Shown here: positions 1 to 64,000 of the stretch, one piece after another
Position numbering within the stretch: position 1 is the stretch's first letter
How the letters are laid out: every line of letters starts with the position of its first letter
Source: Escherichia phage vB_EcoM-P3322
Sequence record: PV191315.1
DNA: 64,000 nucleotides
Strand: one strand, 5' to 3'
The notes under the pieces: model-generated
Databases searched by the model: none
What the model was told of the DNA's origin: nothing
What the model saw: the letters and a program-made list of their open reading frames with translations, nothing else
Program-made: the position numbers and the translations under genes

Positions 1-329
1 ACTGTAAACTTTGCAGTTTTTTCACTCTTAATATTCTTGACTAATAAGTATTCTCCTCCAGGGGCATCTTTATACTGTTTAATAGCTACTATTTCATTTT
101 TGCAAGTGGCTATAATCGAATAAAAAGGACGTTCCGTGTTATCTTCTTTTCCTGTATATGCCTCAACATCTTTACACTCTTCTAGAACACCATTTCCAGG
201 TGTATAGTAAAACTTGTTGCCTGTGATCACAACATCTTTACCAATATCTGTTTTAACTGCTACAAATTTTTGAGCGTAAGTGGTGAAGCTTACGGTAGCC
301 AGCAATGTGGCTAAGATTAATTTTTTCAT
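1..329 (-). CDS. secreted protein, 3' end cut by window edge
   Basis: ATG at 329 on minus strand; signal-peptide-like N-terminus MKKLILATLLATVSFTTYAQ; frame stays open to position 1; absent from ORF track because no stop in window. Confidence 0.45.
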   Translation of the reverse strand, partial: MKKLILATLLATVSFTTYAQKFVAVKTDIGKDVVITGNKFYYTPGNGVLEECKDVEAYTGKEDNTERPFYSIIATCKNEIVAIKQYKDAPGGEYLLVKNIKSEKTAKFT

Positions 330-340
330 AAACTTCCCTC

Positions 341-505
341 CTATTCCCACAACATACAAATCGCAGCGACAAACATATTAGCAATAGCCGCACCAAGAAC
401 TATAAACATCGCCAGTTCAGAACAATATTCACCAACCAGAGGGGATACTATTGCACAAAGTAGTCCCAATGTCAAACACAAGTTGATGATGAAGTTTAAA
501 ATCAT
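341..505 (-). CDS. small hydrophobic membrane protein (54 aa)
   Basis: Hand-translated MILNFIINLCLTLGLLCAIVSPLVGEYCSELAMFIVLGAAIANMFVAAICMLWE; AAGGAGAG Shine-Dalgarno upstream of ATG at 505; below track size cutoff. Confidence 0.4.
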   Translation of the reverse strand: MILNFIINLCLTLGLLCAIVSPLVGEYCSELAMFIVLGAAIANMFVAAICMLWE

Positions 506-514
506 ATTCTCTCC

Positions 515-679
515 TTACAACCAACCCTTTGCCTGGTAGCCTTTAGAAAATCCATCTTCCCATTCTTCGAATTCCTTTTTGTGTGTCTTTGGACAATATG
601 GATTTACTTTATTAAACATACCAAACTTGAACCCTGCGGTATACCCCTTCTTAAAAGCTATTGATTCTAAAGAGATCAT
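515..679 (-). CDS. hypothetical protein
   Basis: Track ORF 515..706; start moved to in-frame ATG at 679 preceded by AAGAGGAG. Confidence 0.45.
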   Translation of the reverse strand: MISLESIAFKKGYTAGFKFGMFNKVNPYCPKTHKKEFEEWEDGFSKGYQAKGWL

Positions 680-692
680 ATTCTTTCTCCTC

Positions 693-944
693 TTAGAATT
701 CGACAATGATTTTGTCTAAGTGTTCTGCTTCAACTTGGGATAATGTTAACACCTGCACCAAACCTCTGTCAATGCCTAATTTGATCACTTGCAAATAATC
801 ACCGAAAAGATCAGAGATTTCAATCTGGTGTTCAGTAACCACCACGACCTCGTTACCCTTGGTATACTCTCTCCAGATTCGTCCACACTTGTAAATGAAA
901 TCTTTCTGGTCTTCACTGATCATCTTAGGCTTAACGCTTAACAT
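693..944 (-). CDS. hypothetical protein
   Basis: Track ORF 83 aa, tightly packed in minus-strand gene array. Confidence 0.5.
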   Translation of the reverse strand: MLSVKPKMISEDQKDFIYKCGRIWREYTKGNEVVVVTEHQIEISDLFGDYLQVIKLGIDRGLVQVLTLSQVEAEHLDKIIVEF

Positions 945-1282
945 TACATACTCCCGTATTCTGGTTCAATATTATGTTTACGACAAATGGTATCCCAACG
1001 TTCATTACCAAAACTTCTTCCATGTAGAGCGTTAAATGCGAAATGCTCTGCCAACCACAATACTACATCATCAGGATCTGTGTCAAGAGGAATTCTAAAC
1101 TCTCGATCATAACGCATACGCAGAATAAAATCCTTATCATCTTCAAGGAGATACATGTGACTTTTAGCCCGTGATGCCAAATCAAAGAAAGGAGACTCAT
1201 CTTTCCAAACGTGACGCTCAACTTCAACACCATGATCAACTACCAGAGTAGCGATTACCTCTCTCATTTCTTTACTAAACAT
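944..1282 (-). CDS. hypothetical protein
   Basis: Track ORF 944..1300; start moved to ATG at 1282 (MFSKEM...) preceded by GGAGG. Confidence 0.5.
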   Translation of the reverse strand: MFSKEMREVIATLVVDHGVEVERHVWKDESPFFDLASRAKSHMYLLEDDKDFILRMRYDREFRIPLDTDPDDVVLWLAEHFAFNALHGRSFGNERWDTICRKHNIEPEYGSM

Positions 1283-1292
1283 ATTACCTCCA

Positions 1293-1469
1293 TTAACCAA
1301 TTAGTTCAACCGATTTGCAAATGTAAATCCAAACTGGAGTGAGCATAAGAGCTGTACCGAATACACAATTCCACTTAATTCCCATTTCCTCTATTAGAGA
1401 CATGATTAAGCCAACAGCACTAATAATCAGATAGATCCCTAAGAAAGCCATTGTGAAGAATTCAGACAT
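1293..1469 (-). CDS. small membrane protein (2 predicted TM helices)
   Basis: Track ORF 1293..1481; hydrophobic segments FLGIYLIISAVGLIMSLI and ALMLTPVWIYI; start at 1469 is a guess. Confidence 0.4.
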   Translation of the reverse strand: MSEFFTMAFLGIYLIISAVGLIMSLIEEMGIKWNCVFGTALMLTPVWIYICKSVELIG

Positions 1470-1471
1470 AT

Positions 1472-1828
1472 TTAGCTCCAAAGATTATCAAAATAACTAG
1501 CGAATAAAAGACGGCCCTCTAATCGTGCCTTCCTTTGATCTTCAGCATACACGATTTCTGGATTACCACTATCAATAAAAGCATTCTCCATCTTTTCTAA
1601 AATATTTAACCACTCTCTTCTACCTGTCTCCTCTTCTTCATCTGTATACGGCGCACTTCTATTTGGATACAAAACACGCATCAGTTTAGTGGGGATCATG
1701 ACAAACGTGCTATTGTTTGCCTTCTCACGGAAGGCTTTAATTCCTGCATAGATTACCTTCCCCAAAGCTGCATCCAAATCCATCAGGTCACTTTCTTCTA
1801 TTTGAATTTCATCGTGTACAATTTTCAT
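1472..1828 (-). CDS. hypothetical protein
   Basis: Track ORF 118 aa. Confidence 0.5.
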   Translation of the reverse strand: MKIVHDEIQIEESDLMDLDAALGKVIYAGIKAFREKANNSTFVMIPTKLMRVLYPNRSAPYTDEEEETGRREWLNILEKMENAFIDSGNPEIVYAEDQRKARLEGRLLFASYFDNLWS

Positions 1829-2112
1829 CGTGCCTTCTCCCGATCTGCATCTAATTTCAACAAGAAAGCTGTATACTCTTCCGAACCTTGGTGTAAAAAC
1901 ATGTGATAAGAGCTTACCAGTTTCTTCGTTGTCGTATAACGTTCCATTTCCCCAACAACACCTCCACCTAGTGTGTAGAGCACAATACCTTCAACTCCAA
2001 CATAGGTTACTACTTCAACCAAATCTGTGTTATCCCAATAGTAGTTAGGTGACACAATAAGATCGCCCACTGCCAGTTTAATGTTTGCTACTTCATCTTG
2101 TGAATAATACAT
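1825..2112 (-). CDS. hypothetical protein
   Basis: Track ORF 1825..2211; start moved to ATG at 2112 (MYYSQDE...) preceded by AGAGGAG. Confidence 0.45.
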   Translation of the reverse strand: MYYSQDEVANIKLAVGDLIVSPNYYWDNTDLVEVVTYVGVEGIVLYTLGGGVVGEMERYTTTKKLVSSYHMFLHQGSEEYTAFLLKLDADREKAR

Positions 2113-2149
2113 TTGGTTCTCCTCTCTTAATTGATGGAAATAGTATACC

Positions 2150-2641
2150 TTACCACATAATCTCGCGCAACTCTTTTTCTTCTTTAAAATTACGCAAGTT
2201 TTCCAGTGCACGGTTTAGGTCTTCTTCCGTCTCTGCTTTCTGGACTTTTTCCATCATTTTCGCAACAATATTTTTCTTAACTTGCAAATCTGGAACAGGC
2301 ATACGTTTTTCCATTTCATAAACTTCTCGTTTATGACGTTCCTCCATCTCTGCTTTTTCTTTTACCCAATCCGCCTCGTCCATTGCACCTTTGCAGACAC
2401 AAGTGTAACCTTTAATAGTATAATCACCATGTTCAATACCAGGTTGAAGAGCTAAGGCTTCATTACCACAATACGCGCACAACGGACGACCCGGCATTTT
2501 CAAAGTTTTGGTAGCCTTAGCGCCACATTGACTATCCCAGCTTGTTTTATAACTGGAACCATCATCTCCGTGAGAACGACCGACTAAGAAGTTACGGAAG
2601 AAGCCAGTAGCACGTTCGTCGATGTAGTCAGGGTAAGCCAT
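2150..2641 (-). CDS. hypothetical Cys-rich protein (possible zinc ribbon)
   Basis: Track ORF 163 aa; AAGGAG SD; Cys pairs CAYCGNE...CVCKG. Confidence 0.55.
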   Translation of the reverse strand: MAYPDYIDERATGFFRNFLVGRSHGDDGSSYKTSWDSQCGAKATKTLKMPGRPLCAYCGNEALALQPGIEHGDYTIKGYTCVCKGAMDEADWVKEKAEMEERHKREVYEMEKRMPVPDLQVKKNIVAKMMEKVQKAETEEDLNRALENLRNFKEEKELREIMW

Positions 2642-2654
2642 TGTATTTCTCCTT

Positions 2655-2948
2655 TCACATTAAGACACGTTTTGTGTCGATGGGTGCATTATCAAACATG
2701 TTAAGAACATTGTCAAGCAGTTTTACTAATTCGTTTGTAATTTGTTCCTTTGAACGGGAGGAAGTGAGCACTTTGCTTTCACCAACAATATGCATAACTT
2801 TTATAGGAGCGTCTAAAATGATGTTGTGCTGACGATCCTCTTCAAAAGAAGCCAACCATTTCTCATTGTTACCGTGCAAGGCTACAATCACACCAAAACC
2901 GTTAATTGTTTCAGAAATATTCTTAGTTGCTAAAGTAATGTTCATCAT
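2655..2948 (-). CDS. hypothetical protein
   Basis: Track ORF 97 aa; first gene of leftward block. Confidence 0.5.
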   Translation of the reverse strand: MMNITLATKNISETINGFGVIVALHGNNEKWLASFEEDRQHNIILDAPIKVMHIVGESKVLTSSRSKEQITNELVKLLDNVLNMFDNAPIDTKRVLM

Positions 2949-2973
2949 CTACCTCTCTTGTTAATGTTCATAC

Positions 2974-3001
2974 ATGATACCTGAAAATAATTTCAGATCA
3001 A
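2974..3001 (-). promoter_or_regulatory. candidate sigma70-type promoter for leftward block (TTGATC-N16-TATCAT on minus strand)
   Basis: Hexamers read on minus strand in the divergent intergenic region; near-palindrome CTGAAAATAATTTCAG (2981-2996) sits in the spacer. Confidence 0.3.
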
Positions 3002-3004
3002 GTA

Positions 3005-3032
3005 TTGACATACTTTTTAATCTTGTTAAGAT
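3005..3032 (+). promoter_or_regulatory. candidate sigma70-type promoter (TTGACA-N16-TAAGAT)
   Basis: Consensus -35 at 3005-3010, -10 at 3027-3032, about 30 nt before the first plus-strand gene. Confidence 0.4.
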
Positions 3033-3062
3033 CAACTCCTACCAAACAAAAGGAGAAAACAA

Positions 3063-3506
3063 ATGCAAAACATCCAAAACATCAAACTGACTTGGCCCGA
3101 AGCTAAAGAAGCAATGAAGGAAGGTAGACGTGTTGAGCACCGCCATTTTTGTGGTGGCGAATGGTTTGAGATGCGAGATGGTGTTATTCTCGACGAACAA
3201 GGTTATAACATGGAAACTTGGTTCAGAGGGGAAGCTTGGCAGGAAGAGGGTTGGTCTGTAATTGAAAAAGAAGACAGTAAGGAAGAAGGCGTGTTGTCTA
3301 ATGTAGAACGCGAGATGAGGGAAACAAAGATACCTGCTTTGGATTTTGTATACCTGGAAGAACTTGTGGCAGCATCTTTTGTAGCAGGAAACCTTTGGAA
3401 TACACCTGTTAGCCGACTGGAGAACCTAAATAACCCGTCTGCTCGTAATCACAAGCTTTATAAGGGTAAAGGTCACAACAAATTAAAGAAAGGAAAGAAG
3501 AAATGA
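3063..3506 (+). CDS. hypothetical early protein; N-terminus recalls DUF2829-type small phage proteins
   Basis: Track ORF 147 aa; strong SD AAAAGGAGAAAAC; motif WPEAKEAMKEGRRVEHRHF; Lys-rich tail. Confidence 0.5.
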   Translation: MQNIQNIKLTWPEAKEAMKEGRRVEHRHFCGGEWFEMRDGVILDEQGYNMETWFRGEAWQEEGWSVIEKEDSKEEGVLSNVEREMRETKIPALDFVYLEELVAASFVAGNLWNTPVSRLENLNNPSARNHKLYKGKGHNKLKKGKKK

Positions 3507-3652
3507 TCTACAAAAACAAGTTCACTGGTTGTCTCCGTAAATTTATCAATAAGAAAGGGTATGTTTCTCTTGACAAGGGTGTTACGTGGGTGCAAAATGG
3601 CACTTCAGAACAACTGATCAAGGCTTTACCTTACTATGAGGAGGTTTTATGA
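3503..3652 (+). CDS. small hypothetical protein (49 aa)
   Basis: Not in track; ATG 3503 overlaps upstream stop (ATGA) and its stop overlaps next start; MIYKNKFTGCLRKFINKKGYVSLDKGVTWVQNGTSEQLIKALPYYEEVL. Confidence 0.4.
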   Translation: MIYKNKFTGCLRKFINKKGYVSLDKGVTWVQNGTSEQLIKALPYYEEVL

Positions 3653-3909
3653 CACTTTATCACGTAACTACAGAAGGCGACTGTGAAGGCCGCACTACAA
3701 AAGATTTGGGGTATGTTGAAGCAGATTCACCTGAACATGCTATCAAATACCTGCATTCCATCGGGAAGTATGCGGGTTATGAGTATACTATCTACGAGGT
3801 TGAAATTATTAACCTTATACAAGTGGCAACTCCTATGGCAGAGTTGAAACATCTTAAGGCAAAAGTAAGACCTGGTATAGTGTCCGATTACAAAGGGGAA
3901 GTAAAGTGA
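3649..3909 (+). CDS. hypothetical protein
   Basis: Track ORF 86 aa; SD GAGGAGG. Confidence 0.5.
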   Translation: MTLYHVTTEGDCEGRTTKDLGYVEADSPEHAIKYLHSIGKYAGYEYTIYEVEIINLIQVATPMAELKHLKAKVRPGIVSDYKGEVK

Positions 3910-4118
3910 GTGGATGGATTAAAGTATCTGGTACCGAGGATGTTCCTATCGGAGAGTGGCTTGTAATCATGGCAAACGGCAAGAAGGGATTCTGTGAAGT
4001 TAACAAAACACGCAATGGCACGATAGCTGTTATCAATGGTCATTTTTATTTTGACTTGGCACCTGTGATCGCATACCATGCACTACCAACATATGAAGAG
4101 GAGATTAACAATGGCTAA
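3906..4118 (+). CDS. hypothetical protein
   Basis: Track ORF 70 aa; GTG start overlapping upstream stop. Confidence 0.45.
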   Translation: MSGWIKVSGTEDVPIGEWLVIMANGKKGFCEVNKTRNGTIAVINGHFYFDLAPVIAYHALPTYEEEINNG

Positions 4119-4428
4119 CAAAGAACCACATGTATATACTGCACTGGTAAAGCACTTGAACAAAGAACGTAACAGGATCATTGCAGATTATCGTAAATTT
4201 AAACGTAATAGTCTAAATCGTAAATACATGCCACATGCAGCTTTTGACGCTACACGTGCAGTATTTCGTGCAAAGATTGCGGAAATGGATAATCTGCTTA
4301 AGCTTGCACGATTATCTATTCATGCATCCAAAGTAACAGGAGTCACTCACTTCTTTGACTTCGATACTAAAGCACTATATGCACCAGAAGCAGGTGAACA
4401 ATTGATTTATCTACTTACCAAAAAATAA
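4111..4428 (+). CDS. hypothetical protein
   Basis: Track ORF 4078..4428; start moved to ATG 4111 (MANKEPHVY) after GAAGAGGAG. Confidence 0.5.
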   Translation: MANKEPHVYTALVKHLNKERNRIIADYRKFKRNSLNRKYMPHAAFDATRAVFRAKIAEMDNLLKLARLSIHASKVTGVTHFFDFDTKALYAPEAGEQLIYLLTKK

Positions 4429-4431
4429 GTG

Positions 4432-4460
4432 TTGACTTTTTTCAAAAAATATGCTACCCT
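4432..4460 (+). promoter_or_regulatory. possible promoter (TTGACT -35 with weak -10); shares 15-nt motif AAAATAAGTGTTGAC with 17354-17368
   Basis: Good -35 but only weak -10 candidates; lies at the start of a 175-nt structured intergenic region. Confidence 0.25.
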
Positions 4461-4604
4461 AACCCCGAAGGGTCGAGCGATAGCGAGTATAGATTATGTA
4501 ATAGATTAATCTCTATCGTTAGATGTTCGAAGAACAGAGATTTAAGTACTTGTTCTTATCGGTAGATGATCGTAAGATCAAGAACAATAATAGGAGAGTG
4601 TGTT

Positions 4605-4802
4605 ATGTTAGTCAGTGAAATACTACCTGACTCTAATGGTAATCAGATCACTGTTGATTGGTTTCCTGGTACTGGTACACTAGATCTAACTGCTGAATGG
4701 TCTGGTGATATTTATGGAGAAGGTGTATTATCATTGTCTACAGAACAAATGATCATCCTTCGTGACTTCTTAATTAGTTTAGATCTAGGAGAAAACAAAT
4801 GA
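4605..4802 (+). CDS. hypothetical protein
   Basis: Track ORF 4566..4802; start moved to ATG 4605 after TAGGAGAG. Confidence 0.45.
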   Translation: MLVSEILPDSNGNQITVDWFPGTGTLDLTAEWSGDIYGEGVLSLSTEQMIILRDFLISLDLGENK

Positions 4803-5068
4803 GTAAAACTTCTGTTGAGTTTATCGAGAAATCCCCTGTTCCAAAGTTATACCGTTTATCTGAAATTGAACCTATGTCTGTTTTCTACTACTACGATTCA
4901 GAAGTAAGTGAACAAGAACGGGACTACTACTTAGCTACAGATACAGGTGCAGTGTGCTTAACAGGTTCTCGTGCAGGAGAATACATTGTGACTAGTCGTT
5001 TTAATGAAGCAGATTACTGTTGGGCTAAGGTTGAAACTAAGATTGTCATCAACATCACTAATCATTAA
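4799..5068 (+). CDS. hypothetical protein
   Basis: Track ORF 89 aa; ATGA overlap with upstream gene. Confidence 0.5.
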   Translation: MSKTSVEFIEKSPVPKLYRLSEIEPMSVFYYYDSEVSEQERDYYLATDTGAVCLTGSRAGEYIVTSRFNEADYCWAKVETKIVINITNH

Positions 5069-5090
5069 GACTAATCTGACAAAGAGTTAC

Positions 5091-5120
5091 TTGACATGTG
5101 CAAAGCTCTTTGTGTAGAAT
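5091..5120 (+). promoter_or_regulatory. candidate sigma70-type promoter (TTGACA-N18-TAGAAT)
   Basis: Consensus hexamers 30 nt upstream of 5151; flanked by inverted repeat ACAAAGAG...CTCTTTGT. Confidence 0.4.
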
Positions 5121-5150
5121 AAAGATTCACTTACTAAGGAGATTTTATAA

Positions 5151-5348
5151 ATGGCTACAAAGAAACAGAAAATGAAATGTCTTACTCTCACTGAACTGGG
5201 TCAAGCTTCCAACTGCGTTACTGTTGGTAAGATTTATTCTACAGTTCTTGATAAAGACAACAACAGTTTTACTTTCAAAGATGATAACGGAAACCCTCAA
5301 GTTGGAATCTACCCTTCCTGTGCTTTTGGTACTTGGGAAAAAGTGTAA
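5151..5348 (+). CDS. hypothetical protein
   Basis: Track ORF 65 aa; SD AAGGAG. Confidence 0.5.
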   Translation: MATKKQKMKCLTLTELGQASNCVTVGKIYSTVLDKDNNSFTFKDDNGNPQVGIYPSCAFGTWEKV

Positions 5349-5391
5349 CTAATTAGAGGGTATACTTGTAAACAAGATTAAGGAGGCATTT

Positions 5392-5565
5392 ATGGGAGAT
5401 AAACAAAGTAACATCCGTTACGCGCTTTATGGAAGAATGGGTGCAGATTGTGAATGGATGCTTCTGTCGCAACGTATACCCTCTTACAAAGAGGCTCTTG
5501 AAAAAAGAGACTATTACAAACAAACATGGCGTTTTGTCATTTGTAAACACTATTTGGAGGCGTGA
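5392..5565 (+). CDS. small Cys-containing hypothetical protein (57 aa)
   Basis: Not in track; SD AAGGAGG 5 nt before ATG 5392; stop overlaps next start; preferred over alternative-frame track ORF 5429..5653. Confidence 0.4.
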   Translation: MGDKQSNIRYALYGRMGADCEWMLLSQRIPSYKEALEKRDYYKQTWRFVICKHYLEA

Positions 5566-5873
5566 TGAGTACATTATCATTAGCAGTTACGGTGCACCAG
5601 TATTACGAAGAAGCTGTAAAAGATTCAGAAAATCCATCTACATTAGTATTTGAAGATCGGACTGGTCTTAAGTGGGTAGAATCTTGTGGTGAACTTTACT
5701 TTTGGTATCCACAAGGTTGCACAAGTAATTCTAATTTGTATAGTTATGAATTGGAGTATCGTGCGCCTGTAGACGAAGATGATAATTACATCATGTATTA
5801 TGTTAATAATGGTTGCGGTGAAACGTTTAATGTAGTATTCTCTAAAGCCTTGAAGTCCGACGAGGAAATGTAA
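5565..5873 (+). CDS. hypothetical protein, tandem paralog 1
   Basis: Track ORF 5562..5873; shares LSLAV..H..Y...VKD...P..L.F and YELE(Y/H)RAP..EDD..IM with the next gene. Confidence 0.5.
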   Translation: MSTLSLAVTVHQYYEEAVKDSENPSTLVFEDRTGLKWVESCGELYFWYPQGCTSNSNLYSYELEYRAPVDEDDNYIMYYVNNGCGETFNVVFSKALKSDEEM

Positions 5874-6178
5874 TGCGGCACAATACGACTTTAAGTTTGG
5901 CAGTTGCAGCCCACATGCTGTACAATGATTCTGTGAAGGATGAGTTGTCGCCTGTGAGTTTAGCTTTCCATCTGATAGACAGGGATTGGATGTTCTCTGG
6001 TGAGGATGAAATCTACTACGTAAATTCACGCGGTTTTATTGAAAGTTTTGAACTTGAACATCGCGCACCAACAGCAGAAGATGATCGTTTTATTATGTTC
6101 TGTGTAAATGATGGTTACGGAGAGGTATATGACGTAGTATTCTTCAAAAACCGACAGAAGACTGAAGAGGAATTCTAA
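5873..6178 (+). CDS. hypothetical protein, tandem paralog 2
   Basis: Track ORF 101 aa; TAATG overlap; paralog of 5565..5873. Confidence 0.5.
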   Translation: MRHNTTLSLAVAAHMLYNDSVKDELSPVSLAFHLIDRDWMFSGEDEIYYVNSRGFIESFELEHRAPTAEDDRFIMFCVNDGYGEVYDVVFFKNRQKTEEEF

Positions 6179-6541
6179 ATGAAAAGGCTACTTTGTGTCC
6201 TGATGTTGATGATTGCCACCAATGCTACAGCCGCCCGTGATGGTTTCAAGATTGGGGTGGAAGGTAGCCAATTCTTCACTTGGTATGGTGGTGAAGCTGT
6301 CTACCAGGTGGATGATAAAAAGTATAACTGTAAGTTTGATCGTATAGATCGTGGAGTGGATAATTGGGGTGACGCTTACAAAGCCACAGGTTTCTATTGC
6401 ACAAAAGATTTATATATTACAGTCAAAGAACCACAAGACAACAGAAAGGTGTTGTTCATTGTGGTAAACCCTGCTAAATTTGAAGAACGTAAAGCTTACT
6501 ATGCAGATATGTTCATTGAATACAAAAAGGAGGAAAAATGA
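6179..6541 (+). CDS. secreted/periplasmic protein
   Basis: Track ORF 120 aa; signal peptide MKRLLCVLMLMIATNATAA. Confidence 0.5.
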   Translation: MKRLLCVLMLMIATNATAARDGFKIGVEGSQFFTWYGGEAVYQVDDKKYNCKFDRIDRGVDNWGDAYKATGFYCTKDLYITVKEPQDNRKVLFIVVNPAKFEERKAYYADMFIEYKKEEK

Positions 6542-6900
6542 GAGAAACAATCGTAGATGTTGTTATTAATGGTCAACGTTATGTGCCTGTTGTAGAGAAA
6601 GCTGAACCAGATGCTTTAGATGTTGTTTTTGAAGACGATGATCTTGGCACTGTTACTGTGCGTGAATATTTCAGACGACTGCTCTCTACGCTTTGGGAAG
6701 AAGAAGATAGTTTCAGTGGAAAACGCCCTTTCGGTAACTCTTGCTGGCAGTTCGATTTGATTATTGGTTTGATCGATGCTGGGTACCTGGAAGGTAAAGT
6801 TTATCGTGACGAAGATGGTGGTATAGAAGATACCGACTATGATCGGGAAGAAGCAGATAAACTCATCCAGGGTCTGATCGCACGTATGTGTTTAGGTTAA
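6538..6900 (+). CDS. hypothetical acidic protein
   Basis: Track ORF 120 aa; ATGA overlap. Confidence 0.5.
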   Translation: MRETIVDVVINGQRYVPVVEKAEPDALDVVFEDDDLGTVTVREYFRRLLSTLWEEEDSFSGKRPFGNSCWQFDLIIGLIDAGYLEGKVYRDEDGGIEDTDYDREEADKLIQGLIARMCLG

Positions 6901-6901
6901 T

Positions 6902-7270
6902 ATGAAGGTATTAAACTTTTACCATTTAGGCAAAACAATCCCAGAGGGTGCTGTTTATATTGGTAGAGCAATGCCACATATGGGACTAAAAGCCTCTAAG
7001 TTTGCAAATCCTTTTAAGTTAAAAGATGATGAACCACGAGGATCAACCATACAAAGGTATAAAGAGTGGTTGTGGGAGCAAATTCGTTGTGGTAAGATCA
7101 CTCTTGAAGATTTATTAGAGTTAGAAGCGAAAGATTTAGTTTGCTTCTGCTCACCTCAACCTTGTCATGGAGATGTATTGGTAGCAGCCGTAGCTTGGGC
7201 TAGAAAAGAGTGGGACAAAAGGCATCCTACTTATGTAGACAATTATTGGATTTGGGAGGAGAATTTTTGA
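6902..7270 (+). CDS. hypothetical protein, possibly DUF4326-like
   Basis: Track ORF 122 aa; motif LVCFCSPQPCHGDVL recalled as typical of that family; unverified. Confidence 0.45.
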   Translation: MKVLNFYHLGKTIPEGAVYIGRAMPHMGLKASKFANPFKLKDDEPRGSTIQRYKEWLWEQIRCGKITLEDLLELEAKDLVCFCSPQPCHGDVLVAAVAWARKEWDKRHPTYVDNYWIWEENF

Positions 7271-7620
7271 AAAATATTATTGATGTAGATGTGTTTGGTA
7301 TCACAACACTACAAGACAAACAAGCAACACTGTATTATCATAAAAAAGAGGACCAAGCTTACATCTACATCGGGGCAGAAAAGTTTGGTGTTGGAGATAT
7401 GGTTTTAAATGTTGAAGGAGATCTTCCTTTAGAACAAAAGTTGAAAGTTTTTCGTTTCACAGGAGATGTTAAACTAGACGGCGTTATCGCAATCCTACAA
7501 GAAGACCATTATTACATGGTAACTTTCGTTACTCCTGCTTTCTCTGGCCTTAATGGAGAAGAAGCTCTTAATGATGTTATTATCTTAAAGATTGGTAATG
7601 CTCTAAACGATGTAAACTAA
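7267..7620 (+). CDS. hypothetical protein
   Basis: Track ORF 7210..7620; start tentatively at in-frame TTG 7267 after GGGAGGAG. Confidence 0.4.
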   Translation: MKNIIDVDVFGITTLQDKQATLYYHKKEDQAYIYIGAEKFGVGDMVLNVEGDLPLEQKLKVFRFTGDVKLDGVIAILQEDHYYMVTFVTPAFSGLNGEEALNDVIILKIGNALNDVN

Positions 7621-7633
7621 AGGAGGAGTGAGT

Positions 7634-8143
7634 ATGTTCTTTGATGCAAATTCTCTTTTTGTATCTACAGCAGGGCAATCTGCTGTTAATGCAGAATTTG
7701 AGGAAAGAGAAGAATGGATTGATAATCACAACTACGATCCAAGTAATTTAAACTGGTGCAGTTTGGATGTTGGTAATCTTAGTAGAGATAATGCACTTAG
7801 AGCATACTACTCTGTATATACTGTTGACAATCTTTATCAATACTACGTGTTTCGTAGTCTTATTGTTAATCTTAATTTAGCTGGACGTTTAAAGAACAAT
7901 AAGGCATTCACATTGGGACATTATATTCCCTTCCGTAAAGGTGGTGTGCATTTTCCATGCAATTGGATTATTCAAACACGAAAAGAAAACAGTTTAGCAG
8001 GAGACACCATGCCAAGATTTAAAGATAAGTGGACATGGGAAAAACAAATGGGGTACATTAATGCACATTTGCCACCTAATCTAAAAGAACCTTACGCCAG
8101 CAGAGCTAAGGAAATGATGAGGATTGTCAAGAGTTTTTATTAA
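7634..8143 (+). CDS. hypothetical protein, possible HNH-type nuclease
   Basis: Track ORF 7628..8143, start ATG 7634 after AGGAGG; weak HNH-like stretch GHYIPFRKGGVHFPCNW. Confidence 0.45.
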   Translation: MFFDANSLFVSTAGQSAVNAEFEEREEWIDNHNYDPSNLNWCSLDVGNLSRDNALRAYYSVYTVDNLYQYYVFRSLIVNLNLAGRLKNNKAFTLGHYIPFRKGGVHFPCNWIIQTRKENSLAGDTMPRFKDKWTWEKQMGYINAHLPPNLKEPYASRAKEMMRIVKSFY

Positions 8144-8157
8144 GAGAGGAGAAATAC

Positions 8158-9750
8158 GTGTCTACACAATTGAGTTTTACACCTACTGATGAACAATACG
8201 CTATTGAAAGCGGGTATAAAGAAAATCGTTTCGTTACAATTCAAGCTAAATCTGGATCAGGTAAAACGTCAACACTGTATATGTTGGCTAATGGCACAAA
8301 TGATAGTATTCTATATTTGGCATTTAACAAAAGTATGGCAGAGGAAGCTCGACGTAAAATGCCGCCCAATGTTATGTGCCGAACGCTACATTCTATTTGT
8401 TACCAGCGTCTTCCACAAAACCTTCGACACAAATTATCTCGTCCAGAAGGTCAATATGTTAACGTAGCTGGAACTGGTAGTGAGATTGCCAAGAAATTCA
8501 AGATTCAGAACTTGATCGATAAGAATGGTAAAGTGCTACTGACTCGTGCAATGATCGGGTTAATGGTAAAACAAACTTTAGCTAAATATGAGTTTTCTGA
8601 CGATGAACATATCGGACATAAACATTTTCCTAAAGTGCACATGTCAGACCTAAAACGTAAAAACATCAACGAACAAAAACTTATTAACGAAGTTGTTAAA
8701 TATGCGAAGCAACTTTGGCGTGAGCGTATTGATCCTAAATCAGAAACCATTATGACTCATGACACCTATGTGAAACTCTTTGAATTGAGCAAAGAAGATT
8801 TAGGATACGATATTATTTTTGGAGATGAATTCCAGGATGTTAACCCTGCATTCCTGTCTATCCTTCGTAATGCTAAATCGGCTAAACGTATTGTTGTTGT
8901 GGGTGATGAATTTCAGAGTATTTATCAGTTCCGTGGAAGCCAGAACATGATGAAGCAAACGGCTACATATGGGGTTGAGTTGCCTCTGACAGCTTGTTTT
9001 CGCTTTGGTTCTAAAGTTGCGGACATTGCTAATGCGATCCTTTCTGATCGTTCACCTCTGAAGCATCCGCTGGTAGGCAAAGGTTATGATACTGTCACTG
9101 GAAGTTTTCATTCTGATGTGGTAGATTATAGTAAACCTTACACCATTATTTTCCGTAAGAATTTGACTCTGTTGCTCGAAGCTATGGACCGAATCGCTAA
9201 CGGAGAAGAGATTATTATTAACGTAGATACCAAAGATTTCATTTCTATGGTTGATAGTGTTAATGCTTTACGTAGAGGTGATTTGGACAAAGTTAAACAT
9301 GAGACAGTTCTCCCTTACACTTCTTGGGAAGAATTTGTAGAGTGTGCAGAATCAGATCCTGATGCAAAACGACTTTTAAACATTGTTGTTTCTGGTAAAG
9401 CTAATAATATTGCATATACTTTACGTATGCACCGTAACTCTCCAACGGCTAAAGTTACTTTAACTACAGCCCACAAATCAAAAGGTTTGGAGTGGGATCA
9501 GGTTATTGTTGCAAATGACTTCCCTTCCAATTATGATAAGAAGGGTGAGTGGGTAGGTCTTGAAGAATCAGAACGAAATCTTCTGTATGTTGCACATACA
9601 CGTTGTATTAAATGTCTGCAATGGAACCGAACTGTTCAAGAGATTTTAGACATGCATCGTTTAGGTAAGAGCACGGCTCCTGTATCTGAAGAAGATAAGC
9701 TTATAGCTGCCCTTGCTCGTAAGATTAATCAAATCAGAGAGGATCGTTAA
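8158..9750 (+). CDS. UvrD/Rep-like superfamily 1 DNA helicase
   Basis: Walker A AKSGSGKTS; motif II FGDEFQD; motif III VVVGDEFQSIYQFRG; motif VI-like TTAHKSKGLEWDQVIV; GTG start with SD. Confidence 0.7.
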   Translation: MSTQLSFTPTDEQYAIESGYKENRFVTIQAKSGSGKTSTLYMLANGTNDSILYLAFNKSMAEEARRKMPPNVMCRTLHSICYQRLPQNLRHKLSRPEGQYVNVAGTGSEIAKKFKIQNLIDKNGKVLLTRAMIGLMVKQTLAKYEFSDDEHIGHKHFPKVHMSDLKRKNINEQKLINEVVKYAKQLWRERIDPKSETIMTHDTYVKLFELSKEDLGYDIIFGDEFQDVNPAFLSILRNAKSAKRIVVVGDEFQSIYQFRGSQNMMKQTATYGVELPLTACFRFGSKVADIANAILSDRSPLKHPLVGKGYDTVTGSFHSDVVDYSKPYTIIFRKNLTLLLEAMDRIANGEEIIINVDTKDFISMVDSVNALRRGDLDKVKHETVLPYTSWEEFVECAESDPDAKRLLNIVVSGKANNIAYTLRMHRNSPTAKVTLTTAHKSKGLEWDQVIVANDFPSNYDKKGEWVGLEESERNLLYVAHTRCIKCLQWNRTVQEILDMHRLGKSTAPVSEEDKLIAALARKINQIREDR

Positions 9751-10002
9751 ATGGCAGGGTATCACATAACAGACATTAAGAAACAATCTTACGGAAGCAT
9801 AGAAAAGATTAAAGAGGAAGTGGAAGAACTTTTCGATGCTGTTGAACAGGATTGCAAAATAATGCAACTTGTTGAACTATCTGATATTATAGGTGCTGTC
9901 GAGGGAGTGTTAGAACAACAGTTCCCAGGTACGACTTTACAAGATTTGATCATTATGTCAAACATTACTAAACGTGCGTTTCGCACAGGAGGAAGGTCAT
10001 GA
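9751..10002 (+). CDS. MazG/HisE-like nucleotide pyrophosphohydrolase
   Basis: 83 aa; paired acidic motifs EEVEELFDAVEQD and ELSDIIGAVEGVLE fit the all-alpha NTP pyrophosphatase pattern. Confidence 0.4.
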   Translation: MAGYHITDIKKQSYGSIEKIKEEVEELFDAVEQDCKIMQLVELSDIIGAVEGVLEQQFPGTTLQDLIIMSNITKRAFRTGGRS

Positions 10003-10556
10003 ACACAGGTGTGATTGCCGAAGCCATCCAGAGTTATGGACGCTTTGCTGAAATGTTAGATGTTCCTTATTTAGTAGATGCAGATATTTTGGCATTCACA
10101 CTGCCACCTGGCAAAGAAGATGCTCCTTTGGGGCATCCTAATGGGAAGTTTTATGTTGCCAGTGCCGAGCAATCATTCTTGCAAATGGAAAAGGATGGCT
10201 ACGAGTTTATCGCTGGTCATCCCTACATGGCCCTGACACCATGTTACCGCACAGAGGAAGTGTTGGATGATTCTCACTTCAACATCTTCTTGAAGCTGGA
10301 GTTGATTGAGTTCTATCCCAGCTTTGGTGAAGTGAAAGAGTATGCCGAAGAAATGCGATACTTCTTCTGGACCTACTACAAAGTCCAAACAAGAATTGTA
10401 GAAACAGAAATAGGGCTTGACGTGGAAGACATGAATGGTTTAGAATTAGGGTCATTCGGAACAAGATTGTCCCCACAAGGTCATCCATATATTTATGCAA
10501 CAGCCATAGCCGAACCTCGTGCATCTATGGCAATTAACAGGAGGAATCATGATTAA
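9999..10556 (+). CDS. hypothetical protein
   Basis: Track ORF 185 aa; ATGA overlap. Confidence 0.5.
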   Translation: MNTGVIAEAIQSYGRFAEMLDVPYLVDADILAFTLPPGKEDAPLGHPNGKFYVASAEQSFLQMEKDGYEFIAGHPYMALTPCYRTEEVLDDSHFNIFLKLELIEFYPSFGEVKEYAEEMRYFFWTYYKVQTRIVETEIGLDVEDMNGLELGSFGTRLSPQGHPYIYATAIAEPRASMAINRRNHD

Positions 10557-11937
10557 TAAATTTGCCCGTAAACAGGAAGTTGCTGAAGCAGCACGTCGCG
10601 CTGGTGTGTATGACAAATTGTGTGAAGGTATTGTGAAGGTGTATGGCTGGGAGGGAGAAGATGATCCAACCTGTTCAGGTGATTTTGCAATGAACGATAT
10701 GACCTTCCCATATATTTCCTACAATGCCTCCACTGGTGAAATAAACGGTGTAACCAGCACCAGTGTTGATCGTTATCCAGACGCAGAACAAACCACAGGA
10801 GGTTACATGTTAGATCTGATTCTTAAGAAATCAGGGTTATTGGGAATCGAAGACGTTTTCGTAGATGCAGATAGTTTATCATTAAGAGATGTTGTTAAAC
10901 TACTGGTAGACTTTAGATTTGCAACAGGTAAAAGCTTCTGGAAGCCAGAAGATGCTGAACGTTTGAAGACAATCGACCCAAGTATGTATGAACTGCCACA
11001 ATATAAAGATAAACAATTCCGCAAGGTTATCTTCTTTGATCGTCAAGCAGGCTTAGATGCAATGCATATTGAAGTTGGGGATTTACCACGCCCACACTCT
11101 GCTGCTACTGGTGATCGCGGCCTTGTAGAAGTCACGGCCCAAGAATTTAAAAATATGTTTGCTGCGAAATACGATGAAGCTGCGCCTGTGCCAAGTATTG
11201 AGGAGCAAGAGGAAGAACAGTTTGTAGCGGAAGATACTGCATTTGAATATCTGCCGAACACAGGTGTTATGCCTTCAGAAGATTTCGTGCAGGTTCGCTT
11301 CAACAATGGTCAAACAGATGTTGCTAAGGGAACAGTATTCACTTGGAATATCGACAATCTGGAAGAGTGGGCGATTAAAGAATACTTCATTCTCCCGCGC
11401 ACGGCAAAATACAACTATAATAATGGTGGACACCGCCCTTGTGGTGGTCACGTAGAAGTTCTCTTTCGTGACGGAACTACGGATAGTGGATCGGCTACGC
11501 ATTTCACTTGGGGTCATGTTGGATATGATCGGGATATTGTTGGTTGGCTTCCAACTAACAACCCTAAACCACGTTACCGTAAGCCTCGTAAGAAGCCGCC
11601 AGTAGGTAAGAAGAGTGTCGTTCGTGTCCTTTACACTACACAGCAGACATACACATTTAAAAATGTGGTAGACGTGCAAGTGACCGAGGAGCGAGTTTAT
11701 ATCCAATATGATCGTGAAGTTACAGAGGGTATTAAAGAATCGGTTACTACCGAAATTGAAAATAAGCTTGTTATGGCAATCATTGTTGAAGAAAGTAAAG
11801 TAGAGAACGGTAAAGCCTACACTGTTCGTGATAGCTTCTTGCGTAACATTGATGGAACTTGGGATTATAATGGACACGATGGGACCGCTGTAAAGAACGG
11901 TAAGATCATGGGAAGACAATTCCTCTCCAAACGATAA
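10549..11937 (+). CDS. hypothetical protein (462 aa)
   Basis: Track ORF 10519..11937; start moved to ATG 10549 (MINKFARK) after AGGAGGAATC; followed by strong terminator. Confidence 0.55.
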   Translation: MINKFARKQEVAEAARRAGVYDKLCEGIVKVYGWEGEDDPTCSGDFAMNDMTFPYISYNASTGEINGVTSTSVDRYPDAEQTTGGYMLDLILKKSGLLGIEDVFVDADSLSLRDVVKLLVDFRFATGKSFWKPEDAERLKTIDPSMYELPQYKDKQFRKVIFFDRQAGLDAMHIEVGDLPRPHSAATGDRGLVEVTAQEFKNMFAAKYDEAAPVPSIEEQEEEQFVAEDTAFEYLPNTGVMPSEDFVQVRFNNGQTDVAKGTVFTWNIDNLEEWAIKEYFILPRTAKYNYNNGGHRPCGGHVEVLFRDGTTDSGSATHFTWGHVGYDRDIVGWLPTNNPKPRYRKPRKKPPVGKKSVVRVLYTTQQTYTFKNVVDVQVTEERVYIQYDREVTEGIKESVTTEIENKLVMAIIVEESKVENGKAYTVRDSFLRNIDGTWDYNGHDGTAVKNGKIMGRQFLSKR

Positions 11938-11943
11938 AACTTA

Positions 11944-11966
11944 AAGGCGCACTTTGCGCCTTTTTT
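11944..11966 (+). terminator. rho-independent terminator
   Basis: Stem AAGGCGCA / TGCGCCTT with 3-nt loop, followed by TTTTTT. Confidence 0.6.
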
Positions 11967-12006
11967 GATTTTCCTCAAAGCTTTTTTCGGTTGGAAGAGG
12001 TAGAAT
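11965..12006 (+). promoter_or_regulatory. nrdDG promoter with FNR-like box TTGAT-N4-CTCAA and -10 TAGAAT
   Basis: Box 11965-11978 (one mismatch to TTGAT-N4-ATCAA) centred about 41.5 nt upstream of the predicted start downstream of -10 (12001-12006); no good -35. Confidence 0.35.
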
Positions 12007-12037
12007 AATAGTTCTACTCACAAAATAAGGATTAATA

Positions 12038-13864
12038 ATGAAAGATTTGTACCAAGATGTTTTTTCTTTTTTAGATCGCACTTCAGAAACATACACTAGA
12101 GAGAATGCAAACAAACCTTCCCACCTCGTTAACACGCATAGGGATCTCTTGGCGGGGATTTTAAGCAAACATATGGCAATGACACAGATACTGCCAAAAA
12201 ACTTGTCAGAATGGCATACAGAAGGTTTTGGACATATTCACGACTTGGATTATCTGCTCTCTCCTCTTACAAACTGTTGTCTTGTTAATTATCAAGATAT
12301 GTTAGAAAATGGTTTTAAGATCGGTGCTGCACAGATAGAAAAACCAAAATCTATTGGAGTAGCTACCACAGTGCTAACTCAAATCATCCAAGCTGTAGCA
12401 TCGAGCCAGTATGGTGGACAGACTTGTGCGCATATTGACGAGGGATTAAAACAATACGTAGAAAAAAGCTACAACAAAATCTTTAATAATCTCAGCAAAA
12501 ATTATCGTGGTCCTAATACAGAGGACTTAGAGAAAAGGGCGATGGAAGTGGTGGACAGTCTTGTTTATGACGCAATGCAAACACTTCTGTATCAAGTTAA
12601 TACCTTGATGAGTGTGAATGGTCAATCACCATTCATCACTATCAGCCTCGGCTTGGACACCTCTGTTTTTGGACGAATGATCACTAAGAACTATTTAAAG
12701 GTTCATACAGGAGGTCTTGGGAAGGATCGCGTGACCCCAGTATTCCCGAAAGTCGTGTTCTTCCTGAAAGACGGGGTGAATATGAAACCGGGTGACCCGA
12801 ATTACGATCTCAAGCAACTGGCAATGGAATGTTGTGCAGAAAGGATTTACCCTGATTTCATCTCTGTTCCACTGAACATGGAAGTCACAGGATCTTCAGA
12901 TGGCAAGGTTACAAGCATGGGTTGCAGAAGCTTCCTTTCTCACTATGCCACCGAACAAGGAGAAAAATACGATGGACGATTCAACCTTGGAGTAGTTTCT
13001 ATCAACTTACCTCTGATCGCTGCGGAAGCGAGAAGTAAAGGAGAATCTTTCACCGATCTTCTTAATAAACATATGGAGATAGCCTACGATGCTCACATGC
13101 TACGTGTAAACCGTATCAGACATACCAAAGCATCTGAAAACCCTATTCTTTTCATGGAAGGGGCTTTAGCTCGTTTAAATGCCAACGATGAAATTGGTGT
13201 TTTGTTTGAAGGTGGTTATGCTTCTATTAGTATTGGTTATGTAGGTCTTGCCGAAGCTTTGGAAATCCTTTATCCAGAAGAAAAAGATAAAAAGGAACTT
13301 GGTAAAAACATTCTGCAACATATGAAAGATGTGTGTGCTGTGTTTAAAGAACGATCTAATTTGGCGTTTAGTCTCTATGGAACTCCAGCAGAATCTTTGT
13401 GCTATAAGTTTGCAACAGCTTTAAATGAAAAATACCCAGGTTTGGTAGAAAGAGACTATCTTACTAACTCTTTTCATCAACCTGTGTGGTTGGTAACAAA
13501 CCCTTTTGAAAAATGGGATTATGAAGCAGGTTTTGCACAGATTAGTAATGGTGGTAACATAAGTTATGTCGAAACACCAAACTTAAAGAATAACTTAGAA
13601 GCTTTGGAAACTTTAGTAGACTACGCTTATGAACATATTCACTATTTTGGTATTAATCAGCCCGTGGATCAATGCTTTAAGTGTGGTTTTCATGGGGAAT
13701 TTAAGGCAACGGCTAAAGGGTTTGAGTGTCCTGATTGTGGCAACCATGAAGAAGAAACTATTTCTGTAGTTAGACGTGTATCAGGGTATCTTTCTGCCCC
13801 TAATTCACGGCCTTATAACAAAGGTAAAATGCAGGAAGTTTTGCAAAGGGAGAAACATTTTTGA
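12038..13864 (+). CDS. nrdD: anaerobic ribonucleoside-triphosphate reductase (class III)
   Basis: 608 aa; C-terminal zinc ribbon CFKCGFHGEF...CPDCGNHEE followed by glycyl-radical-type RVSGYLS; next gene is a radical-SAM activase. Confidence 0.8.
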   Translation: MKDLYQDVFSFLDRTSETYTRENANKPSHLVNTHRDLLAGILSKHMAMTQILPKNLSEWHTEGFGHIHDLDYLLSPLTNCCLVNYQDMLENGFKIGAAQIEKPKSIGVATTVLTQIIQAVASSQYGGQTCAHIDEGLKQYVEKSYNKIFNNLSKNYRGPNTEDLEKRAMEVVDSLVYDAMQTLLYQVNTLMSVNGQSPFITISLGLDTSVFGRMITKNYLKVHTGGLGKDRVTPVFPKVVFFLKDGVNMKPGDPNYDLKQLAMECCAERIYPDFISVPLNMEVTGSSDGKVTSMGCRSFLSHYATEQGEKYDGRFNLGVVSINLPLIAAEARSKGESFTDLLNKHMEIAYDAHMLRVNRIRHTKASENPILFMEGALARLNANDEIGVLFEGGYASISIGYVGLAEALEILYPEEKDKKELGKNILQHMKDVCAVFKERSNLAFSLYGTPAESLCYKFATALNEKYPGLVERDYLTNSFHQPVWLVTNPFEKWDYEAGFAQISNGGNISYVETPNLKNNLEALETLVDYAYEHIHYFGINQPVDQCFKCGFHGEFKATAKGFECPDCGNHEEETISVVRRVSGYLSAPNSRPYNKGKMQEVLQREKHF

Positions 13865-14331
13865 ATTTTGCAGGATACGAACCTGTAGATCTTATTAATG
13901 GTGAGGGAGTTAGGTGCTCCCTCTGGGTTAGTGGTTGTAGCCACGGTTGTCGTGGCTGTTTTAACCAAAAAGCCTGGTCTTATTCTTATGGGAAACCGTT
14001 TACTCACGAAAATGTAGAGCAAGTTTTAAAAGATTTGTCAAGACCGTTTGTAAAAGGTTTAACAATTTTAGGAGGAGAGCCATTAGATCCACAGAATATT
14101 TACAATGTTAAAAACCTTATAGAAAAGGTTAGAGACGTTTATGGGTCAAGCAAAGATATAATGGTGTATACAGGGTATACTTTTGAGGAAGTGCCTTTGT
14201 ATATTAAAAATCTTGTTGACATTATTGTAGACGGAAAGTATGAAATAAACAATCCAACTGCAAAACCTTTCAGAGGGTCAGATAATCAAAGATTATGGAC
14301 CAAAACGGCAAGTGGTTGGCAATCAGATTAA
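13861..14331 (+). CDS. nrdG: anaerobic ribonucleotide reductase activating protein (radical SAM)
   Basis: 156 aa; CSHGCRGCFN cluster near N-terminus; TTG start overlapping nrdD stop. Confidence 0.7.
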   Translation: MNFAGYEPVDLINGEGVRCSLWVSGCSHGCRGCFNQKAWSYSYGKPFTHENVEQVLKDLSRPFVKGLTILGGEPLDPQNIYNVKNLIEKVRDVYGSSKDIMVYTGYTFEEVPLYIKNLVDIIVDGKYEINNPTAKPFRGSDNQRLWTKTASGWQSD

Positions 14332-14344
14332 CTTAGGAGGTTTC

Positions 14345-14536
14345 ATGGTTACATATTTTGCTGTAGGAGATAGAGTAGGGACGGCGGGAGAACTTTTGAA
14401 GAACAGTGATCGGGACGTTAAGGACATTCTTGCAACCCTTGTGGATATTTTACAAAGAAAAGAGTTGCTTTCTGATCGAGATGTTGCTAAATTACTTGAT
14501 ATCGGAGGAGATGAACTTCAAAGACTTCCATTTTAA
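14345..14536 (+). CDS. hypothetical protein
   Basis: Track ORF 14312..14536; start moved to ATG 14345 after AGGAGG. Confidence 0.45.
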   Translation: MVTYFAVGDRVGTAGELLKNSDRDVKDILATLVDILQRKELLSDRDVAKLLDIGGDELQRLPF

Positions 14537-14551
14537 GTGAGGAGATAAGTA

Positions 14552-15157
14552 ATGCAACATAGTGTAGTAGTCAACATGCCGAATAGTGGGGATAAATCTT
14601 TTGGTGTCCCTGCTAAAAAAGTGTGGAAAGCCCATTTTCATCTTACTTTATCTAATGTTAGTTCTGAAGAGTTGATGAAAGCAGCTAAGATTATTGGTGC
14701 CAAATGCACAACAATTGATTTACATCGGGATACAAAGTCTCAACGTGATCGTATGTTAACAAAGTATCAAAGCGATCTCGACACTACTTTAATGTTGCAG
14801 TGTGTAGAAAAACTTGAGAATGCAGGTTTCAATGTTGTTCGTTACAAACTGGAACGAATGTTTAAACATGTTGCCTGTGTTCTTTTCATGGATCTAAGTA
14901 AAGAAAATTACGGAGAAGTTCACATTAAGACTTCAGCAAGTGATCCCGAAGTAGAAACAAACTTCTTCCGTATTTCTTCTAATGCTGAAGAAGTTGATTA
15001 CCGATTTTATAATGCTCGCTTATATTCCGCAGAAGATAAGTTGCGTTTCAATGAAGCGTATGATATGCTCTTGAACAGTGGGATACAGATAAAAGGCTAC
15101 CACATAGAACAAGTGGTAGTGGACAGTAATCTTAACTTAGACGCATGGTGGGCTTAA
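14552..15157 (+). CDS. hypothetical protein
   Basis: Track ORF 201 aa; SD GAGGAG; no recognisable motif. Confidence 0.55.
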   Translation: MQHSVVVNMPNSGDKSFGVPAKKVWKAHFHLTLSNVSSEELMKAAKIIGAKCTTIDLHRDTKSQRDRMLTKYQSDLDTTLMLQCVEKLENAGFNVVRYKLERMFKHVACVLFMDLSKENYGEVHIKTSASDPEVETNFFRISSNAEEVDYRFYNARLYSAEDKLRFNEAYDMLLNSGIQIKGYHIEQVVVDSNLNLDAWWA

Positions 15158-15158
15158 T

Positions 15159-15815
15159 ATGACTATTAAACATATCTCTTTTGATGTATGGAACACACTG
15201 ATCACAGCAAACTCCAATTACGCAGACATGCGAGCCTGGACTATCGCAAAATATGGAGATATTACGGAAGTGGAAGCAAGAGCAGCTTATAAAAAGATCA
15301 AAAAGGAACTGGATAATGCAGCACTTCAAGGCAAAGCCGAGTGTGCAGCATATGCTTGGGAAAGACTTGGTTCTGAACTTGGGATAACGCCTTGGAAGTC
15401 TGCAAAGCTTCGTTTCGAGTGTGAACAGTGGTTCCTTAAGTTTCCACCACACGTAGCCGTGGATCTGCCGATGTACTTGCTGTATCTTTCGGGGCGTTAT
15501 GATTTGAGTATTAAGAGCAATACCAACTTCATATCAGGGGATATCCTGCGTCGTGCTTGTAAGTTTGATAGTTGGAATTGTTTTGAGTTCACCCATTTCT
15601 CGGATGAAGCTTTACTTTGTAAACCAGATCCGCGATTCTTTGCTCGCACGCTCACGTATTCTCCGATCCCTCTGTTAGGGCACGAAGTGTTGCACGTAGG
15701 CGATAGTGAAGAATATGATGGAAAATGTGTTGACTTAGGATTTAACTTCTGTCATATTAAGAACCCTAACGACTTACTAGAGAAACTTAAAAGAGGAGAA
15801 ATTGTAAATGCGTAA
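15159..15815 (+). CDS. HAD-superfamily phosphatase-like hydrolase
   Basis: Motif I-like ISFDVWNTLI near N-terminus and motif IV-like HVGDSEEYD. Confidence 0.5.
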   Translation: MTIKHISFDVWNTLITANSNYADMRAWTIAKYGDITEVEARAAYKKIKKELDNAALQGKAECAAYAWERLGSELGITPWKSAKLRFECEQWFLKFPPHVAVDLPMYLLYLSGRYDLSIKSNTNFISGDILRRACKFDSWNCFEFTHFSDEALLCKPDPRFFARTLTYSPIPLLGHEVLHVGDSEEYDGKCVDLGFNFCHIKNPNDLLEKLKRGEIVNA

Positions 15816-16635
15816 TCAAACTCAAATTTTTGCAAATAAATTTGATGACCTGGAAACTGCTACTTTTGATATCCAAGATTATTCAAAATTGAAATTTGGT
15901 AGTAACCAAGCTGCGCGTCGTATGGGTAAAGAATTGGCACTTCAGTTTTTTGCTCAAGTGGCAATGAAACATATTGGGGAACAATTTGTTATCATTCCTT
16001 CTCCTTATAACCATGTGCATAATGCTGCAACAATGATGACAGATCATTTTATTAATTACTTTAATATGTTGCAATCACAATATGATCAAGGTCGTTCAGC
16101 AGAACTGGACATTATTCATCGTAAAGTTAGCTATATCAACGATTATGGTTTCTTGGATAAAGCTAGTCGTAAGAAACTTATTGATGGGGATACATTCTAC
16201 TGCAACAAAGAATTCTGGGGTGATAAGAAGCTTGTATTCATTGATGATGTAAATATCACTGGAACGCATGAAGACAAACTGATTGAGATCCTTGATGAAA
16301 ATCAAGTTAAAAATGATGTTTACTTCCTGTATTTTGCAAAATACGAAGGTAATCAAGCAGATACCGAAGCTAAACTGAATTTTAACTACATTAATACACC
16401 AGAAGCGTTTGTTAAAATGATTAATGAAGAACGTGATGCACAGTGTCTTGTTCGTCCTATTAAGTATCTTATGGGCCAAAATCATGAAGACTTCAAAATC
16501 ATTCTTAGCCAATTGCCACATTACTATGTAGAGCAACTTTTCTTTGGATGCTTGGGAGAAGGTTACAACCGAATTTCAAAGTATGCTGAAAACTTTGAAT
16601 TCTTGGATCGTTACACAAAACAACACATTCTGTAA
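15808..16635 (+). CDS. phosphoribosyltransferase-like protein
   Basis: PRPP-binding-loop-like KLVFIDDVNITGTHED; overlaps HAD gene by 8 nt. Confidence 0.45.
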   Translation: MRNQTQIFANKFDDLETATFDIQDYSKLKFGSNQAARRMGKELALQFFAQVAMKHIGEQFVIIPSPYNHVHNAATMMTDHFINYFNMLQSQYDQGRSAELDIIHRKVSYINDYGFLDKASRKKLIDGDTFYCNKEFWGDKKLVFIDDVNITGTHEDKLIEILDENQVKNDVYFLYFAKYEGNQADTEAKLNFNYINTPEAFVKMINEERDAQCLVRPIKYLMGQNHEDFKIILSQLPHYYVEQLFFGCLGEGYNRISKYAENFEFLDRYTKQHIL

Positions 16636-16648
16636 TAAGGAGCTAAAA

Positions 16649-17122
16649 ATGCTTAAAATTAAAACAGGTAATCTTATTGATGCCGCTAAAGCAGGTGAAG
16701 TAACTGTTATTGCTCATTGTTGCAACTGTATGTGTAATATGGGGGCAGGTATTGCCCCACAAATCAAACGAGCATTTCCTTACGCATATGCAGCAGACTT
16801 AGACACAATGGCTGGTGATCAAAGTAAACTAGGTTGTTTTAGTTTAGGGGTGCCAGACGAACAATCCGACCCTTTGGTATATAATCTATACGGGCAATAC
16901 CGTTACGGATACAATGCTAAAGGTCGTCAGTTGGACTATGATGCACTTTACGATGCACTAATAGCTATGGCTAACGATTTGCTTCTCCGTGACCAAAAAT
17001 GTAAGATCGGCTTACCTATGATTGGCGCTGGATATGCTGGAGGTAATTGGGCTATCATCCAAGTGATGATTGAAGAAACTTTAGTAAAAACAGGTCACGA
17101 TGTGACTATTTATAAACTTTAA
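16649..17122 (+). CDS. macro-domain protein (ADP-ribose binding/processing)
   Basis: Track ORF 16544..17122, start moved to ATG 16649 after AAGGAG; VIAHCCNCMCNMGAGIAPQIKRAFP aligns with the macro-domain Gly-rich loop, second loop LPMIGAGYAGG. Confidence 0.5.
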   Translation: MLKIKTGNLIDAAKAGEVTVIAHCCNCMCNMGAGIAPQIKRAFPYAYAADLDTMAGDQSKLGCFSLGVPDEQSDPLVYNLYGQYRYGYNAKGRQLDYDALYDALIAMANDLLLRDQKCKIGLPMIGAGYAGGNWAIIQVMIEETLVKTGHDVTIYKL

Positions 17123-17134
17123 GAGGAGATTAGT

Positions 17135-17356
17135 ATGGGTGTTTTTGCAGGTATTGTTGCAGTGGTAAGCTTTTTTGTTATTGCTTTTATGCTTAGTTTG
17201 ATTCCAGCTTGGTTACTGTTGCTGGCTTACAACTATGTTGCTGAAGTTATGGGTCATGCAGATATCACTGTCCCAGTAACCTTCTGGACCGTGGTTTGTG
17301 TTTCGTTTATTCTGGCTGTATTACGAGGAATCTTTTCCTCTCATTCAACAAAATAA
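17135..17356 (+). CDS. small membrane protein (2 TM)
   Basis: Track ORF 73 aa; hydrophobic helices; SD AGGAGA. Confidence 0.5.
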   Translation: MGVFAGIVAVVSFFVIAFMLSLIPAWLLLLAYNYVAEVMGHADITVPVTFWTVVCVSFILAVLRGIFSSHSTK

Positions 17357-17359
17357 GTG

Positions 17360-17387
17360 TTGACATAGTTCTTAAAAAGAGTAAGAT
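17360..17387 (+). promoter_or_regulatory. candidate sigma70-type promoter (TTGACA-N16-TAAGAT) preceded by motif AAAATAAGTG
   Basis: Consensus hexamers in the 80-nt gap before the TerC-like gene. Confidence 0.4.
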
Positions 17388-17399
17388 GTATCACATGAA

Positions 17400-17418
17400 G
17401 CGGGGAATAGTTCCCCGC
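17400..17418 (+). promoter_or_regulatory. 5' leader stem-loop GCGGGGAA-TAG-TTCCCCGC
   Basis: Perfect 8-bp GC-rich stem between promoter and RBS, no T-run after it. Confidence 0.3.
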
Positions 17419-17435
17419 AAAGAGAGGAGAAAAGA

Positions 17436-18410
17436 ATGCAACTTGGTTTCCCAATTATTGATGTAGTTGTTTTAGTTGGTATTTTAGCATTGTCTATTGG
17501 TATTGATTTCTTTGGTCACAAAGAAAATAAAGAAATTTCATTCAAATCCGCAGTTGGTTGGTCGATCTTTTGGATTGGTGTATCATTAGCTTATTATGGT
17601 TTTGTATACTTCCAACATGGTGCCGATTTTGCTAACTTGTTTTTAAGTGGATATGTGTTGGAAAAATCTTTGTCGGTAGATAACTTGGTAGTATTTGTAG
17701 CAGTATTCGCAAGTTTTGGTATTAAAAGCACACACTTGCAGCACAAGATTCTACTTTGGGGTATTGCAGGTGCGATTGTCTTCCGAGGTGTGTTTGTAGC
17801 AGTAGGCACTTACTTGTTAAGTTTGGGCTGGTATGTTAATATCTTCTTCGGTGCGGTCATCCTTTTCTGTGCAGCTAAAATGGTATTTGCTGGAGATAAT
17901 GACGCAGAAGTTGATTACTCTAAACACTGGGCTACCCGTATTGTTCGTAAACTGTTCCCTGTATCTAATAAAATGGATGGGGAGAAGTTCTTCACAATCG
18001 AAAATGGTGTTCGTGTAGCAACTCCAGCTTTGGTTTGCGTATTCGTGATGGAAATGGTGGATGTAATCTTTGCAGTAGATTCGGTTCCAGCGGTGATCGC
18101 AGTGACACAAGAACCCCTGCTTGTATTCTCTTCGATGTTATGTGCAATCTTAGGTCTACGTGCTCTGTTCTTTGTTCTTAGTGTCGCACTGAAGTATCTG
18201 GTTCACTTGGAGAAAGCAGTTATTGTGGTTCTGGTGTTTGTAGGCGTTAAACTGATGTATCACCCGTTTGCAGAAACATTGCATGAGAAAATGAGTTTCC
18301 TGCCAGCACATATTGATCCAACTATTAGTATGTATATCGTGCTTGGTACTTTGGCCCTTGGTGTTATTGCAAGCTTTATCTTCCCTGAAAAAGAAGAAGC
18401 TACTGTTTAA
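17436..18410 (+). CDS. TerC-family integral membrane protein
   Basis: 324 aa polytopic membrane protein; SLSVDNLVVFVAVF motif and paired acidic/His TM segments fit TerC/Alx pattern. Confidence 0.55.
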   Translation: MQLGFPIIDVVVLVGILALSIGIDFFGHKENKEISFKSAVGWSIFWIGVSLAYYGFVYFQHGADFANLFLSGYVLEKSLSVDNLVVFVAVFASFGIKSTHLQHKILLWGIAGAIVFRGVFVAVGTYLLSLGWYVNIFFGAVILFCAAKMVFAGDNDAEVDYSKHWATRIVRKLFPVSNKMDGEKFFTIENGVRVATPALVCVFVMEMVDVIFAVDSVPAVIAVTQEPLLVFSSMLCAILGLRALFFVLSVALKYLVHLEKAVIVVLVFVGVKLMYHPFAETLHEKMSFLPAHIDPTISMYIVLGTLALGVIASFIFPEKEEATV

Positions 18411-18416
18411 TAAATG

Positions 18417-18440
18417 AGCCTCCTTCGGGAGGCTATTTTA
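18417..18440 (+). terminator. rho-independent terminator
   Basis: AGCCTCC-TTCG-GGAGGCT hairpin followed by ATTTTA. Confidence 0.55.
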
Positions 18441-18452
18441 TAGGAGAGACTT

Positions 18453-18803
18453 ATGAGTAATTTTGATGAAATTCAAGAACTTGTTTGGGATTTATCTGGT
18501 GATGTGGATTACATTTCAGATTATCTTTCAAAAGTTTACCCTGGGGTAAGCGTTATGATTGTGACCAAAGATCCAATTAATTTGCCTCCTAACGTGGTAG
18601 CTTGTTGTGGAAGTGGTTCAGGAGAAGTAGAGCCTGTATCTCGTTGGGAATTAACTAAAGCTGTTTCAAAACGAAATGGTGAAGTTTTGAATATTGATAT
18701 CGAACAAATATGGACTTCTCCAGCAGCCAAATGGAATGATCCTAATGGTTGGGATTTGTTCTTCTGGGATAATGAAACTGATGATGAGGTATTTTTAAAA
18801 TGA
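18453..18803 (+). CDS. hypothetical protein
   Basis: Track ORF 116 aa. Confidence 0.5.
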   Translation: MSNFDEIQELVWDLSGDVDYISDYLSKVYPGVSVMIVTKDPINLPPNVVACCGSGSGEVEPVSRWELTKAVSKRNGEVLNIDIEQIWTSPAAKWNDPNGWDLFFWDNETDDEVFLK

Positions 18804-19045
18804 AATACTTGTTGGTTGTGTTTGAAAATATTTGTTTTGCAATAGGGTTGTTTGTTGTAATTTTTGTATTGACAAGCGTAATCAACGGCAGTAAAGTGAG
18901 TTTATACCGAGATGGAGAGCAACTCTATTGCTTCTCTGGAGATTTCAAACACAGATGTATTAATAGTCAAAATGAGGAAAGCAAATATGAAAAAACTAGC
19001 CCTGATTTTAATTGGTTGTATCTTTTTAACAGCTTGCGAGGATGA
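18800..19045 (+). CDS. small protein with N-terminal TM helix; overlaps next gene in another frame
   Basis: Track ORF 81 aa; ATGA overlap with upstream gene; TM FAIGLFVVIFVLTSVI; reality uncertain because of 59-nt overlap. Confidence 0.3.
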   Translation: MKYLLVVFENICFAIGLFVVIFVLTSVINGSKVSLYRDGEQLYCFSGDFKHRCINSQNEESKYEKTSPDFNWLYLFNSLRG

Positions 19046-19424
19046 AACAAATCCTGCACAATACCAACAACCTCCTCAACAATACACTCAACAAGGATCT
19101 GACGGAGATACAACTATTATCAACAATGGTGGCGGTTCTAGTAGTAGTGGTGTTGGTGAGTTTGCTACAGGTATGTTGTTAGGGCATATGATGAGTGGCA
19201 GTAGTAATCGTAGCAGTGGTGATTATAACGATAACAGAACGATTATTAATAAGCATTATAATACACCTAAACCGAAAACTAATTTTTATGGTAAGCCTAA
19301 ACAAGAGATAAAAACTTATGAAAAGCCGAGACAAACTTTTAAAACAAATAGTAGCTATACAACTCGTAAATCTTACAATAGCCCTTTAAGTAAAAAGAGT
19401 TCATCTCGTAGCAAGCGACGTTAA
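18987..19424 (+). CDS. lipoprotein, low-complexity Q/S/N-rich with basic C-terminus
   Basis: Track ORF 18912..19424; start moved to ATG 18987 after GAGGAAAG; lipobox LTAC in MKKLALILIGCIFLTACEDE. Confidence 0.5.
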   Translation: MKKLALILIGCIFLTACEDETNPAQYQQPPQQYTQQGSDGDTTIINNGGGSSSSGVGEFATGMLLGHMMSGSSNRSSGDYNDNRTIINKHYNTPKPKTNFYGKPKQEIKTYEKPRQTFKTNSSYTTRKSYNSPLSKKSSSRSKRR

Positions 19425-19438
19425 TAAGGAGAAAAACA

Positions 19439-20032
19439 ATGACAATTTCTATTCGTACTTCCATCGTAGGTGTTAAAAGGTTGCCTAATGCTTTGCAAAT
19501 CACACGCGCTTTGAGGGATACATTCTCTGCTGTGGACGAGCATAAGATGCTTGATAATCTTTCAAATTGGCCCTATTTCCATTATTTTAAAAATGAAGAT
19601 GACGAGTTTATAGACGCTGTTTCTTATGGTTATGATTTCGGTAAGGAGGTTTCTGCTGAAGAATTTGTAGCTATGGTGTTCCCAAACGGTTTGCCTACTC
19701 GCAGTAAACGTAAAAAAGGACCAAAAAACAAGAAACGTGCTACTAATAAAGCTACCATTTTCTTTACTGATGGCACACAATATACGATTAAAGATTTTGA
19801 AGAGGTATCTTATACAGCAGGTGGGAATCTTTCTTTCTACACCATCAAAAAACAAAACTCTACGTTCAGCCATGTTTCTAACATGATTGAAATGTTAGTA
19901 GAAGATATTGAAAGCGTGGCTGTGTTAGGTATGCATAAAAGCTTTTTAATTACAAATATTTCAGATTTCAGTGCAAGTTTATCTGGCCCTGATTTTGAAG
20001 CCACGACCACGCATTTCGCTTTTAAGGTGTAA
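19439..20032 (+). CDS. hypothetical protein
   Basis: Track ORF 197 aa; SD AAGGAGAAAAAC. Confidence 0.55.
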   Translation: MTISIRTSIVGVKRLPNALQITRALRDTFSAVDEHKMLDNLSNWPYFHYFKNEDDEFIDAVSYGYDFGKEVSAEEFVAMVFPNGLPTRSKRKKGPKNKKRATNKATIFFTDGTQYTIKDFEEVSYTAGGNLSFYTIKKQNSTFSHVSNMIEMLVEDIESVAVLGMHKSFLITNISDFSASLSGPDFEATTTHFAFKV

Positions 20033-20035
20033 GTT

Positions 20036-20626
20036 ATGCATACCGAGAGAGACTTGCAACTCTTGTGGTGGGAAGTGATGCAGGAAATAAAAGAAGATTT
20101 TCCTGCTTACTACAACATGTTACGTGAAGCAGGATATAAAGCTTGTGTTAGAAACAAAGTGAATAACTCTTTCGGTTGGTGCAACTACCGAGATAAAATT
20201 GTTGTTGTAAATTGGCACTTGCATAAGAACTCCACAAGAGATATGATCGTGGATACAATGAAGCACGAAATTGCTCATGCTATTGATGGTTGTATGGGTA
20301 AGTTTAGTAGGCACGGTGCTCATTGGCAAAAACTGGCAGCAGAATTAGGGGCTAATCCTAAAGCCACTTCCAAAGAGCCGTTGAACCACGAATATAAATA
20401 TGTTCTTGTTCTGGTAGATAGGTTTGCGACAAGATGTGTTAGAGGTTATAATCGTAAACCTAATCGCATGTACCCAGGTAAGCAACCTAATATGTGGTTG
20501 AAATCAGATAAAGAAGGGACCGAAGGAAAATTATGGTTGTATAAATGGGACGATTGGGTTAAAGTAGCTAAAGAGTACGGTGTTTCACCATATATAAGAG
20601 ATGCAGAAGAGGAGAATGAAGAATGA
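20036..20626 (+). CDS. SprT-like zinc metalloprotease-domain protein
   Basis: HExxH in TMKHEIAHAI with downstream HGAHW and upstream GWCNYRDKIVVVNWHL, matching SprT-like layout. Confidence 0.5.
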   Translation: MHTERDLQLLWWEVMQEIKEDFPAYYNMLREAGYKACVRNKVNNSFGWCNYRDKIVVVNWHLHKNSTRDMIVDTMKHEIAHAIDGCMGKFSRHGAHWQKLAAELGANPKATSKEPLNHEYKYVLVLVDRFATRCVRGYNRKPNRMYPGKQPNMWLKSDKEGTEGKLWLYKWDDWVKVAKEYGVSPYIRDAEEENEE

Positions 20627-21735
20627 CAAGTCCATTTTTAAAAGCAGCTACTGGTGGTCAGAAGAAGCCTGAAATGAGCGTATTTGCTGCAACAACAGAT
20701 GCAAGTAAATCTGTATTCGCTCCAAGCGTGTTAGATGCCAGTCCTGTTTATGCACCAGCGGCACCGCAAGAAGTTCCAGTTTTGCCTTCTATGACCCGAC
20801 AAGAGATCGAAGAGATTGGGGCAGAGGCAGGAACAACCTTGCGTTCCTTGAATGCCGAGGTATTAAAACATCAACGTAGTAATCAAGGCGATCAGATGAG
20901 TGAACGACTCACAGCTTTGATTAAACAGGCAAAACAACTTGATCCAAACTCTATTAAACAAAGCAAGGGTATTACTAAACTCATTAAAAAAGTTATGGGT
21001 ATGAAAGAAGATCTGTTTGGGGAGTTTGATAATGTTAATAACCGTATTGAAGAGTTGGTAAAGAACCTTCAAATGGATATTCGCAAAGAAGAAGATTCCT
21101 TGGTATATCTTGAAAAGCTACATCAAGCTATTGGACAATATGCTGCAAGTTTGAACCGAGATATGCAGCTTCTAACAGCAACCTATGAAAAAGAAGAACA
21201 AGCTTTGGCTGCTCTTCCAGAAGATGCAGTAGAACAGCGACAAGTGATCCGAGATACTTTGGATCTTCTGGAGATTCGTATTGCAGATTTAAAAGCATTG
21301 CGCCTACTGTGTGTCCAAATGGGACCGCGTGTACAAGGTATGCAAAAAGTTTCTGCAAGCTTAATGCGATCTGCGCGTAACATAGTAAATAATGTTATTC
21401 CTGCTTACTCTGCTAACTTCTCAATGTATATCGAGAGCTTACGTCAAATGAAAGCAGCAGAGACGCAGAATAACGTTCTTGATGAATTTAACCTGGCAAT
21501 TAAACTGGGTAGCGATCTTGCCACACAGAATCAGATCGAAGCAGCAGCACTGGCTAACCGTCAAGTGTTGGATATTGAAACTCTGCGTCACGATCAGGAA
21601 AACTTGGTTAAGATGTTGGAAGAAACTAACCGCATCAATACGGAAGCCCGTGCTGCTCGTGTTGATTATATTAATGAAGTTCAATCTCTGGAAGACGGGA
21701 TGGTAGCTGCTGTGAAACGAGGGCTTGGTAAATGA
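20623..21735 (+). CDS. TelA-like (toxic anion resistance family) coiled-coil protein, tentative
   Basis: 370 aa helical, Gln/Leu-rich with heptad-like stretches; call by size, composition and Ter-gene context only. Confidence 0.35.
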   Translation: MTSPFLKAATGGQKKPEMSVFAATTDASKSVFAPSVLDASPVYAPAAPQEVPVLPSMTRQEIEEIGAEAGTTLRSLNAEVLKHQRSNQGDQMSERLTALIKQAKQLDPNSIKQSKGITKLIKKVMGMKEDLFGEFDNVNNRIEELVKNLQMDIRKEEDSLVYLEKLHQAIGQYAASLNRDMQLLTATYEKEEQALAALPEDAVEQRQVIRDTLDLLEIRIADLKALRLLCVQMGPRVQGMQKVSASLMRSARNIVNNVIPAYSANFSMYIESLRQMKAAETQNNVLDEFNLAIKLGSDLATQNQIEAAALANRQVLDIETLRHDQENLVKMLEETNRINTEARAARVDYINEVQSLEDGMVAAVKRGLGK

Positions 21736-21929
21736 GAATCCGTATCTATATAATTGATGAAGACATTGGTGTCCGTTATGATGACGAAAAACGATTCGCA
21801 CCGATGGGAGGTATATATCCCCCAAGTGTTCTAGCAGTTTGTCGTGATTGTTATATTTATGAAGGTTGTCGTAACTTCCGTAAATTCGAACTCCTTGCAG
21901 ATATTGACTTCAATGAGGAGGAGGAGTAA
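21732..21929 (+). CDS. hypothetical protein
   Basis: Track ORF 65 aa; ATGA overlap. Confidence 0.45.
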   Translation: MRIRIYIIDEDIGVRYDDEKRFAPMGGIYPPSVLAVCRDCYIYEGCRNFRKFELLADIDFNEEEE

Positions 21930-22099
21930 TGAAAATATTACGAGTGAATATTGAAACTGCTTGGTGTGGATGCAATGAGGTTGTGGATATCGAAATTGAA
22001 GATGATATGTCTCAAGAGGATATAGAAGATCTTGCGCACGAAACCTTTCAGGATTATTGTAATTACGGGTTCCATATTTTAGAGGAGGAAGAAGATGTT
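21929..22099 (+). CDS. small acidic hypothetical protein (56 aa)
   Basis: Not in track; TAATG overlap upstream, SD GAGGAGGAG, stop overlaps next start; MKILRVNIETAWCGCNEVVDIEIEDD... Confidence 0.4.
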
Positions 22100-22298
22100 T
22101 AACTACGATAACGATCCTAATATTATCCAGTTAACCCGACAAGAACTGATCACAATCATTGAAGATGCTTTTATTGATGGCTGGAATACACAAGATAATG
22201 ACTGGGGTGGACCCGAAGCTTTTCTGGAACATCATAAAACTTATGGAGACTCTTGTGAAACCACTGTAGCTCTTGATAATCTGAAGGAGGGTTTGTAA
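22095..22298 (+). CDS. hypothetical protein
   Basis: Track ORF 67 aa; SD GAGGAGG. Confidence 0.5.
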   Translation: MFNYDNDPNIIQLTRQELITIIEDAFIDGWNTQDNDWGGPEAFLEHHKTYGDSCETTVALDNLKEGL

Positions 22299-22861
22299 TG
22301 GGTTGTTTTAGCTTTTTGTGCAAAGAATCGGGCAAAGCTGCCCTTTCTACTTCTTTCGACGGATCACCTTGCTACCTCTTTCTTTTGAAGGACGGTGTTG
22401 TTATTGAAGAGATGTATGGCAACTATGATAGTTATGGTTGTGTTTTCTCTGGAAAGGAGGATGAAAACGGCGTTCGTGAACGGTTCGAATGGGCTATGGA
22501 TTGGGGTAAGGTTTGTGATTTGATGCATTCCTCAAATCCAAGGGACGGTATCGCTATGGTGCTGGAAGAGTACTTTACAGGTGAAATCCCTACAGAACAA
22601 TCTGACGGAGATCCTAACCAAGGTTGGGGTGATGGTGAAGAAGATCCAGATTGTTTTTTCAGCACAGAAAAGAATAAGTTTAAACGTGTTGACAACCCTT
22701 ATCACAAAGTGCATAATACTCTCATTGAAACAGAAGATGACAAGATGGAAATTGAAGAAGATGATCCTCTTGTAACACTTCCTATAAGTGAGTTACAAAA
22801 GATCACTAAGGAAGCTTACGATTTGGGCTTCAAAATTGGTAGAGGAGGTATGCGTGTTTAG
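22298..22861 (+). CDS. hypothetical protein
   Basis: Track ORF 187 aa. Confidence 0.5.
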   Translation: MGCFSFLCKESGKAALSTSFDGSPCYLFLLKDGVVIEEMYGNYDSYGCVFSGKEDENGVRERFEWAMDWGKVCDLMHSSNPRDGIAMVLEEYFTGEIPTEQSDGDPNQGWGDGEEDPDCFFSTEKNKFKRVDNPYHKVHNTLIETEDDKMEIEEDDPLVTLPISELQKITKEAYDLGFKIGRGGMRV

Positions 22862-23132
22862 ATTCAATATTCAAGAAGAAAAAAGTCAGGATTTACCTAT
22901 TGCTTTCGAAGATCTTGACGTAGGGGCCACATTCATGTATTATGATGCCTATGAAGACGCAGGGTTGGATACCTACCGTAACTTGGTGTTCATTAAAAAT
23001 TCCACAAACAGTGCGATTTGTATTAATGGATCACTAGCACAACGAGGCTATACTCATTGCATCCCACCAGATACAAATATGGTGGAAGTAGATTTAGAAG
23101 TTACCAATATTACACTTAAGAAGGAGAAATAA
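22854..23132 (+). CDS. small protein, paralog A (of 24154..24423)
   Basis: Track ORF 22788..23132; start moved to GTG 22854 after AGAGGAGG; shares DLDVG(A/D)TF and EV(D/E)L.VT.ITLK with paralog B. Confidence 0.45.
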   Translation: MFRFNIQEEKSQDLPIAFEDLDVGATFMYYDAYEDAGLDTYRNLVFIKNSTNSAICINGSLAQRGYTHCIPPDTNMVEVDLEVTNITLKKEK

Positions 23133-23133
23133 T

Positions 23134-23928
23134 ATGTCCGAGAAAATCAGCCTGAAAAAACGTCAAGAAAACCTTGCTTTCTCTCTGAAAAAGAATAAGA
23201 ACCTGAACGAAGGTAAGATTGTTCTTCGTGTAGCATGTGCTCTAGATATTTCTGGTAGTATGCATGGTCTATATTCTAGTGGGGTAGTGAGTGATTTTGT
23301 AGGTAAACTGCTTCCTTTTGGTATGCTGTTCGACGATAATCAACAAATTGATATGTGGGCCTTCAATACGAGTTCCCAAGAGCTTACTCCAGCAACAGCA
23401 GATGTTTACGATGACTATGTTGGTAAATGTATGCGTAATGTTCGTATCGGAGGTGGAACAAATTACGCCCCTGTAATGGCGGATATCTACGATGAGTATT
23501 TTGGCACTGTTACTAAATATATTACCACTAAACAAGTGGTACAAGAGGAGGCTCCAAAGAAAGGTTTCTTTAATCGTCTACTTGGTAAAACTGAAACAGT
23601 ATCTGTAGAGCGTGAAAAGGTCGTAGCTGTATCTGAACCAGGTGCTGACGTTACCCCTGGTGTTGTATTCTTCCAAACGGATGGTGAGAATGGTGATCCT
23701 AGTGCTGTTCGTCGTCTTATCGAAGAGAATAAGAATAAACCTATTTATTGGTTCATGGTTGGCGTTGGTAATGAGAAGTTTGGCTTCCTGAAAGAACTGG
23801 CAAATGCTTATGATAATGTTGGTTTTATTGGTATTAAAGATTTAGACTTGACAGATTCAGAGCTTTATGACAAACTCTTATCTGAAGAGTTCGGAGAGTG
23901 GGTTGTTAAAGTAGGTGCTAAAAAATGA
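23134..23928 (+). CDS. von Willebrand factor A domain protein, TerY-like
   Basis: MIDAS-type LDISGSMHG after hydrophobic strand VLRVACA; N-terminus EKISLKK echoes TerD N-terminal motif. Confidence 0.5.
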   Translation: MSEKISLKKRQENLAFSLKKNKNLNEGKIVLRVACALDISGSMHGLYSSGVVSDFVGKLLPFGMLFDDNQQIDMWAFNTSSQELTPATADVYDDYVGKCMRNVRIGGGTNYAPVMADIYDEYFGTVTKYITTKQVVQEEAPKKGFFNRLLGKTETVSVEREKVVAVSEPGADVTPGVVFFQTDGENGDPSAVRRLIEENKNKPIYWFMVGVGNEKFGFLKELANAYDNVGFIGIKDLDLTDSELYDKLLSEEFGEWVVKVGAKK

Positions 23929-24173
23929 TCGACGAGCTTGCCTCTCAAGTCATAGAAAATTATTGGCGCGAGAGAGAAGCTTTCATTATGCGCAGTCTCA
24001 AAGAGTATTTCATTGGGACTGTGCGAATGGAAGATATTGTAAGTAGAGTAGAGATTCATGTATGGCCTGATTATGAAGAATGGGTTGACAAAGAAAATGA
24101 AAATGCTATAATTCTTCGTATATACAAACCGGAGATAACATTAGGAGGAAGAAGTGTTAAACTTCGAAATTGA
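23925..24173 (+). CDS. hypothetical protein
   Basis: Track ORF 82 aa; ATGA overlap. Confidence 0.45.
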   Translation: MIDELASQVIENYWREREAFIMRSLKEYFIGTVRMEDIVSRVEIHVWPDYEEWVDKENENAIILRIYKPEITLGGRSVKLRN

Positions 24174-24423
24174 TGAGCAAAAAGTAAATAAACGATGCCT
24201 TACCATTAAAGATTTGGATGTAGGAGATACTTTCGTCTATGAAAATGCATTTGACGAAAATGGTTTAGACCTTAGTGAAATCATTGTTTATTTAAAAGTA
24301 GATGATGGGGAAAACGATTATTCTGCTGTAGAACTAAACCATCATGCACAATTAGTATCAATCCAAAACACATCTAAGCTTTTGGAAGTAGAATTGACTG
24401 TAACTGGTATTACACTTAAATAA
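24154..24423 (+). CDS. small protein, paralog B (of 22854..23132)
   Basis: Track ORF 89 aa; GTG start after AGGAGG; paralog motifs as above. Confidence 0.45.
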   Translation: MLNFEIDEQKVNKRCLTIKDLDVGDTFVYENAFDENGLDLSEIIVYLKVDDGENDYSAVELNHHAQLVSIQNTSKLLEVELTVTGITLK

Positions 24424-24438
24424 TAGAGGAGACAAAAG

Positions 24439-25041
24439 ATGACTGATAAAATTTCCCTGAAAAAAGGCTCTAGCGAAAAAATTTCCCTGAAGAAAGTTGC
24501 TCCGGCTCTGAAAGAACTGCGCCTGGAATTCTCTTGGAAATCTGATTCTAAACTGGATCTGGATGTAAGTGCACTGGTTTGTCGTCATAATGCCGCTGGC
24601 AATCCTGAAATGTTGTCTGCACGTCATCTGGTTTGCTATGCTAACAAGTTTGATCCTGAACGTTCTACCTTCGCTGGTGACGATGTTCGTGATGGAACTG
24701 GTAGCATGGAGCAGATTGATATTACTCTGGCTAAAATCTCTCCTGATGCACAAGAGATTGCCTTTGTTCTGACCATTGATGATGATACAGGTCTGAAACG
24801 TTTTGGTCATGCTTCTGAAGGTATGCTTAAAATCTTCGACTCCGAGCGCAATGTGGAAATTCTGGATTTTGACTTCCTGGCTCCTGAAGTAGCTGGCAAC
24901 ACAATCTGCCACGTGGCTTCCTTGGTTCGTGAAGATGGGGAATGGAAGCTGAAAGCATATGGTGTAGGTAAAGCTGGTCTGGATATTTGTGATGTGGTGA
25001 TGGCCTTCGGTGGTAAAAAAGAATGGTATGAATGTCCATAA
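24439..25041 (+). CDS. TerD-domain protein
   Basis: N-terminal KISLKKG..EKISLKK, central Ca-binding-type AGDDVRDGTGS, C-terminal EWKLKAYGVGKAGL all fit TerD; strong host-like codon bias. Confidence 0.65.
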   Translation: MTDKISLKKGSSEKISLKKVAPALKELRLEFSWKSDSKLDLDVSALVCRHNAAGNPEMLSARHLVCYANKFDPERSTFAGDDVRDGTGSMEQIDITLAKISPDAQEIAFVLTIDDDTGLKRFGHASEGMLKIFDSERNVEILDFDFLAPEVAGNTICHVASLVREDGEWKLKAYGVGKAGLDICDVVMAFGGKKEWYECP

Positions 25042-25059
25042 TAATTAACAAATGATTTT

Positions 25060-25079
25060 GAGGGGGAGAAATCCCCCTC
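25060..25079 (+). terminator. hairpin terminator candidate (GAGGGGGA-GAAA-TCCCCCTC)
   Basis: 8-bp GC stem with tetraloop right after TerD gene; weak T-tract; same stem recurs at 42912-42930. Confidence 0.35.
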
Positions 25080-25108
25080 TTGCAATAAAGCCTCTATCGT
25101 GTTATACT
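25080..25108 (+). promoter_or_regulatory. candidate sigma70-type promoter (TTGCAA-N17-TATACT)
   Basis: Near-consensus hexamers 30 nt upstream of endolysin-like gene. Confidence 0.45.
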
Positions 25109-25140
25109 AGAAATTCGTTAACTTAAAAAGGAGGCAAAAT

Positions 25141-25662
25141 TTGCTGATAAAAAACTTTGTAACAGTTGCGTTACTATCCTTAACTGCTTTTACATTTACA
25201 CCTGTTGTGGCGAAAGCCGAAGCTGCAAACGTAAAAACCGCTAAAGTAGTTCACAAATGTACAAAGCAATATAATGATAAAATTCTATTAGCTTGTGCAA
25301 TTTACGCAGAAGGTCGCGGTCTGGGTAAAAAAGGAATGAATGCCGTTGGGAATGTGGTAATCAACAGAAGAAATGATACATACTTCCCTAACACAGTCAG
25401 AGGAGTCTTGTTCCAGAAAGGGCAATTCTCATATGCGAAAACTTTTAACGTAACAGAGAAAGATAAGTGGCAGGAAGCAAAAGCAATAGCGGAGCGTTTA
25501 CTTTATTTAGAGAAACATTTTCCTGAATTGCGGTCTGTTTTAGATGTTACTAAAGGTGCTCTATACTTCAAGAAACGGAATATAAGAACACACTGGGAAC
25601 GTGATATGCGTCTTGTTTATCGAGATAAAGTGCATGGTTTCTATCTACCAAAGGGGAGTTAA
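25141..25662 (+). CDS. SleB-like cell wall hydrolase (putative endolysin) with N-terminal signal peptide
   Basis: TTG start after AAAGGAGG; signal sequence LIKNFVTVALLSLTAFTFTPVVAKA; core LLACAIYAEGRGLGKKGMNAVGNVVINRRN typical of SleB-type hydrolases. Confidence 0.55.
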   Translation: MLIKNFVTVALLSLTAFTFTPVVAKAEAANVKTAKVVHKCTKQYNDKILLACAIYAEGRGLGKKGMNAVGNVVINRRNDTYFPNTVRGVLFQKGQFSYAKTFNVTEKDKWQEAKAIAERLLYLEKHFPELRSVLDVTKGALYFKKRNIRTHWERDMRLVYRDKVHGFYLPKGS

Positions 25663-25663
25663 A

Positions 25664-25948
25664 ATGCAAGAAGATAATACTGTTGTTGTAGCAAGTTACC
25701 TGGTTGTCGGTCTTACTGAAGAGGATGTATACTACACCCGTAAGCATTTAGAAGCATACGCTACTTTGTTTATGGAAGATGAAAAGGATGTAGATAAATA
25801 TAGCATTGACATGATCAACGACAGTATTTATCCTTGTATGGTTCTTAAAGTAGATGCTGTGTTGTGGGAGCGTTTTGCAAGGACTCATGATGCTGTAGAA
25901 TGCTCCGCAGTAATGTCTCAAAACAACATTTTAGGGGAGATTCATTGA
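25664..25948 (+). CDS. hypothetical protein
   Basis: Track ORF 25601..25948; start moved to ATG 25664 after AAGGGGAG. Confidence 0.45.
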   Translation: MQEDNTVVVASYLVVGLTEEDVYYTRKHLEAYATLFMEDEKDVDKYSIDMINDSIYPCMVLKVDAVLWERFARTHDAVECSAVMSQNNILGEIH

Positions 25949-26178
25949 TGGGAGAAGTCATTGAAGTCAATTTTCGCACTAAACAGAAAGTGCAAAAATA
26001 TGTCGTTATTAAAAACATTTGCGTTGTCTGCTTCAATACGGTAATATACGACTCACGACGCGGAGAAAACGAAAATGAACCTTACATTGAAATTTCTAAG
26101 AACAAAGGTCAATGTATTTGTAAGAACTGTGCAGTAGCTATTAAGGAGGTTGTAAATGAAAACGCTTGGGACCAATGA
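25948..26178 (+). CDS. small Cys-rich zinc-finger-like protein
   Basis: Track ORF 25900..26178; start ATG 25948 overlapping upstream stop; CVVCFN...CICKNC. Confidence 0.45.
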   Translation: MGEVIEVNFRTKQKVQKYVVIKNICVVCFNTVIYDSRRGENENEPYIEISKNKGQCICKNCAVAIKEVVNENAWDQ

Positions 26179-26347
26179 AACTGGCGAGATCTCTCTTCAA
26201 GAAGTGACAAACGACAAACTGATTAAACTACGGGACGTAGCCCGTGACCATCTCCAAGAATCTTTTAAAGAATATATGGAAGCACGAGATCGTGTGATCC
26301 AAATCCAACAAGAAATGATTAAACGTGGGATTGTAGCTGACAGTTAA
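26156..26347 (+). CDS. hypothetical protein
   Basis: Track ORF 63 aa; SD AAGGAGG. Confidence 0.45.
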   Translation: MKTLGTNETGEISLQEVTNDKLIKLRDVARDHLQESFKEYMEARDRVIQIQQEMIKRGIVADS

Positions 26348-26363
26348 TATAACGGAGGGGAGA

Positions 26364-26927
26364 ATGATTTATTATATTACTCCCTATCTGACAGGAAATA
26401 TCGGCAAGGCTATCAATGAAGCCATTGCCGTTCTTCCAGATGATAGTTGGGTGTGTTTAAGAGATACCGATACAATGTTCCTCCTACCTGATCAACCGTC
26501 TATGCTTGAAGAGCTTGTTATGTCAAACCCGCCTTTTGATGTAATAGGTGCAACTTGTAACAGGTTAGGCAGTGGTTATCAACTTTTCTCTAACCAAATT
26601 AACGATGATCCAGATATTCTAAACCATATAGAATATGCTAAGATTGCAAGAGAATATCATAAAGTGAGTGTTGAAGAAGTTCCTTTCGGAACACCTCTGG
26701 CAGGTTTCTTTTTGCTTTTTAGAAAATCATTGTGGAATGAAATTCCTTTCGAAGAAAAATCTATCCAATTCGACTTAATTTTCTCTCGCACTTTACATGA
26801 AAAAGGAAAGAGGTTAGGATTGATGCGGGGAATGTATCTGTTTCACATTTACAGATTAGGTCAAACAAATCCTCAACGGTCTATACATCATTTATTACAC
26901 TGTCATGATCACAGTAAAACTATTTAG
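26364..26927 (+). CDS. glycosyltransferase-like protein (tentative)
   Basis: 187 aa; LRDTDTMF acidic motif; first of four adjacent sugar-transferase-like genes. Confidence 0.3.
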   Translation: MIYYITPYLTGNIGKAINEAIAVLPDDSWVCLRDTDTMFLLPDQPSMLEELVMSNPPFDVIGATCNRLGSGYQLFSNQINDDPDILNHIEYAKIAREYHKVSVEEVPFGTPLAGFFLLFRKSLWNEIPFEEKSIQFDLIFSRTLHEKGKRLGLMRGMYLFHIYRLGQTNPQRSIHHLLHCHDHSKTI

Positions 26928-26935
26928 GAGAGAAA

Positions 26936-27619
26936 ATGGAAAATATTAAAATCGGAGTGGGTGTTATCACTGTAGGTGTCCGTCCACTTAAAGACTACCT
27001 TGTAACAGATCCACGTGCAGATTTTCGAGTATTCAACGATCCAGATCGTAAAGGTGTAGCTTATGCCAGGAATGAACTTATGCACCAGTTTTATGAAGAA
27101 GGTTATGATTATTGGTTTATTTTTGACGATGATTGCTACCCAGTCATGGAGGGATGGGAAACATACTTTGTAGATCAAGCTGTCTCTGGAGGATGGGATT
27201 TCTTTGGTATGCCGGAGTATTTCAAAGATAAAGTTGTTGGAAGCAAAGGAGAAGTTATTCTCTGGGAACTTGCAATGTGTCAATTTGCAATGTATTCTCG
27301 TGCCGTTGTTGAGAAGATGGGTTATTTCCGTCCTTACACTCACGGTTATGGTTTTGAAGATGCTGAATGGGGACACCGTTTGCAAGCTGCTGGTTTGAAT
27401 CATGGTATTCAGGCAACACCTTGTCCACTTCGTATCATGGCTTATATCCACCCAGACGATGTTTTTGGAAACAATCCTATGCCTTTTGCTAACCTGACAA
27501 AAGAAGAGAAAGAGGCTGCTATTGGGATTAACTGGGAAGAATATAAAGCATCTTTAGAGGATATTAAAAATGGGAAAATCCGAATTTCCTATGAGGAGGC
27601 ACTAGCACATGTCAAATAA
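26936..27619 (+). CDS. glycosyltransferase, GT-A-like (tentative)
   Basis: 227 aa; DxD-type YWFIFDDDCYP after a beta-strand. Confidence 0.35.
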   Translation: MENIKIGVGVITVGVRPLKDYLVTDPRADFRVFNDPDRKGVAYARNELMHQFYEEGYDYWFIFDDDCYPVMEGWETYFVDQAVSGGWDFFGMPEYFKDKVVGSKGEVILWELAMCQFAMYSRAVVEKMGYFRPYTHGYGFEDAEWGHRLQAAGLNHGIQATPCPLRIMAYIHPDDVFGNNPMPFANLTKEEKEAAIGINWEEYKASLEDIKNGKIRISYEEALAHVK

Positions 27620-28559
27620 AAAATGGTCTAAACTAAAAATTGATGCAAAACCTCACAGCGGTTGTGACTATCATCGTATTGTTATACCATTTAACAACAA
27701 CAATAATATTCAACCTAAGAAAGATGTTGTTGTGTTTAACCGTATCCACTCTAAAGGTGCAGAATACGTTTTATCTTTGAAACGTCAAGGTGTTAAGGTT
27801 GTTGTAGACTTAGATGATTTTTACCAACTTAATCCAGAACATTATTTAGCAAGTCTATACGAGTCAAACACTCATGCTATTGTAGCTATGGTTAAGCTTG
27901 CTGATGTGGTTATTGTGACTACGGAATATTTGGCATATAAGATCCGTCACTTAAATAGGAATGTTGTTGTGATCCGAAATGCACTTCCTTTTGATAGCGG
28001 ACAATTCACTTTGTCAAATGATCGTTCATCCGGTACCCCTGTTGTATGGGCTGGCGGTGCTAGTCACGAACCAGACTTACGACTAGTCTCTAATACTTTC
28101 GATGATGAACTTCTTACTATTGCGGGATATGAAGCATCACAAAGCATCACGGGACAAGAGTGGATTAAGATTCGCAGAAATTTACCAAATGCCAAATATA
28201 AAGCCGCTGTAAAAGATTTAGATAATTACATGAGTGTTTACGAAAGTCATGCTATTGCTATAGCTCCTTTGGTAGATAATGATTTTAATAATTGTAAAAG
28301 TAATCTCAAAATCCTGGAAGCTGGAGCAAAAGGTATTCCAATTGTTTGTTCTAAGGTATTACCTTATTTTAACCCTGTAGATGCTCGCGCTGTTGCTTAC
28401 GCAGAGAATAAAGCAGAATGGCATTACGAAATTGTTAAGCTTCTTCGCAATCCAAACTATCGGGAAGATCGTGGCTTGTTCTTGGCTGAACATGTTCGAA
28501 CACATTATAATCTGGCAGATGCAAACGAGTTGCGACGCCAGGTTATTGAAAGTTTGTAG
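27609..28559 (+). CDS. glycosyltransferase, GT-B fold, paralog 1
   Basis: 316 aa; C-terminal NNCKSNLKILEAGAKGIPIVCS resembles the GT4-type EGFGL..LEAMA.G.PVI motif. Confidence 0.45.
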   Translation: MSNKKWSKLKIDAKPHSGCDYHRIVIPFNNNNNIQPKKDVVVFNRIHSKGAEYVLSLKRQGVKVVVDLDDFYQLNPEHYLASLYESNTHAIVAMVKLADVVIVTTEYLAYKIRHLNRNVVVIRNALPFDSGQFTLSNDRSSGTPVVWAGGASHEPDLRLVSNTFDDELLTIAGYEASQSITGQEWIKIRRNLPNAKYKAAVKDLDNYMSVYESHAIAIAPLVDNDFNNCKSNLKILEAGAKGIPIVCSKVLPYFNPVDARAVAYAENKAEWHYEIVKLLRNPNYREDRGLFLAEHVRTHYNLADANELRRQVIESL

Positions 28560-28566
28560 GTGAAGT

Positions 28567-29511
28567 ATGGGACAAATAATTCTTGACAATCGTAACGGAA
28601 TCAATTATAGTGTCTGCGATTTCCATAGGGTAGTGCTGCCTTACTCAAGGCAGTTCTCTTCACAACCTAAACACAACGTTTTCGTTTTTAACGGGGTGCC
28701 AACAAAAGGTAAAGAGGGCTTTTTAGCCCTTAAAAACCTAGGCTTTAAAATGGTTATGGATTTGGATGACTCTTTAGTTATTCCAAAAGGACACATGTTA
28801 GAAGGTATTTTTGAATCAGGTATTCGTGAACATTTAAAATGGTTTTTAGAGCACAGCGATCTCGTTACAACTACGACACCTGCTTTGCAAGTTGAACTTT
28901 CACAATACAATGATAATGTGCACATAATCCCTAATGGACTTCCTTACGATGAAGGTCAATTTGTGTTGACCCGTGATCGCTACTCCAAAACTCCATTAGT
29001 CTGGGCTGGAAGTGAAACACATAAACAAGACTTGGCTATCTTGCCCGATTTTGGTAAAGATCTTACAATATGTGGTTTTCGTAGGGATTCTGAAGTTTTA
29101 AGTAGTCGTGAATGGTCTGTGATCAGAGAAAATGTAGCACCAACTTGTGTTTATGAAGGTGTAAGACCATATGCCAACTACATGGAATCTTACGATGGTC
29201 ATCAAATCAGTCTTGCGCCATTGATTGATAACGTGTTTAATAATGCAAAAAGCAATCTTAAAATTCTTGAGGCAGGTGCTAAGGGTTTACCTTTGATCTG
29301 TTCTCCTCGTGAGAATTATCATACACAAGAGTTTAAAGATTTGTTATTCTTTGCTGAAACACCTTCCGAGTGGAAAGATATTACGGAATACTTATTAAGT
29401 GCTCCCGATGTTTGCATGGAGAAAGGATTAGCATTAGCTAAGTATGTCAGGACTCATTATCACATTGATGTGTTGAATGAGCGTCGTAGACTTTTATTTG
29501 AGGAGCTATAA
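28567..29511 (+). CDS. glycosyltransferase, GT-B fold, paralog 2
   Basis: 314 aa; NNAKSNLKILEAGAKGLPLICS; collinear similarity to 27609..28559 (CD(Y/F)HR(I/V)V.P, VVWAG/LVWAG). Confidence 0.45.
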   Translation: MGQIILDNRNGINYSVCDFHRVVLPYSRQFSSQPKHNVFVFNGVPTKGKEGFLALKNLGFKMVMDLDDSLVIPKGHMLEGIFESGIREHLKWFLEHSDLVTTTTPALQVELSQYNDNVHIIPNGLPYDEGQFVLTRDRYSKTPLVWAGSETHKQDLAILPDFGKDLTICGFRRDSEVLSSREWSVIRENVAPTCVYEGVRPYANYMESYDGHQISLAPLIDNVFNNAKSNLKILEAGAKGLPLICSPRENYHTQEFKDLLFFAETPSEWKDITEYLLSAPDVCMEKGLALAKYVRTHYHIDVLNERRRLLFEEL

Positions 29512-29789
29512 TGATTAACACTTTTGATTTTGAATACACCACTCGTAACGGGAAAGCTTTAGTCGTGGAGGTGGATTACTATTATGAAGAGCCTAACCCG
29601 CTTTCTCGTGAAAGTGATTGGGATTACCACGGAGGGCTTTTAATTGACGGTATTCGTTTTTATGAAGGCTCTACAGAAGTTTTTGAAAAAGATTTAAATG
29701 TAACTGTAGCAGAAATTGCTTTCCAATTTAGAAAGCATATGGAAGAACTAGAAGCAGAATATATGATGGAGACTAACGAACCATTTTAA
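29511..29789 (+). CDS. hypothetical protein
   Basis: Track ORF 92 aa; TAATG overlap. Confidence 0.5.
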   Translation: MINTFDFEYTTRNGKALVVEVDYYYEEPNPLSRESDWDYHGGLLIDGIRFYEGSTEVFEKDLNVTVAEIAFQFRKHMEELEAEYMMETNEPF

Positions 29790-29801
29790 CAGGAGAACAA
29801 A

Positions 29802-31580
29802 GTGTCGCACATTATAACTAAATATGGATTTGATGTTGATCTTAGCAAGGAAGGACATACAGGTTGTCCGCGCTGCATGAAAAATGGCAAGGATCGCTCT
29901 CGTAATAACCTGATGGTTTATGGATTAGATTCTAATGGAGAGCATAAAGGTGCTAAGTGCTTTGCGTGTGAATACACTATTCCTAGCGTAGAATGGTTAC
30001 GAGAAAATGGTGAAGTTTTAGAAGAAGAGGAGGAGATTGTGGGTTCGGAATTTAATAAACAGATTCATCGTAAAATTGTTCAAGAAACATCAACCAACCC
30101 ACGTGGTTATCGAGGCATTAAAGAAAAAGTTTCATCTTTCTATGGTGTTCGTTATGAATACCGCCAGGAAGGGGATCAGATGGTAGTAGAAAGTTGTTTA
30201 TATCCAACTACTATCGGTAAAGAATTAGTTGGTTTTAAGCGTCGTATTCATCCTAAAGATTTCAGTAAACCTATTGGTCAAGTAGGTAAAGATGTAGATC
30301 TTTTTGGACAAATTCGTTTTGCAGACCGTTCTCATACTGTGGTAATTACAGGTGGTGAACACGATGCTCTGGCAGCTTATCAAATGCTGTCTGAAAACTT
30401 GGACAACAAATATGAACTTCCAGCAGTAGTTAGTGGCACAACTGGTGAAACCAGTATGTATAAACAAGTTCAGGCACAATATCCTTTCTTTGAAAAATTT
30501 AAGAAGATTATTGTTTGCATGGATAATGACAAAGCAGGTAATGAGGCATTTGAAAATATTGTTAAGGTGTTGCCTCGTAACAAAGTCTACCGTATGCAGA
30601 TGGATCTTAAGGATGCCAATCAGTATCTGGAAGAAGGTCGTGCAAAAGATTTCGTAAAAGCTTTTTGGAGTGCTCGTCTATACACCCCAGCAGGTGTTTA
30701 TGCTTCTAATGTCTTGTATGAAGCTGCATTAGAATGCTTGGAATCCAAGATGATTACCTTGCCTCCTTTTATGCGTGTTGCTGCAAATATGCTGGGTGGT
30801 GGTTTAGTAGAGGAAGAGATTACAGTTATCCTGGCGAAGACCAGTATCGGTAAAACTTTGATGGTGAACGAGATCACCAAACATATTATTGTTGCGCACC
30901 CAGAACATACCCTAGGTATTCTGTCCTTGGAAGCAACTTATAAGAAATATTCTCGTAACCTGTTGTCCTCGTTCCTGCATATTCCTCTACACAGGAAAAC
31001 ACCGGAAGAGAAATTTCAAATCTTGGAAGAGAATAAAGAAAAAATCCTAGATTTTTACGAAAGAGAAGATGGATCACCACGTTTTTATGTGTGTGATGAT
31101 CGTGGAGCAGATGTGGAGTCTATCAAAGAAAAAGTTTTGGAGATGATCATCTATTTTGGAGTAACAATTCTTGTTATCGACCCTTATTCTGATTTGCTTT
31201 CTGGTATGGATGTTCAAGCCCAGGAAGAGTTAGCAACATGGTTGAAGCGCATCATGAAAGAGTATGCTATAACTATTATTGTCATCTCACACGTTAAGAA
31301 ATCGGCTAATGGTGGCAATGAACACTTAACAGAGGACGATGCAATGGGTAGTAGTTTCTTGGCTAAAGGTGCTGGTATTACCTTGGCTTTGGAACGAGAT
31401 AAAGCCGCTGAAGACCCTGTAGAACGCAATACGACTCATTGCTTTATCCTAAAAAACCGTGAGTTCTCAGAAACTGGTCCGGCAGGGCAGTTTTACTATG
31501 ACATTAGAACTGCAACTCTGCATGACAAAGAGCAGTATTTCAACAATCCTGCTAATTTGCCTACGGATAGCAACTATTAA
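29802..31580 (+). CDS. bifunctional DNA primase-helicase (T7 gp4-like)
   Basis: N-terminal zinc ribbon CPRCMKNGKD...CFACEY; TOPRIM-like VVITGGEHDALAAYQ and CMDNDKAGNEA; helicase Walker A AKTSIGKT and Walker B-like LVIDPY. Confidence 0.7.
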   Translation: MSHIITKYGFDVDLSKEGHTGCPRCMKNGKDRSRNNLMVYGLDSNGEHKGAKCFACEYTIPSVEWLRENGEVLEEEEEIVGSEFNKQIHRKIVQETSTNPRGYRGIKEKVSSFYGVRYEYRQEGDQMVVESCLYPTTIGKELVGFKRRIHPKDFSKPIGQVGKDVDLFGQIRFADRSHTVVITGGEHDALAAYQMLSENLDNKYELPAVVSGTTGETSMYKQVQAQYPFFEKFKKIIVCMDNDKAGNEAFENIVKVLPRNKVYRMQMDLKDANQYLEEGRAKDFVKAFWSARLYTPAGVYASNVLYEAALECLESKMITLPPFMRVAANMLGGGLVEEEITVILAKTSIGKTLMVNEITKHIIVAHPEHTLGILSLEATYKKYSRNLLSSFLHIPLHRKTPEEKFQILEENKEKILDFYEREDGSPRFYVCDDRGADVESIKEKVLEMIIYFGVTILVIDPYSDLLSGMDVQAQEELATWLKRIMKEYAITIIVISHVKKSANGGNEHLTEDDAMGSSFLAKGAGITLALERDKAAEDPVERNTTHCFILKNREFSETGPAGQFYYDIRTATLHDKEQYFNNPANLPTDSNY

Positions 31581-31599
31581 GGGCTTCGGCCCTTTTATT
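31581..31599 (+). terminator. rho-independent terminator
   Basis: GGGCTTCGGCCC hairpin followed by TTTTATT directly after primase-helicase stop. Confidence 0.65.
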
Positions 31600-31610
31600 A
31601 AAAATACCTG

Positions 31611-31639
31611 TTGACAACTTTACGGAAGAGACTTATACT
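31611..31639 (+). promoter_or_regulatory. strong candidate sigma70-type promoter (TTGACA-N17-TATACT)
   Basis: Near-consensus hexamers with optimal spacing, about 30 nt before 31673. Confidence 0.55.
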
Positions 31640-31672
31640 TGTCTCATCAACCAAACAAGAGGAGAAGTAAAA

Positions 31673-32104
31673 ATGCGTATGACAATCGATCTGAATGCAA
31701 AAGTTAAAGCTGCTGGTGCTCTGGGTGCTGGTGTTATTAAACACAAACAAGCGTTGGCATTTGCCATCCCACATATGATTGTTGAGGATCATCCTGAAGA
31801 GTTTGCTGTAAAAGTTGTTGAGAACAATGTCTCTGTTATTGAACATCTTCCAACTGGACGTTCTTACCGTGTTGTTTCTTCTAAAGGTTTCCGTTTCGAT
31901 GTAAGCCCTTCTTTCACAAAAGGTGCTGGTCGTAGTAAAGTGGGTATTCTTTCTTACAAATATTATATCGATAAAGTTGCAGATGGTGTCGCATTCTGTC
32001 GTGTAAGTGAAGGTAAAGTAGATATCATCTTTAAAAATACCAAAAACATGGTTATTTCTGACGATGGTAAAGTTGACCTCACTATTGAGTTCGCTAACAA
32101 CTAA
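31673..32104 (+). CDS. hypothetical protein, expression-optimised (143 aa)
   Basis: SD AGGAGAAG; heavy CTG/GGT/GCT/CGT codon usage like TerD and SSB genes; strongest promoter in window. Confidence 0.6.
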   Translation: MRMTIDLNAKVKAAGALGAGVIKHKQALAFAIPHMIVEDHPEEFAVKVVENNVSVIEHLPTGRSYRVVSSKGFRFDVSPSFTKGAGRSKVGILSYKYYIDKVADGVAFCRVSEGKVDIIFKNTKNMVISDDGKVDLTIEFANN

Positions 32105-32113
32105 GGAGGACTA

Positions 32114-32908
32114 TTGAGCAAGTTGAATACACTTGATCAATATTACACTAACCCCGCTTATGCGGGGTTCTTATGTGATAAGATCAAAGAAATTTTTGGA
32201 GAGGAAGCTAACTACGTAGAACCATCTGCGGGAGAAGGAGCTTTCTCTTCTTGTTTTAAAAACATAACTTCTTTTGATATTGACCCTAAGTTTGAAGATT
32301 GTATTGAGGCAGATTTTTTAGCTCAATCTGTTGAGTCTGTTGGCAGTGTAACTGCTTTTGTCGGTAATCCTCCGTTTGGAAAAAATGCTAGTCTTGCCAT
32401 TAAGTTCTTTAACCATTGTGCTGAAATGTTGGATAACGAAGGTGGTATTTGTTTTATCTTGCCTCGCACATTTCAAAAAATCTTTTTTGCACACAAACTA
32501 AATCCCCACATGCATCTTCTTTACGAAGAAGAATGTCCAAAAGGATCTTTTATTCTTCATGGGGAACCTTGGGATGTTCCTTGTGTATTCCAGATATGGA
32601 TTAAACGCAACGAGAAGCGTTCTCCCGTTGTTTTAGGAGAGAATAGACTGTTCGTATTAGGTAACAGTAAAGACTACGATATAGCCGTTAGGAGAGCGGG
32701 AGCAAGTGCAGGTAAAGTGTTATCAGAAGAAGATTCTTTATCTGAAGCATCTACCTACTTTTTAAAAGCCTTGACTTCTGATCTTAAAACACGTATCATT
32801 GAGGCTTACCCGTTACTTAAAGCTGAAGCTAGTAAAACTGCGGGAGTAAGAAGTTTAAGTTTAAAAGAACTTCAGTGGGTTCTGGAGAACATTAGAAAGG
32901 AGGAATAG
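32114..32908 (+). CDS. DNA N6-adenine methyltransferase-like protein
   Basis: 264 aa; catalytic-type FVGNPPFGKN; N-terminal YYTNP..AGFLCD consistent with AdoMet-binding region; TTG start after AAGGAGG. Confidence 0.5.
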   Translation: MSKLNTLDQYYTNPAYAGFLCDKIKEIFGEEANYVEPSAGEGAFSSCFKNITSFDIDPKFEDCIEADFLAQSVESVGSVTAFVGNPPFGKNASLAIKFFNHCAEMLDNEGGICFILPRTFQKIFFAHKLNPHMHLLYEEECPKGSFILHGEPWDVPCVFQIWIKRNEKRSPVVLGENRLFVLGNSKDYDIAVRRAGASAGKVLSEEDSLSEASTYFLKALTSDLKTRIIEAYPLLKAEASKTAGVRSLSLKELQWVLENIRKEE

Positions 32909-35505
32909 TGAGTAAGTTTACATGGGATATTGAAGCAAACGGATTGTTGAATAATGACACTATTGATTATTTAGCTAGTCCTTATCGTCTCAAAGACACA
33001 TTTCAAATGCACTGTATTGTCTTAGAGAACCATGAAACAGGAGAAATAGTAGCTTTCCACGATGGCCCTAAATACATCTTTGATGGGCGTCCTTATGAAG
33101 AGTCAGATGGTAAATACACATATGTTCTTAAAGAGTATGTGGCGCAAGATTACACACATTTTCAACTAAAAGATTTCCCAGATTTTATTAATCATGAAGG
33201 TTATTTTAAAGACAAGCCTGAATATCTGGTTGAAATGGCTGTGGCTCACAACGGTATCAACTACGACTGGTTGGCTACAAAACTGTTTTATGGATTAGAT
33301 TACAGTGTTAAATATAATACGTGGGGCAAAAATAAGGTAAAACTTATTGACTCTTTGATTTTGAGTAAAGTGTTAAACCCAGATAGAAAGATTGAGGGCA
33401 AATCAGGACATAGTTTGGCAGCACTTTCTCGAAAAGCAGGTGGTGATGTAAAAATAGATTTCCGTAAAGAGATTCCAGAAGAAGATCGATTTAAGACTTT
33501 TGCTGCGGATATGCTTTATTACTGTATCTATGACAACAAAGCCAATACGAGCGTATATAATTACCTTATGGAAGAATGGGGTGATTATGATAAATGGGAA
33601 GGTCCATTTGAACTTGAACAACGTGTAGCAGACATTATTACACGCCAGGAACACCGTGGGTTTGCTTTTAACATGAAACAAGCAGAAGAGAACCTTGCTT
33701 TTTTGGATGCAGAAATGGAGCGTCTTCGTTTACTCGTTGAGCCTATTTTGCCACCTAAACCAGCAACAAAAGGTTATCTTAAGGCTTTTATTCCACCTAA
33801 GTTGCAAATTAAAAAGAACTTAGAGCCAACTAACCATATGATCAATTTTGCTAAGAAACACGATGGTCATTTGGAAGAGAGGGATGGCGATTGGTGGTTA
33901 GTTATGTTGGGGAAAGAGTGGAAACTGCCAGTTGCAGCAGATGAACCTCTATGTGATCCTAACATCCCTGCAACATTGAACGATACAACCCATATTAAAA
34001 ACTGGCTTGTAGGATTAGGTTGGGTACCGTCTGAATATAAAGATAAAGACTTGACTCTTAAATCTGGCACCAAGATTAAAAAGAGCGAGGAAGAACTTCA
34101 GAAAGGTATTCGAGCTTACGTTGAGCAAACTCTATCTTCTAATTTTTGTCAGGATCGTTGTGATCATCTGGAGTGCACACCGGAAACCCTGGAAAGGAAG
34201 ATTCAAGAGCGTATAGCAAAAGGTAAAGGTCGCGGTCTTAAAGTATTGACTAACCCATGTTTTACCAAAGGTCAGGAAAAAGAAATTTGTCCTAACCTGC
34301 AAGCTTTGGGTGAGAAGTTTCCTTATGCTACACAGATTGTAGAATACTTAACGTATAAGCATCGTAGGAACTCTATTTTAGGTGGCGGTGCTGATTGGGA
34401 AGAAGACGAAGAAGATCAAGAATACGATAAAGGTTTCTTAGCCGCAGTAAGGGCGGATGGGCGTATTCCTACCCCAGCCGCTACATGTGATGCTGCAACC
34501 TCTCGTATGAAGCATAGATCTGTAGCTAATATTCCTCGTGTCACATCTTTGTTTGGATGGGAGATGCGTAACTTGTTTGGTGTAGAAGTTCCTAAATACT
34601 TCCAGATCGGCTACGACTTCGACTCTTTGGAAGCAAAAATTGAATCACACTACTGTTGGCGGTACGAGCCGGAGCCACACGAATATTGTAACGCTCTGTT
34701 GTTAGAGAAACCTAACGATGTTCACACAATGATGGCAAAACGTATCACTGAAACTATTGGACGTAAATTTGAACGTAGTCCTGCTAAATCTGTTAAGTAT
34801 GGTATTACCTATGGTGCACAAGCCGACAAGGTTGCTAAAACAATTGGTAGCGATAAGTTTACAGGTCAATTGGTGTTTGATGCTTTCTGGGAAGCTGCAT
34901 TCCCATTGGCGCGTCTTAAAGAACGTTTAAACGATTTCTGGGTTAAGACTGGTAAACAATATGTTTTGGGTATTGACGGTCGTAAGGTTCCTACTCGTTC
35001 TGCTCACGCGATTCTTAACTCTCTGTTCCAAAGTGGTGGGGTTATCTGTGCTAAACGTGCAATGGTTATTTATGACGACATGATCGAAGAAGAAGGACTA
35101 AGTGTTGACTTCTTTAAAGATGACTGGAAGAATAAAGACTTCGTACAACAAATGATTGCATATCACGATGAAGCCCAGCTTGAAGTTTCTCGTAACCTTG
35201 TAGAATTCAAATGGTTTTCACCTGAATCGTTAGGTTGGAAGAAAGTGGACGATCCTGAAGAACAAAAGAAAATTGATAAAGAATGCCTTGCTAAAGTTGA
35301 AGAATGGAAGCATAATAAGGAAAAAGAGACGGGGCAAATTTGGGCTAACATTCATGAATCTCCCAAAGGTGGATGGTTTACAGCTTATAGTCGAGCAGGA
35401 GAACTTGCTGCTTTAGCTGTTACTAAAGCCGGAGAATTCTACAATCTTAATGTTCAGCTTACTGCTGGATATGATGTGGGTAACTCCTGGGCCAGTTGTC
35501 ACTGA
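32908..35505 (+). CDS. family A DNA polymerase with 3'-5' exonuclease domain
   Basis: Exo I FTWDIEANGL; motif B RSPAKSVKYGITYGAQ; motif C IAYHDEAQLEV; GTG start after GGAGGAA. Confidence 0.8.
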   Translation: MSKFTWDIEANGLLNNDTIDYLASPYRLKDTFQMHCIVLENHETGEIVAFHDGPKYIFDGRPYEESDGKYTYVLKEYVAQDYTHFQLKDFPDFINHEGYFKDKPEYLVEMAVAHNGINYDWLATKLFYGLDYSVKYNTWGKNKVKLIDSLILSKVLNPDRKIEGKSGHSLAALSRKAGGDVKIDFRKEIPEEDRFKTFAADMLYYCIYDNKANTSVYNYLMEEWGDYDKWEGPFELEQRVADIITRQEHRGFAFNMKQAEENLAFLDAEMERLRLLVEPILPPKPATKGYLKAFIPPKLQIKKNLEPTNHMINFAKKHDGHLEERDGDWWLVMLGKEWKLPVAADEPLCDPNIPATLNDTTHIKNWLVGLGWVPSEYKDKDLTLKSGTKIKKSEEELQKGIRAYVEQTLSSNFCQDRCDHLECTPETLERKIQERIAKGKGRGLKVLTNPCFTKGQEKEICPNLQALGEKFPYATQIVEYLTYKHRRNSILGGGADWEEDEEDQEYDKGFLAAVRADGRIPTPAATCDAATSRMKHRSVANIPRVTSLFGWEMRNLFGVEVPKYFQIGYDFDSLEAKIESHYCWRYEPEPHEYCNALLLEKPNDVHTMMAKRITETIGRKFERSPAKSVKYGITYGAQADKVAKTIGSDKFTGQLVFDAFWEAAFPLARLKERLNDFWVKTGKQYVLGIDGRKVPTRSAHAILNSLFQSGGVICAKRAMVIYDDMIEEEGLSVDFFKDDWKNKDFVQQMIAYHDEAQLEVSRNLVEFKWFSPESLGWKKVDDPEEQKKIDKECLAKVEEWKHNKEKETGQIWANIHESPKGGWFTAYSRAGELAALAVTKAGEFYNLNVQLTAGYDVGNSWASCH

Positions 35506-35523
35506 TCTAACGTATTGTTTTAT

Positions 35524-35543
35524 AAGGGGCTTCTGCCCCTTTA
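35524..35543 (+). terminator. weak terminator/attenuator hairpin
   Basis: AAGGGGC-TTCT-GCCCCTT stem-loop followed by TATAGG; short T-tract only. Confidence 0.3.
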
Positions 35544-35554
35544 TAGGAGAAGAT

Positions 35555-35746
35555 ATGGGTTACGATTTAGATTGTCTTGGTATGCCTTACCTACCAGATG
35601 AATTTGAAGGTGAAGAAGAACGTGAATGGGACGATGGGGATATCCGTTGTTGGTCTTGTGGTAAAGATATGTCTTATGAACAACATATGCACAATGATGG
35701 TTTCTGCATACATTGTTATAATGAAATTGATCTGGAGGAAGATTAA
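35555..35746 (+). CDS. small acidic Cys-rich zinc-ribbon-like protein
   Basis: Track ORF 35450..35746; start moved to ATG 35555 after AGGAG; CWSCGKD...CIHCYNE. Confidence 0.45.
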   Translation: MGYDLDCLGMPYLPDEFEGEEEREWDDGDIRCWSCGKDMSYEQHMHNDGFCIHCYNEIDLEED

Positions 35747-35913
35747 TGGGAAATGGTATCATGATTTGCTATAAAATTGTGCGTATTGTCGGAGACGAAG
35801 TTATCACTCGTTATTTTATGATAGAGTCTCAAGCCGATGAGGTTTACAATGACTGGCTTGAAAAAGGTGGATACGATTTTGTATCTAAAGAAACTTTCCG
35901 TTTAGAAGTATAA
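35746..35913 (+). CDS. small hypothetical protein (55 aa)
   Basis: Not in track; TAATG overlap upstream, SD GGAGGAAG; MGNGIMICYKIVRIVGDEVITRYFMIESQADEVYNDWLEKGGYDFVSKETFRLEV. Confidence 0.4.
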   Translation: MGNGIMICYKIVRIVGDEVITRYFMIESQADEVYNDWLEKGGYDFVSKETFRLEV

Positions 35914-35923
35914 GGAGAAAACA

Positions 35924-36142
35924 ATGCGTAAATTAGTGAGCTTTAATGTTTCAATTCTTGTTGATGAACAAAATGAAGATGTTATTAAAGGTCTTGCAAA
36001 TAAGATTGCAGGTGGAATGACGGAAGCTGAAGTGTGGGAAGAATGTGCTCGACTTTATGAGGAAGGTGTTATTGAGGTCTTGGGAGATGAGATTAATATG
36101 GACGATATTGTTAAAGTAACTGTGGAGCGTATCAATGACTAA
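35924..36142 (+). CDS. hypothetical protein
   Basis: Track ORF 72 aa; SD AAGGAGAAAAC. Confidence 0.5.
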   Translation: MRKLVSFNVSILVDEQNEDVIKGLANKIAGGMTEAEVWEECARLYEEGVIEVLGDEINMDDIVKVTVERIND

Positions 36143-36728
36143 ATCAAAACAAATCAATATTGCCAAAGAAATTCTTACCGTATTAAAGATCGCTGATCCT
36201 AATTCTGTCTTGGCTGGCGGTGCTGTTCGTGATTGGCGTATTCTTGATATTGCTGGACGTGATCTGGATTTCTATACATCCCTTCCTGCACATCGGACTG
36301 AAGAACAAATACAAGGATTAATTGCATCTGCTTTAATGGGAACCAATATTCGTAAACTAGGAAACAAAGAGGCTTCTGACAATTATGAAGGTGTTACTGG
36401 TCTTAAACACGTTTTTGAGTTTGAACGTGATGGTCAGCTTTGCAACCTTATGATTATGGAACCAAGCGTAATGACAACCTTTCTAAATGAGTTCGATCTG
36501 TCCATCTGCCAGGCTGCATTTGATGGGAAGGACTGTTATTATTCTAAAGATTTTGAAACAACCTTGGAAACAGGGATCTGCTTCTTGCACAAAGATGTTA
36601 GAGAAGATGCCAAACATGTTATTAAAATTGCTACACGTTTCCCATATCTTCGTTTTGTGAAAGAGGTTAAGGTTCCACGTCCACCTCAAGTAGATACCAG
36701 ATTGGAAGAAGATGATATTCCTTGGTAA
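36135..36728 (+). CDS. minimal nucleotidyltransferase of the CCA-adding/poly(A) polymerase head-domain type, with SSB-like C-terminal tail
   Basis: 197 aa; LAGGAVRDWRILDIAGRDLDFY matches the GGxVRD...D.D catalytic signature; C-terminus LEEDDIPW resembles the SSB tail DDDIPF. Confidence 0.5.
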   Translation: MTKSKQINIAKEILTVLKIADPNSVLAGGAVRDWRILDIAGRDLDFYTSLPAHRTEEQIQGLIASALMGTNIRKLGNKEASDNYEGVTGLKHVFEFERDGQLCNLMIMEPSVMTTFLNEFDLSICQAAFDGKDCYYSKDFETTLETGICFLHKDVREDAKHVIKIATRFPYLRFVKEVKVPRPPQVDTRLEEDDIPW

Positions 36729-36735
36729 TTAAAGC

Positions 36736-36765
36736 TTGACAATATTAAACATTTTATGATAGGAT
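36736..36765 (+). promoter_or_regulatory. possible promoter (TTGACA-N18-TAGGAT)
   Basis: Good -35, mediocre -10; predicted start almost at the ATG of 36774 and no SD, so the downstream gene may be leaderless. Confidence 0.25.
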
Positions 36766-36773
36766 AGCATTCA

Positions 36774-37166
36774 ATGACTGAACGTTCTAAGATAGCTGTT
36801 GAAACTGTTTATGGAAACTATACCAGTTTGACACTAGTTGAGAAAAATGTTGTAGGTCTTGACAACTCTTTTTATTTTCAAATTTTGGTTATTCAAGGTG
36901 GAAACAAGAAGCTAACTGCTCGTGTTGAAACATCTGAAATAATTGAAACCACTGTTACAAACAAAGAATTCATTTCACTGCAAGATACAATCCGAAACGT
37001 TATAGACGAAGAAGGCAAAGCTGCCACAATTAAACTCGGAGGTTTCCCAGTGCAAATAGTTCATTTTCCTAATGGTGAAATTGGAGTTGGAATAGGTAAA
37101 GGTAAATACCTGTTAGAGCAAGATGATATGGAAAGACTCCGCTCTTTCTGTGCAAAATTAATGTAA
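36774..37166 (+). CDS. hypothetical protein
   Basis: Track ORF 130 aa; no obvious SD. Confidence 0.45.
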   Translation: MTERSKIAVETVYGNYTSLTLVEKNVVGLDNSFYFQILVIQGGNKKLTARVETSEIIETTVTNKEFISLQDTIRNVIDEEGKAATIKLGGFPVQIVHFPNGEIGVGIGKGKYLLEQDDMERLRSFCAKLM

Positions 37167-37182
37167 TGTAGAGGAGATAATA

Positions 37183-38070
37183 ATGTCCGTAATTAATACT
37201 GAAACTGATCGTAAAGGCAAAACCGTAACTTATGCAACTGGTATCGTAGACTACGTTAAACTGGATAAATTCGCTGAACCTAAAACTTTTCATTGGGAAG
37301 GAAAAACGATTGTTTCAACTCACCGAGCCTCTCTTGTTCTGAAAGAGAAAGGTGCTAAACCAGATGAGAAAGGTGTTTGGATTTCTCTTGGTGACATTGA
37401 ACTGAAAGAAGGTTATGAAAACCTGCAAGTCAAAGAAGGTGATAATTGGATCACTATTGAAAAAGGTGTAGAAGTAAGTATTGATATTGATCGCGTTGAT
37501 AATAAAGGCGGTAAAACTTACTACAATACTAAAAAATCTCGTATTACAGTATTGTCTACCGATGGTGTTCAGAAGTCTAACAAATCTTCTGGCAATAAAG
37601 GTTCCAACGATGCTGCTCCTAAGCAGTCCTATAAAAAACGTGATACTGTAGGTCTGGAAACTGGTCACGCAGTAAATGGTGCACTGGAACTGATTCGTAA
37701 TGGTGTTAAAGGCGATGCTTTCGATATCGCTGGGGTTGTTCAATCTGCAACTGTCACACTGAAATCTGAAATTGCTGAATCTCGTGGCGTTGATATTAAT
37801 GATTATGATCTTGGGGCATCTGTTGGTCACGCTATTCTCAATGCTTGTAAAGACCATACCATTAAGACTGTCTCTGTAGAAGATCTGATTGATTCTGCTC
37901 GTAAAGTTCTGGCTCTGTCTGATAAAGTTGCTGCTGCCATTCGTGGTTCCGCAGAACAGCCTAAGAAAGAAGAGAAGAAAGAAGTTAAGAAACCTGAACC
38001 ACAACCAGAACCAACTCCAAGTAATCAAGAAGAACCTCCAATGGACTTCGACGATGATATTCCATTCTGA
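37183..38070 (+). CDS. single-stranded DNA-binding protein-like, with E. coli SSB-type C-terminal tail
   Basis: 295 aa; last residues PMDFDDDIPF match the conserved E. coli SSB tip; Pro/Glu/Lys-rich linker before it; host-like optimal codons; SD AGAGGAG. Confidence 0.5.
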   Translation: MSVINTETDRKGKTVTYATGIVDYVKLDKFAEPKTFHWEGKTIVSTHRASLVLKEKGAKPDEKGVWISLGDIELKEGYENLQVKEGDNWITIEKGVEVSIDIDRVDNKGGKTYYNTKKSRITVLSTDGVQKSNKSSGNKGSNDAAPKQSYKKRDTVGLETGHAVNGALELIRNGVKGDAFDIAGVVQSATVTLKSEIAESRGVDINDYDLGASVGHAILNACKDHTIKTVSVEDLIDSARKVLALSDKVAAAIRGSAEQPKKEEKKEVKKPEPQPEPTPSNQEEPPMDFDDDIPF

Positions 38071-38102
38071 TCTTATTGATTTATAAAGAGTTTTTATAAA
38101 AG

Positions 38103-38132
38103 AAAAGGGAACCTTTGCGGGTTCCCTTTTTT
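38103..38132. terminator. bidirectional rho-independent terminator between convergent early/middle and tail modules
   Basis: GGGAACC-loop-GGTTCCC hairpin flanked by AAAA upstream and TTTTTT downstream, between plus-strand stop (38070) and minus-strand stop (38134). Confidence 0.7.
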
Positions 38133-38133
38133 A

Positions 38134-40809
38134 TTAGTCGTAATATTTCAAACCTGTAATGAACTTCGATCCCCAATCCGCACTTGCGGCGGTGAACGTC
38201 AACATCCAAGTTGTAGCTGTACCAGTGAAGACCTCTCGTTGCACAGTACCATCAGTGTGGTAAATGTCCACGCCAGTATGTCCATTCTTAGGAATAGTGA
38301 AGGTAACAGCACTGGTAGTGTCTCGTGCATAAGAACAAACAAATGGTGTCCCCGCCCAAACTGGATTTGTCATATCACCCATCTCAAGCTGTGGAACCCA
38401 AGCAATAAGACCTGCCGTACCATCTCCTGCGAAAGTGTCTGATCCACTTGCATTCAAAGCTATAATCTCATAGGTTATAGATGCTTGTTTGGCAACTGTC
38501 ACTTTGTGTAGAATTACACGATACCAACCATTCCCCATATCGATTATGTTTGCATCTGCACCTGTAAATGTTCCAGCTACAAGATCATAAGTCCCTTCGT
38601 TAATCTCATCTCCTGAAGTCAATTTGAGTTTCACTTTAGTGATCCCATCTGGCTTCAAGAATACGGATGCCGCCCAGTGCTTACCTGCTGTAATATCAGA
38701 AGCTGTATTCACTGCTGATAAAATATGTTGTCCTGAAGTTGTAGAAGGTGTTAACTTGTAAGTGTTAGCCGTAGTTCCAACCGGAGAGTTGATTGTTGAT
38801 GCTGTGACTGTCAAGTTCGTCTTCAACCACGGGGAAGCTGTTGTCAAGTTATTGTTGATAAAGATATGTGTACGGTTGGCTGCTACAACACGTCTACCTT
38901 GTGGAGTTGTACCAACATATTCTAAAGGTGCTACGGGAGCAGAACTCTCTGTAGGTACAAGGATATCTCCAGAAGCCCTGGCATAACGGTTACTCCTGTT
39001 GACCTTTACATCCGCCGGAATAGTTTCTTGCGTCAAATCATAATCCATCACAATCACCACAGCATTCACTGTGAGATAAGAACTATCTTCGGCAGTTACC
39101 ACACCTTGATAAGTTGCTCTACAACCGATACGACAACCTCCATCAGCAACCGCTGTAATAACGCCTGTAACAGGGTCAACTGTTGCTACCGTAGGGTCAT
39201 TAGAGAAATACTCAACAACCATACCAGGTAAGCTTGCTGCTCCTGTTGGCGTTATTTCTGCTACCATTGTTTGTGTTGTTCCTACATCCATCGCAGATAA
39301 GCTAGGGGTGTAAACACTCAATGTTGAAGCATATCCTCCAGAGGTATCTGATAAAGTTGTTCCTTCGGCGTTTAAGGCTGTCATACCTGCATCAAAACCA
39401 CCTTCTGCATGGAAAGTCATTAAACCAGTAGATGATATTGTCATGTTTGCAGGGGCAGAAGAAGTGTATTTAATATTGAAAAGTTTACCTCCTTCTGGGC
39501 TAACAGAATGTGTCAACTGTTTAGTTCCACCTACAATACAAATTCCTAAAGAATCTGTAGTTAAGCCAGTTGCCAGAATATCACCCGTAATCACGGAGCT
39601 TGCTATTGGTGTGAATTTATTATAGTTTAGACCGCTATTGAACAGATACGAGGCTTTCCCATCTTTCCAAATACCGGAATAATACATATCTCCATTATAA
39701 ACGAAAAAGGTTCCTTGATAACCTAATTGGTTAGTAACATCCATATTCAGCGTATGAACGCTTGTGAGCTTGTTTATATCCCAAGAACCAACTCCTTCAG
39801 GTTTAACTGGTTTTCCCACTTGGAGTGGATCTCCGCTCGCAGAATCATACCCCAAACCTAAGTTTGCAGTGTAGTTCTTACCAATAGCCCACAAGGAATT
39901 ATTGATCCCAACGAAAAAAGAGTGGCGGCTTGGTGGAAACTTCCATGTTGAGAAACCTGCTGCAAAGGTATCCAGTTTAGTGTAGGTTGTTTCTGTATTA
40001 GACCTAACATATAAGTAGTTTACTGTACCCGTGCCACCGGAGGTATCTCCTACAACTATTGTCTGGGAAACTGTATTGATGTAATCTTTGACATACACTG
40101 TTTCAGTAGCGGATATCTTAGCATTGACAAAAGCTGTTGTTGTGTTATTATTACCTGCTAAACCTTTACTAGCTCCACAAACACGCAAGGTTCCCACATT
40201 GTTGACATAAGAGCATTGGTTGTAACCTGCATCAAAAGCAACTGCTGCACTTGTTATCTGACGAGGAGTAGAAACTTCGTTAGTAGTACTTGCACCTAAA
40301 CTGCCTACTGTGTTTTGACCTGATCCATAAAGAACACCACTATTCATTAACCAGAGAGTGTTGTTATATCCTCCCTTAACCTCTTTAAGATTAGCTAAAG
40401 AGATAGTCCCTGTTATTACAGATGGAAAGCTGGTCCAAGTAGTTACACATGCGTCCGTACCACCTGCTGCTATAGATCCTACCAATCCTGCTGTCAATCC
40501 TGAATATTGCCATCCTCCACTGTTAGTTTTAATAACAAAACAACGATCTGCGGTAAACACATCCGCTACTACAGTAGAAGCCAAGTGGAAATTATTGAAT
40601 CGTGCACTACGAGTTCCATCTGCAATCTCACCAAAAAGGTTTGCGCCTTGAGTAAACAATCTACCATCATTAAGCAAAATTGCTAAACTGCTGTTAGAAT
40701 TACCAGCATTATCTGGGTAATCTAAAGTGATTACTTTTTTAACAATACCCGCTGGCAGAGGAACGACACCAGTGCTGGTCATAATAGTAAATATTGGAAT
40801 TGGAAACAT
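38134..40809 (-). CDS. tail fibre / receptor-binding protein (891 aa)
   Basis: Large Gly/Thr/Ser/Asn-rich beta-type protein at the distal end of the tail module; SD GGAGGG. Confidence 0.45.
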   Translation of the reverse strand: MFPIPIFTIMTSTGVVPLPAGIVKKVITLDYPDNAGNSNSSLAILLNDGRLFTQGANLFGEIADGTRSARFNNFHLASTVVADVFTADRCFVIKTNSGGWQYSGLTAGLVGSIAAGGTDACVTTWTSFPSVITGTISLANLKEVKGGYNNTLWLMNSGVLYGSGQNTVGSLGASTTNEVSTPRQITSAAVAFDAGYNQCSYVNNVGTLRVCGASKGLAGNNNTTTAFVNAKISATETVYVKDYINTVSQTIVVGDTSGGTGTVNYLYVRSNTETTYTKLDTFAAGFSTWKFPPSRHSFFVGINNSLWAIGKNYTANLGLGYDSASGDPLQVGKPVKPEGVGSWDINKLTSVHTLNMDVTNQLGYQGTFFVYNGDMYYSGIWKDGKASYLFNSGLNYNKFTPIASSVITGDILATGLTTDSLGICIVGGTKQLTHSVSPEGGKLFNIKYTSSAPANMTISSTGLMTFHAEGGFDAGMTALNAEGTTLSDTSGGYASTLSVYTPSLSAMDVGTTQTMVAEITPTGAASLPGMVVEYFSNDPTVATVDPVTGVITAVADGGCRIGCRATYQGVVTAEDSSYLTVNAVVIVMDYDLTQETIPADVKVNRSNRYARASGDILVPTESSAPVAPLEYVGTTPQGRRVVAANRTHIFINNNLTTASPWLKTNLTVTASTINSPVGTTANTYKLTPSTTSGQHILSAVNTASDITAGKHWAASVFLKPDGITKVKLKLTSGDEINEGTYDLVAGTFTGADANIIDMGNGWYRVILHKVTVAKQASITYEIIALNASGSDTFAGDGTAGLIAWVPQLEMGDMTNPVWAGTPFVCSYARDTTSAVTFTIPKNGHTGVDIYHTDGTVQREVFTGTATTWMLTFTAASADWGSKFITGLKYYD

Positions 40810-40820
40810 TTAAACCCTCC

Positions 40821-40849
40821 ATAAAAAGAAAGCCCCTTTCGGGGCTTCT
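40821..40849 (-). terminator. intercistronic terminator/attenuator (minus strand)
   Basis: On minus strand GAAGCCCCGAAAGGGGCTTTC hairpin followed by TTTTTAT, then RBS of next gene. Confidence 0.45.
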
Positions 40850-40850
40850 G

Positions 40851-42875
40851 TTATCGTGTTACAACAACCATGTCCACGATATCACCCACACCAGGATACG
40901 TTAATTGCAAAATTGTTACTGCGTTAGCAGTAGTTGCTATTTCTGTATCATTTAGTGCTCCATAAGACGCATCTAGTGTAACCGTGTGTCCCGTTGTATC
41001 TTGAATCAAATAAATCATTGCTGAAAACGCTTTAGGTTTTGTAGAGCCAGTGACACCAGGCCATGCTCCAACTGTCAGAGCGTCAGTTACTGTAACAACA
41101 TACATATTGGAAGTTCCAGGAGGAGTCCAAGATGCTCCAGAGTTGGCAGTAGTTGTTTCAAGTTCCATGAAACCTGCTGTAACTCTAGTTGGTGTTATAG
41201 CTTCCGTAGGATCTGATCCTGATATTTCGATCCAGTTTCCATCAGAACGACCATACGTCAAGCCGTCTTGAGGGGCTTCTGGTATACTAGGAAGAGTTCC
41301 TATAAGTGTCCACGTAGAAGAATCTGTTTTCTTAAACACTGCTCCAGTGGTAGTATTGAAGGCGTAATCATTGATAACACCGTCTCCTGCGACTGGATTA
41401 GTTGTTGCTACAAACCACTGTGCGCCGTCCTTACCGTTGGTCCCATCAGTACCGTTGGTTCCATTTGTTCCAGGATCACCCTTATCACCTTTGTCGCCCT
41501 TCTCACCTTTGTCACCTTTAATACTTCCCATGTCAACAAAAGATGCGGAATTGGTGTCTTGATCGTAAGTATAGATGTAAAGATTACTAGTGTCTTCAGT
41601 TAAGTAAGCATCACCATAGTTATTGTAAACAGGGAGAGCTTCACTGTTCGGAACATGACCTTTAGCTGTAATTGATGTTCCTCCAAGACTGCCAACATTC
41701 ATCCATTCCGTAGCATCTTGGACCCAAACATACAAATCATTATTAATTTTATATGCATCACCTACTTCTCCAGTCGGGGGAAGTTCAGCTTCGCTGTTCA
41801 GAACCCCGATAATCTCTAAGCCTGATCCTGTTGCACCAACTGGTCCTTGTGGACCTAATTCACCTTGTGGACCTTGCTCTCCTTGATCACCCTTGTCTCC
41901 TTTTGGACCTTTAAGCGAGGCAATGAAATCTACTTCTGTCCCTTCATTACCAGCATCCAGCCAACTTTGATATGCAGATTTCCCTTCATCTCCATCTGTT
42001 CCATCTAGACCGTCTTTACCTGCCTCACCTTGTGGACCTTGAGGACCAACAATATTACCCATGTTGACCCAAGCTGTCCCATTAGAGACATAAAGATTAC
42101 CATTGATAGAGTAAGCTTGGCTTACGTTTTCAGAGTTAGGTTGTGGTAAGTTACTTGTAGAAGGCAAATCCCCACGATAATCAAAACCGTTGGCGTTAAC
42201 ACCAGGTGCTCCCTGTGGCCCTGTAGGACCAACATCGCCTTTATCACCTTTTATAGAGGTAAGAAAATCATAAACAGACCCTGTATTACCATCTGCCAAC
42301 CATACCTCGTAAGCTGATTTACCTTCTGGCCCAAGAGAAGAAATAAGTTTCCAAACAGAACCATCCCAAGCGTAGATTACATCACCTACGATATAACCAT
42401 CCCCTGCAACGTTACCTGTAGATGGTAGTTCACTAGTGCTTGCTAATGATCCTTTAATATTAAGTTGAGCACCAGTATCCCCTTTCAAAGAAGCAAGCCA
42501 TTGTGCTTCTGTTCCAACAAAACCATTATCAAGTGCGATCTGATAAGCCGATTTACCAGCTTCAGGTATTGTTTCCGACAGATCATCAATCTGTTGCTGC
42601 ATTGCCGTAAACTTGGCATTGATAATTGCTATATCATCAGCGGTCCCAACACTTTGCCATGCAAGGGAAGAAATACCACCTGTGGTGGCTGGCGTAGAGT
42701 TTGCTGGAACTACTTTAGGAAAAGTTCCTTTCCATTGGTAATAATTCCCTTCTGCTGCTAACAGCAAAACTTCACGGGAATTACGTAATGTAAAACCTGC
42801 CTCAAAGCTGCGACGTTTTCGATAAGTAGCTTCTACCAGATCGGCTATCGCACTATTAGGTCTTGTTAAATTCAT
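40851..42875 (-). CDS. tail fibre protein with collagen-like Gly-X-Y repeats
   Basis: Four interrupted Gly-X-Y runs; a module GKSAY(Q/E)..L..G..G....(F/W)L.S(L/I)KG repeated three times, as in many phage side tail fibres. Confidence 0.55.
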   Translation of the reverse strand: MNLTRPNSAIADLVEATYRKRRSFEAGFTLRNSREVLLLAAEGNYYQWKGTFPKVVPANSTPATTGGISSLAWQSVGTADDIAIINAKFTAMQQQIDDLSETIPEAGKSAYQIALDNGFVGTEAQWLASLKGDTGAQLNIKGSLASTSELPSTGNVAGDGYIVGDVIYAWDGSVWKLISSLGPEGKSAYEVWLADGNTGSVYDFLTSIKGDKGDVGPTGPQGAPGVNANGFDYRGDLPSTSNLPQPNSENVSQAYSINGNLYVSNGTAWVNMGNIVGPQGPQGEAGKDGLDGTDGDEGKSAYQSWLDAGNEGTEVDFIASLKGPKGDKGDQGEQGPQGELGPQGPVGATGSGLEIIGVLNSEAELPPTGEVGDAYKINNDLYVWVQDATEWMNVGSLGGTSITAKGHVPNSEALPVYNNYGDAYLTEDTSNLYIYTYDQDTNSASFVDMGSIKGDKGEKGDKGDKGDPGTNGTNGTDGTNGKDGAQWFVATTNPVAGDGVINDYAFNTTTGAVFKKTDSSTWTLIGTLPSIPEAPQDGLTYGRSDGNWIEISGSDPTEAITPTRVTAGFMELETTTANSGASWTPPGTSNMYVVTVTDALTVGAWPGVTGSTKPKAFSAMIYLIQDTTGHTVTLDASYGALNDTEIATTANAVTILQLTYPGVGDIVDMVVVTR
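41427..42251 (-). repeat. collagen-like Gly-X-Y repeat-encoding segments within tail fibre gene
   Basis: Runs KGDKGDVGPTGPQGAPG, GPQGPQGEAGKDGLDGTDGDEG, GPKGDKGDQGEQGPQGELGPQGPVGATG, KGDKGEKGDKGDKGDPGTNGTNGTDGTNGKDG; opposite strand gives a Pro/Leu/Ser-rich pseudo-ORF. Confidence 0.6.
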
Positions 42876-42911
42876 TTATCTCTCCTATCATTAGACCATT
42901 CTATTGGAAGA

Positions 42912-42930
42912 AGAGGGGGAATCCCCCTCT
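42912..42930 (-). terminator. intercistronic hairpin (AGAGGGGGA / TCCCCCTCT)
   Basis: GC-rich inverted repeat between tailspike-like and collagen-like fibre genes; no clear U-tract. Confidence 0.3.
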
Positions 42931-42936
42931 ATTCCA

Positions 42937-45900
42937 TTAGGTTGTTGGCACATCTACTACTGGCGTTGGGCGAATAACCGCAGTATTACCTACAGAAACA
43001 TTACTGGAATCATTAGGTATGGTTTTAATTCTAACTCCAGCACTTGTAGGCGTTACAATTGGATCTGCAATGTCTATTTTAACTGGGTTAGTCCACGTAT
43101 CATTATCTTGATAAGGTGCACGAGTAATAACTGTGTCCAAATCTGCTCCACCTACGCCAGCACCAGGAATACGGATACGTGTCCCTGCTGACAGAGGGTA
43201 ATGATACAACCAAGAAGCATTTGTTGCTGTCCCGTTAGGAGTCAAGTTCTGTGTCAGGAAGGTATCTCCTGCCTGTGTAGCTCGAATACCGAAAGCTGGG
43301 ATATCTGGAATATATGCCCCACTTGTTGTTACAAGGAAGAACGTATTATCCGCCTTGACTATCATATCACCTTTGTCAAACTCTTTCCCTGTTGGGAAAT
43401 GCATTCCATCAATGTTTCGACTAGGATTAGGCTCTAAGTAATAAACTTTGCCCGTTGTCCCTACAATAGCTCCAATACCACCTGCGATATTGGTATACAT
43501 ATTAGCTTCAACATTACAGTTGACACGATGAATATCCGAGTAACGGCAACGGCTCCACTGTGGACGACCAGTAACCATCGTCTTGCCATCTGGGTAACAG
43601 TTTACGTTAACCATTTCAAGAACAGATTTTTCTCTACGGAAGAATCCATCATAAAATGTCCCTGGACCAGATTCAGGTTGACCAACACAATCGAAGATAT
43701 TACAGGTGATGTTAGACATTGAAAGCCAAGAAGCTATACCGAACAACTGCAATGCAGCGCAACGAATATTTTCAAAGCTAACTCTGTTTTCATAACCTGG
43801 CCCAGCGGAAACTCCCGCAAAAACACGCCCAGTTTTGGTGTGAATGTTACGAACAGAATAGTTAAAGCATGGGTTTGAAGGTCTACCCTGTGCCGGAACT
43901 ACCGGATTACCCTCTTCGTCCAGAACTGCGTTAGTTCCCCACTCCAAATAAATCATACGGATATTACTTGCAAGTGTGCTACCGTCTGTTTTAGGCTCTC
44001 CGTAAACACCGTCAATCGTAAAATCTTTACTTCCATACATTACAACTGCGCCAGTTGCCAAACCTGTCCCAACAGATACGGTTTGATCTGGATCGCCATG
44101 AATGTTTTCGATAGAGATATTACGACCAACTTCTACGTGGACAATCTGACGACAACGTTTTGCAAAAACGTTACGAATTGTAATATTCTTGCAATATTGA
44201 TCATCAGGGATTCCGTAACCATATGGTCCTTTACCAGCTACACCGATACCGATACCCCAGTTGGACAGAGGAATAGGAGCGTTAGTCCCATCGATATTAG
44301 ACAGGTAAATATTCTCAATCACACAACCATCGTCATAATGTTTATTGATGACGTTCAGTTCTATTGCATCACCTTGCATGTCCATGAAGGTAAGGTTACG
44401 GAAGACACCACGTGTTACTGGTTCCCCTGTTCCTTGTTGAAGGATGCCATACAACCCGTTTTTAAAAGTACAGTTATCAATTTCAAAAGTACCTGATATT
44501 GGGTTGCCTTGGAATACCAAGCTACCAACTTGACCTGGGCGAGGAGCACCGTCCCACAAACAATCGAACATGCGCACAGCACCACCCCAATACATAACAC
44601 GAGAGTTACGGAAAGTTGTGCCTTCTACTGTAGCATTCTGCACACGATAGTCGCGTTGACCACGGAACACACCACCACGCAAAGTGATATCTTGAATATC
44701 AAAAGAGCTTGTCGTGAAAGTCATATCGCAACCATAAGCATCGAGAATCTTGCTTTTCGAAGCTTTTGCTGCTAACAGTGCCGCTTGGAAAGCTGCTTCT
44801 GGTGTGGTATATGTTGTTGTGTTGTTAGCAAATTCTGATAAGTAGACAACATCGAATAAATCGTTGTATGTTCCACCACGAGGGGTTAACAGTCCTTCTG
44901 TATTGGTCAGAACCCATGCATTTGGACCTAATCCACCGCTTGTCTCCAATGTATCGGAGGCCAAAATACTTTTTGGTAAACTTCCAGCCCAACGATAACG
45001 ACCAGCACCACGCCCAATCGTCTGATTTTTAGCTGTCAGAGTTACGTTATTACCAAAGCTTGTAGGCAAATGAACAAACTGTCCACGTTCAACAGCTAGT
45101 GCAGAAAGATCTACAGACCCCCCAGAATAAGTCATTACTCCAGAAACAGACAAGGATGTTAAAGTTCCTGTGATGTTAGGAGGTAATGTGTAGGAAGACT
45201 GTGCTACTGGATCATACAGAGCTTTAATCCCTGTTAACGATTGACCTGCTGTTGCGTAAGCCACCTCATCATCTAACAAACCATATTTACGAGCAATAGT
45301 TTGCAGAGGGACTTTATCCATGCTTTCTGTTAGTTCTTCCGTTTTTGTTTCTAAACTAACAAGACGGTTCTCTAGATTAGGATCTGTATCTGCTGAAGCT
45401 ACGATTTTACCAATATAAGCAAAAAGCTTGTTTGGCAGTCCTGTTGCAGGATCGTGTCCCAAAGGTTCAGATAAGATGATCTTACTATCTTCTATACGGA
45501 AAGCTTCCCCCAGAACCTGAATAACACCATTGATCGTAACAATAGCACTATCAAAGATGTAAGGAGGACTAATTACTGTTTCATAACCAGTTGCACCAGA
45601 ATATACCCAAGGGGTGACTTCTGTTGCCAATTGTTCTGTCTTCAGTCCCCACAATACCCAGTTGTTATCTCCTACTGGAGTCCCTTGCATAGGGATAGGG
45701 TTAACCAATGTAGCGTTAGGAGCATAGTAATAACCGCTCAATACTCCATTCTGGAAATAACGAAGTTGGTTAAAAACCGTTTCATTTGTGCCTTGCGCCC
45801 AATCCAATGGGCTTTTAAAGAAAAAGTTATCAACAAGGGCTTTTCTCAGGGTTGGTATCAACCCTGATTCTGTTTCAATACTCTCTGTAGCACTTCCATT

Positions 45901-45990
45901 AATAACGTCATGGAGTTGGTTAGATGAGAAAATAACCAGGTCTACGCCCTGTTCGAGAGACGTTGCTGGATATGTTGGGAATGTTGCCAT
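42937..45990 (-). CDS. large tailspike-like protein (1017 aa)
   Basis: Very long beta-rich protein with many N-x-T/S and Gly-rich turns; possible depolymerase, enzymatic motif not confirmed. Confidence 0.45.
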   Translation of the reverse strand: MATFPTYPATSLEQGVDLVIFSSNQLHDVINGSATESIETESGLIPTLRKALVDNFFFKSPLDWAQGTNETVFNQLRYFQNGVLSGYYYAPNATLVNPIPMQGTPVGDNNWVLWGLKTEQLATEVTPWVYSGATGYETVISPPYIFDSAIVTINGVIQVLGEAFRIEDSKIILSEPLGHDPATGLPNKLFAYIGKIVASADTDPNLENRLVSLETKTEELTESMDKVPLQTIARKYGLLDDEVAYATAGQSLTGIKALYDPVAQSSYTLPPNITGTLTSLSVSGVMTYSGGSVDLSALAVERGQFVHLPTSFGNNVTLTAKNQTIGRGAGRYRWAGSLPKSILASDTLETSGGLGPNAWVLTNTEGLLTPRGGTYNDLFDVVYLSEFANNTTTYTTPEAAFQAALLAAKASKSKILDAYGCDMTFTTSSFDIQDITLRGGVFRGQRDYRVQNATVEGTTFRNSRVMYWGGAVRMFDCLWDGAPRPGQVGSLVFQGNPISGTFEIDNCTFKNGLYGILQQGTGEPVTRGVFRNLTFMDMQGDAIELNVINKHYDDGCVIENIYLSNIDGTNAPIPLSNWGIGIGVAGKGPYGYGIPDDQYCKNITIRNVFAKRCRQIVHVEVGRNISIENIHGDPDQTVSVGTGLATGAVVMYGSKDFTIDGVYGEPKTDGSTLASNIRMIYLEWGTNAVLDEEGNPVVPAQGRPSNPCFNYSVRNIHTKTGRVFAGVSAGPGYENRVSFENIRCAALQLFGIASWLSMSNITCNIFDCVGQPESGPGTFYDGFFRREKSVLEMVNVNCYPDGKTMVTGRPQWSRCRYSDIHRVNCNVEANMYTNIAGGIGAIVGTTGKVYYLEPNPSRNIDGMHFPTGKEFDKGDMIVKADNTFFLVTTSGAYIPDIPAFGIRATQAGDTFLTQNLTPNGTATNASWLYHYPLSAGTRIRIPGAGVGGADLDTVITRAPYQDNDTWTNPVKIDIADPIVTPTSAGVRIKTIPNDSSNVSVGNTAVIRPTPVVDVPTT

Positions 45991-45993
45991 TAA

Positions 45994-46329
45994 TTACCCC
46001 TTATTCTGTGTACGTTTAACTATGTCATCTAGCATCATTTGGATAGTCGCATTCTTGAGGTCCATAATCTTTTCAATTTTTTGCTCAAGGGTGTTGTTAT
46101 TTGCCATTAATGTAGAGTTAATTTGATTTAGCATCTGGGTAAGTTCGGCTTTAGTTGCGTAAGTTGATTCAACAAAGACCAACTTCTTCTCTAGCTCTCG
46201 ACTTTTCTCCTCCATTTCCTCAAGATCAGAGCCGAATTTATCCATTTTTTGTTTGAAAAAGAACCAGATGACTCCGATTAAAGGGATTATTGCATCCTTT
46301 GCAAGTCCCCATGCTTCTTGAAATTCCAT
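45994..46329 (-). CDS. small protein with N-terminal TM helix and coiled coil
   Basis: Track ORF 111 aa; IIPLIGVIWFFF then heptad-rich charged region. Confidence 0.45.
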   Translation of the reverse strand: MEFQEAWGLAKDAIIPLIGVIWFFFKQKMDKFGSDLEEMEEKSRELEKKLVFVESTYATKAELTQMLNQINSTLMANNNTLEQKIEKIMDLKNATIQMMLDDIVKRTQNKG

Positions 46330-46338
46330 AATGATCCC

Positions 46339-46884
46339 TTATTCCGTTGGTAATGTAGGCCAATCTATAGTGTAAGGATAGTCTTTTTGAAGCGGAACAC
46401 GGTTTAGTTTAACCACATAAACTTGAAGATTTTTAAGATAAGCTAATTCATCTTCAGTAGCCATTTCTAAATCTTTAGCATACTGTAAAGGTGTTATAAG
46501 TGCTACCGCTGTTTCTTGTAAAGAGCGAATTTTTGCACTAACTTGTGTCATCAACTCTTCACGGGAATACTCTTTATCCTTAAGAGTCAAAGTTTCTAAA
46601 TCCAGAACCTTGTTTCTAATATCCTCAAAAGTGTCTATATTAAAGTCCACTTGTGCTATAGAAAGATCTTCAGGGCAAAGTAATGTAGGATCAGTGTTCC
46701 AAAACACAATACGATTTTGATCGTCAAAAACGACTTTCATTTTATCGTTATTGAATTCTGTGCTACGTAAATCATACCAATCGTAACCTTGATCGCAACG
46801 AAGAAAAAGAATGTTCTCTACTTCTACCAATTCTTTTAGTTCGGGATCTTCGGGAATATATCTTTTAAAATTTGTAAATATCAT
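46339..46884 (-). CDS. tail fibre assembly/chaperone-like protein (tentative)
   Basis: 181 aa immediately after a fibre gene; call by position only. Confidence 0.3.
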   Translation of the reverse strand: MIFTNFKRYIPEDPELKELVEVENILFLRCDQGYDWYDLRSTEFNNDKMKVVFDDQNRIVFWNTDPTLLCPEDLSIAQVDFNIDTFEDIRNKVLDLETLTLKDKEYSREELMTQVSAKIRSLQETAVALITPLQYAKDLEMATEDELAYLKNLQVYVVKLNRVPLQKDYPYTIDWPTLPTE

Positions 46885-47946
46885 TTAGCCTCCGATATCG
46901 TACCAGTTTCCGTTAACGTTGCGCTGGAGGCGTTTGAAATAAACCCCACCGATGTTATCCGCAGAACTACGTCCTGTTTCCTGTACAATAATACCAGAAA
47001 GAACATAACCAGAAGAACAGATATAAGTCCAAGAAACCTCGTTCCCTGGTGGATAATACACACCTTGGCTAGTATAACGAATATCTCTTACAAAGGTTCC
47101 GTTAGCATAATTGTAGTTGTTTGTAATCTGACTTTGATGATTACTTTCTACATTGTTTATACGGGAAGAGAGGTTGCTGTTAACACTATTCAGGTTGTTT
47201 TGAACAGTGTTAATATTCGTCTGCAATGTGTTCTGAAGAGAAGTCAAACGAGAATTCAGATAATCTAAGCGAACTAAAGCATTTCCGTTAGAAGTATCTT
47301 GTCCACTGTTTGATCTTGGACTGTCTATTAGAACATAACCTGCATCATATAAACGAACACCTGCTGATACACTACCTGTGCTAGGATTTCTACGATAGAT
47401 GTAAAGCTGACCTCCGCTTTGATACTCGGCAGAAATCTCACCATTTGTTTGTCCTGCAAAGTTTTTGAAGAACAGTGTTGCAGGATCTGTTGTGGAAGTA
47501 CCGTTAACATAAACATCACCACCATAAATAGCACCACCCGCATCACGTTTTACCAACACGTTTGGTGTTACTGTTGAACTAGTAGCATCTGTAATGTTTG
47601 CTGACAAGTGATTATGACTGTTATCTTGAACTTGGATAGATAAAGTAACTTCTTTGTTACCGTTCCAAGTGGCCTCACCAGTAGCATCACCCGCCATTGT
47701 AATCTTAGTTCCCACTAAAGGCAAGTAGGTATTAGGTAAAGTTGGAAGAAAATCATCCACCAAATAGCGAATCCATAAACCGATATTATTAAGAATCCAG
47801 TTCATCTCTTCGCAAGTCATGATTTGACCATAATCCATACCAATTGTGCGGATGGTTTCTTTAGGTCTAATTTTGTTTGTGTTTAAAGTTCCTGGGAGCG
47901 TTACAGTTTGTGTAGCCCAGTCAGGATAATATATTGGCTTCGCCAT
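46885..47946 (-). CDS. tail fibre protein
   Basis: 353 aa; Asn/Ser/Thr/Gly-rich with repetitive N..N..S tracts; follows baseplate-like genes. Confidence 0.4.
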   Translation of the reverse strand: MAKPIYYPDWATQTVTLPGTLNTNKIRPKETIRTIGMDYGQIMTCEEMNWILNNIGLWIRYLVDDFLPTLPNTYLPLVGTKITMAGDATGEATWNGNKEVTLSIQVQDNSHNHLSANITDATSSTVTPNVLVKRDAGGAIYGGDVYVNGTSTTDPATLFFKNFAGQTNGEISAEYQSGGQLYIYRRNPSTGSVSAGVRLYDAGYVLIDSPRSNSGQDTSNGNALVRLDYLNSRLTSLQNTLQTNINTVQNNLNSVNSNLSSRINNVESNHQSQITNNYNYANGTFVRDIRYTSQGVYYPPGNEVSWTYICSSGYVLSGIIVQETGRSSADNIGGVYFKRLQRNVNGNWYDIGG

Positions 47947-47955
47947 TTAAACTCC

Positions 47956-48585
47956 TTAATCTATTTGCTTGAGAAGCGTACACATGCGTCCTGTTTCATC
48001 CCCAGTAGATTCCATGTACAGGGAACCTAAACCACCAATACCATGAGGCGGTTTGGTAGCATAATAAGAACTAAAACCAAAAGCTGATCCTGCTTTTGCT
48101 CCAAGACGGTAGCTACTAATAATAGGGAAAACACTTAGCAACTGCTCTAAAGCTTGATCAGATTGAAGACACAGGTTGTAGAAAAACACATCAAAGGTTT
48201 TATTCAAACCTACGTAAGTATTAAGCGTTTCACGTTCTGTTCCTGTGAAACGGGCGAAGATATCAATTATGTCACCACGAGTCCCCGACGAGGCTACGCG
48301 GTAAGCCCTGATTTTTAATATTGTTCTATACTCTTCATCATCAGAGCCATTACGTTCGATCCCCATTTCTTCTCCTAAGATATCTAGGTATTTGCCTGTG
48401 GCTGTGGAGATCAAGCGGTGTTTAGCAAGATAGATCATTGCCTGATCTATCTTTTGCTTTTCACTGGATACGATGTAGAGGAGCTTGACAATGTTAGGAG
48501 AAGATTTAAAATCTTCAATCAGAAGGTTTTTAACGTCTTCATTGATACTGGCCCAAGTTGTTACATGGTCAACACTCACTGCCAT
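47956..48585 (-). CDS. baseplate protein, gpI/YmfQ-like (tentative)
   Basis: 209 aa; YLDILGEEMGIERNGSDDEEYRTILK resembles the family signature. Confidence 0.35.
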   Translation of the reverse strand: MAVSVDHVTTWASINEDVKNLLIEDFKSSPNIVKLLYIVSSEKQKIDQAMIYLAKHRLISTATGKYLDILGEEMGIERNGSDDEEYRTILKIRAYRVASSGTRGDIIDIFARFTGTERETLNTYVGLNKTFDVFFYNLCLQSDQALEQLLSVFPIISSYRLGAKAGSAFGFSSYYATKPPHGIGGLGSLYMESTGDETGRMCTLLKQID

Positions 48586-48587
48586 TT

Positions 48588-50075
48588 TTACACTCCATAC
48601 TCGTAAGAAATGTTATCAAGGTCAAAAGAAGGGACAACATTATAAGCAGGAACTATATTATTCTCTGTATATTTACTGTCATCCTCAGTATTAAGTTTAA
48701 CATAAACACGAAGAGAAGTCAAGCGTCCAAAAGCAAGTGCTGCATAAATAACACCTTTGATTTGATCGTTCGTTACTGAAGAACCTAACTCAAAGTAAGC
48801 TTGTAGGTTTTGTAGAGCTTCTACGATGTTTTGTTTTTCTGTTCCACTTAAAGTTGTTCCGTTGACAGTTTGATAAACAAGTTTTACGGAATACATAGCA
48901 GAAGCACCAGGAGAGAAGCGAATAATTTCTTGTCCTCCGTCTTCTGTTGTAACTGTTATGTTAGTTGTTCCGTGTGTCAAAGTGTTGATTGGCTTGGTTT
49001 TATAGATAACATTTGCAATTTCTTCTGCACTGCCACCATAAACTATAGTCTGGAAAGTCATAGCTGGAGCATGTTCTTGATCATGTAATGTAGGGTTATC
49101 ATAAATCTTCACCTTAGTAACACCATCTGTAAGTAGCAGAGCTTTCACAATAGCTGCTCGTGTCCCTGCGTTAGCTTCGTCAACGTTGTCATTGAAACGA
49201 GAGCGGAATTCTGCGTCTGTCTCAACATCTCGACCAGGGGAAAATGAATAGAAGTTACCACTATCAAGATAACCTGTAAAGGTAGAAGATATCCCTGTAA
49301 TAGACTCCACACCAACAGGATTGTATCCTTTCTCTGCTGCAACTACCGGAATCTCACTCCACTTGGTTCCAACCGGAACACTAGCATAAAATTTAATAGG
49401 AGTTACCAGCCCCACTGGAGTATCACTGGTTAAAGAAGTAAAACCAATTGATAAGTTACCTGAATCAGAAAATACAAGACTACGATCAGCTTCTGTTAAA
49501 TTCGCCTTGATAAAAGTTTCAAGATCGGTTATAAATGTAGAAGAACCAGGTGCAAGTGTTTTACTGTTTAGTCCTCCATCCACCGCACTTTGTGCATAAA
49601 AAGTAATATTTGGAACACCTGTAGCAGTTGCATTAGCACGAGAGATTTGATAAGCTGCAATCTTAGCATTCAACATAGTTGGTGTGCTAACATAGTAGTT
49701 CATATCACTATCAGAGTTGAAGTAAATATCCGTGCCTAACTCATAAGTCCAAGCTGCTTTGTTATTACTCTTAACATATGCATAACCTGTACTTGCTGCT
49801 GCCCCTGCTCGATAGAAACCGCGTTTAGAAAAGATTTCGTCAAGATAAATACCTTCTGCACCATCCAGTGTTTGAGTATTATAAACACCTTGCATACCTT
49901 CCCACAATGTGTAATCTGTGTATGCAATTATTCTAAACAGTTGCCCGATCACAGTATCTTCCGAAGTGGCTGCATCTGCACCAAATGTGTTTTTTACTGC
50001 TGTCATGTAGTTGTTTAAAACATCGTCAAAAGTCGGGATTACAAATCCCGCATCTGTCAAACCATATTCGTCCAT
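48588..50075 (-). CDS. baseplate J-like protein (tentative)
   Basis: 495 aa directly upstream of gpI-like gene; N-terminal region of the J type. Confidence 0.35.
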   Translation of the reverse strand: MDEYGLTDAGFVIPTFDDVLNNYMTAVKNTFGADAATSEDTVIGQLFRIIAYTDYTLWEGMQGVYNTQTLDGAEGIYLDEIFSKRGFYRAGAAASTGYAYVKSNNKAAWTYELGTDIYFNSDSDMNYYVSTPTMLNAKIAAYQISRANATATGVPNITFYAQSAVDGGLNSKTLAPGSSTFITDLETFIKANLTEADRSLVFSDSGNLSIGFTSLTSDTPVGLVTPIKFYASVPVGTKWSEIPVVAAEKGYNPVGVESITGISSTFTGYLDSGNFYSFSPGRDVETDAEFRSRFNDNVDEANAGTRAAIVKALLLTDGVTKVKIYDNPTLHDQEHAPAMTFQTIVYGGSAEEIANVIYKTKPINTLTHGTTNITVTTEDGGQEIIRFSPGASAMYSVKLVYQTVNGTTLSGTEKQNIVEALQNLQAYFELGSSVTNDQIKGVIYAALAFGRLTSLRVYVKLNTEDDSKYTENNIVPAYNVVPSFDLDNISYEYGV

Positions 50076-50317
50076 TAGTCATCCTCTTTGGTAGATTGTG
50101 ATCTGCCCCAACGTAAATCAATAAGATTTTTCATGAGGCGAGAAGGGGTTATCATGAAAACAAAAGCCCAACCCATCCATTCAGGAATTTCTTTTTCTAT
50201 TCCTAAAAAGATAAACATGCCTGTCATAACCGACATGCCTACAGCGTTCCAGACTTTCGTAGAACTGACTTTATTATCAGGATATGTACAGAACATACCT
50301 ATTAAAAATTTTCTCAT
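50075..50317 (-). CDS. small membrane protein (2 predicted TM), holin-like topology
   Basis: 80 aa; hydrophobic segments MSVMTGMFIFLGI and WMGWAFVFMI; charged C-terminus. Confidence 0.4.
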   Translation of the reverse strand: MRKFLIGMFCTYPDNKVSSTKVWNAVGMSVMTGMFIFLGIEKEIPEWMGWAFVFMITPSRLMKNLIDLRWGRSQSTKEDD

Positions 50318-50622
50318 AGTGCGTTCTCATTACTTTTTAAATCACGATATACAGCTAATTCCCCAAGGTCTACAAAACCCGCTGAATGCACAAGTACAGC
50401 AGCACTAAGACTAATGGCAGTAGTACCTGGGGCAATATCAGCAGGTAGGGAATACGCCCTTTGCGTCTCCTTATCATAGATAACCTTATACCCACCCAAA
50501 TCCACACCTACTGAGAAGTAAACAACCTCAGATTGTTTAACTCCAAAGTGACGGGCTACTGCTTGTTTATTGGTTAAGATTCCGGTTGAACCTTTACCAC
50601 CTTGGGAGAACATTTCGTTCAT
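50314..50622 (-). CDS. hypothetical protein
   Basis: Track ORF 102 aa; SD AAGAGG; preceded by leader hairpin. Confidence 0.5.
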   Translation of the reverse strand: MNEMFSQGGKGSTGILTNKQAVARHFGVKQSEVVYFSVGVDLGGYKVIYDKETQRAYSLPADIAPGTTAISLSAAVLVHSAGFVDLGELAVYRDLKSNENAL

Positions 50623-50644
50623 AACAACCTCTTTGTTTTTCTAA

Positions 50645-50670
50645 GTAAGCCCCTCCAAAGAGGGGCTTAC
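50645..50670 (-). promoter_or_regulatory. 5' leader stem-loop (11-bp stem) just upstream of RBS of 50314..50622
   Basis: GTAAGCCCCTC-CAAA-GAGGGGCTTAC inverted repeat; no U-tract; same position relative to RBS as the TerC leader hairpin. Confidence 0.3.
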
Positions 50671-50849
50671 AGTGGTAGTGACAACACTTTGAGTTAGTAC
50701 GATAGTAACTAAAGACAAGATTAACCCTGCTACGATATGTTTTCATCATTTTATCACATGGCGATGATATGCGCTTGCAGGACATAGCTTGTGTGGATTG
50801 TGCTGAATGCAATTTTGGCCTATTGTCATCAGTAAGAAAGCATTCATTC

Positions 50850-50873
50850 CCCCGCCGAAGCGGGGTTTTTGTT
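50850..50873 (-). terminator. hairpin terminator after 50872..53160 (A-tract/hairpin/T-tract, possibly bidirectional)
   Basis: CCCCGC-CGAA-GCGGGG stem; T5 on plus side, A-run on the other; related stem at 62283-62298. Confidence 0.4.
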
Positions 50874-53160
50874 ATATAACTGAAGTAACAACACCATTGA
50901 TTGTTGCTTTTATCTGTGCAGTTGGATGAGGTCTAACATTAATGGTGCCTCTATTACTTGATGCCCCAATAAATACATCATACCCTGAAGTTGCGTTGAA
51001 ATCCGAGAACAGGCTAACCGGGCTTGCATTCTGAGTGGCAGGCACAGCAGATGAGGTTCCACAACGCTTCAGGATACCTGGTGTTGCTAAGGATGATGCA
51101 GCATCGCGACGGCAAGTAACGTCAAGATCAAATGTGTATCCATCAAATCCGTATTGTGTTGAATCCTGATAAAGTTTCATTACTTCTACTGTTGAACCTC
51201 CGGCAGAAGAGTTATGGTTGAGTCCTGTGAACTTCATTCTGGTAAATCGATTGTCCTGCACAACTGTATCGAATGTCTTTTCAATTTTAAGACTGCTTAA
51301 ACCGTATACACCGTTCAGAAGTATAGGGTTCTGGACACGCGTACTCATGCTTATATCAATAGTCGGCGCGTTATACAGGTCAATCCTGTCACCAATGGAA
51401 CCTGAACGATCTTTGATATTTACGGCAATAGAAAATGTAGCATCATTATTATCAATTTTTATTGTCGATCTCTTATCTACCTCTATTGTCATAGATGGAG
51501 ATGACTCTGCTACTGAAGTTCCTGTTATTGTCAAAGAACGTGGATATTTAGTTACATATATTTTTGCTTCTTCGCTATAGTTTCCCGCCACAAAGGTTGC
51601 CTGGCTGTCTCCTATGCGTATTTCACCAGTTTCAACAGTTGCAGCAATGACAGACGTTCCAATAATCGGAACCTCTACTTTAGTTCCGGAAGGGAAATCA
51701 GATGTCATTGCTCGATCAAGAGTAATGACGTTTCCCGATATTGCTGTAATTCTTCGAGTCTCAACACCGCCAGTCGAGTTTGTAAAAGCAATCTCAAACC
51801 AGGTATCAAAACCAGAGGCATCTGCAACAGTAACAGTGTTGTCATTGATAGATGCTGGCGATGTCAGTGTGGTGCTCATACCCTCAATAGACAAAGTACA
51901 TTGGGCTTTGTCACTACTACCAATGTAACCCATCAACTTGATGGAGTTATTACGAACTCGAACACCGTACTTAGTTCTGGTGGAGCCGTTTTTTGTTCCC
52001 TGTGAGTGTCCATACCAATACATAACAAGATGTAAAAGATCGTAGTTGCTGATACGGTGATCAATTGATTTATTACGAACAGTAGCATAAGGCGCAGTAT
52101 AGATAGCTCTGGCTGCTGCGCTGGCACCATTATTAGAAATGTTTCCATTTACGGTGAAACCTTCAACTGTTTGGTGCCAGTGGAGACGATCTCTGCTCCT
52201 GTCACGCGGATCAATTCCGACATGGTGCAGTGAAATGTCAGATGACGTTGACATGATTATTGTTGCGTCATTTCCGGCACCGGAAAAAGTAAATCCTCGA
52301 CGATCAACATCAAGGTTGATTGTATTTGATAGATAGCTTCCGGAAGGGAATGATAACTTAGATATTATACTGTTAGCCCTTGCAACCCTGTTTGCTTCAT
52401 CTATAGCAACTGAGTTTTCATCTGCGTCTGCACCGCCAAAACCAAATTCATCATACCCCATGCTCTCTCTTACAATTAAGTTGGCATTAAACCCGCCCGC
52501 TATTGGGATTGAGTATGTATCATCATTTTGTGTTGTTGATATTAACCATTCTGACTCAGATCTTATTCCATGTTTGTTTTTATATGTTTTTACAATCATC
52601 CCTTCGCTGAATGTGGCACCATCCCCTGATGGCAGAATTCCAGATATTAACTCTGAAACGCTATTAAATATTATAGTTGTGTTTTTATTAACCCACAATC
52701 TCAAAGAAGCATCGCCAACACTAACCCACGCACTAGGACCAACGCCACCAGTTGATGTAGGGGTTGATTTAGGTGGTACATCTTTAGGGAAACCAGACCC
52801 CCATGTGTAGCACTGAGCACCCGCTATGTACCAGACAGCATCAGTTACACTGCCCACTGTAGCCCCTTCTTCAAAACTACCATCAACAAGAGTTAACCCA
52901 GCCTCGGCAAGACTACGACGCCACTGTTCACGATCATTAAGAAGATTGTTATTCAACTCTTCCTGAACAGTATTACCATTTGAAGATTGTATGAAATCTG
53001 CTCCATCTGTATCTTTCAACTGGGTGGCTAAAACCACCCCAGTGTCAGTAAGAAAGTTGGAAACTGTGCTTTTAACAGTCTTATCAGGTTGGTCTAAAAC
53101 CAGGTAATCAGAATCATTAACTTTTGATGTTTCGGGTAAATTAGTAATTGTAGTTGACAT
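50872..53160 (-). CDS. tail fibre/tailspike-like protein (762 aa)
   Basis: Large beta-rich Ser/Thr/Asn/Gly-rich protein in the tail module. Confidence 0.4.
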   Translation of the reverse strand: MSTTITNLPETSKVNDSDYLVLDQPDKTVKSTVSNFLTDTGVVLATQLKDTDGADFIQSSNGNTVQEELNNNLLNDREQWRRSLAEAGLTLVDGSFEEGATVGSVTDAVWYIAGAQCYTWGSGFPKDVPPKSTPTSTGGVGPSAWVSVGDASLRLWVNKNTTIIFNSVSELISGILPSGDGATFSEGMIVKTYKNKHGIRSESEWLISTTQNDDTYSIPIAGGFNANLIVRESMGYDEFGFGGADADENSVAIDEANRVARANSIISKLSFPSGSYLSNTINLDVDRRGFTFSGAGNDATIIMSTSSDISLHHVGIDPRDRSRDRLHWHQTVEGFTVNGNISNNGASAAARAIYTAPYATVRNKSIDHRISNYDLLHLVMYWYGHSQGTKNGSTRTKYGVRVRNNSIKLMGYIGSSDKAQCTLSIEGMSTTLTSPASINDNTVTVADASGFDTWFEIAFTNSTGGVETRRITAISGNVITLDRAMTSDFPSGTKVEVPIIGTSVIAATVETGEIRIGDSQATFVAGNYSEEAKIYVTKYPRSLTITGTSVAESSPSMTIEVDKRSTIKIDNNDATFSIAVNIKDRSGSIGDRIDLYNAPTIDISMSTRVQNPILLNGVYGLSSLKIEKTFDTVVQDNRFTRMKFTGLNHNSSAGGSTVEVMKLYQDSTQYGFDGYTFDLDVTCRRDAASSLATPGILKRCGTSSAVPATQNASPVSLFSDFNATSGYDVFIGASSNRGTINVRPHPTAQIKATINGVVTSVI

Positions 53161-53168
53161 TTTTACTC

Positions 53169-55322
53169 CTATATATAAAATTTTTGTGTTGTTACTAAAT
53201 CTTCTCCAGATTTAGTAGCTAATGTAATTCCACTTATGGTAGCAATCTCAACATTTGCTTGTTTAAGAGTGATATCTTGCAAATAACAATTCAAAGGCAC
53301 ATTACCCATATAGAAAACTTGGGATTGAGAATTAACTACCGTGATGGAATCATGCATTATTTGAGGATAGGCCCATATATATTGTGTAAGCCCATTGAAC
53401 TTATTGGCGTTCAACACTATATTACCTATAATCATTTTCCAAAGATACGTGCGGTAGTTTGATTCAGGATCGAAGCCATACAAAGGTGCAAGAGTAGCAT
53501 CTGGAACAAAACCCGAAAGATAGTGAATATCAGAATATTCAAAACCTAATTTTTCATGTGGTATGGTAATTGCATCGAATGCTTTCATCATTTTACCTTC
53601 CAGAAGCCAGTCGTAACACTCTGAACAGTAAAAATCAAAAGTTTCAGGAATGTAGTAATCAGACGGAAAGTTAACTTTCTCCATCAAACCGTTGCCAATA
53701 ATTGACGGTAAGAACGGAAGCAATGTTACTTTAGCTCCTGGATAAGTTGCTCTAGTGTCTGTTGCAAACTTTGTAACTCTTAATCCTAGTTTACGAGACA
53801 AAAATGCATAGTATTCGTCAAACGGTGTTCCTGTTTTATAATTATCTATTGTTCCTGCATCTTGTGCAAATAAGCCTGTTTCTGTATTGAATGCTAGTTT
53901 GGTAGTGTAATCATATATACAAGGCATTTTACTTGCTGTATTATACCACCACCAAGGTTCACCAATTTGAATGACGACTGGAATATTGTTAGTTTGAGAA
54001 ATAGATGCTATTTTGTTAATAACATTTTGCAAATATTCCATACCTTCATCAATAGTTGGAGACAACACGTAACTAGGAGGCTTATACCCTGTTGCTGCAA
54101 GAGCATCGTTCCAATCATGCTGGACCCATTCAACAGGACAAACTGTGCTCATCAACTCAAAACTCAAAGAGTTCATTATTGTGTAGCCATTTTCATTAGC
54201 TATAGAATGGAAACTGTTAAGCCAAGCTTCTGTAGCCGGATTCAGGAAAACAGATCTATTTAAAGCCCAAGATGTTCCGTTCCATGAGAACTCATAATAG
54301 TGAGACATTCCGTTGTAATGGTTAATCATTCCACGATAACCTAGTGCATATGTATTATAAATAACTCTCTCTGGAGTCAGGTTATACATATCATCATAAG
54401 ATGTGCACATGCGAATATCATGTTCAGGCTGGACAAGGTTGCTGACTTTCATCATACTGTAACCAGAAGTAGGTTCAAGAAGAGTGAAAGTAAACCAAGC
54501 CTCTTGACTGGCAATAGGTACAATCTCTTCTATTTCTTCATACCTTGCTGTAATCAAAGAGAAGAAAATATTATCTACAGCATTCATATCCAAAGGAATA
54601 TCATTATTAGGGCCAGAAAAGATATTACCAAAATCTAACTTTATTGTGGCTGTTTTACCATCTTCTGAAATATCTGAAGCGTAGAATCCTAAACTGACAT
54701 AATGAACACTTTTATCCAGGAGAGTTACAGTCAAAGTCGGCACCAAAGGTTCTTCTTTAAAACCTGGCATGTTTTGACTAATTTCCATTTTAAACCAAAG
54801 TTTCTCTGAACTTAAATCTGTGTGAGGCAAATACCCAACACCTTTATGGTCATATTTGTCAACTGTGCTCCAGATAACCCCTGCCAAACCTGCTGTTGTT
54901 CTGTTTACAAATCTTGCAGTAAAAGAGTCTCCATGAGATACAATAGAACAACTTTCCGTTGCTTGAGAATCTATTGTCCAATACATAGGAGAGAACATTT
55001 TAACGTCTTTTGTAGTCCAAGTTATTGGAGTAGTGTTTTCTTGGATAGTAGTTATAATACAATTGATGGTTGTTTCAACCATCATGTTATTTTGACTAAT
55101 CCCTGAAACTTGGAGGGAGAAGTTAAGATCTATTGAGTTCTTTGGTCGTTCAAATACTTCAACCACAATAGTAGCAGAATCAGCATCATCAGGGAACACA
55201 AGTGTTCCCGATTTTGCAATATAATCTCTACCAGCGACTGCTGTTCCGTCAACAGTCGTGTAGTTAAATGAACTCGCATTTACTCTCTTGTCTCGCGTGA
55301 CAGTAAATATAGCTTGTTTCAT
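53169..55322 (-). CDS. large virion structural protein (717 aa)
   Basis: Track ORF with strong coding continuity in structural operon; no motif recognised. Confidence 0.45.
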   Translation of the reverse strand: MKQAIFTVTRDKRVNASSFNYTTVDGTAVAGRDYIAKSGTLVFPDDADSATIVVEVFERPKNSIDLNFSLQVSGISQNNMMVETTINCIITTIQENTTPITWTTKDVKMFSPMYWTIDSQATESCSIVSHGDSFTARFVNRTTAGLAGVIWSTVDKYDHKGVGYLPHTDLSSEKLWFKMEISQNMPGFKEEPLVPTLTVTLLDKSVHYVSLGFYASDISEDGKTATIKLDFGNIFSGPNNDIPLDMNAVDNIFFSLITARYEEIEEIVPIASQEAWFTFTLLEPTSGYSMMKVSNLVQPEHDIRMCTSYDDMYNLTPERVIYNTYALGYRGMINHYNGMSHYYEFSWNGTSWALNRSVFLNPATEAWLNSFHSIANENGYTIMNSLSFELMSTVCPVEWVQHDWNDALAATGYKPPSYVLSPTIDEGMEYLQNVINKIASISQTNNIPVVIQIGEPWWWYNTASKMPCIYDYTTKLAFNTETGLFAQDAGTIDNYKTGTPFDEYYAFLSRKLGLRVTKFATDTRATYPGAKVTLLPFLPSIIGNGLMEKVNFPSDYYIPETFDFYCSECYDWLLEGKMMKAFDAITIPHEKLGFEYSDIHYLSGFVPDATLAPLYGFDPESNYRTYLWKMIIGNIVLNANKFNGLTQYIWAYPQIMHDSITVVNSQSQVFYMGNVPLNCYLQDITLKQANVEIATISGITLATKSGEDLVTTQKFYI

Positions 55323-55330
55323 TTTACCCC

Positions 55331-58207
55331 TTACTCGGTAACGTCCACACTAATGTTTGCCATTGTCAAAACAGTAAGTGCAGGAATATTGCTCGAATCC
55401 AAAACAGGTAATGCATTTTGGGGATTAAGTTTTTTGTATAAAGCATACAACCCAAAACCACGTAACAACTCTCCGGCGTGGAAGCCAAAGAAGACTCCGT
55501 TATCACTGTCTGGTCTAGGGGCAGCACTCCAACAACCATTCATAACGTGATTAGGACCAAGAACAATATAATTTTCCTGAATAAGTTCAAAACAGCGATC
55601 TGCTACTATTTTAATGTTAGGAATTTCTGAATCATATCCAGCCATCCCCATTATAGCACATCCCGCCATAAAGAGCGCAGACATGTGACTTGTAAAGTCA
55701 TCTACAGGCGCAGCCACTTCTCCGTTGGGATAAAATATTGTTGGTGTTCTTCCTTCGTTGTTATCTTGGAACCACTTCAGATAATTGATCCAGTTTTTAC
55801 AAACTGTTAAAAGTTTTGCAGGAACTTCTGCTCCTCGTTGCTTCAGTTCGTATACTGTATGACACGCACAGAAGAATGCTCGTGCTTCATAACCATCCCA
55901 AGCTTTATCGTTCCAATGATACATTGTGAACTCATTCTTGTTTCCGTATTTATGAGCATCCCAACGATCCCAAACATAAGCTTGTGCCATTGGCCCAGGC
56001 ATCACAGGGGCAAACTTATTATAAAACCACATTTGTGAATCATATAAAAAGTCTATACTGTTGTTCATACGAACCCAATCAATATCTCTCCCTTTAAAAC
56101 AATATAAGGATGGGTATTGATAACCTGGGTAAGGAATACCACGCCAACCGTCATATAAGGCTGTGTTAGGATCACTGATATTGGAAAATGGAATGATTCC
56201 TGGAGTATAATTCAAACTGTTAAGTTTGTAGTCCAGTATTGTACAATCTCCAAGTTTTGCTGTATAAGGATTTTCAGATGAAACTGTAACCCTGAAATAC
56301 ATTGTGTAATCATCACCAGTGGCTGAAGAATACAAAGATGGGATATCGTTAACGCAATAAAAATCGATTGCCCCTGTCAAGCCATTTGCAGGTTCAGAAT
56401 CCAATGCAATATTGATCTGATCAACAGCAGTCAGGTTTATTGACGAAGGTTTTGCCTCTGTGTCTTCGTGATTAGGTTGCCAAGTACTTAATTTGAAATC
56501 GGCAGGACTTAAAGCTTTAGTAACCCATGCAGAATTTGTTTTTTCTAACATGGCCCACCATCTCCAACCTGCGGAATCCGTAATAGTGATGTTAAAATCA
56601 TCTGCGTATGAACGATACGTAATAGATTTTAAATTGGCTGTTTTAGTTGGTGTTAACCAAAACCCAACAGTAAAACCACCATCTGAATCCATATTAGCAG
56701 AAACTATCTGATCACTATTTGTCCCAGCAATACCAGTTGCATATTTATATTGTATCACAGTATTGCTTCCCCAGTCAACAATAATTCTGGGTTCAGCAAT
56801 AATATATACACCACCTCCAGGAGGTTCGGTGCGCATAAAACTAGATAAAGGTATATCCATCTTAGTCATATTAGCTGCACCAAGAGGTAAGCCACAACGA
56901 TATGTCACTGTGTCTGTTTCACTCTTAGTTTTGCTTAATTCTAGCTCTGGACGGAAAAGAACACCTTCCCCTGCATCATCTACACCTTGAAACTCAATAC
57001 GCAGTTTTGAATTCTGATCTACTCTGAACCAAACTGCCTGTTGTTCTAGAGTTGTTTGTGCTGCAACATCTTGGCGAATTACTGTGTATCCTAACTCGTC
57101 ACGAGAATATTTAGGTATTGCTGTAGATGGGTATGAGTAATCATACGAGATACCATCTGTAAAAGGAATTATTGCTGTCGTAGATCTACGGAAGAATTTA
57201 TCAAACATATCGATGTTTGAGTAGTCTTGACACAACAATAAAGAAGATTGCCAGCAAAGCCAGTATTTTCTCTCTCCTGTGATTTGATACATCAAGTAGT
57301 TTGCATCACACCACCACGTTTCAGCATCGGAAGCATTATCTTGATAGCCTAACTCTACCGGAACGTTTACAGGACGGTTATGCCACATCTCATTACGCTT
57401 AAGCAGATATCCACCGTGTTCTACAGGATTGCATGTAGCGTAGTTGAATTTATAGTCCCCGTTCACAGAAGCATTTTTAAGTTGCACTGTTCCATATTCT
57501 GCAAAGCTATGACCAGTAGATAAAATGTTACCATCCCAATCAACTTTACGTCCTAGACGGTCTATAATCCATTCAACGTCCCACTGATCTCCATATTCTT
57601 TCCAGTTGGTTGAACCATCTGGGTTAGTTGCATAAACTGTTGCGTTAACGGAGTTCCAACCAAGATTGCCATTGAAAGCAAACCAAGCTTTATCTAAGTA
57701 TTCCCCCCAATGCGGTGCACCTTTAGGAATAACAGTCCTTCCGTTAATCCAAGTCATCATGCTACCTTTGAACCCGCCGTGCGTAGGATACCCATCATCT
57801 GTGAGAGGGTAATGTGCTAAACGTGGTTCTTTACCATTGATGATCCAATTGGGACGATATTTAGCTGGAGGATCAGGAATAGGTTGGCCCCCGAAGAAGT
57901 GATCTATATAGGCTTGCCAATACTTCTCGGCAGATTCAAGATATTTTTTATCCCCTGTAGCCAAATATGCATAAGCAAAACCAGTGATAAGCACAGATTG
58001 ACCTTCGGTAGTAGCGTCACCGTTTGGTTGCCCTTCCTGCGCTGTCCAGTTAATAAAGTGTCTGTTGTTCGCCAATACGTTTTGTGGGTTGATAATGTAA
58101 TGCTGAACCGTAGGATCTATGGTAAGCCCAGTATTTCTTTCCAAAAACTGAACCAACCCTTCAATCAACTGAAACGTGTTGTCAATATTGTGCTTAACTC
58201 TTGACAT
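55331..58207 (-). CDS. large virion structural protein (958 aa), aromatic-rich, possible carbohydrate-active domain
   Basis: Trp/Tyr/Asn-rich composition typical of glycan-binding or glycosidase-like tail proteins; unverified. Confidence 0.45.
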   Translation of the reverse strand: MSRVKHNIDNTFQLIEGLVQFLERNTGLTIDPTVQHYIINPQNVLANNRHFINWTAQEGQPNGDATTEGQSVLITGFAYAYLATGDKKYLESAEKYWQAYIDHFFGGQPIPDPPAKYRPNWIINGKEPRLAHYPLTDDGYPTHGGFKGSMMTWINGRTVIPKGAPHWGEYLDKAWFAFNGNLGWNSVNATVYATNPDGSTNWKEYGDQWDVEWIIDRLGRKVDWDGNILSTGHSFAEYGTVQLKNASVNGDYKFNYATCNPVEHGGYLLKRNEMWHNRPVNVPVELGYQDNASDAETWWCDANYLMYQITGERKYWLCWQSSLLLCQDYSNIDMFDKFFRRSTTAIIPFTDGISYDYSYPSTAIPKYSRDELGYTVIRQDVAAQTTLEQQAVWFRVDQNSKLRIEFQGVDDAGEGVLFRPELELSKTKSETDTVTYRCGLPLGAANMTKMDIPLSSFMRTEPPGGGVYIIAEPRIIVDWGSNTVIQYKYATGIAGTNSDQIVSANMDSDGGFTVGFWLTPTKTANLKSITYRSYADDFNITITDSAGWRWWAMLEKTNSAWVTKALSPADFKLSTWQPNHEDTEAKPSSINLTAVDQINIALDSEPANGLTGAIDFYCVNDIPSLYSSATGDDYTMYFRVTVSSENPYTAKLGDCTILDYKLNSLNYTPGIIPFSNISDPNTALYDGWRGIPYPGYQYPSLYCFKGRDIDWVRMNNSIDFLYDSQMWFYNKFAPVMPGPMAQAYVWDRWDAHKYGNKNEFTMYHWNDKAWDGYEARAFFCACHTVYELKQRGAEVPAKLLTVCKNWINYLKWFQDNNEGRTPTIFYPNGEVAAPVDDFTSHMSALFMAGCAIMGMAGYDSEIPNIKIVADRCFELIQENYIVLGPNHVMNGCWSAAPRPDSDNGVFFGFHAGELLRGFGLYALYKKLNPQNALPVLDSSNIPALTVLTMANISVDVTE

Positions 58208-58680
58208 TAAATAACTCCTGCTAAAACTAAGCTACCTGTCCAAGTTGCTCCATTATCATAACTGATAAACTCAAAAGTGTCTGTTGCACCTTGACGATAA
58301 CTCAAAACTGGGGAACGACCAAAACTCCATTTTACAGAAGAAGGCCATACGACTTTATTTGCACCACTTCCTTGACGCAAAGCTAAAGTAAAGTTTAAAA
58401 CTGCATTTGTTGCTACTGGAATATTAGTAAAACTAATTGTGCATGTTGCAGAAGATAAAGTTGCCGAAAAATATTCTGCTGAACTAATATCTAATGCCAA
58501 GGTGCTAGTTACTGTTCCACGTGCATTTAAACGGTTTCTAGTTACCCCTGCACCACTCAACAGCACTTTCAAAGAAGTTTTCTTTGTTATTCCAGCCTGA
58601 TCTGTTACAAAGAAATCTGTATCAGACACAGAGGTTGTTTGTGTAAGATCAGAAATTTTGATCGTAGTTAAATCTGCCAT
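58207..58680 (-). CDS. hypothetical structural protein
   Basis: Track ORF 157 aa; ATGA-type coupling to neighbours. Confidence 0.45.
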   Translation of the reverse strand: MADLTTIKISDLTQTTSVSDTDFFVTDQAGITKKTSLKVLLSGAGVTRNRLNARGTVTSTLALDISSAEYFSATLSSATCTISFTNIPVATNAVLNFTLALRQGSGANKVVWPSSVKWSFGRSPVLSYRQGATDTFEFISYDNGATWTGSLVLAGVI

Positions 58681-59306
58681 TACTCTTCTACTCCTGTCAT
58701 AGCTGTTATACCGAAATTATTGTTTGTAGCTAATGCATCACCTTTTTCGTTAACCATGATTCTTTCCACTGATGACTCTGTAGACCATTCATTCCACCAA
58801 GTAGAGTAGGTATCACGTGGCAAACCAACAAAGTTGATAAAGCGATAAAGTCTATTCGAATTCTCAACAATACTGTAAGCTTCACAAATGATCGCTGCAT
58901 TGTCTTCACCAGCTTCAGGGTAAATAAACTCTTCAGAAGGTTGAGTATTGAATATAGATGTTACTGTATCTGCTCCAACTGTGACCATAACTGTCATTGA
59001 GTAATAACGTTGATCCATGTCATAAGCAGATTTATAACTGTTTATTGTATCTATGTAAACGTTTTTGGCAATCTCTGCTAAAAATATTCTGTCTACAATA
59101 TCTTTCTTTCTAGCAACACCAATAATCTCTTGTAAGTAAGGAACACCGAAGTTAGTATTTAAAAACCACTCCCCACGATACGTGTTCAGAGTTATCCCAA
59201 GAGTTTGTGCTGCAATTTCTGTTCTGGTTGTAGTGAGGACCAAATCCCCATCATCCATGATGAGGTCGTTGTTTGGTCCAAGTTTTAAGTCAAAAGGGAT
59301 TCCCAT
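58680..59306 (-). CDS. baseplate wedge-like protein (gp25/GpW-type region, tentative)
   Basis: 208 aa; N-terminal DDGDLVLTTTRTEIAAQTLGITLNTYRGEWFLNTNFGVPY resembles the small baseplate wedge family. Confidence 0.3.
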   Translation of the reverse strand: MGIPFDLKLGPNNDLIMDDGDLVLTTTRTEIAAQTLGITLNTYRGEWFLNTNFGVPYLQEIIGVARKKDIVDRIFLAEIAKNVYIDTINSYKSAYDMDQRYYSMTVMVTVGADTVTSIFNTQPSEEFIYPEAGEDNAAIICEAYSIVENSNRLYRFINFVGLPRDTYSTWWNEWSTESSVERIMVNEKGDALATNNNFGITAMTGVEE

Positions 59307-59307
59307 G

Positions 59308-60042
59308 TTAGGCTCCTGTTGGTTTTAAGGACTCGGCACTTGAGCTACCGCTCTGAATGTTACGAACCGTGTGCGTGTGAGTATGGAATCCGATGCCATT
59401 ACCATCTGTCATCAAACCGTTCTGATCTATTTTAAGACCATTGATATCTGCCACGCCGCCTTTGAAAGTTAAATTACCACCTTTTAGATCCAAAGTCCCT
59501 GTGCCATCTGTAATAGTAATACCGGAGGTAGTAATATCTATTTTCATCCCTTGACTATTCCATATTGAAATATTACCTGTAGGGTCGAAAGAAGCGTACG
59601 TGTTTTTGTTATTAGAAATAACTACCTTTTCAGAATCTACAGCTTCTGTTGAATCTGTTCCTGTAGCTATTTTGGGAATAAAACAAATAGGGTATAATCC
59701 ACAAGGCTGCATAAAAGTGGATGATGAAGAGGTTTCTCCACTAGTTTGCAGTGCATTAGAAGGATCTCTTTCAGAAAATATAACAGTTCCTAAATCGCCA
59801 GCTTTAATAGGGAATGAGATTCTTCCTGTCCCACCACCATTAACCATAAAAGGAACATCTTCAAAAGTAGGGTAATCTATTTCATCTTCGCTAGATCGTG
59901 TGTTTTTAACAATAGATTCTAAGGTGACAGTCTTAGCACCATAATTAACACCAGTCACACGGACTGGCAGGGCTGTATGGACTTCTGCTAATTGTTCTGT
60001 CATTAAGCCACGCATTGCTGTGACAAAATTCAATGCATCCAT
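59308..60042 (-). CDS. baseplate central spike protein (gpV/gp5-like)
   Basis: 244 aa; OB-fold-like N-terminus, Gly/Thr-rich beta-helix-like repeats, C-terminal HTHTHT as in metal-binding spike apex domains. Confidence 0.4.
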   Translation of the reverse strand: MDALNFVTAMRGLMTEQLAEVHTALPVRVTGVNYGAKTVTLESIVKNTRSSEDEIDYPTFEDVPFMVNGGGTGRISFPIKAGDLGTVIFSERDPSNALQTSGETSSSSTFMQPCGLYPICFIPKIATGTDSTEAVDSEKVVISNNKNTYASFDPTGNISIWNSQGMKIDITTSGITITDGTGTLDLKGGNLTFKGGVADINGLKIDQNGLMTDGNGIGFHTHTHTVRNIQSGSSSAESLKPTGA

Positions 60043-61052
60043 TATTTCTCCTTAGTCATTATTTCAGACACGGATACACACTCCACTTCAGTAACCCACT
60101 CTTTACCCTCTTTATCCCCATTGTGAGAAACAGAAACAACTTTAAACGGACCATCATAATCTCGGCTTTTTAACCAGATTGTTTTTTCTGGTAATATTGC
60201 ACCATTCATTTGGCATTTGAATTTAACACCGTCTGTAGGTTTCTTTGCCTTCTTAGAGGATTTGGTAACTTTTTTAGTAGGTTTTATATCGTTGTGGAAT
60301 GGTTCTGGACTTCCTATCAGACCAGTTTCAGGGCTAATATAGGCGCTACGTGCACTAGACATTTGTGAACGAGGAGTGACATAAACAGATCCATCTTGTA
60401 TTGACACATTGTGATCAATACTTTTACAAATATGTTCTAGGTAATGTGAAGTGTTTCCACACATAGCTGTTGCTGAAGATAAGGTTTGATCATTATCTAC
60501 GTGTATATTACCTTCTGTAGTTCCTAAATCCTTTACCAAATCTGTCACAACACGTTTGATTTTAGTTCCTTTTGGATAACTGCGGCTTGTTCTTGCTTCT
60601 GCAATGTTAATACCGCCATCCAAACAGTGTAAAGTGGTTTTCCTGTCTACCGAGTCAAAAGTATCACTAACCCACTGGATAGTTCCTTTGAAGATCATAA
60701 CCAACTCTTCACCTTCGTATCCTACCGCTAAAGCAACAGCCAAGTTATTTCGGATACCACGGTTTATATAGTTAACAGTATCATCTGAAAGGTTATAAAC
60801 TACAATCTCTGCTTGGTTAGGATCTTTGTTATTATCTTTCTTAATACTGAAGGTTATTTGATGGTCTTGCAACAAATACAAATTAGAAGAGGATTTTTCT
60901 GTTGTCCCTAACTTGGTATCCAAATCTACTGTAGATTTAAATGCCGAGTTCTTAGTTCTCTTCTGTATTGTGTTTGTGGCAGAACCAATTAATAATTTGT
61001 ATGCCCTGTTTAAATTAGGGGCAGGAGCTTTTGTATACTCTCTTTCTGCCAT
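60042..61052 (-). CDS. baseplate hub-like protein (tentative)
   Basis: 336 aa between tail-completion-like genes and spike. Confidence 0.3.
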   Translation of the reverse strand: MAEREYTKAPAPNLNRAYKLLIGSATNTIQKRTKNSAFKSTVDLDTKLGTTEKSSSNLYLLQDHQITFSIKKDNNKDPNQAEIVVYNLSDDTVNYINRGIRNNLAVALAVGYEGEELVMIFKGTIQWVSDTFDSVDRKTTLHCLDGGINIAEARTSRSYPKGTKIKRVVTDLVKDLGTTEGNIHVDNDQTLSSATAMCGNTSHYLEHICKSIDHNVSIQDGSVYVTPRSQMSSARSAYISPETGLIGSPEPFHNDIKPTKKVTKSSKKAKKPTDGVKFKCQMNGAILPEKTIWLKSRDYDGPFKVVSVSHNGDKEGKEWVTEVECVSVSEIMTKEK

Positions 61053-61061
61053 ATTATCTCC

Positions 61062-61475
61062 TTACGCCTGATTAGGTTTGTTATCAATATAAACCAATAC
61101 AAAACGTTTATCTCGACCTGTAGTTGTATACCCAGGACGACCATTAATCTTGACTGTATCTACTATATATAATTGACCATCTGGCACACTTTCAAGATAT
61201 TTATAAGGTTTAAGAAGATCTAAACCATTTGTAACTTTGAAACTTATACTCGGATCATCCCCAGATAATCCCATCTGACATTGCCAAGATTCGTCCCTAG
61301 TGTTCCACCTTAAACGAATGTCATAATCAACCCCATCCAATGTAACTGTATATGTTTGATCAGGGTACTCTTCAGTTTTCAGATACCATGCAAAATAAGT
61401 AGAATGGTCCTCCAGATAAACTGCACTGTAGCCAGTGTTACTTGTAGACCTTGTTGTTTTAGAATAAGTTGTCAC
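61062..61475 (-). CDS. hypothetical tail protein
   Basis: Track ORF 137 aa. Confidence 0.45.
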   Translation of the reverse strand: MTTYSKTTRSTSNTGYSAVYLEDHSTYFAWYLKTEEYPDQTYTVTLDGVDYDIRLRWNTRDESWQCQMGLSGDDPSISFKVTNGLDLLKPYKYLESVPDGQLYIVDTVKINGRPGYTTTGRDKRFVLVYIDNKPNQA

Positions 61476-61477
61476 TA

Positions 61478-62179
61478 TTAACCTCCGTTGTTTGTTGGGG
61501 TATTAGTAGCTTTGCCAGTTCTTACTGTAATATCTGACTTAGGACCATCTGAAGAAACTTGTCCTTTCACATCACCACCAGTTGACTTATTTGGTGCTGT
61601 TTTTACAGCGATAGCGTTAGTAGTGGCCTTAGAGACTAGACGGATTTGTTCGAACTCTAAATCAAATTGCATAGCAAATTCAGATTTATAATCATAAGAG
61701 TAGCCTTTGAGAATAACATTTTCAAAAGTTCTGTGTTCTGTCAAAAGAACTATTGGTTGTCTTGACTCAAATATTTGGTCCAGATATTCTATTGCTTGAG
61801 AAATCCTTGCTCCATTTACACCTGCACTATATAATTGATCTCGCATAAGTCGAATTGGTGTTTCGGTAATTATACCTGAAAGTTTAAATCTGTTATTTTT
61901 TATCTGAACGTGATCGCTTACATCCGATCCTGATTCCACAGGAAAACTTGTAACATCTGCTTCACGAGTTACACCTATTTCAGGGACTGAATCGAAAGTA
62001 ATTGCTTTAAAGTTTTGAATGTATTGATCGCTTGAACTATTATAAACACTTGCTAAAATACAGAAACCATTATCACCCTTTACGGTAGATGCCGAGGTAT
62101 TTTTATTCTCGGTAGAGTTGATTTCCTGTTCTGCCTTGTAGACGGCTCTCACCGACTGTTGTGGAGTCATTGCTGCCAT
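61478..62179 (-). CDS. hypothetical tail protein
   Basis: Track ORF 233 aa; first gene after internal promoter. Confidence 0.45.
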   Translation of the reverse strand: MAAMTPQQSVRAVYKAEQEINSTENKNTSASTVKGDNGFCILASVYNSSSDQYIQNFKAITFDSVPEIGVTREADVTSFPVESGSDVSDHVQIKNNRFKLSGIITETPIRLMRDQLYSAGVNGARISQAIEYLDQIFESRQPIVLLTEHRTFENVILKGYSYDYKSEFAMQFDLEFEQIRLVSKATTNAIAVKTAPNKSTGGDVKGQVSSDGPKSDITVRTGKATNTPTNNGG

Positions 62180-62238
62180 GATAACCTCGTGGTAATGATA
62201 ATGCCAAAAGGAAGATGCAAGATCTTCCCATATTGATT

Positions 62239-62268
62239 ATTGTAACACATATAGAAACTTCGTGTCAA
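62239..62268 (-). promoter_or_regulatory. candidate sigma70-type promoter inside tail module (TTGACA-N18-TACAAT on minus strand)
   Basis: Hexamers read on minus strand just downstream of the tape-measure terminator; inverted repeat GGAAGATCTTGCATCTTCC in the leader. Confidence 0.35.
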
Positions 62269-62276
62269 GGGAAACG

Positions 62277-62298
62277 AAAAAACCCCGCCGAAGCGAGG
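62277..62298 (-). terminator. rho-independent terminator after tape-measure gene (minus strand)
   Basis: On minus strand CCUCGC-UUCG-GCGGGG (one G-U pair) followed by UUUUUU. Confidence 0.5.
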
Positions 62299-62305
62299 TA
62301 TTTTA

Positions 62306-64000
62306 TTAACCACCAGTGTTAGATTGTCCACTTAGAGTTGAAAGAGATAAACGTTGGAAAATACTATTTCCGCTATTTTGAATTCTTGCATCAAGAATAT
62401 TTCCAAACTCTGAAGAAGGGCTGATCGTAACTTTGATAAGATCACTTGGTATTGCTACCGTATTCTCAACAACAGGTTGATTACGAGCCAAACTTACATT
62501 AGGTGTATATGCCGACTGACGTAAATCTTCCAGAGGATTACCAAATCCAAAAGCACGTGTCCTTGTTTGTTCTCCTCTCCACATACGACCAATATCTTGT
62601 GTATCAATACCTGTTAAATTGTACAACCAATCTGCTACAGGATTGCTGTCTCCACTTTGCGTTGCCTCGTATGCTTTTTGTGCCAAAGATTTATTAGGAT
62701 CTGTGTTGTCTCCGAAGGTATCTGGGAATGTTTCTTTAAGCCAATTGGTAAAAGATCCGAAACCATCTCCTAATTCTTTAGCAAAACCACCAAGTTGAAC
62801 TGTTGTTTTACCAAGTTCTTCACCTAAATCTTTGGCGAACTGATCTAGCACTTTAACGTTATCCAACCAAGAATCATCTTTAGGTAAAGCTTTTACAAAA
62901 CCTTCTAAGAAATGGTTCTGCATACCTTGACCTACAAGCTGAACTGTTGCAGCAAAACGAGTAAACTCTTTAGAAGCGTCTATTTGTTCTTGAGTTAATG
63001 TTGCACCTGTTCTTTGAAGCATTTTCAATGTTTCATTGTATCCTTCGCCGTTTTTACTAAACATTCGTTGGTAGTGCATAAGGTCGTCACCAAGGTTTTC
63101 AAGAAGTCGCCCGATTTGAGCAGAGTTCATACCTCGACGCTCACCCTCATTAACAGTAGCCTGAATAAAAGCTAAAGGATCGTTCTGTAAAGGTTTAAGC
63201 TGTTCTGGATTCCATCCAAACAAGTTCATAATGTCGTTTATGCCATTATCACCGCCTTTCCACTTCCCTTCTTTCTCATTCCATTTTGAGGCTAAAACTG
63301 TATTACCAAGACGTTCACGAACGTCTTTAATATTATCTATTGACTTAATAATATTTGCAGAGTCTACACCGTTCTGTTCACCCCAAGCTGTCATCGTTAA
63401 AATAGAGTTGGCGTTTGTCTGAACGTTTTCAGCGCCACGGCTTACAAGTTTAATTCTTTCGTTAGTATTCATCAAAGTGTTACCAACTACAGAACCACCT
63501 GCAAACAGTCCAGCACCGATCAAAGAGGATGCAATCATGCGTGGATTAAGACCTGCTGCACCTTCTTTTAATTGTCCATATCGACGATCACGATCACGTT
63601 TTTGTTGAGCTAATTCACGCTTACGGTTGCGTTCTATATCTCTAAGTTCACGATTTCGCATACGTATACGCATTTTAGCTTCTGCTTCTAGCTCTCTACG
63701 AATACGGCGACGACCGCGAACCTCGTCTTCTATTTCAGCATTCTTTTCACGATGAGATCTGCGTAAAGCATCCAACTGGTGAGCAAGAGCTTGGTTCATA
63801 CGTTGAAGAGTTATTTCACCCTTTTTGTATTGCTCTACAGCTTTACCCATAACGTCTCTAGCTTCTTGCATAGCGCCAGGACTAGCTTTACTAAATGCTC
63901 TTGCTCGATAGTTAAAGTTCTGCAAACGAAGATTACCTAAATCTTCCCTACGTGCTGCTGCTTTAGCTTCGCGTTCAGCAGCTTTACGAGCTTTTTCTTC
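62306..64000 (-). CDS. tail tape measure protein, N-terminal part beyond window
   Basis: Track ORF 62306..63925 begins at an internal TTG; frame stays open to 64000; Arg/Glu/Lys-rich coiled-coil stretches and Gly-rich hydrophobic segment IASSLIGAGLFAGG; sits upstream of baseplate genes. Confidence 0.45.
   Translation of the reverse strand, partial: EEKARKAAEREAKAAARREDLGNLRLQNFNYRARAFSKASPGAMQEARDVMGKAVEQYKKGEITLQRMNQALAHQLDALRRSHREKNAEIEDEVRGRRRIRRELEAEAKMRIRMRNRELRDIERNRKRELAQQKRDRDRRYGQLKEGAAGLNPRMIASSLIGAGLFAGGSVVGNTLMNTNERIKLVSRGAENVQTNANSILTMTAWGEQNGVDSANIIKSIDNIKDVRERLGNTVLASKWNEKEGKWKGGDNGINDIMNLFGWNPEQLKPLQNDPLAFIQATVNEGERRGMNSAQIGRLLENLGDDLMHYQRMFSKNGEGYNETLKMLQRTGATLTQEQIDASKEFTRFAATVQLVGQGMQNHFLEGFVKALPKDDSWLDNVKVLDQFAKDLGEELGKTTVQLGGFAKELGDGFGSFTNWLKETFPDTFGDNTDPNKSLAQKAYEATQSGDSNPVADWLYNLTGIDTQDIGRMWRGEQTRTRAFGFGNPLEDLRQSAYTPNVSLARNQPVVENTVAIPSDLIKVTISPSSEFGNILDARIQNSGNSIFQRLSLSTLSGQSNTGG

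Follow-up and report, generated by a model that had tools for sequence, protein, structure and literature searches.

The stretch of DNA analysed here (the window: 64,000 nucleotides of Escherichia phage vB_EcoM-P3322, sequence record PV191315.1) is a phAPEC8-like Phapecoctavirus genome, judged by its sequence identity of 98–100% to phAPEC8 and other Phapecoctavirus members. The region 2400–3700 is 98% identical to Escherichia phage phAPEC8 and matches 126 phage records, nearly all of which belong to Stephanstirmvirinae (Phapecoctavirus, Justusliebigvirus). The 251 bases around the intergenic gap described below are shared at 100% identity with phAPEC8 and with several further phages; identities to relatives, phi92 among them, go down to about 75%. 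The sign of the GC skew flips at about 3 kb, matching the switch of the coding strand from a leftward to a rightward gene block. In the list of open reading frames, the ORFs 2655–2948(−) and 3063–3506(+) bound a gap of 114 bp. The genes and the elements predicted in the gap are as follows.

2655–2948, minus strand: first gene of the leftward block, coding for a DUF7325 protein (ORF list; Pfam DUF7325, E=5e-24)
2951–2956, minus strand: putative Shine-Dalgarno sequence of the leftward gene, AGAGGT (ACCTCT on the plus strand, without variation among the 14 distinct sequences of alignment A1)
2974–2979, minus strand: predicted leftward −10 hexamer, TATCAT (consensus scan; T1 at 2979, A2 at 2978 and T6 at 2974 invariant in all relatives)
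2981–2996, no strand assigned: near-palindrome CTGAAAATAATTTCAG, with 7 of 8 dyad pairs, filling the spacer of the leftward promoter
2984–2994, plus strand: UP-element-like 11-mer AAAATAATTTC, a candidate distal subsite at about −57 to −47 of the rightward promoter (9/11 matches to AAAWWTWTTTT)
2996–3001, minus strand: predicted leftward −35 hexamer, TTGATC (consensus scan; TTGA at 3001–2998 invariant; annotated in FBKp34)
3005–3010, plus strand: predicted rightward −35 hexamer, TTGACA (consensus scan; TTGAC invariant in 24 relatives; annotated in ASO2A and FBKp34)
3024–3032, plus strand: predicted rightward extended −10 element, TGtTAAGAT (hexamer TAAGAT at 3027–3032; TG, T1, A2 and T6 invariant)
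3050–3055, plus strand: putative Shine-Dalgarno sequence of the rightward gene, AAGGAG (AGGAG at 3051–3055 invariant in alignment A1)
3063–3506, plus strand: first gene of the rightward block, coding for a protein of 147 aa (ORF list; phrog_22208 and an N-terminal phrog_3474 module)

The leftward gene begins with ATGATG at 2943–2948, that is, with two in-frame ATG codons. Of the two, the ATG at 2943–2945 (start at 2945) alone is invariant among the relatives, and 5 nt separate it from the invariant Shine-Dalgarno sequence; the other one, at 2948, is restricted to the phAPEC8 group. The sequence records differ accordingly, the longer ORF being annotated in phAPEC8 and the shorter one in ASO2A and most others. 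Because of this conservation and spacing, the gene probably starts at 2945, and the intergenic gap thus probably measures 117 bp. The 114 bp given in the first-pass annotation agree with the ORF list, but the conserved start codon makes the larger value likelier. Ribosome-binding sites at both Shine-Dalgarno positions are annotated in ESCO13 and phi92; among the Klebsiella phages introduced below, phi1_175008 deviates from the rightward AGGAG.

No Pfam family was found for the product of 3063–3506, the homologues of which in E. coli phages range from 55 to about 183 aa with a constant N-terminus. The ORF 1825–2211(−) of the leftward block matches Phage_tudor (E=2e-24) and is the sole flanking ORF with a named Pfam domain, the other Pfam matches being to DUF families. 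In ASO2A and several relatives, the homologues of 3503–3652 and 3649–3909 are separated by an additional ORF of about 320 bp (ASO2A_244, ASO2A 4250–4573), which is absent from the window (at about 3652) and from phAPEC8. Two exact direct repeats were noticed in the region, TAATGTTCAT at 2936–2945 and 2962–2971, and TCTTGTTAA at 2956–2964 and 3021–3029. The second copy of TAATGTTCAT duplicates the beginning of the leftward ORF and thereby creates an upstream ATG and a mini-ORF of 8 codons, 2971–2945(−); its ATG lies at or before the predicted leftward transcription start and is not conserved. Records of Campylobacter phage A150/C3, Acinetobacter phage ABPW7, Pseudomonas phage PsgM04F and Serratia phage KKP_3264 show 76–94% nucleotide identity to the region, much as the subfamily's E. 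coli members do. The hosts named in these records may be incorrect, or the phages may be culture contaminants.

A consensus scan of the gap predicts two promoters, a rightward one scoring 10/12 with a TG upstream of the −10 hexamer and a leftward one scoring 9/12 without TG, each with a spacer of 16 nt and with 3 bp between the two −35 hexamers. Hexamers close to TTGACA and TATAAT, A2 and T6 of the −10 hexamer, and a spacer within the 16–18 nt range of sigma-70 promoters are present at both. Both are located upstream of, and face, the divergent gene blocks, and the Shine-Dalgarno sequences and start codons follow 20–25 nt past the predicted transcription starts. The number of promoter-like sites in 2 kb (7, versus 4.5 ± 2.0 expected) is not significant by itself; the assignment is based on position and conservation instead.

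For the assessment of conservation, the gap was aligned with that of 19 relatives, and then also with that of four Klebsiella phages of the Stephanstirmvirinae found via the DUF7325 protein (KP13-26, phi1_175008, FBKp34 and FKP3), resulting in 18 distinct sequences. An IMG/VR search for more relatives yielded three loci only, all in clades already represented. Invariant in 24 relatives are the TTGA of both −35 hexamers, T1, A2 and T6 of both −10 hexamers, and the TG of the rightward extended −10 element. The inner positions of the −10 hexamers, much of the rightward spacer and both leaders vary; the rightward −10 hexamer occurs, for example, as TAATCT and TATGAT, and the leftward one as TACAAT (phiWec181) and TAAGAT (Klebsiella phages). 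Functional sigma-70 promoters would be expected to show just such fixation of the key bases combined with drift of the lesser ones. The gap of the Klebsiella phages still aligns though the adjoining genes differ: an extra gene, either a 76-aa ORF or an HD phosphohydrolase, separates the gap from the DUF7325 gene, and the rightward block begins with a different gene as well. The leftward promoter of these phages is nearer to consensus (TTGACA/16/TAAGAT). Depositors have annotated promoters on the homologous hexamers, namely the rightward one in ASO2A (MZ726793) and both in FBKp34 (MW394390); these annotations, like the promoter predictions for phage rV5, are based on consensus matching. A search of the literature for transcript mapping and for start-site or binding data on Stephanstirmvirinae retrieved none. 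With the strand switch at this position, and with the defining bases invariant in 24 relatives while their neighbours vary, we consider it quite probable that the gap contains two host sigma-70-type promoters in back-to-back orientation, as the first-pass annotation had proposed.

Two GATC (Dam) sites coincide with promoter elements, one at 2996–2999 inside the leftward −35 hexamer and the other at 3030–3033 overlapping the rightward −10 hexamer (TAAGATC). Since several relatives have lost both sites (GGTCAA, AATCAA, AAGATT, AATCTT), a role of their methylation is doubtful. The top hexamer matches of the window are found elsewhere, at 24085(+) (TTGACA/16/TATAAT with TG) and at 40124(+) (TTGACA/16/TATTAT with TG); the latter opposes the local coding direction.

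The near-palindrome CTGAAAATAATTTCAG was correctly located at 2981–2996 by the first-pass annotation, as was its position in the leftward spacer, the scan placing TTGATC/16/TATCAT around it. It can alternatively be read as arms CTGAAA and TTTCAG around a 4-nt centre, ATAA. How unusual it is depends on the definition. When the gap is dinucleotide-shuffled, 33% of the shuffles contain an inverted repeat under a loose definition (arms of at least 6 nt, spacer of up to 8 nt), and the window as a whole has 0.42 of these per 114 bp; a 16-mer with at least 7 of 8 pairs is found in 6.5% of the shuffles and 19 times in the window. The near-palindrome is thus borderline unusual at best. A second inverted repeat of the 6-4-6 type, AAGTAT-TGAC-ATACTT at 3000–3015, adjoins it and is centred on the rightward −35 hexamer; it was rejected as a dyad, the relatives showing varying arms (ATGCTT, AAGCTT, ATACTG) without conserved symmetry.

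The near-palindrome had been proposed to be an operator, that is, a site at which a dimeric regulator of the phage or the host switches the early promoters; the inner core GAAA-N4-TTTC might serve instead of the full dyad. Such a regulator would occupy the leftward spacer, just upstream of the rightward −35 hexamer. Overlap with both promoters is a position typical of operators, 16-bp dyads with 7/8 pairs are moderately rare (as judged from the strict shuffles), the inner GAAA and TTTC arms are retained in most of the E. coli-phage relatives, and the phi92 clade even possesses a perfect 12-bp palindrome, GAAATTAATTTC. The symmetry itself, however, is not maintained. Seven of the eight pairs are formed in the phAPEC8 group and, with a different pair mismatched, in the phi92 group, six in BME3, five in PD114, and four in phiWec181, EC_OE_11 and all four Klebsiella phages. 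The outer arms change one-sidedly (CTG to CAG, ACT or TCT; CAG to CAA, CAT, TAT or TCT), and a search of the aligned relatives for compensatory double changes revealed none. Changes in the core are mostly exchanges of A and T, as would be expected for minor-groove or shape readout and not for base-specific half-sites. Neither motif is enriched in the 64-kb window: CTGAAA-N4-TTTCAG with up to two mismatches was found 4 times versus 5.9 expected, and GAAA-N4-TTTC 5 times versus 2.6 expected, a count reached in 16% of the shuffles. The ten flanking ORFs, searched against Pfam and PHROGs, match no DNA-binding family, all hits being to families without a known function (DUF7325, Phage_tudor, unnamed PHROGs), a search which small novel regulators or host factors could escape. 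With a symmetry of 4–7 of 8 pairs among the relatives, no recurrence, no DNA-binding family nearby and a borderline chance level, the operator reading is not supported, and we regard it as improbable. A variant of it, in which a host factor or a small phage protein that has escaped recognition targets the invariant AAA-N3-ATTT core, is given a slightly lower probability still. If so, the two early promoters of Stephanstirmvirinae phages would be silenced or kept in balance by this factor, and such control would be the reason why the cassette persists across E. coli and Klebsiella phages despite exchange of the flanking genes.

What is conserved in the tract is an A/T core of the form AAA-WWW-ATTT, and this core resembles the distal subsite of an UP element, the consensus of which has been given as AAAWWTWTTTT (PMC2412878, PMC11661796). 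The 11-mer AAAATAATTTC matches this consensus in 9 of 11 positions. Invariant within it are the AAA at 2984–2986, A2990, T2991 and T2993, and variation is concentrated at 2987–2989, which correspond to W, W and T of the consensus, mainly by exchange of A and T. The 11-mer ends 10 nt upstream of the rightward −35 hexamer in the window and in each of the 24 relatives, and the rrnB P1 promoter of E. coli has the same spacing. At this fixed offset the relatives score 7–11 of 11, with 10/11 in phiWec181, FBKp34 and phi1_175008 and 11/11 in KP13-26 and FKP3; one clade, with a C at a W position, reaches only 7–8/11. At the base composition of the window, scores of at least 9/11 have a background frequency of 0.0032 per position, and neither strand of the 64 kb contains an 11/11 match. 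Among the 197 promoter-like sites of the window, two have a score of at least 9/11 at the rrnB offset, compared to about 0.6 expected by chance; the other one, at 12185(−), has weak hexamers and opposes the local direction of transcription. No UP-like tract at the rrnB offset accompanies the sites at 24085(+) and 40124(+).

A full UP element is not present, a distal subsite being the most that can be recognised. The proximal subsite (AAAAAARNR, about −46 to −38) is absent because its place is occupied by the leftward −35 hexamer, AGATCAAGTA. A canonical UP match for the leftward promoter was considered at the mirror position, 3012–3022, and dismissed, about 5 of 11 positions agreeing by eye; only an A5 tract near −50 and an invariant TTT at 3016–3018 are seen there. 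The palindromic appearance of the tract at 2981–2996 would find a simple explanation in the UP consensus, since AAAWWTWTTTT is nearly self-complementary.

Against this stands the possibility that the palindrome is without function, a chance near-dyad in an A/T-rich spacer. The promoters would then be real, but sigma alone would read the tract, and its retention in relatives would be due to shared ancestry and to the requirement for a spacer of 16 nt, perhaps together with a general preference for A/T-rich spacers. The frequency of comparable repeats in the gap shuffles and the 19 dyad 16-mers of the window are consistent with this explanation, as is the degree of conservation. Variable columns make up 7 of 16 in the tract versus 26 of 49 at the other non-hexamer positions of spacer and leaders, so that the tract is not significantly more conserved (p=0.57); it had seemed so in the E. 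coli phages alone, but the effect was gone once the Klebsiella phages were added. All relatives share ancestry, moreover, which limits the power of any argument from conservation. What the chance explanation does not readily account for is the invariance of the AAA and ATT/T blocks in all clades, the perfect 11/11 UP consensus attained by two distant Klebsiella phages instead of a drift away from it, and the offset from the rightward −35 hexamer, which is exactly that of rrnB P1. We consider a functionless dyad unlikely, albeit a serious contender. The UP-element reading, for its part, was reached after the fact, and conservation of the A/T core might equally be explained by its role as leftward spacer or by common descent; as the bases of the 11-mer are at the same time the spacer of the leftward promoter, the constraints exerted by the two promoters are inseparable by sequence alone. 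For the core of the near-palindrome working as an UP element of the rightward promoter, we estimate a chance just short of even odds.

Two further explanations were weighed. The tract could be a binding or bending site of a host nucleoid protein such as IHF that shapes the divergent promoter region. The consensus sequence of IHF sites is WATCAANNNNTTR. The sequence GATCAAGTATTGA, which follows the A/T tract, resembles it in 7 of 9 specified positions, and the A/T core is conserved; the matching bases, however, are those of the two −35 hexamers, which already account for their conservation, and the TT of the consensus is replaced by TG, making an IHF site very improbable. Comparison by eye with the consensus sequences of Fis and CRP sites gave no fit. 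Formation of an RNA or DNA hairpin, as part of a terminator, a processing site or an origin structure, was also considered. The calculated energies of −5.7 (plus strand) and −7.5 (minus strand) kcal/mol are better than those of shuffled sequences (z = −3.8 and −3.2, respectively). But the palindrome lies upstream of both predicted transcription starts and would thus be transcribed from neither promoter, the stem is weak and not maintained in relatives, no U-tract follows, a terminator scan of 2000–4000 was empty, and Rfam returned no match at threshold (single hit, E=0.79). Hence, we assign to a hairpin function hardly any probability.

Taken as a whole, the locus is best explained as a divergent early-promoter region in which the core of the near-palindrome is an UP-like distal subsite of the rightward promoter and not an operator, an interpretation to which we attach a probability of roughly 55%. 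In the mechanism that we infer for this arrangement, host RNA polymerase with sigma-70 would recognise both promoters upon entry of the DNA; that they are early promoters is suggested by their consensus character and by the numerous small ORFs that follow. Of the rightward promoter, TTGACA would be contacted by sigma-70 region 4 and TGtTAAGAT by regions 3.0 and 2.4, while one alpha C-terminal domain would bind the narrow minor groove of the A/T tract at about −52, raising promoter strength. Transcription would start near 3039 in rightward and near 2967 in leftward direction, and about 22 nt of leader, including a Shine-Dalgarno sequence, would precede the coding region of either transcript. 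The leftward promoter (9/12, no TG), the spacer of which is formed by the same tract, would be the weaker one in this phage. Since the upstream contacts of each polymerase would cover core elements of the other promoter, the two promoters should compete, a polymerase at one of them interfering with the other.

The region thus appears to be an ordinary divergent early-promoter region that is in part annotated already in the records of relatives. The analysis gives no pointer to a new regulatory system, and its importance beyond annotation seems small, with the UP-like tract as a reasonable refinement. It does provide a better-supported promoter map of the main divergent early junction of phAPEC8- and phi92-type phages, which are of relevance to phage therapy and biocontrol, and a probable correction of the start codon of the leftward gene. 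The rightward promoter looks strong, with its consensus −35 hexamer, extended −10 element and UP-like tract, and could possibly be used as a compact expression element. As a natural case of DNA common to two promoters, the region might also lend itself to the study of promoter interference.

Among known regulatory systems, the operators of the OR/OL type of phage lambda, which are bound by Cro and CI, likewise consist of near-dyads of about 16 bp over divergent promoter elements. Here, in contrast, the dyad occurs in a single copy in the 64-kb window of a lytic phage, its half-sites are not conserved, and no helix-turn-helix gene is recognised among the ten flanking ORFs. The early promoters of phage T4, a large lytic coliphage, are strong promoters served by the host polymerase, as the rightward promoter would be here, and A/T-rich upstream tracts near −42 and −52 add to their strength. 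Such a tract is general to the early promoter class of T4, whereas in the 64-kb window it accompanies just one promoter-like site with strong hexamers. Upstream elements of T4 early promoters are mentioned in PMC2412878. For the related myovirus rV5, bidirectional promoters have been predicted at genes 10/11, at a comparable strand-switch junction (PMC3606486); the likeness is one of architecture. The records of FBKp34 (MW394390) and ASO2A (MZ726793) contain the homologous intergenic region with the same hexamers and make no mention of the A/T tract.

The closest parallel to the rightward promoter is rrnB P1 of E. coli, the textbook example of a promoter with an UP element, in which an 11-mer of A-tract and T-tract (AAAATTATTTT in rrnB, AAAATAATTTC here) is likewise followed by 10 nt, the −35 hexamer, a 16-nt spacer and the −10 hexamer. 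All 5,426 E. coli genomes contain the rrnB P1 sequence AAAATTATTTT-AAATTTCCTC-TTGTCA-(16 nt)-TATAAT; the copy inspected is located between murI and a 16S rRNA gene. The UP element of rrnB P1 was reportedly described by Ross and co-workers in 1993 and by Estrem and co-workers in 1998. The two promoters differ in that the candidate phage site comprises a distal subsite only, with an opposing −35 hexamer in the place of the proximal one, and in that the phage promoter combines a consensus −35 hexamer with an extended −10 element. If the UP-element reading holds, docking of the alpha C-terminal domain upstream of the −35 hexamer would be common to both.

What the first reader, a model, noticed from the sequence alone, without database searches (positions are those of the whole stretch)
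3063..3506. First early gene may be a DUF2829-type small anti-defence protein
The first plus-strand gene after the divergent promoter begins with WPEAKEAMKEGRRVEHRHF, which resembles the signature I recall for DUF2829-type phage proteins, a family that includes cyclic-nucleotide sponge anti-defence proteins. First position in the early transcript is where anti-defence genes often sit. The assignment is from memory and weak.
Basis: inference. Interest (0 to 1): 0.45.

Follow-up and report, generated by a model that had tools for sequence, protein, structure and literature searches.

The report
Mini Tad2-fold early protein, basic tail
The first early gene of this phAPEC8-like coliphage encodes a two-part protein: its front 60 residues have the fold of the Tad2/DUF2829 phage anti-immunity "sponge" proteins but lack their known ligand-binding residues, and its back half ends in a strictly conserved lysine-rich tail, so it is a plausible but unproven anti-defence protein.

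Summary
The ORF (3063-3506, +, 147 aa) and the quoted peptide are exactly as described. It is the first gene after a sigma-70-like promoter in a divergent intergenic region of a Phapecoctavirus (98.6% nt identity to phAPEC8).

The DUF2829/Tad2 recollection holds for fold and remote homology, but not for family thresholds or function.
- **Direct searches:** Pfam, NCBIfam and PDB sequence searches find nothing for this protein.
- **Relatives:** 4 of 8 stand-alone relatives and 29 of 141 cluster representatives give weak PF11195 hits.
- **Profile-profile:** comparison with 16 bona fide Tad2 proteins gives 95.5% probability, E 1.6e-8. Reversed and Acb2 controls give 1.4% or less.

The gcADPR motifs (GWNG, W.PSQTD) are not kept, and the beta2-beta3 loop is deleted. 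The family has its own near-invariant H26, F29, E33, E45 and W64.

The C-terminal module ends in KGKGHNKLKKGKKK. It also occurs as a stand-alone phage protein.

Most likely this is an early ligand-binding anti-defence protein of unknown specificity. No function was demonstrated.

The parts
3005..3032 (+). Sigma-70-like promoter: TTGACA, 16-nt spacer, TAAGAT, with TG upstream of the -10 hexamer
   Evidence: 10 of 12 matches, TG present. A promoter is annotated at the equivalent site in phage ASO2A. A consensus match only; not shown to be functional.
3050..3055 (+). Shine-Dalgarno sequence AAGGAG, 7 nt upstream of the ATG
   Evidence: Read directly from the sequence.
3063..3506 (+). Coding sequence, 147 aa (phrog_22208)
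   Evidence: ORF; phrog_22208, E 2.4e-101, full length; conserved in Phapecoctavirus genomes.
3066..3083 (+). In-frame 9-bp tandem duplication (CAAAACATC x2) giving QNIQNI. Most relatives have a single QNI.
   Evidence: Sequence; alignment A1.
3084..3266 (+). N-terminal Tad2-like (DUF2829-fold) mini-domain, aa 8-68 (phrog_3474 type). Predicted helix 11-19 and strands 23-26, 35-38, 41-44 and 64-67.
   Evidence: phrog_3474, E 5.1e-30; pLDDT 77-87; fold matches Tad2/AcrIIA7 only; profile-profile homology with controls.
3267..3323 (+). Acidic, variable, low-confidence linker, aa 69-87
   Evidence: Indel-rich in A1. pLDDT 47-52. pI 4.8 for aa 69-92.
3324..3503 (+). C-terminal module, aa 88-147 (LEELVAASF...W.TPVSR...). 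It also occurs as a stand-alone phage protein.
   Evidence: Nearly invariant in A1. Homologues lacking the N-domain: P0278-P0281. P0279 is phrog_27594. AF2 gives two helices plus a disordered tail, pLDDT 60.7.
3447..3503 (+). Polybasic C-terminal tail NHKLYKGKGHNKLKKGKKK
   Evidence: K-G-x-G-H-N-x-L...KKK is invariant across distant homologues. aa 121-147 have pI 10.9, with 10 K/R and no D/E.
3503..3506 (+). ATGA stop/start overlap with the next small ORF (3503..3652), which suggests translational coupling

Best explanation
Shown: the gene encodes a conserved two-module protein. Residues ~8-68 adopt the Tad2/DUF2829 fold: an N-terminal helix carrying the '..EA..AM..G.[KR]V' motif, an antiparallel sheet, and a closing 'GW.[VI]' strand. 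They belong to a large, unannotated sister family of Pfam PF11195, with at least 1,089 50%-identity clusters. Members are mostly 60-70-aa stand-alone phage proteins. Residues ~88-147 are a separate module ending in an invariant polybasic tail. That module also occurs on its own in other phages.

Inferred: the protein is made immediately after infection from a host-type promoter. Like Tad2-family proteins, it probably oligomerises and sequesters a small nucleotide-type host signal in a pocket between protomers. The two aromatic walls of the Tad2 pocket appear retained (SPO1 W25 -> F29, W73 -> W53). The polar specificity residues are replaced, and the family's own near-invariant H26, E33 and E45 fall in the same loops. 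The ligand is therefore expected to differ from gcADPR.

More speculative: the basic tail tethers the protein to a polyanion (nucleic acid, ribosome or membrane), or the C-module contributes a second binding activity, as in known sponge-sponge fusions.
For: Fold and homology:
- The Foldseek PDB top 14 hits are all Tad2.
- BFVD hits include UniProt-named DUF2829/Tad2-like proteins of 60-63 aa, up to 33% identity.
- hhalign gives 90.9% probability, E 1.1e-6, and 95.5%, E 1.6e-8 with 276 sequences. The alignment runs end to end with one 24-residue deletion. Controls give 1.4% or less.
- Sub-threshold PF11195 hits occur in 4 of 8 and 29 of 141 relatives.
- The A3 profile's top three PDB sequence hits are Tad2 proteins.

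Timing and position:
- It is the first gene after the promoter.
- In the T5-like phage Seafire, the stand-alone homologue lies inside the terminal repeat, the first-step-transfer pre-early region. It sits directly after the T5.015 orthologue, in a slot that holds different genes in T5.

Pocket mapping and family signature.

Modularity:
- The C-module stands alone in Mydovirus, in the same operon as a stand-alone N-domain.
- In phi92-like phages the N-domain is fused to phrog_11295, which is a separate gene in this window.
- Tad2 domains are known to be fused to other sponge domains, Acb4 and Sequestin (bioRxiv 10.1101/2025.07.12.664507).
Against: - No direct Pfam, NCBIfam or PDB sequence hit for this protein.
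- The GWNG and S/T/D residues that bind gcADPR are not conserved. Li et al. report that this site is conserved in about 99% of Tad2 proteins.
- The beta2-beta3 loop/alpha2 forms the Tad2 dimer interface and, when enlarged, the cyclic-dinucleotide site. It is deleted here, so the tetramer and its pockets may not form.
- The domain is acidic (pI 4.85), whereas sponge pockets are typically positively charged.
- Two of the shortest Tad2 homologues tested by Hadary et al. (Tad2_80, 73 aa; Tad2_84, 60 aa) inhibited none of seven systems.
- The C-terminal half of the residue mapping rests on a low-confidence part of the profile alignment.
- Oligomeric state and ligand binding could not be examined.
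Confidence: 0.4

Rival explanations
1. It is a nucleic-acid (RNA or DNA) binding early protein of the AcrIIA7 type. The Tad2-fold core, helped by the lysine-rich tail, binds a structured host or defence RNA, or DNA, rather than a small molecule.
For: - AcrIIA7 was reported to bind tracrRNA in a basic groove of the tetramer core through K58, K66 and K71, which lie in helix 1 and the beta1-beta2 loop (PMC13133391).
- The family keeps basic residues in the equivalent 'G-K/R-K/R-V' stretch.
- The tail has 10 K/R and no acidic residue.
- Relatives repeatedly carry basic C-termini, including SEC-C zinc knuckles.
Against: - The N-domain is acidic overall (pI 4.85).
- Enterobacterial hosts lack type II CRISPR and tracrRNA (established knowledge).
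- Li et al. could not reproduce the anti-Cas9 activity of HgmTad2.
- Most family members are stand-alone 60-70-aa proteins without any basic tail.
Confidence: 0.2
2. It is a host-takeover or anti-defence protein that works through protein-protein contact. The small Tad2-like domain serves as a binding scaffold against a host enzyme or defence protein, and no ligand is sequestered.
For: - The canonical ligand residues and the oligomerisation loop are lost.
- The conserved exposed polar and aromatic residues H26, F29, E33 and E45 could form an interaction surface.
- The domain is fused to many unrelated C-terminal regions, as adaptor domains often are.
- It sits among early or pre-early genes, where many host-shutoff proteins are found.
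Against: No partner is indicated by any data here. All characterised members of the fold bind nucleotides or RNA.
Confidence: 0.2
3. It is a canonical Tad2: a tetrameric sponge for the type I Thoeris signal 1''-3' gcADPR.
For: Same fold. The aromatic positions equivalent to W25 and W73 are retained as F29 and W53.
Against: - N26, S76, T78 and D79 equivalents are not conserved.
- The alpha2 dimerisation loop is deleted.
- There is no PF11195 hit.
- Li et al. find the gcADPR site conserved in about 99% of true Tad2 proteins.
Confidence: 0.07

Closest known systems
SPO1 Tad2 (PDB 8SME/8SMF/8WJE), Pfam PF11195 Tad2-like/DUF2829
   Same: Same topology: an N-terminal helix with the '..[FW]..A.EA[LM]K.G.[KR]V' motif, an antiparallel sheet, and a C-terminal 'DW.[IV]' strand. 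Both are small phage proteins. Foldseek probability is up to 1.0 and TM-score up to 0.60 normalised to the target. The profile alignment runs end to end.
   Different: The aligned region has 24 fewer residues because the beta2-beta3 loop/alpha2 is absent. GWNG becomes HFCGG and W.PSQTD becomes WFRGEA. The family has its own invariant H26, E33 and E45. It falls below Pfam's threshold. It carries an extra ~80-residue C-terminal extension.
HgmTad2 / AcrIIA7 (PDB 8KBI) and ModTad2 (PDB 9EIB)
   Different: HgmTad2 has a 35-41-residue insertion that forms the cyclic-dinucleotide site, plus an N-terminal head domain. Neither is present here. Sequence identity is about 20%.
Fusions of Tad2 with Acb4 or Sequestin (PF21825) sponge domains
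   Same: A Tad2-type domain is joined in one polypeptide to a second short, mostly helical module that also exists as a stand-alone phage protein (compared).
   Different: The C-module here matches neither Acb4 nor PF21825 (no Pfam hit). It ends in a disordered polybasic tail, and no activity is known for it.
Short proteins named 'DUF2829 domain-containing' in UniProt (e.g. A0A8S5RI74, 63 aa; Klebsiella phage KpS110 A0A2K9VAK2, 60 aa)
   Same: Same size class and fold as the N-domain, with 23-33% identity. They bridge this family to PF11195.
   Different: They are stand-alone, uncharacterised, and have no C-terminal module.

Membership tests
Pfam PF11195 (Tad2-like / DUF2829) | HMM score at or above the gathering threshold (25 bits) | tested here: not met
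   No hit for the window protein even at E<=10. Stand-alone relatives score 17.8-22.5 bits. 29 of 141 representatives hit at E<=0.01, best 1.5e-5.
Pfam PF11195 (Tad2-like / DUF2829) | Homology detectable by profile-profile comparison with bona fide Tad2 proteins | tested here: met
   hhalign gives 90.9% probability, E 1.1e-6, and 95.5%, E 1.6e-8. Reversed-sequence and Acb2 controls give 1.4% or less.
Pfam PF11195 (Tad2-like / DUF2829) | [quoted passage not shown] | tested here: met
Tad2 gcADPR sponge (functional definition) | GWNG loop: W25 and N26 of SPO1 Tad2 (W21/N22 of HgmTad2) | tested here: not met
   The aligned residues are F29 and C30, within HFCGG. The aromatic is kept and the Asn is lost. 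Family consensus is F (99%) followed by T/S.
Tad2 gcADPR sponge (functional definition) | W73 and the S76/T78/D79 (SQTD) motif | tested here: not met
   W53 aligns with W73, but S76 aligns to a gap, T78 to E57 and D79 to A58. This part of the alignment has low confidence.
Tad2 gcADPR sponge (functional definition) | Homotetramer with pockets at protomer interfaces; dimer contact through alpha2/beta2 | not testable with these tools
   Only monomer prediction was available. The alpha2 loop (SPO1 residues 38-61) is deleted in this family, which argues against an identical assembly.
Tad2 cyclic-dinucleotide sponge (HgmTad2/SptTad2 type) | 35-41-residue insertion between beta2 and beta5 that forms the CDN pocket | tested here: not met
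   There is no insertion. The region is shorter than in SPO1 Tad2; the requirement is described.
Any Tad2-type anti-defence protein | Sequesters an immune signal and rescues phage from a signalling defence system | not testable with these tools
   This needs binding and infection assays.
AcrIIA7-type RNA binder | Basic groove residues K58, K66 and K71 of pdAcrIIA7 | tested here: inconclusive
   By transfer through the Tad2 alignment, K19 matches K58, R27/H28 roughly match K66, and there is no basic residue at the K71 position. There is no direct alignment to pdAcrIIA7.
PHROG phrog_22208 / phrog_3474 | HMM match | tested here: met
   phrog_22208 E 2.4e-101 over the full length; phrog_3474 E 5.1e-30 over aa 7-68. 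Both are annotated 'unknown function'.
SEC-C motif (PF02810) for the C-terminal tail | Cys/His zinc knuckle, C.C.SG..[YF]K.CC | tested here: not met
   No Pfam hit and no cysteines in the tail. Five of 141 relatives do carry a true SEC-C motif at the same position.

The most novel reading that the evidence does not exclude
The mini-Tad2 family (phrog_3474 type, at least 1,089 clusters) would be a distinct sponge lineage. Its H26/F29/E33/E45 pocket would capture an immune or second-messenger molecule that no known sponge targets. The modules repeatedly fused to it would themselves be new anti-defence modules, discoverable by the guilt-by-fusion logic that revealed Sequestin. These are the 'KG.GHNKL..KKK' tail module (phrog_27594 type) and phrog_11295, which is window ORF 944..1300. 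The polybasic tail would localise the sponge to where the signal is produced or sensed.
Probability: 0.15. Interest if true: 0.7.

Novelty: new variant of a known kind. Interest (0 to 1): 0.45.

Why it matters
Phapecoctaviruses and the other carriers (Justusliebigvirus, Mydovirus, Jiaodavirus, Felix O1-like, T5-like and Chaseviridae phages) are common candidates for therapy against enterobacteria, and their early 'hypothetical' genes are largely unexplained.

Placing this gene in the Tad2 superfamily gives a concrete experiment: test oligomerisation, ligand binding and rescue on signalling defence systems. It does so for a family of more than a thousand sequence clusters that current annotation mostly misses.

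The family keeps the fold but changes the pocket residues, so it could extend the range of signals that phage sponges are known to capture. The fusion partners point to further candidate anti-defence modules.

If the protein turns out to have no ligand, it would show that the DUF2829 fold alone is not a reliable predictor of sponge function.

Tried and rejected
- **Direct searches found nothing useful.** Pfam, NCBIfam and PDB sequence search gave no real hit. The PDB search returned only CutA proteins at E ~0.3, which I treat as chance. The weak phrog_270 replication-initiator hit (E 0.034) is also chance.
- **The first word-indexed homologue search was too narrow.** It found only close Phapecoctavirus relatives. 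A seed alignment of translated tblastn hits was needed to reach the wider family.
- **The C-terminal module could not be modelled.** The AF2 model had mean pLDDT 60.7 and pTM 0.25, with two helices plus disorder. I did not run a fold search on it.
- **The tail is not a SEC-C motif.** I considered this and rejected it: the tail has no cysteines and gives no Pfam hit.
- **Literature search by identifier returned nothing** (accession, locus tag, PHROG id).
- **I could not tell whether Hadary et al. included this family.** The text held for their Table S1 contains none of the sequence strings I searched for. None of their 16 tested Tad2 proteins carries the family motif.
- **T5 has no homologue.** I looked in its first-step-transfer region and found none. 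The slot after T5.015 holds different genes.
- **There is no second copy in the window.** Searches with the N-domain and Tad2 HMMs over the six-frame translation found only this ORF.
- **Neighbouring genes gave no known anti-defence family**.
- **The model's coordinates were not available.** The pocket mapping therefore rests on the profile alignment, not on a superposition.

Full report
**Observation.** The window is a Phapecoctavirus. Bases 2600-4500 are 98.6% identical to Escherichia phage phAPEC8, and 126 phage records match. The ORF at 3063..3506 (+), 147 aa, is as described and contains LTWPEAKEAMKEGRRVEHRHF. An AAGGAG ribosome-binding site lies 7 nt upstream. A TTGACA-16-TAAGAT site with an upstream TG lies at 3005-3032, inside a 114-bp divergent intergenic region. 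The near-identical phage ASO2A has a promoter annotated at the same place, and the gene is the first of a rightward run of small ORFs. The stop codon overlaps the next start (ATGA, 3503-3506). 'Early' is inferred from the promoter type and gene order.

**Direct searches.** Pfam gives no hit even at E<=10. NCBIfam gives none. A PDB sequence search gives only chance-level CutA hits. PHROGs places the whole protein in phrog_22208 (E 2.4e-101) and residues 7-68 in phrog_3474 (E 5.1e-30), both of unknown function. There is a weak match of residues 5-39 to phrog_2709.

**Two modules.** tblastn against phages finds 469 records. Only 69 of them cover at least 80% of the protein. The rest match only residues ~2-70, at about 40-57% identity. 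The carriers include:
- Jiaodavirus and other Straboviridae
- Felix O1-like Ounavirinae
- T5-like Epseptimavirus
- Chaseviridae
- Justusliebigvirus
- Mydovirus

In these phages the match is usually a stand-alone ORF of 62-70 aa. Within Phapecoctavirus relatives, the C-terminal half is the more conserved part. LE.LVAAS..G..W.TPVSR....N.PS.RN.KL.KG.GHNKLKKGKKK is nearly invariant, while the linker (residues ~69-87) carries indels.

**Link to Tad2/DUF2829: sequence.** Four of eight stand-alone relatives give sub-threshold hits to PF11195 'Tad2-like' (E 1.7e-4 to 5e-3, 17.8-22.5 bits, gathering cut-off 25). One of these covers profile positions 1-64 of 73.

A profile search of 1.84 billion cluster representatives finds 1,089 clusters at E<=1e-3 and 119 at E<=1e-10. 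Of 141 of these, 29 hit PF11195 at E<=0.01, best 1.5e-5. A 12-sequence profile of the domain ranks three Tad2 structures first among PDB sequences: SptTad2 at E 0.016, then Tad2 8v3e and ModTad2.

I took 16 bona fide Tad2 sequences from Table S2 of Hadary et al., including SPO1 Tad2, MoTad2 and HgmTad2 (bioRxiv 10.1101/2025.08.24.671296). hhalign against them gives 90.9% probability, E 1.1e-6. With a 276-sequence domain alignment it gives 95.5%, E 1.6e-8. Reversing either alignment, or substituting an Acb2 alignment, gives 1.4% or less.

**Link to Tad2/DUF2829: structure.** I built an AlphaFold2 model from a 132-sequence alignment that contained no Tad2 proteins, and used no templates. Residues ~10-70 have pLDDT 77-87. 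The predicted elements are helix 11-19, strands 23-26, 35-38, 41-44 and 64-67, and a short helix 58-61. The C-terminal half is poorly modelled, at 47-64.
- Foldseek against the PDB returns Tad2 structures as the top 14 hits (SPO1, ModTad2, SptTad2). Probability is up to 1.0 and TM-score 0.5-0.6 normalised to the target, although E-values are only 0.035-0.8.
- BFVD returns family members plus 60-63-aa viral proteins that UniProt already names 'DUF2829 domain-containing' or 'Thoeris anti-defense 2-like', with up to 33% identity.

I regard the fold and superfamily assignment of residues ~8-68 as established (about 0.9).

**What is not conserved.** In SPO1 Tad2, gcADPR is held by W25 and N26 (the GWNG loop), by W73, and by S76, T78 and D79, with I63, T65, D67 and H71 nearby. 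The pockets lie between protomers of a tetramer whose dimer contact uses helix alpha2 and strand beta2 (bioRxiv 10.1101/2023.05.01.538930). Li et al. describe the same site in HgmTad2 (W21/N22, S90/T92/D93). They state that it is conserved in all but about 1% of Tad2 proteins, and that cyclic-dinucleotide binding needs a 35-41-residue insertion between beta2 and beta5 (bioRxiv 10.1101/2023.11.15.567273).

The end-to-end profile alignment gives the following mapping. Its second half is low-confidence.

| SPO1 Tad2 | This protein |
|---|---|
| W25 | F29 |
| N26 | C30 |
| residues 38-61 (beta2-beta3 loop, alpha2) | deleted (24 residues) |
| W73 | W53 |
| S76 | gap |
| T78 | E57 |
| D79 | A58 |
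| W85 | W64 |

The two aromatic walls of the pocket appear to be kept. The polar specificity residues are lost, together with the loop used for dimerisation and for cyclic dinucleotides.

Across 141 sequences filtered at 60% identity, the family's own signature (window numbering) is:

| Residue | Frequency |
|---|---|
| A14 | 0.98 |
| M18 | 0.82 |
| G21 | 0.98 |
| H26 | 0.87 |
| F29 | 0.99 |
| E33 | 0.99 |
| E45 | 0.96 |
| G47 | 0.87 |
| W64 | 0.94 |

By the alignment, H26, F29, E33 and E45 fall in strand beta1, the beta1-beta2 loop, the start of beta2 and the beta3-beta4 loop. These are largely the elements that frame the Tad2 pocket. It fits a pocket that has been kept but re-specified, and it does not prove one.

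**The C-terminal module.** Residues 121-147 have pI 10.9, with 10 K/R and no acidic residue. The N-domain has pI 4.85. Distant full-length relatives keep 'LE...A...G' and an invariant K-G-[KR]-G-H-N-[KR]-L-.-K-..-KKK terminus around a variable middle: KP13-16, P0134, P0135, and the 221-aa P0138.

A profile of this module finds proteins that lack the Tad2-like domain but end with the same tail: P0278 (88 aa), P0279/P0280 (~101 aa) and P0281 (89 aa). P0279 is phrog_27594 (E 1.7e-68). The tail of P0281 matches the C-terminus of the 399-aa phrog_21279.

P0279 is KpS8 gp092 in Mydovirus. It lies in the same operon as a stand-alone N-domain gene, gp096, three small genes upstream. The two modules are therefore separate neighbours in one phage group and fused in another.

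In phi92-like phages (UAB_1 gp224), the N-domain is instead fused to phrog_11295, which in this window is a separate gene at 944..1300 on the minus strand. Other relatives carry different basic C-termini, including true SEC-C zinc knuckles in 5 of 141.

A dedicated AF2 model of the module is low-confidence: mean pLDDT 60.7, two helices, then disorder.

**Context bearing on function.** In the T5-like phage Seafire, the 65-aa homologue (gp017) lies inside the terminal repeat, which is the first-step-transfer pre-early DNA. It is the last gene of the rightward operon, directly after the orthologue of T5.015. T5 itself has different genes in that slot and no homologue. A variable slot in the earliest-expressed DNA, together with first position behind a host-type promoter here, is where anti-defence and host-takeover genes are commonly found. 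This is contextual evidence only. No known anti-defence family was found among the neighbours, and there is no second copy in the window.

**What the fold is known to do.**
- Tad2-family proteins sequester gcADPR, His-ADPR, N7-cADPR, cyclic dinucleotides and cUMP/cCMP, at different interfaces of the tetramer.
- AcrIIA7, which has the same fold, was reported to bind tracrRNA in a basic groove (PMC13133391). Li et al. could not reproduce its anti-Cas9 activity.
- Tad2 domains are often fused to other sponge domains (Acb4, Sequestin/PF21825), and that fact was used to discover Sequestin (bioRxiv 10.1101/2025.07.12.664507).
- Many Tad2 homologues tested by Hadary et al. inhibited none of seven systems. 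These include two of the shortest, Tad2_80 (73 aa) and Tad2_84 (60 aa).

**Conclusion.** It was incomplete about architecture, and the function remains unproven.

My best explanation (0.4) is an early, oligomeric ligand-binding anti-defence protein of the Tad2 superfamily with a specificity other than gcADPR. The second module and its polybasic tail would provide anchoring or a second activity.

Rival explanations:
- an AcrIIA7-like nucleic-acid binder (0.2)
- a protein-contact inhibitor that uses the fold as a scaffold (0.2)
- a canonical gcADPR sponge (0.07)

It should not be filed as a member of PF11195 or as a Tad2 sponge, because the threshold and the defining pocket residues were tested and not met. 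It is best described as a divergent minimal variant of the Tad2-like superfamily fused to an uncharacterised basic-tail module.

Noticed in passing
window 3066-3083: In-frame 9-bp tandem duplication (CAAAACATC twice) gives QNIQNI at the N-terminus. Most relatives have a single QNI. Residue 12 is Pro here, Thr in most relatives and Leu in ASO2A.
   Followed up: partly
window 944..1300 (-): This 118-aa ORF is phrog_11295 (E 5.5e-57). In phi92-like phages (UAB_1 gp224, L006 2507-3058) the same domain is fused to the C-terminus of the Tad2-like domain. By the fusion logic it is a candidate functional partner or anti-defence module.
   Followed up: partly
L010 (Klebsiella phage KpS8) 1564-1791 and 2566-2874: In Mydovirus, the Tad2-like domain (gp096) and the polybasic-tail module (gp092, phrog_27594) are separate genes in one operon, three small genes apart. 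In Phapecoctavirus they are fused.
   Followed up: yes
P0281 and phrog_21279; P0278-P0280: The C-terminal peptide K-G-[KR]-G-H-N-K-L-.-K-..-KKK ends several otherwise unrelated phage proteins, including a 399-aa PHROG family. It looks like a portable C-terminal tag of unknown role.
   Followed up: partly
P0193, P0202, P0219, P0229, P0271 (relatives): Five of 141 representatives of the N-domain family end with a true SEC-C zinc-knuckle motif (PF02810). Others end in KRSHKR.N.RKRR or GNKR.IYK. Short basic C-termini are a recurrent partner of this domain.
   Followed up: partly
L002 (Salmonella phage Seafire) 5001-5198; L011 (T5) 8300-9157: The stand-alone homologue sits in the pre-early first-step-transfer terminal repeat of an Epseptimavirus, right after the T5.015 orthologue. 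T5 has the unrelated T5.016 and T5.017 in that slot, so this is a variable accessory position.
   Followed up: yes
window 1825..2211 (-) and 2655..2948 (-): Two neighbouring minus-strand genes carry Pfam families of unknown role: the phage tudor domain (PF24144, E 1.7e-24) and DUF7325 (PF24011, E 6.5e-24).
   Followed up: no
window 5562..5873 and 5873..6178 (+): Two adjacent ~100-aa ORFs look like tandem paralogues: shared TLSLAV...H..Y...VKD and ...E[LH][ER]YRAP...DD.[YF]IM[YF].VN.G.GE...VVF (by eye).
   Followed up: no

Follow-up and report, generated by a model that had tools for sequence, protein, structure and literature searches.

Does the intergenic region at 4429-4604 hold a regulatory site that it shares with a second transcription unit, or a signal of another kind? 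The region lies in a 64-kb window (the whole stretch of DNA that was analysed) from a Phapecoctavirus, a phAPEC8-like E. coli myovirus with 99.3% identity to phage dw-ec. It is bounded on the left by a gene of 116 aa (4078-4428, + strand; PHROG 14778) that is syntenic in all lineages, and on the right by the first gene of the following unit (4605-4802, + strand; 65 aa, PHROG 25113), whose start we take as in the ASO2A record. phAPEC8-like and phi92-like phages are widely isolated and are therapeutic candidates, and their transcription and replication programmes are unmapped; literature searches on the core sequence described below and on transcription in Stephanstirmvirinae returned nothing relevant and no transcript data.

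We compared the window locus in phiWec179, PHB05, Tr1 and dw-ec, and used Justusliebigvirus PD211 for copy number. DNA pattern scans, with the -35 element absent from all search patterns, yielded a sample of 47 distinct variants of the element found at the locus. These variants share a phylogeny, which inflates the shuffle statistics given below. Searching IMG/VR with the 116-aa upstream protein as query gave zero confirmed loci, and scanning the window for tRNA and tmRNA genes gave none.

The answer that we consider probable is that 4432-4487 is one of three promoter-hairpin cassettes, from which host Eσ70 would initiate at about G4467, with the hairpin serving as an RNA cis element and the sequence shared with the second unit being incidental. 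The region 4429-4604 as a whole would then be an ordinary promoter and leader that carries a new promoter-linked hairpin motif.

A predicted promoter joined to a conserved hairpin

The segment 4432-4467 (+ strand) is predicted to be a host-type sigma-70 extended -10 promoter. Its -35 hexamer TTGACT (4432-4437) is separated by 17 nt from the -10, which consists of TACCCT (4455-4460) preceded by TG (4452-4453) and a C, and followed by an invariant A4461. Among the 47 variants the -35 reads TTGACT in 27, TTGACA in 9, TTTACT in 9 and TTTACA in 2, and 34 have a spacer of 17 nt, 10 one of 18 nt. The TG is invariant throughout, the T/A/T positions of the -10 are conserved, and TGNTACCCTA was present in every Stephanstirmvirinae match, even with TG left out of the pattern. 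Six positions past the -10 the base is a pyrimidine (45/47) and seven positions past it a purine (43/47), the canonical sigma-70 start context, and from this context the start is predicted at G4467 (or A4468). The arrangement agrees with what defines sigma-70 extended -10 promoters, namely a -35-like hexamer 16-18 bp from TAnnnT and a TG at -15/-14. TACCCT itself matches TATAAT at only 3/6 positions and was absent from the output of a simple promoter scan, and sigma-70 recognition leaves the invariant CCC and the following A unaccounted for. Between lineages the cassette hardly changes, whereas the protein encoded upstream retains only 36-57% identity, a contrast that points to selection on the cassette. 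An earlier note on this DNA had named a regulated promoter and leader as one possibility here, and the conservation of the -35, the TG, the T/A/T positions, the 17-18 nt spacing and the start context next to genes with 36-57% amino acid identity supports a promoter and leader.

Two inverted repeats lie close to the predicted start. Hairpin 1 (ACCC-CGAA-GGGT; 4462-4473, + strand) straddles it, and varied sequences at this position retain an inverted repeat of 3-5 bp, with a mean best stem of 3.3 against 2.65 in shuffles of these related sequences; its conservation may be called suggestive only. Reading 4473-4456 as a minus-strand terminator was rejected: its T-run is 6 nt away from the stem, the feature as such lacks conservation, and the genes to either side are both encoded on the + strand.

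Hairpin 2 has the core CGAGC-GATA-GCGAG (4474-4487, + strand), corresponding to +8 to +21 of the predicted transcript and found once only in the window. Its pairs are C-G, then G·A and A·G in tandem, then G-C and C-G, which close a G..A loop. Thirty distinct variants have this core without any change, and the lower stem below it covaries, with 76% of cells paired and a first lower-stem pair that is CG (18) or AU (7). The covariation score of 0.272, obtained with phylogenetically related variants, compares with 0.155 after shuffling (reached in 0/500 shuffles) and 0.08-0.16 in slid controls; permutation of the flanks, again among related variants, gave p ~5e-4. Covariation in related phages had been named in the earlier note as a way to check the folding, and for the lower stem of hairpin 2 the outcome was positive.

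Hairpin 2 is the predicted minimum-free-energy RNA fold in 5/6 variants, is barely stable with DNA parameters and has no U-run. The window copy is the weakest, having a T·T, no lower stem and a stability of about -0.8 kcal/mol, and CTATCG (4513-4518) offers its core an alternative partner. Among the variants the core lies 12-16 nt past the -10 (13 nt in the window), a spread of 5 nt, and loop length differs by 1 nt. With its many G·U pairs and its tandem G·A pairs, the predicted structure is specific to the transcribed-sense strand. We dropped a K-turn reading of the tandem G·A pairs since no 3-nt bulge was seen on inspection. Rfam 15 covariance models produced nothing for the window at the gathering threshold, and only chance-level matches to the three dw-ec copies (E > 2, among matches listed to E 10).

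Promoter and hairpin 2 together appear to form a unit, of which we read 4432-4487 as a class A copy: TTGACT, 17 nt, TGcTACCCT, 13 variable nt and CGAGC-GNNA-GCGAG. Three copies per genome are present in six near-complete Stephanstirmvirinae genomes (dw-ec, Justusliebigvirus PD211 and four near-complete metagenomic or viral contigs); the true paralogues of the window locus, which itself corresponds to 130.1 kb on the dw-ec map, fall outside the window, at dw-ec 53,791 (+ strand) and 15,734 (- strand). Other genera retain the cassette within surrounding DNA that cannot be aligned; the upstream gene is homologous in five lineages and the first downstream gene is different or absent. Class A and class B copies are located near the heads of long co-directional gene blocks. 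The class C copy is antisense, lying between opposite-strand genes and pointing into up to ~15 kb of them, which argues that the cassette is more than the 5' end of one mRNA. Behind the three dw-ec copies the word TAGAT occurs 14 times against 1.2 expected from a whole-genome background that includes coding sequence, and the enriched word in PD211 is a different one. The promoter-linked hairpin motif is apparently new, subfamily-wide and not described before, and it offers three concrete anchor points per genome, each a conserved promoter and predicted start with an attached RNA or DNA hairpin.

Possible roles of the cassette

In the mechanism that we favour, host Eσ70 would bind TTGACT and the extended -10 TGcTACCCT (4452-4460) and begin transcription near G4467. 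Over its first ~25 nt the RNA would fold into the CGAGC-GNNA-GCGAG hairpin with two sheared G·A pairs, and this hairpin, in the nascent or mature RNA, would most likely be a cis element, either one that a dedicated factor of phage or host origin binds or recognises or one that stabilises the 5' end. Transcription would go on through a 138-nt untranslated leader (4467-4604), whose repeats are lineage-specific, and past the Shine-Dalgarno sequence (4592-4598) it would reach the 65-aa gene (4605) and those beyond. If the hairpin is a factor-binding site, the cassettes define a small regulon and provide a handle for finding the factor. A more ambitious proposal, which we advance tentatively and would not expect to hold, is that TGnTACCCTA and CGAGC-GNNA-GCGAG constitute a dedicated Stephanstirmvirinae control module, a regulon of three sites in which a specific phage or host factor reads the hairpin, making it more than a stabilising stem-loop; a new promoter-proximal antitermination or RNA-tagging signal, or a primer-RNA signal of replication origins, would be examples.

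The three cassettes could themselves be replication origins, acting as origin-priming or origin-activating promoters, in which a purine-rich initial transcript and a stable hairpin in the displaced non-template strand would favour a priming R-loop. Three copies per ~150-kb genome regardless of gene orientation, one of them antisense, would suit this role, as would the class B copy, which in several genera is separated from the next gene by two blocks of extreme AT content and by clusters of GATC/TAGATC words. G-N(1-2)-A loops and the GCGAAGC core are the rule for very stable DNA mini-hairpins; the cassette loops fit it and the GCGAAGC core is present in some variants, so that the hairpin might act as non-template DNA strand. 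Diversity-generating retroelements use a hairpin that is identical in core and in type of loop, in the form of DNA (PMC3240598). The window copy, however, has a gene within 138 nt and lacks an unwinding block of high AT content. G·U pairs, which are poor in DNA, abound in the lower stem, the fold is barely stable under DNA parameters, as already noted, and the sequence past the hairpin is not G-rich. Skew is uninformative here because its turning points in the window coincide with changes in transcription direction. We regard origins as unlikely; if that is what the cassettes are, they would give the subfamily its first mapped origins.

Antitermination, by a hairpin that loads a phage factor or acts on RNA polymerase and thereby allows terminator read-through in long early or middle units, appears improbable to us. 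The antisense class C copy speaks against it, since read-through into up to ~15 kb of genes would be harmful there, and no boxA-like element is evident and the hairpin is far smaller than put. It would explain why the hairpin always lies a few nt past the start of a conserved promoter, with a core next to the loop that never changes and a lower stem that does, and it would suit the position of class A and B copies at the heads of co-directional blocks, downstream of which the window has terminator-like hairpins, for example at 11943 and 18417.

We have equally little confidence in a purely promoter-based explanation, according to which the conserved downstream sequence tunes promoter escape or start choice as double-stranded DNA and its hairpin potential is incidental. 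The initial transcribed sequence is known to influence the output of strong phage promoters. A study on T5 N25 reports such modulation (PMC12464699), and the window copy scarcely forms the hairpin. Fixed contacts with RNA polymerase are hard to reconcile with a -10-to-core distance of 12-16 nt and a loop that varies by 1 nt, and the bases flanking the core covary as pairs.

The leader and the shared 15-mer

The intergenic region had been described in the earlier note as structured and 175 nt long; it is one nucleotide longer (176 nt, 4429-4604), and its structure is borne out weakly, with an MFE z-score of -2.8 for 4429-4610 but -2.5 for the opposite strand and -1.4 for the transcript from the predicted start. 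The leader 4488-4604 is not unusually stable. Its variable part (4488-4591, + strand) contains local repeats, and all three inverted repeats listed in the note are present: CGATAG/CTATCG (4478-4483/4513-4518), AAGAACA/TGTTCTT (4530-4536/4551-4557) and TTGTTCTT/AAGAACAA (4550-4557/4580-4587), all on the + strand. AAGAACA, TGTTCTT and AAGAACAA can make two mutually exclusive hairpins. The direct repeats TATCGTTAGATGTTCG (4514-4529, + strand) and TATCGGTAGATGATCG (4557-4572, + strand) are found nowhere else in the genome, and we discarded the idea that the leader repeats are genome-wide sites because they are present at this locus only. The block 4512-4588 is ~90% identical in phiWec179, where AAGAACA/TGTTCTT is kept and the changes are confined to the hairpin loop, with no compensatory change to prove pairing. 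The long-range pairing CGATAG/CTATCG is not kept in phiWec179 and was rejected.

Translation of the downstream gene most plausibly starts at ATG 4605, 6 nt upstream of which lies the Shine-Dalgarno sequence AGGAGAG (4592-4598, + strand); a 78-aa extension from ATG 4566 lacks a Shine-Dalgarno sequence. Small ORFs of 26, 31 and 22 aa in the leader were rejected as genes, since they have no ribosome-binding site and one start, ATG 4523, is destroyed in phiWec179. We found no terminator between the 4078-4428 gene and the promoter, which its stop codon abuts, and read-through from a promoter at ~3005-3032 is therefore expected. The ASO2A record lists a WebGeSTer 'terminator' at the equivalent of 4549-4592. 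Its stem, TTGTTCTT/AAGAACAA, is A+T-rich and followed by TAATAGGAG with no U-run, and it is missing from the + strand terminator scan; the annotated element is more likely part of a 5' leader. The note had also considered a small RNA; one that ends inside the region is unlikely, since none of the hairpins there has a U-run behind it.

The 15-mer AAAATAAGTGTTGAC that drew attention to the locus does occur twice on the + strand of the window, at 4422-4436 and 17350-17364, shifted by 1 and 4 nt from the starts at 4423 and 17354 reported in the note. It had been placed directly after a stop codon and said to contain a -35 hexamer. Both copies do span the TAA of the preceding ORF (4078-4428, with TAA at 4426-4428, and 17135-17356) and reach into the -35, but the stop lies inside the 15-mer and the first copy, an A-tract resembling an UP element followed by the TAA and TGTTGAC, holds only the first five -35 bases. 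The genome-wide search proposed for it, made within the 64-kb window, placed the exact repeat near chance level and it is not significant: there are 12 repeated 15-mers (10 independent pairs) against 5.5 expected from Markov shuffles, with a maximum of 14 in one shuffle, and 8 matches to the pattern with up to 3 mismatches against 5.2 expected. What is enriched in the window is TGTTGAC-N15-19-TANNNT (7 against 1.5 expected), which indicates that the common part is a recurrent extended -35 and no specific joint site.

The second site (17350-17435, + strand) looks like an unrelated sigma-70 promoter. It has a -35 TTGACA (17360-17365), a 16-nt spacer and a -10 TAAGAT (17382-17387) that differs from the -10 of the first site, then a hairpin GCGGGGAATAGTTCCCCGC (17400-17418) unrelated to CGAGC...GCGAG, all on the + strand, and the ribosome-binding site of a TerC-like gene (ATG 17436); TACCCTA and CGAGC..GCGAG are both absent from it. 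Sites 4422 and 17350 share no sequence downstream of the -35, and the upstream half of the 15-mer (9 nt) is not kept at the first site in phiWec179, PHB05 and Tr1, from other genera. The similar AAAATAccTGTTGAC in a third promoter (31601-31639) points to the 15-mer as generic promoter context. What the two otherwise unrelated sigma-70 promoters have in common, a TAA stop preceded by an A-tract and followed by a -35 of the TGTTGAC type, would accordingly be incidental, and the 15-mer carries no specific information.

That the 15-mer couples the 4.4-kb and 17.35-kb units as a specific regulatory or protein-binding site, or that a small RNA ends at the hairpin 4549-4592, is very unlikely in spite of 15 identical nt, the stop codon adjoining both copies and the ASO2A annotation, given the chance expectation for repeated 15-mers, the unconserved upstream 9 nt, the dissimilarity past the -35, the similar third promoter and an annotated terminator without a U-run.

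Comparison with known systems

T4 oriF and oriG combine a promoter with a downstream unwinding element. The class B copies, outside the window, likewise have a promoter whose transcript would enter A+T-rich non-coding DNA, and there are several sites per genome in any gene orientation; the window copy differs in lacking an AT-rich element downstream.

An identical core architecture occurs in diversity-generating retroelements (DGRs), whose hairpin/cruciform downstream of the variable region has the loop consensus 5'-GRNA on the sense strand and depends on the loop sequence (PMC3240598). At one DGR locus, CCGAGC-GATA-GCGAGG directly follows a DGR target gene and precedes bAvd and reverse transcriptase, and the cassette loop GATA fits GRNA. 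Unlike the DGR element, which acts as DNA next to a variable region, the cassette hairpin is tied to a promoter and has G·U pairs in its lower stem. Neither bAvd nor reverse transcriptase was found beside the cassettes examined, and the window locus has no variable region or C-type-lectin-like target.

The promoter-early stem-loops (PeSLs) of T4-like phages are described as composite terminator/promoter motifs that are numerous in hyperplastic regions (PMC2839356, PMC4122927). As there, a short conserved early-type promoter is combined with a stem-loop in a cassette repeated in the genome, and PeSLs sit at swap or indel junctions of small genes, which is matched here by genes just past the cassette that differ between lineages. 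The cassette hairpin, in contrast to PeSLs as described, lies past the start site, lacks a U-run and has an invariant G·A core, and the cassette is present in three copies only, one antisense. The cassette is thus placed at indel/replacement junctions like a PeSL but is not a terminator stem-loop with a promoter.

As a predicted promoter, the cassette resembles sigma-70 extended -10 promoters, among them the strong early promoters of T-even and T5 phages, in its TTGAC(T/A), a 17-18 nt spacer with a T-run and then an A-run, the TG one base before TAnnnT, the pyrimidine/purine start and an A-rich upstream stretch. It differs from them in a -10 that is always TACCCT plus A, in always having a specific downstream hairpin and in its restriction to three copies per genome.

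Lambda nut consists of boxA and a boxB hairpin and works with an N-type protein, and HK022 put is a two-stem RNA of ~70 nt; both are promoter-proximal and permit terminator read-through. The cassette differs from them in having no noticed boxA, a loop of 3-4 nt and not a pentaloop, tandem G·A pairs and one copy in an orientation in which read-through makes no sense, and it has neither sequence similarity to them nor an Rfam match. It resembles boxB and put as a small hairpin early in the transcript, in few copies, with a purine-rich G...A loop, a variable stem and a constrained loop-proximal part, and like both it appears to place an RNA hairpin close to the promoter, one in which the loop is conserved and the stem covaries.

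The 15-mer repeat and the phage context

Searching the phage DNA records with window 3000-6000 gave matches to 125 records, the best being Escherichia phage dw-ec (OL739525.1; 99.3% identity), and after it further Phapecoctavirus phages (subfamily Stephanstirmvirinae). Gene orientation in the window is minus to ~2.95 kb, plus between ~3.06 and 38 kb, and minus once more beyond that. The region under study is 1.4 kb inside the plus-strand block, between genes for a 116-aa protein (4078-4428, +) and a 65-aa protein (4605-4802, +), both assigned to PHROGs of unknown function and neither with a Pfam match. In the small-gene block just upstream, an extra ~320-bp gene (ASO2A_244) is present in ASO2A, ECO340P1, PNJ1809-36 and other close relatives and absent from the window (~3650 versus 1151-1474 of the relatives' locus L001). 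The record of dw-ec, the closest relative, places all 187 annotated features within the first 50 kb, many overlapping on both strands, with the other 100 kb unannotated; this annotation is unusable. Over non-coding DNA, records named as "Campylobacter", "Acinetobacter", "Pseudomonas" and "Serratia" phages share 97-100% identity with these E. coli phages; mislabelled hosts, or propagation of the phages from contaminants, are the probable cause.

The earlier note had pointed to a 15-mer that occurs twice, and to a structured region behind its first copy that could be a regulated promoter and leader, a small RNA or a protein-binding site shared by two transcription units. The repeat exists, at 4422-4436 and 17350-17364 (1 and 4 nt from the positions first reported), and both copies include TGTTGAC and the TAA that ends the ORF before them. 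Markov shuffles predict 5.5 repeated 15-mers in such a sequence and reach 14; the window has 12, and the exact repeat is evidence of nothing. In the lineages of phiWec179, PHB05 and Tr1, the corresponding locus has different sequence in the nine positions preceding TTGAC. The A-tract of the 15-mer resembles an UP-element subsite. A third near-copy (13/15 bases) belongs to a composite at 31575-31680, in which a textbook terminator, GGGCTTCGGCCC then TTTTATT, is followed immediately by a promoter (AAAATAccTGTTGAC at 31601; AAAATAccTGTTGACA-N17-TATACT) and then a ribosome-binding site. Because the repeats are within chance, this third promoter is similar and the pattern TGTTGAC-N15-19-TANNNT is enriched in the window (7 versus 1.5 expected), the 15-mer represents a generic context of A-tract and extended -35.

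The inverted repeats that were listed behind the 4.4-kb copy are present. The description of the region as structured is weakly supported: its folding energy is modestly below that of shuffles (z -2.8), the opposite strand is similar (z -2.5), and folding from the predicted start site is unremarkable (z -1.4). Behind the 17.35-kb copy, a perfect 8-bp hairpin (GCGGGGAA-TAG-TTCCCCGC, 17400-17418) separates the promoter from the ribosome-binding site of a gene for a TerC-like membrane protein; the ASO2A record annotates it as a terminator, though it lacks a U-run, and it is more likely a 5'-UTR stem-loop. The shared 15-mer and its structured intergenic region proved mostly ordinary, a promoter and a leader, and what we retain is a three-copy cassette.

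A conserved predicted promoter and hairpin

In a sensitive DNA search with the 241 nt of window 4400-4640, Phapecoctavirus records matched the whole query with at least 97% identity, whilst the match to ~60 Justusliebigvirus records and Citrobacter phage Tr1 was confined to 4428-4506. The aligned loci share TTGAC(T/A), 14-15 nt, TGcTACCCTA, 12-16 variable nt, CGAGCG, 2-3 nt and GCGAG; comparison with the Justusliebigvirus, Tr1 and other loci places this cassette at 4432-4487 (+) of the window. Pattern scans of IMG/VR and metagenome contigs, followed by filtering, yielded 47 distinct variants among the matches listed. The -35 sequence, which was part of no search pattern, was TTGACT in 27 variants, TTGACA in nine, TTTACT in nine and TTTACA in two, and its distance to TACCCT was 17 nt in 34 and 18 nt in 10 of the 47. 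TG always stood one base upstream of TACCCT, including in a scan that did not demand it; after TACCCT, the sixth base was a pyrimidine in 45/47 and the seventh a purine in 43/47. By the established features of sigma-70 promoters, this layout would be an extended -10 promoter with a predicted start at ~G4467. A simple promoter scanner misses it because TACCCT has 3/6 consensus positions, and the ASO2A record, where promoters were annotated by consensus similarity, likewise misses it.

The element CGAGC-G(N1-2)A-GCGAG can fold with a C-G pair, tandem G·A and A·G, and G-C and C-G pairs, closing a loop of 3-4 nt that starts with G and almost always ends with A. A 5'-CGAG-3' facing another 5'-CGAG-3' is the classic context of stable sheared tandem G·A pairs. 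The three positions on either side of this core are mutually paired (76% of flanking-stem cells overall) and covary: at the first, CG occurs in 18, AU in seven and GU in one, with four unpaired, and at the third, UG in 12, UA in 11, CG in four and GU in one. The covariation score was 0.272, against 0.155 in shuffles (0/500 reach 0.272) and 0.08-0.16 with a slid partner, and a separate flank permutation gave p ~5e-4, statistics that overstate independence because the variants are related. The CG/AU alternation of the flanking pair was seen across the three classes of cassette and across genera. Owing to its G·A and G·U pairs, the hairpin is specific to the transcribed-sense strand. It was the minimum-free-energy fold of 5/6 tested variants under RNA parameters (-4.3 to -9.5 kcal/mol) and marginal under DNA parameters. 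The window's copy is the exception, with T·T flanking bases and a core of ~-0.8 kcal/mol alone, and its CGATAG may pair instead with CTATCG at 4513-4518. A second, weaker inverted repeat spans the predicted start site (ACCCcgaaGGGT in the window, AAACatatGTTT or ACCTgaaAGGT elsewhere; mean best stem 3.3 versus 2.65 in shuffles); it is unproven, since the conserved pyrimidine/purine start context falls on its "loop".

Three copies and their downstream sequences

We assembled the dw-ec and Justusliebigvirus PD211 genomes from their records and scanned them for the cassette, finding exactly three copies in each; each of four near-complete contigs, metagenomic or viral, likewise carries three. In dw-ec, class A lies at 130,117 (-), which is window 4452 and the only class inside the window; class B at 53,791 (+), at a divergent junction ~1.2 kb upstream of a tRNA cluster; and class C, with TGgTACCCTA, at 15,734 (-), flanked on both sides by genes of the other strand. 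The classes recur in PD211, phiWec179-like contigs, Tr1 and Klebsiella phages. The cassette is a multi-copy, autonomous unit.

In five lineages class A is preceded by a homologous gene with only 36-57% amino-acid identity, and despite this divergence the promoter and hairpin core are almost invariant. The first gene downstream encodes a predicted membrane protein of ~88 aa in PHB05, Tr1 and locus L094 and an unrelated 178-aa protein in phiWec179; the window has neither, and its cassette directly precedes a homologue of Tr1's second gene. Because the cassette is near-invariant between a divergent flanking gene and differing downstream genes, we conclude that it is under strong purifying selection at a junction where small genes are gained and lost.

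The leader that follows, 4488-4604, is lineage-specific. Its 4512-4588 block is ~90% identical in phiWec179, with substitutions clustered in the AAGAACA-TGTTCTT loop, and holds a local direct repeat, TATCGnTAGATGnTCG then AAGAACA. Its three AAGAACA/TGTTCTT units would allow two alternative hairpins directly ahead of the Shine-Dalgarno sequence. Folding from the predicted start gave no obvious sequestered ribosome-binding site, the two sequence types compared have no compensatory change in the block, and its repeat words are confined to this site in the genome. ASO2A has a "terminator" annotated at this point, an A+T-rich stem with no U-run. Judged from its sequence, the block may be a regulatory switch or just inherited sequence.

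Class B is followed by ~270 nt of non-coding DNA (dw-ec ~53,770-54,070, +; ~3870-4170 of locus L238) with two almost pure A+T blocks, clustered GATC/TAGATC words and a second promoter-like site, TTGATC-N17-TACAGT. Motifs of the GATCTAACAGAC type are found again at the corresponding position of PD211, Tr1 and phiWec179-like contigs, and the region looks like an origin-like or complex control region. Class C is followed by 100-130 non-coding nt with several strong hairpins (dw-ec ~15,600-15,760, -; L237), for example GUUUCAU..CUCAC-GAUA-GUGAG..AUGAAAC, with equivalents in L074 (3050-3200), L032, L260, L266 and L267. This sequence, which has no Rfam match, is a candidate small or antisense RNA.

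Possible roles and known systems

The best supported reading of these comparisons is that a sigma-70 extended -10 promoter would drive a transcript starting with the conserved, strand-specific hairpin, which would serve as a cis element in that transcript. As the core is invariant and the lower stem free, the hairpin is most simply a factor recognition site or a stabilising structure near the 5' end. An alternative still alive is that the cassettes prime replication: AT-rich, GATC-rich DNA lies behind class B, the copies are orientation-independent and the loop has DNA-mini-hairpin character, but no unwinding block accompanies the window's copy, and a stem so rich in G·U points to RNA. A nut- or put-like antitermination role of the hairpin fits classes A and B but not the antisense class C. 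A purely double-stranded "initial transcribed sequence" effect of a promoter is hard to reconcile with spacing that varies and with the covariation.

The hairpin core turns up in other settings too. Diversity-generating retroelement (DGR) loci in IMG/VR carry CCGAGC-GATA-GCGAGG (L144, L148, L156, L160, L180, L221, L233); in L180 (2724-2755) it stands right behind the stop codon of a 641-aa gene, the DGR target gene, with bAvd (PF22296) and then a reverse transcriptase (PF00078) after it. DGR retrohoming requires a DNA hairpin with a 5'-GRNA loop (PMC3240598). The phage cassette and the DGR target-site hairpin share their tandem-G·A core, a structural resemblance and not membership. IMG/VR viral contigs of G+C ~0.40-0.44 (L137, L138, L142, L174, L187, L190, L209, L215, L219, L234, L245-L254, L256, L259, L262-L265) hold a divergent pair, ~100 nt apart, of TATACCCTATCCCCCCC(A/T)ACGAGCG(A/G)AGCGAG. 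These contigs are unrelated to the cassette phages, have terminase and portal genes just downstream and many of their pairs near contig ends; they combine TACCCTA with the G·A hairpin as the cassette does, a match partly forced by the search pattern, and have no TTGAC -35. In metagenome contigs that do not resemble phage (loci L271, L321, L298), GTCATTCCGAGCG(A/C)AGCGAGGAATC and GTCATTCCGAGCGATAGCGAGGAATCC place an identical core on a lower stem of 5 bp, ATTCC/GGAAT. It seems that the core hairpin is a structural module that recurs in settings unrelated to one another.

No Rfam family matched the cassette or its hairpin, and the literature searched yielded neither a description of the cassette nor transcript data for the predicted promoter. 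What is worth keeping is a three-copy, subfamily-wide promoter-hairpin cassette that is experimentally easy to test. Promoter-proximal antitermination hairpins are one analogue of its hairpin. The closest concepts are the promoter/stem-loop (PeSL) cassettes of T4-like phages, which the 31575-31680 terminator-promoter composite resembles; they are likewise repeated, promoter-linked and at mosaic junctions, but differ from the present cassette in the order of parts, terminator character and number.
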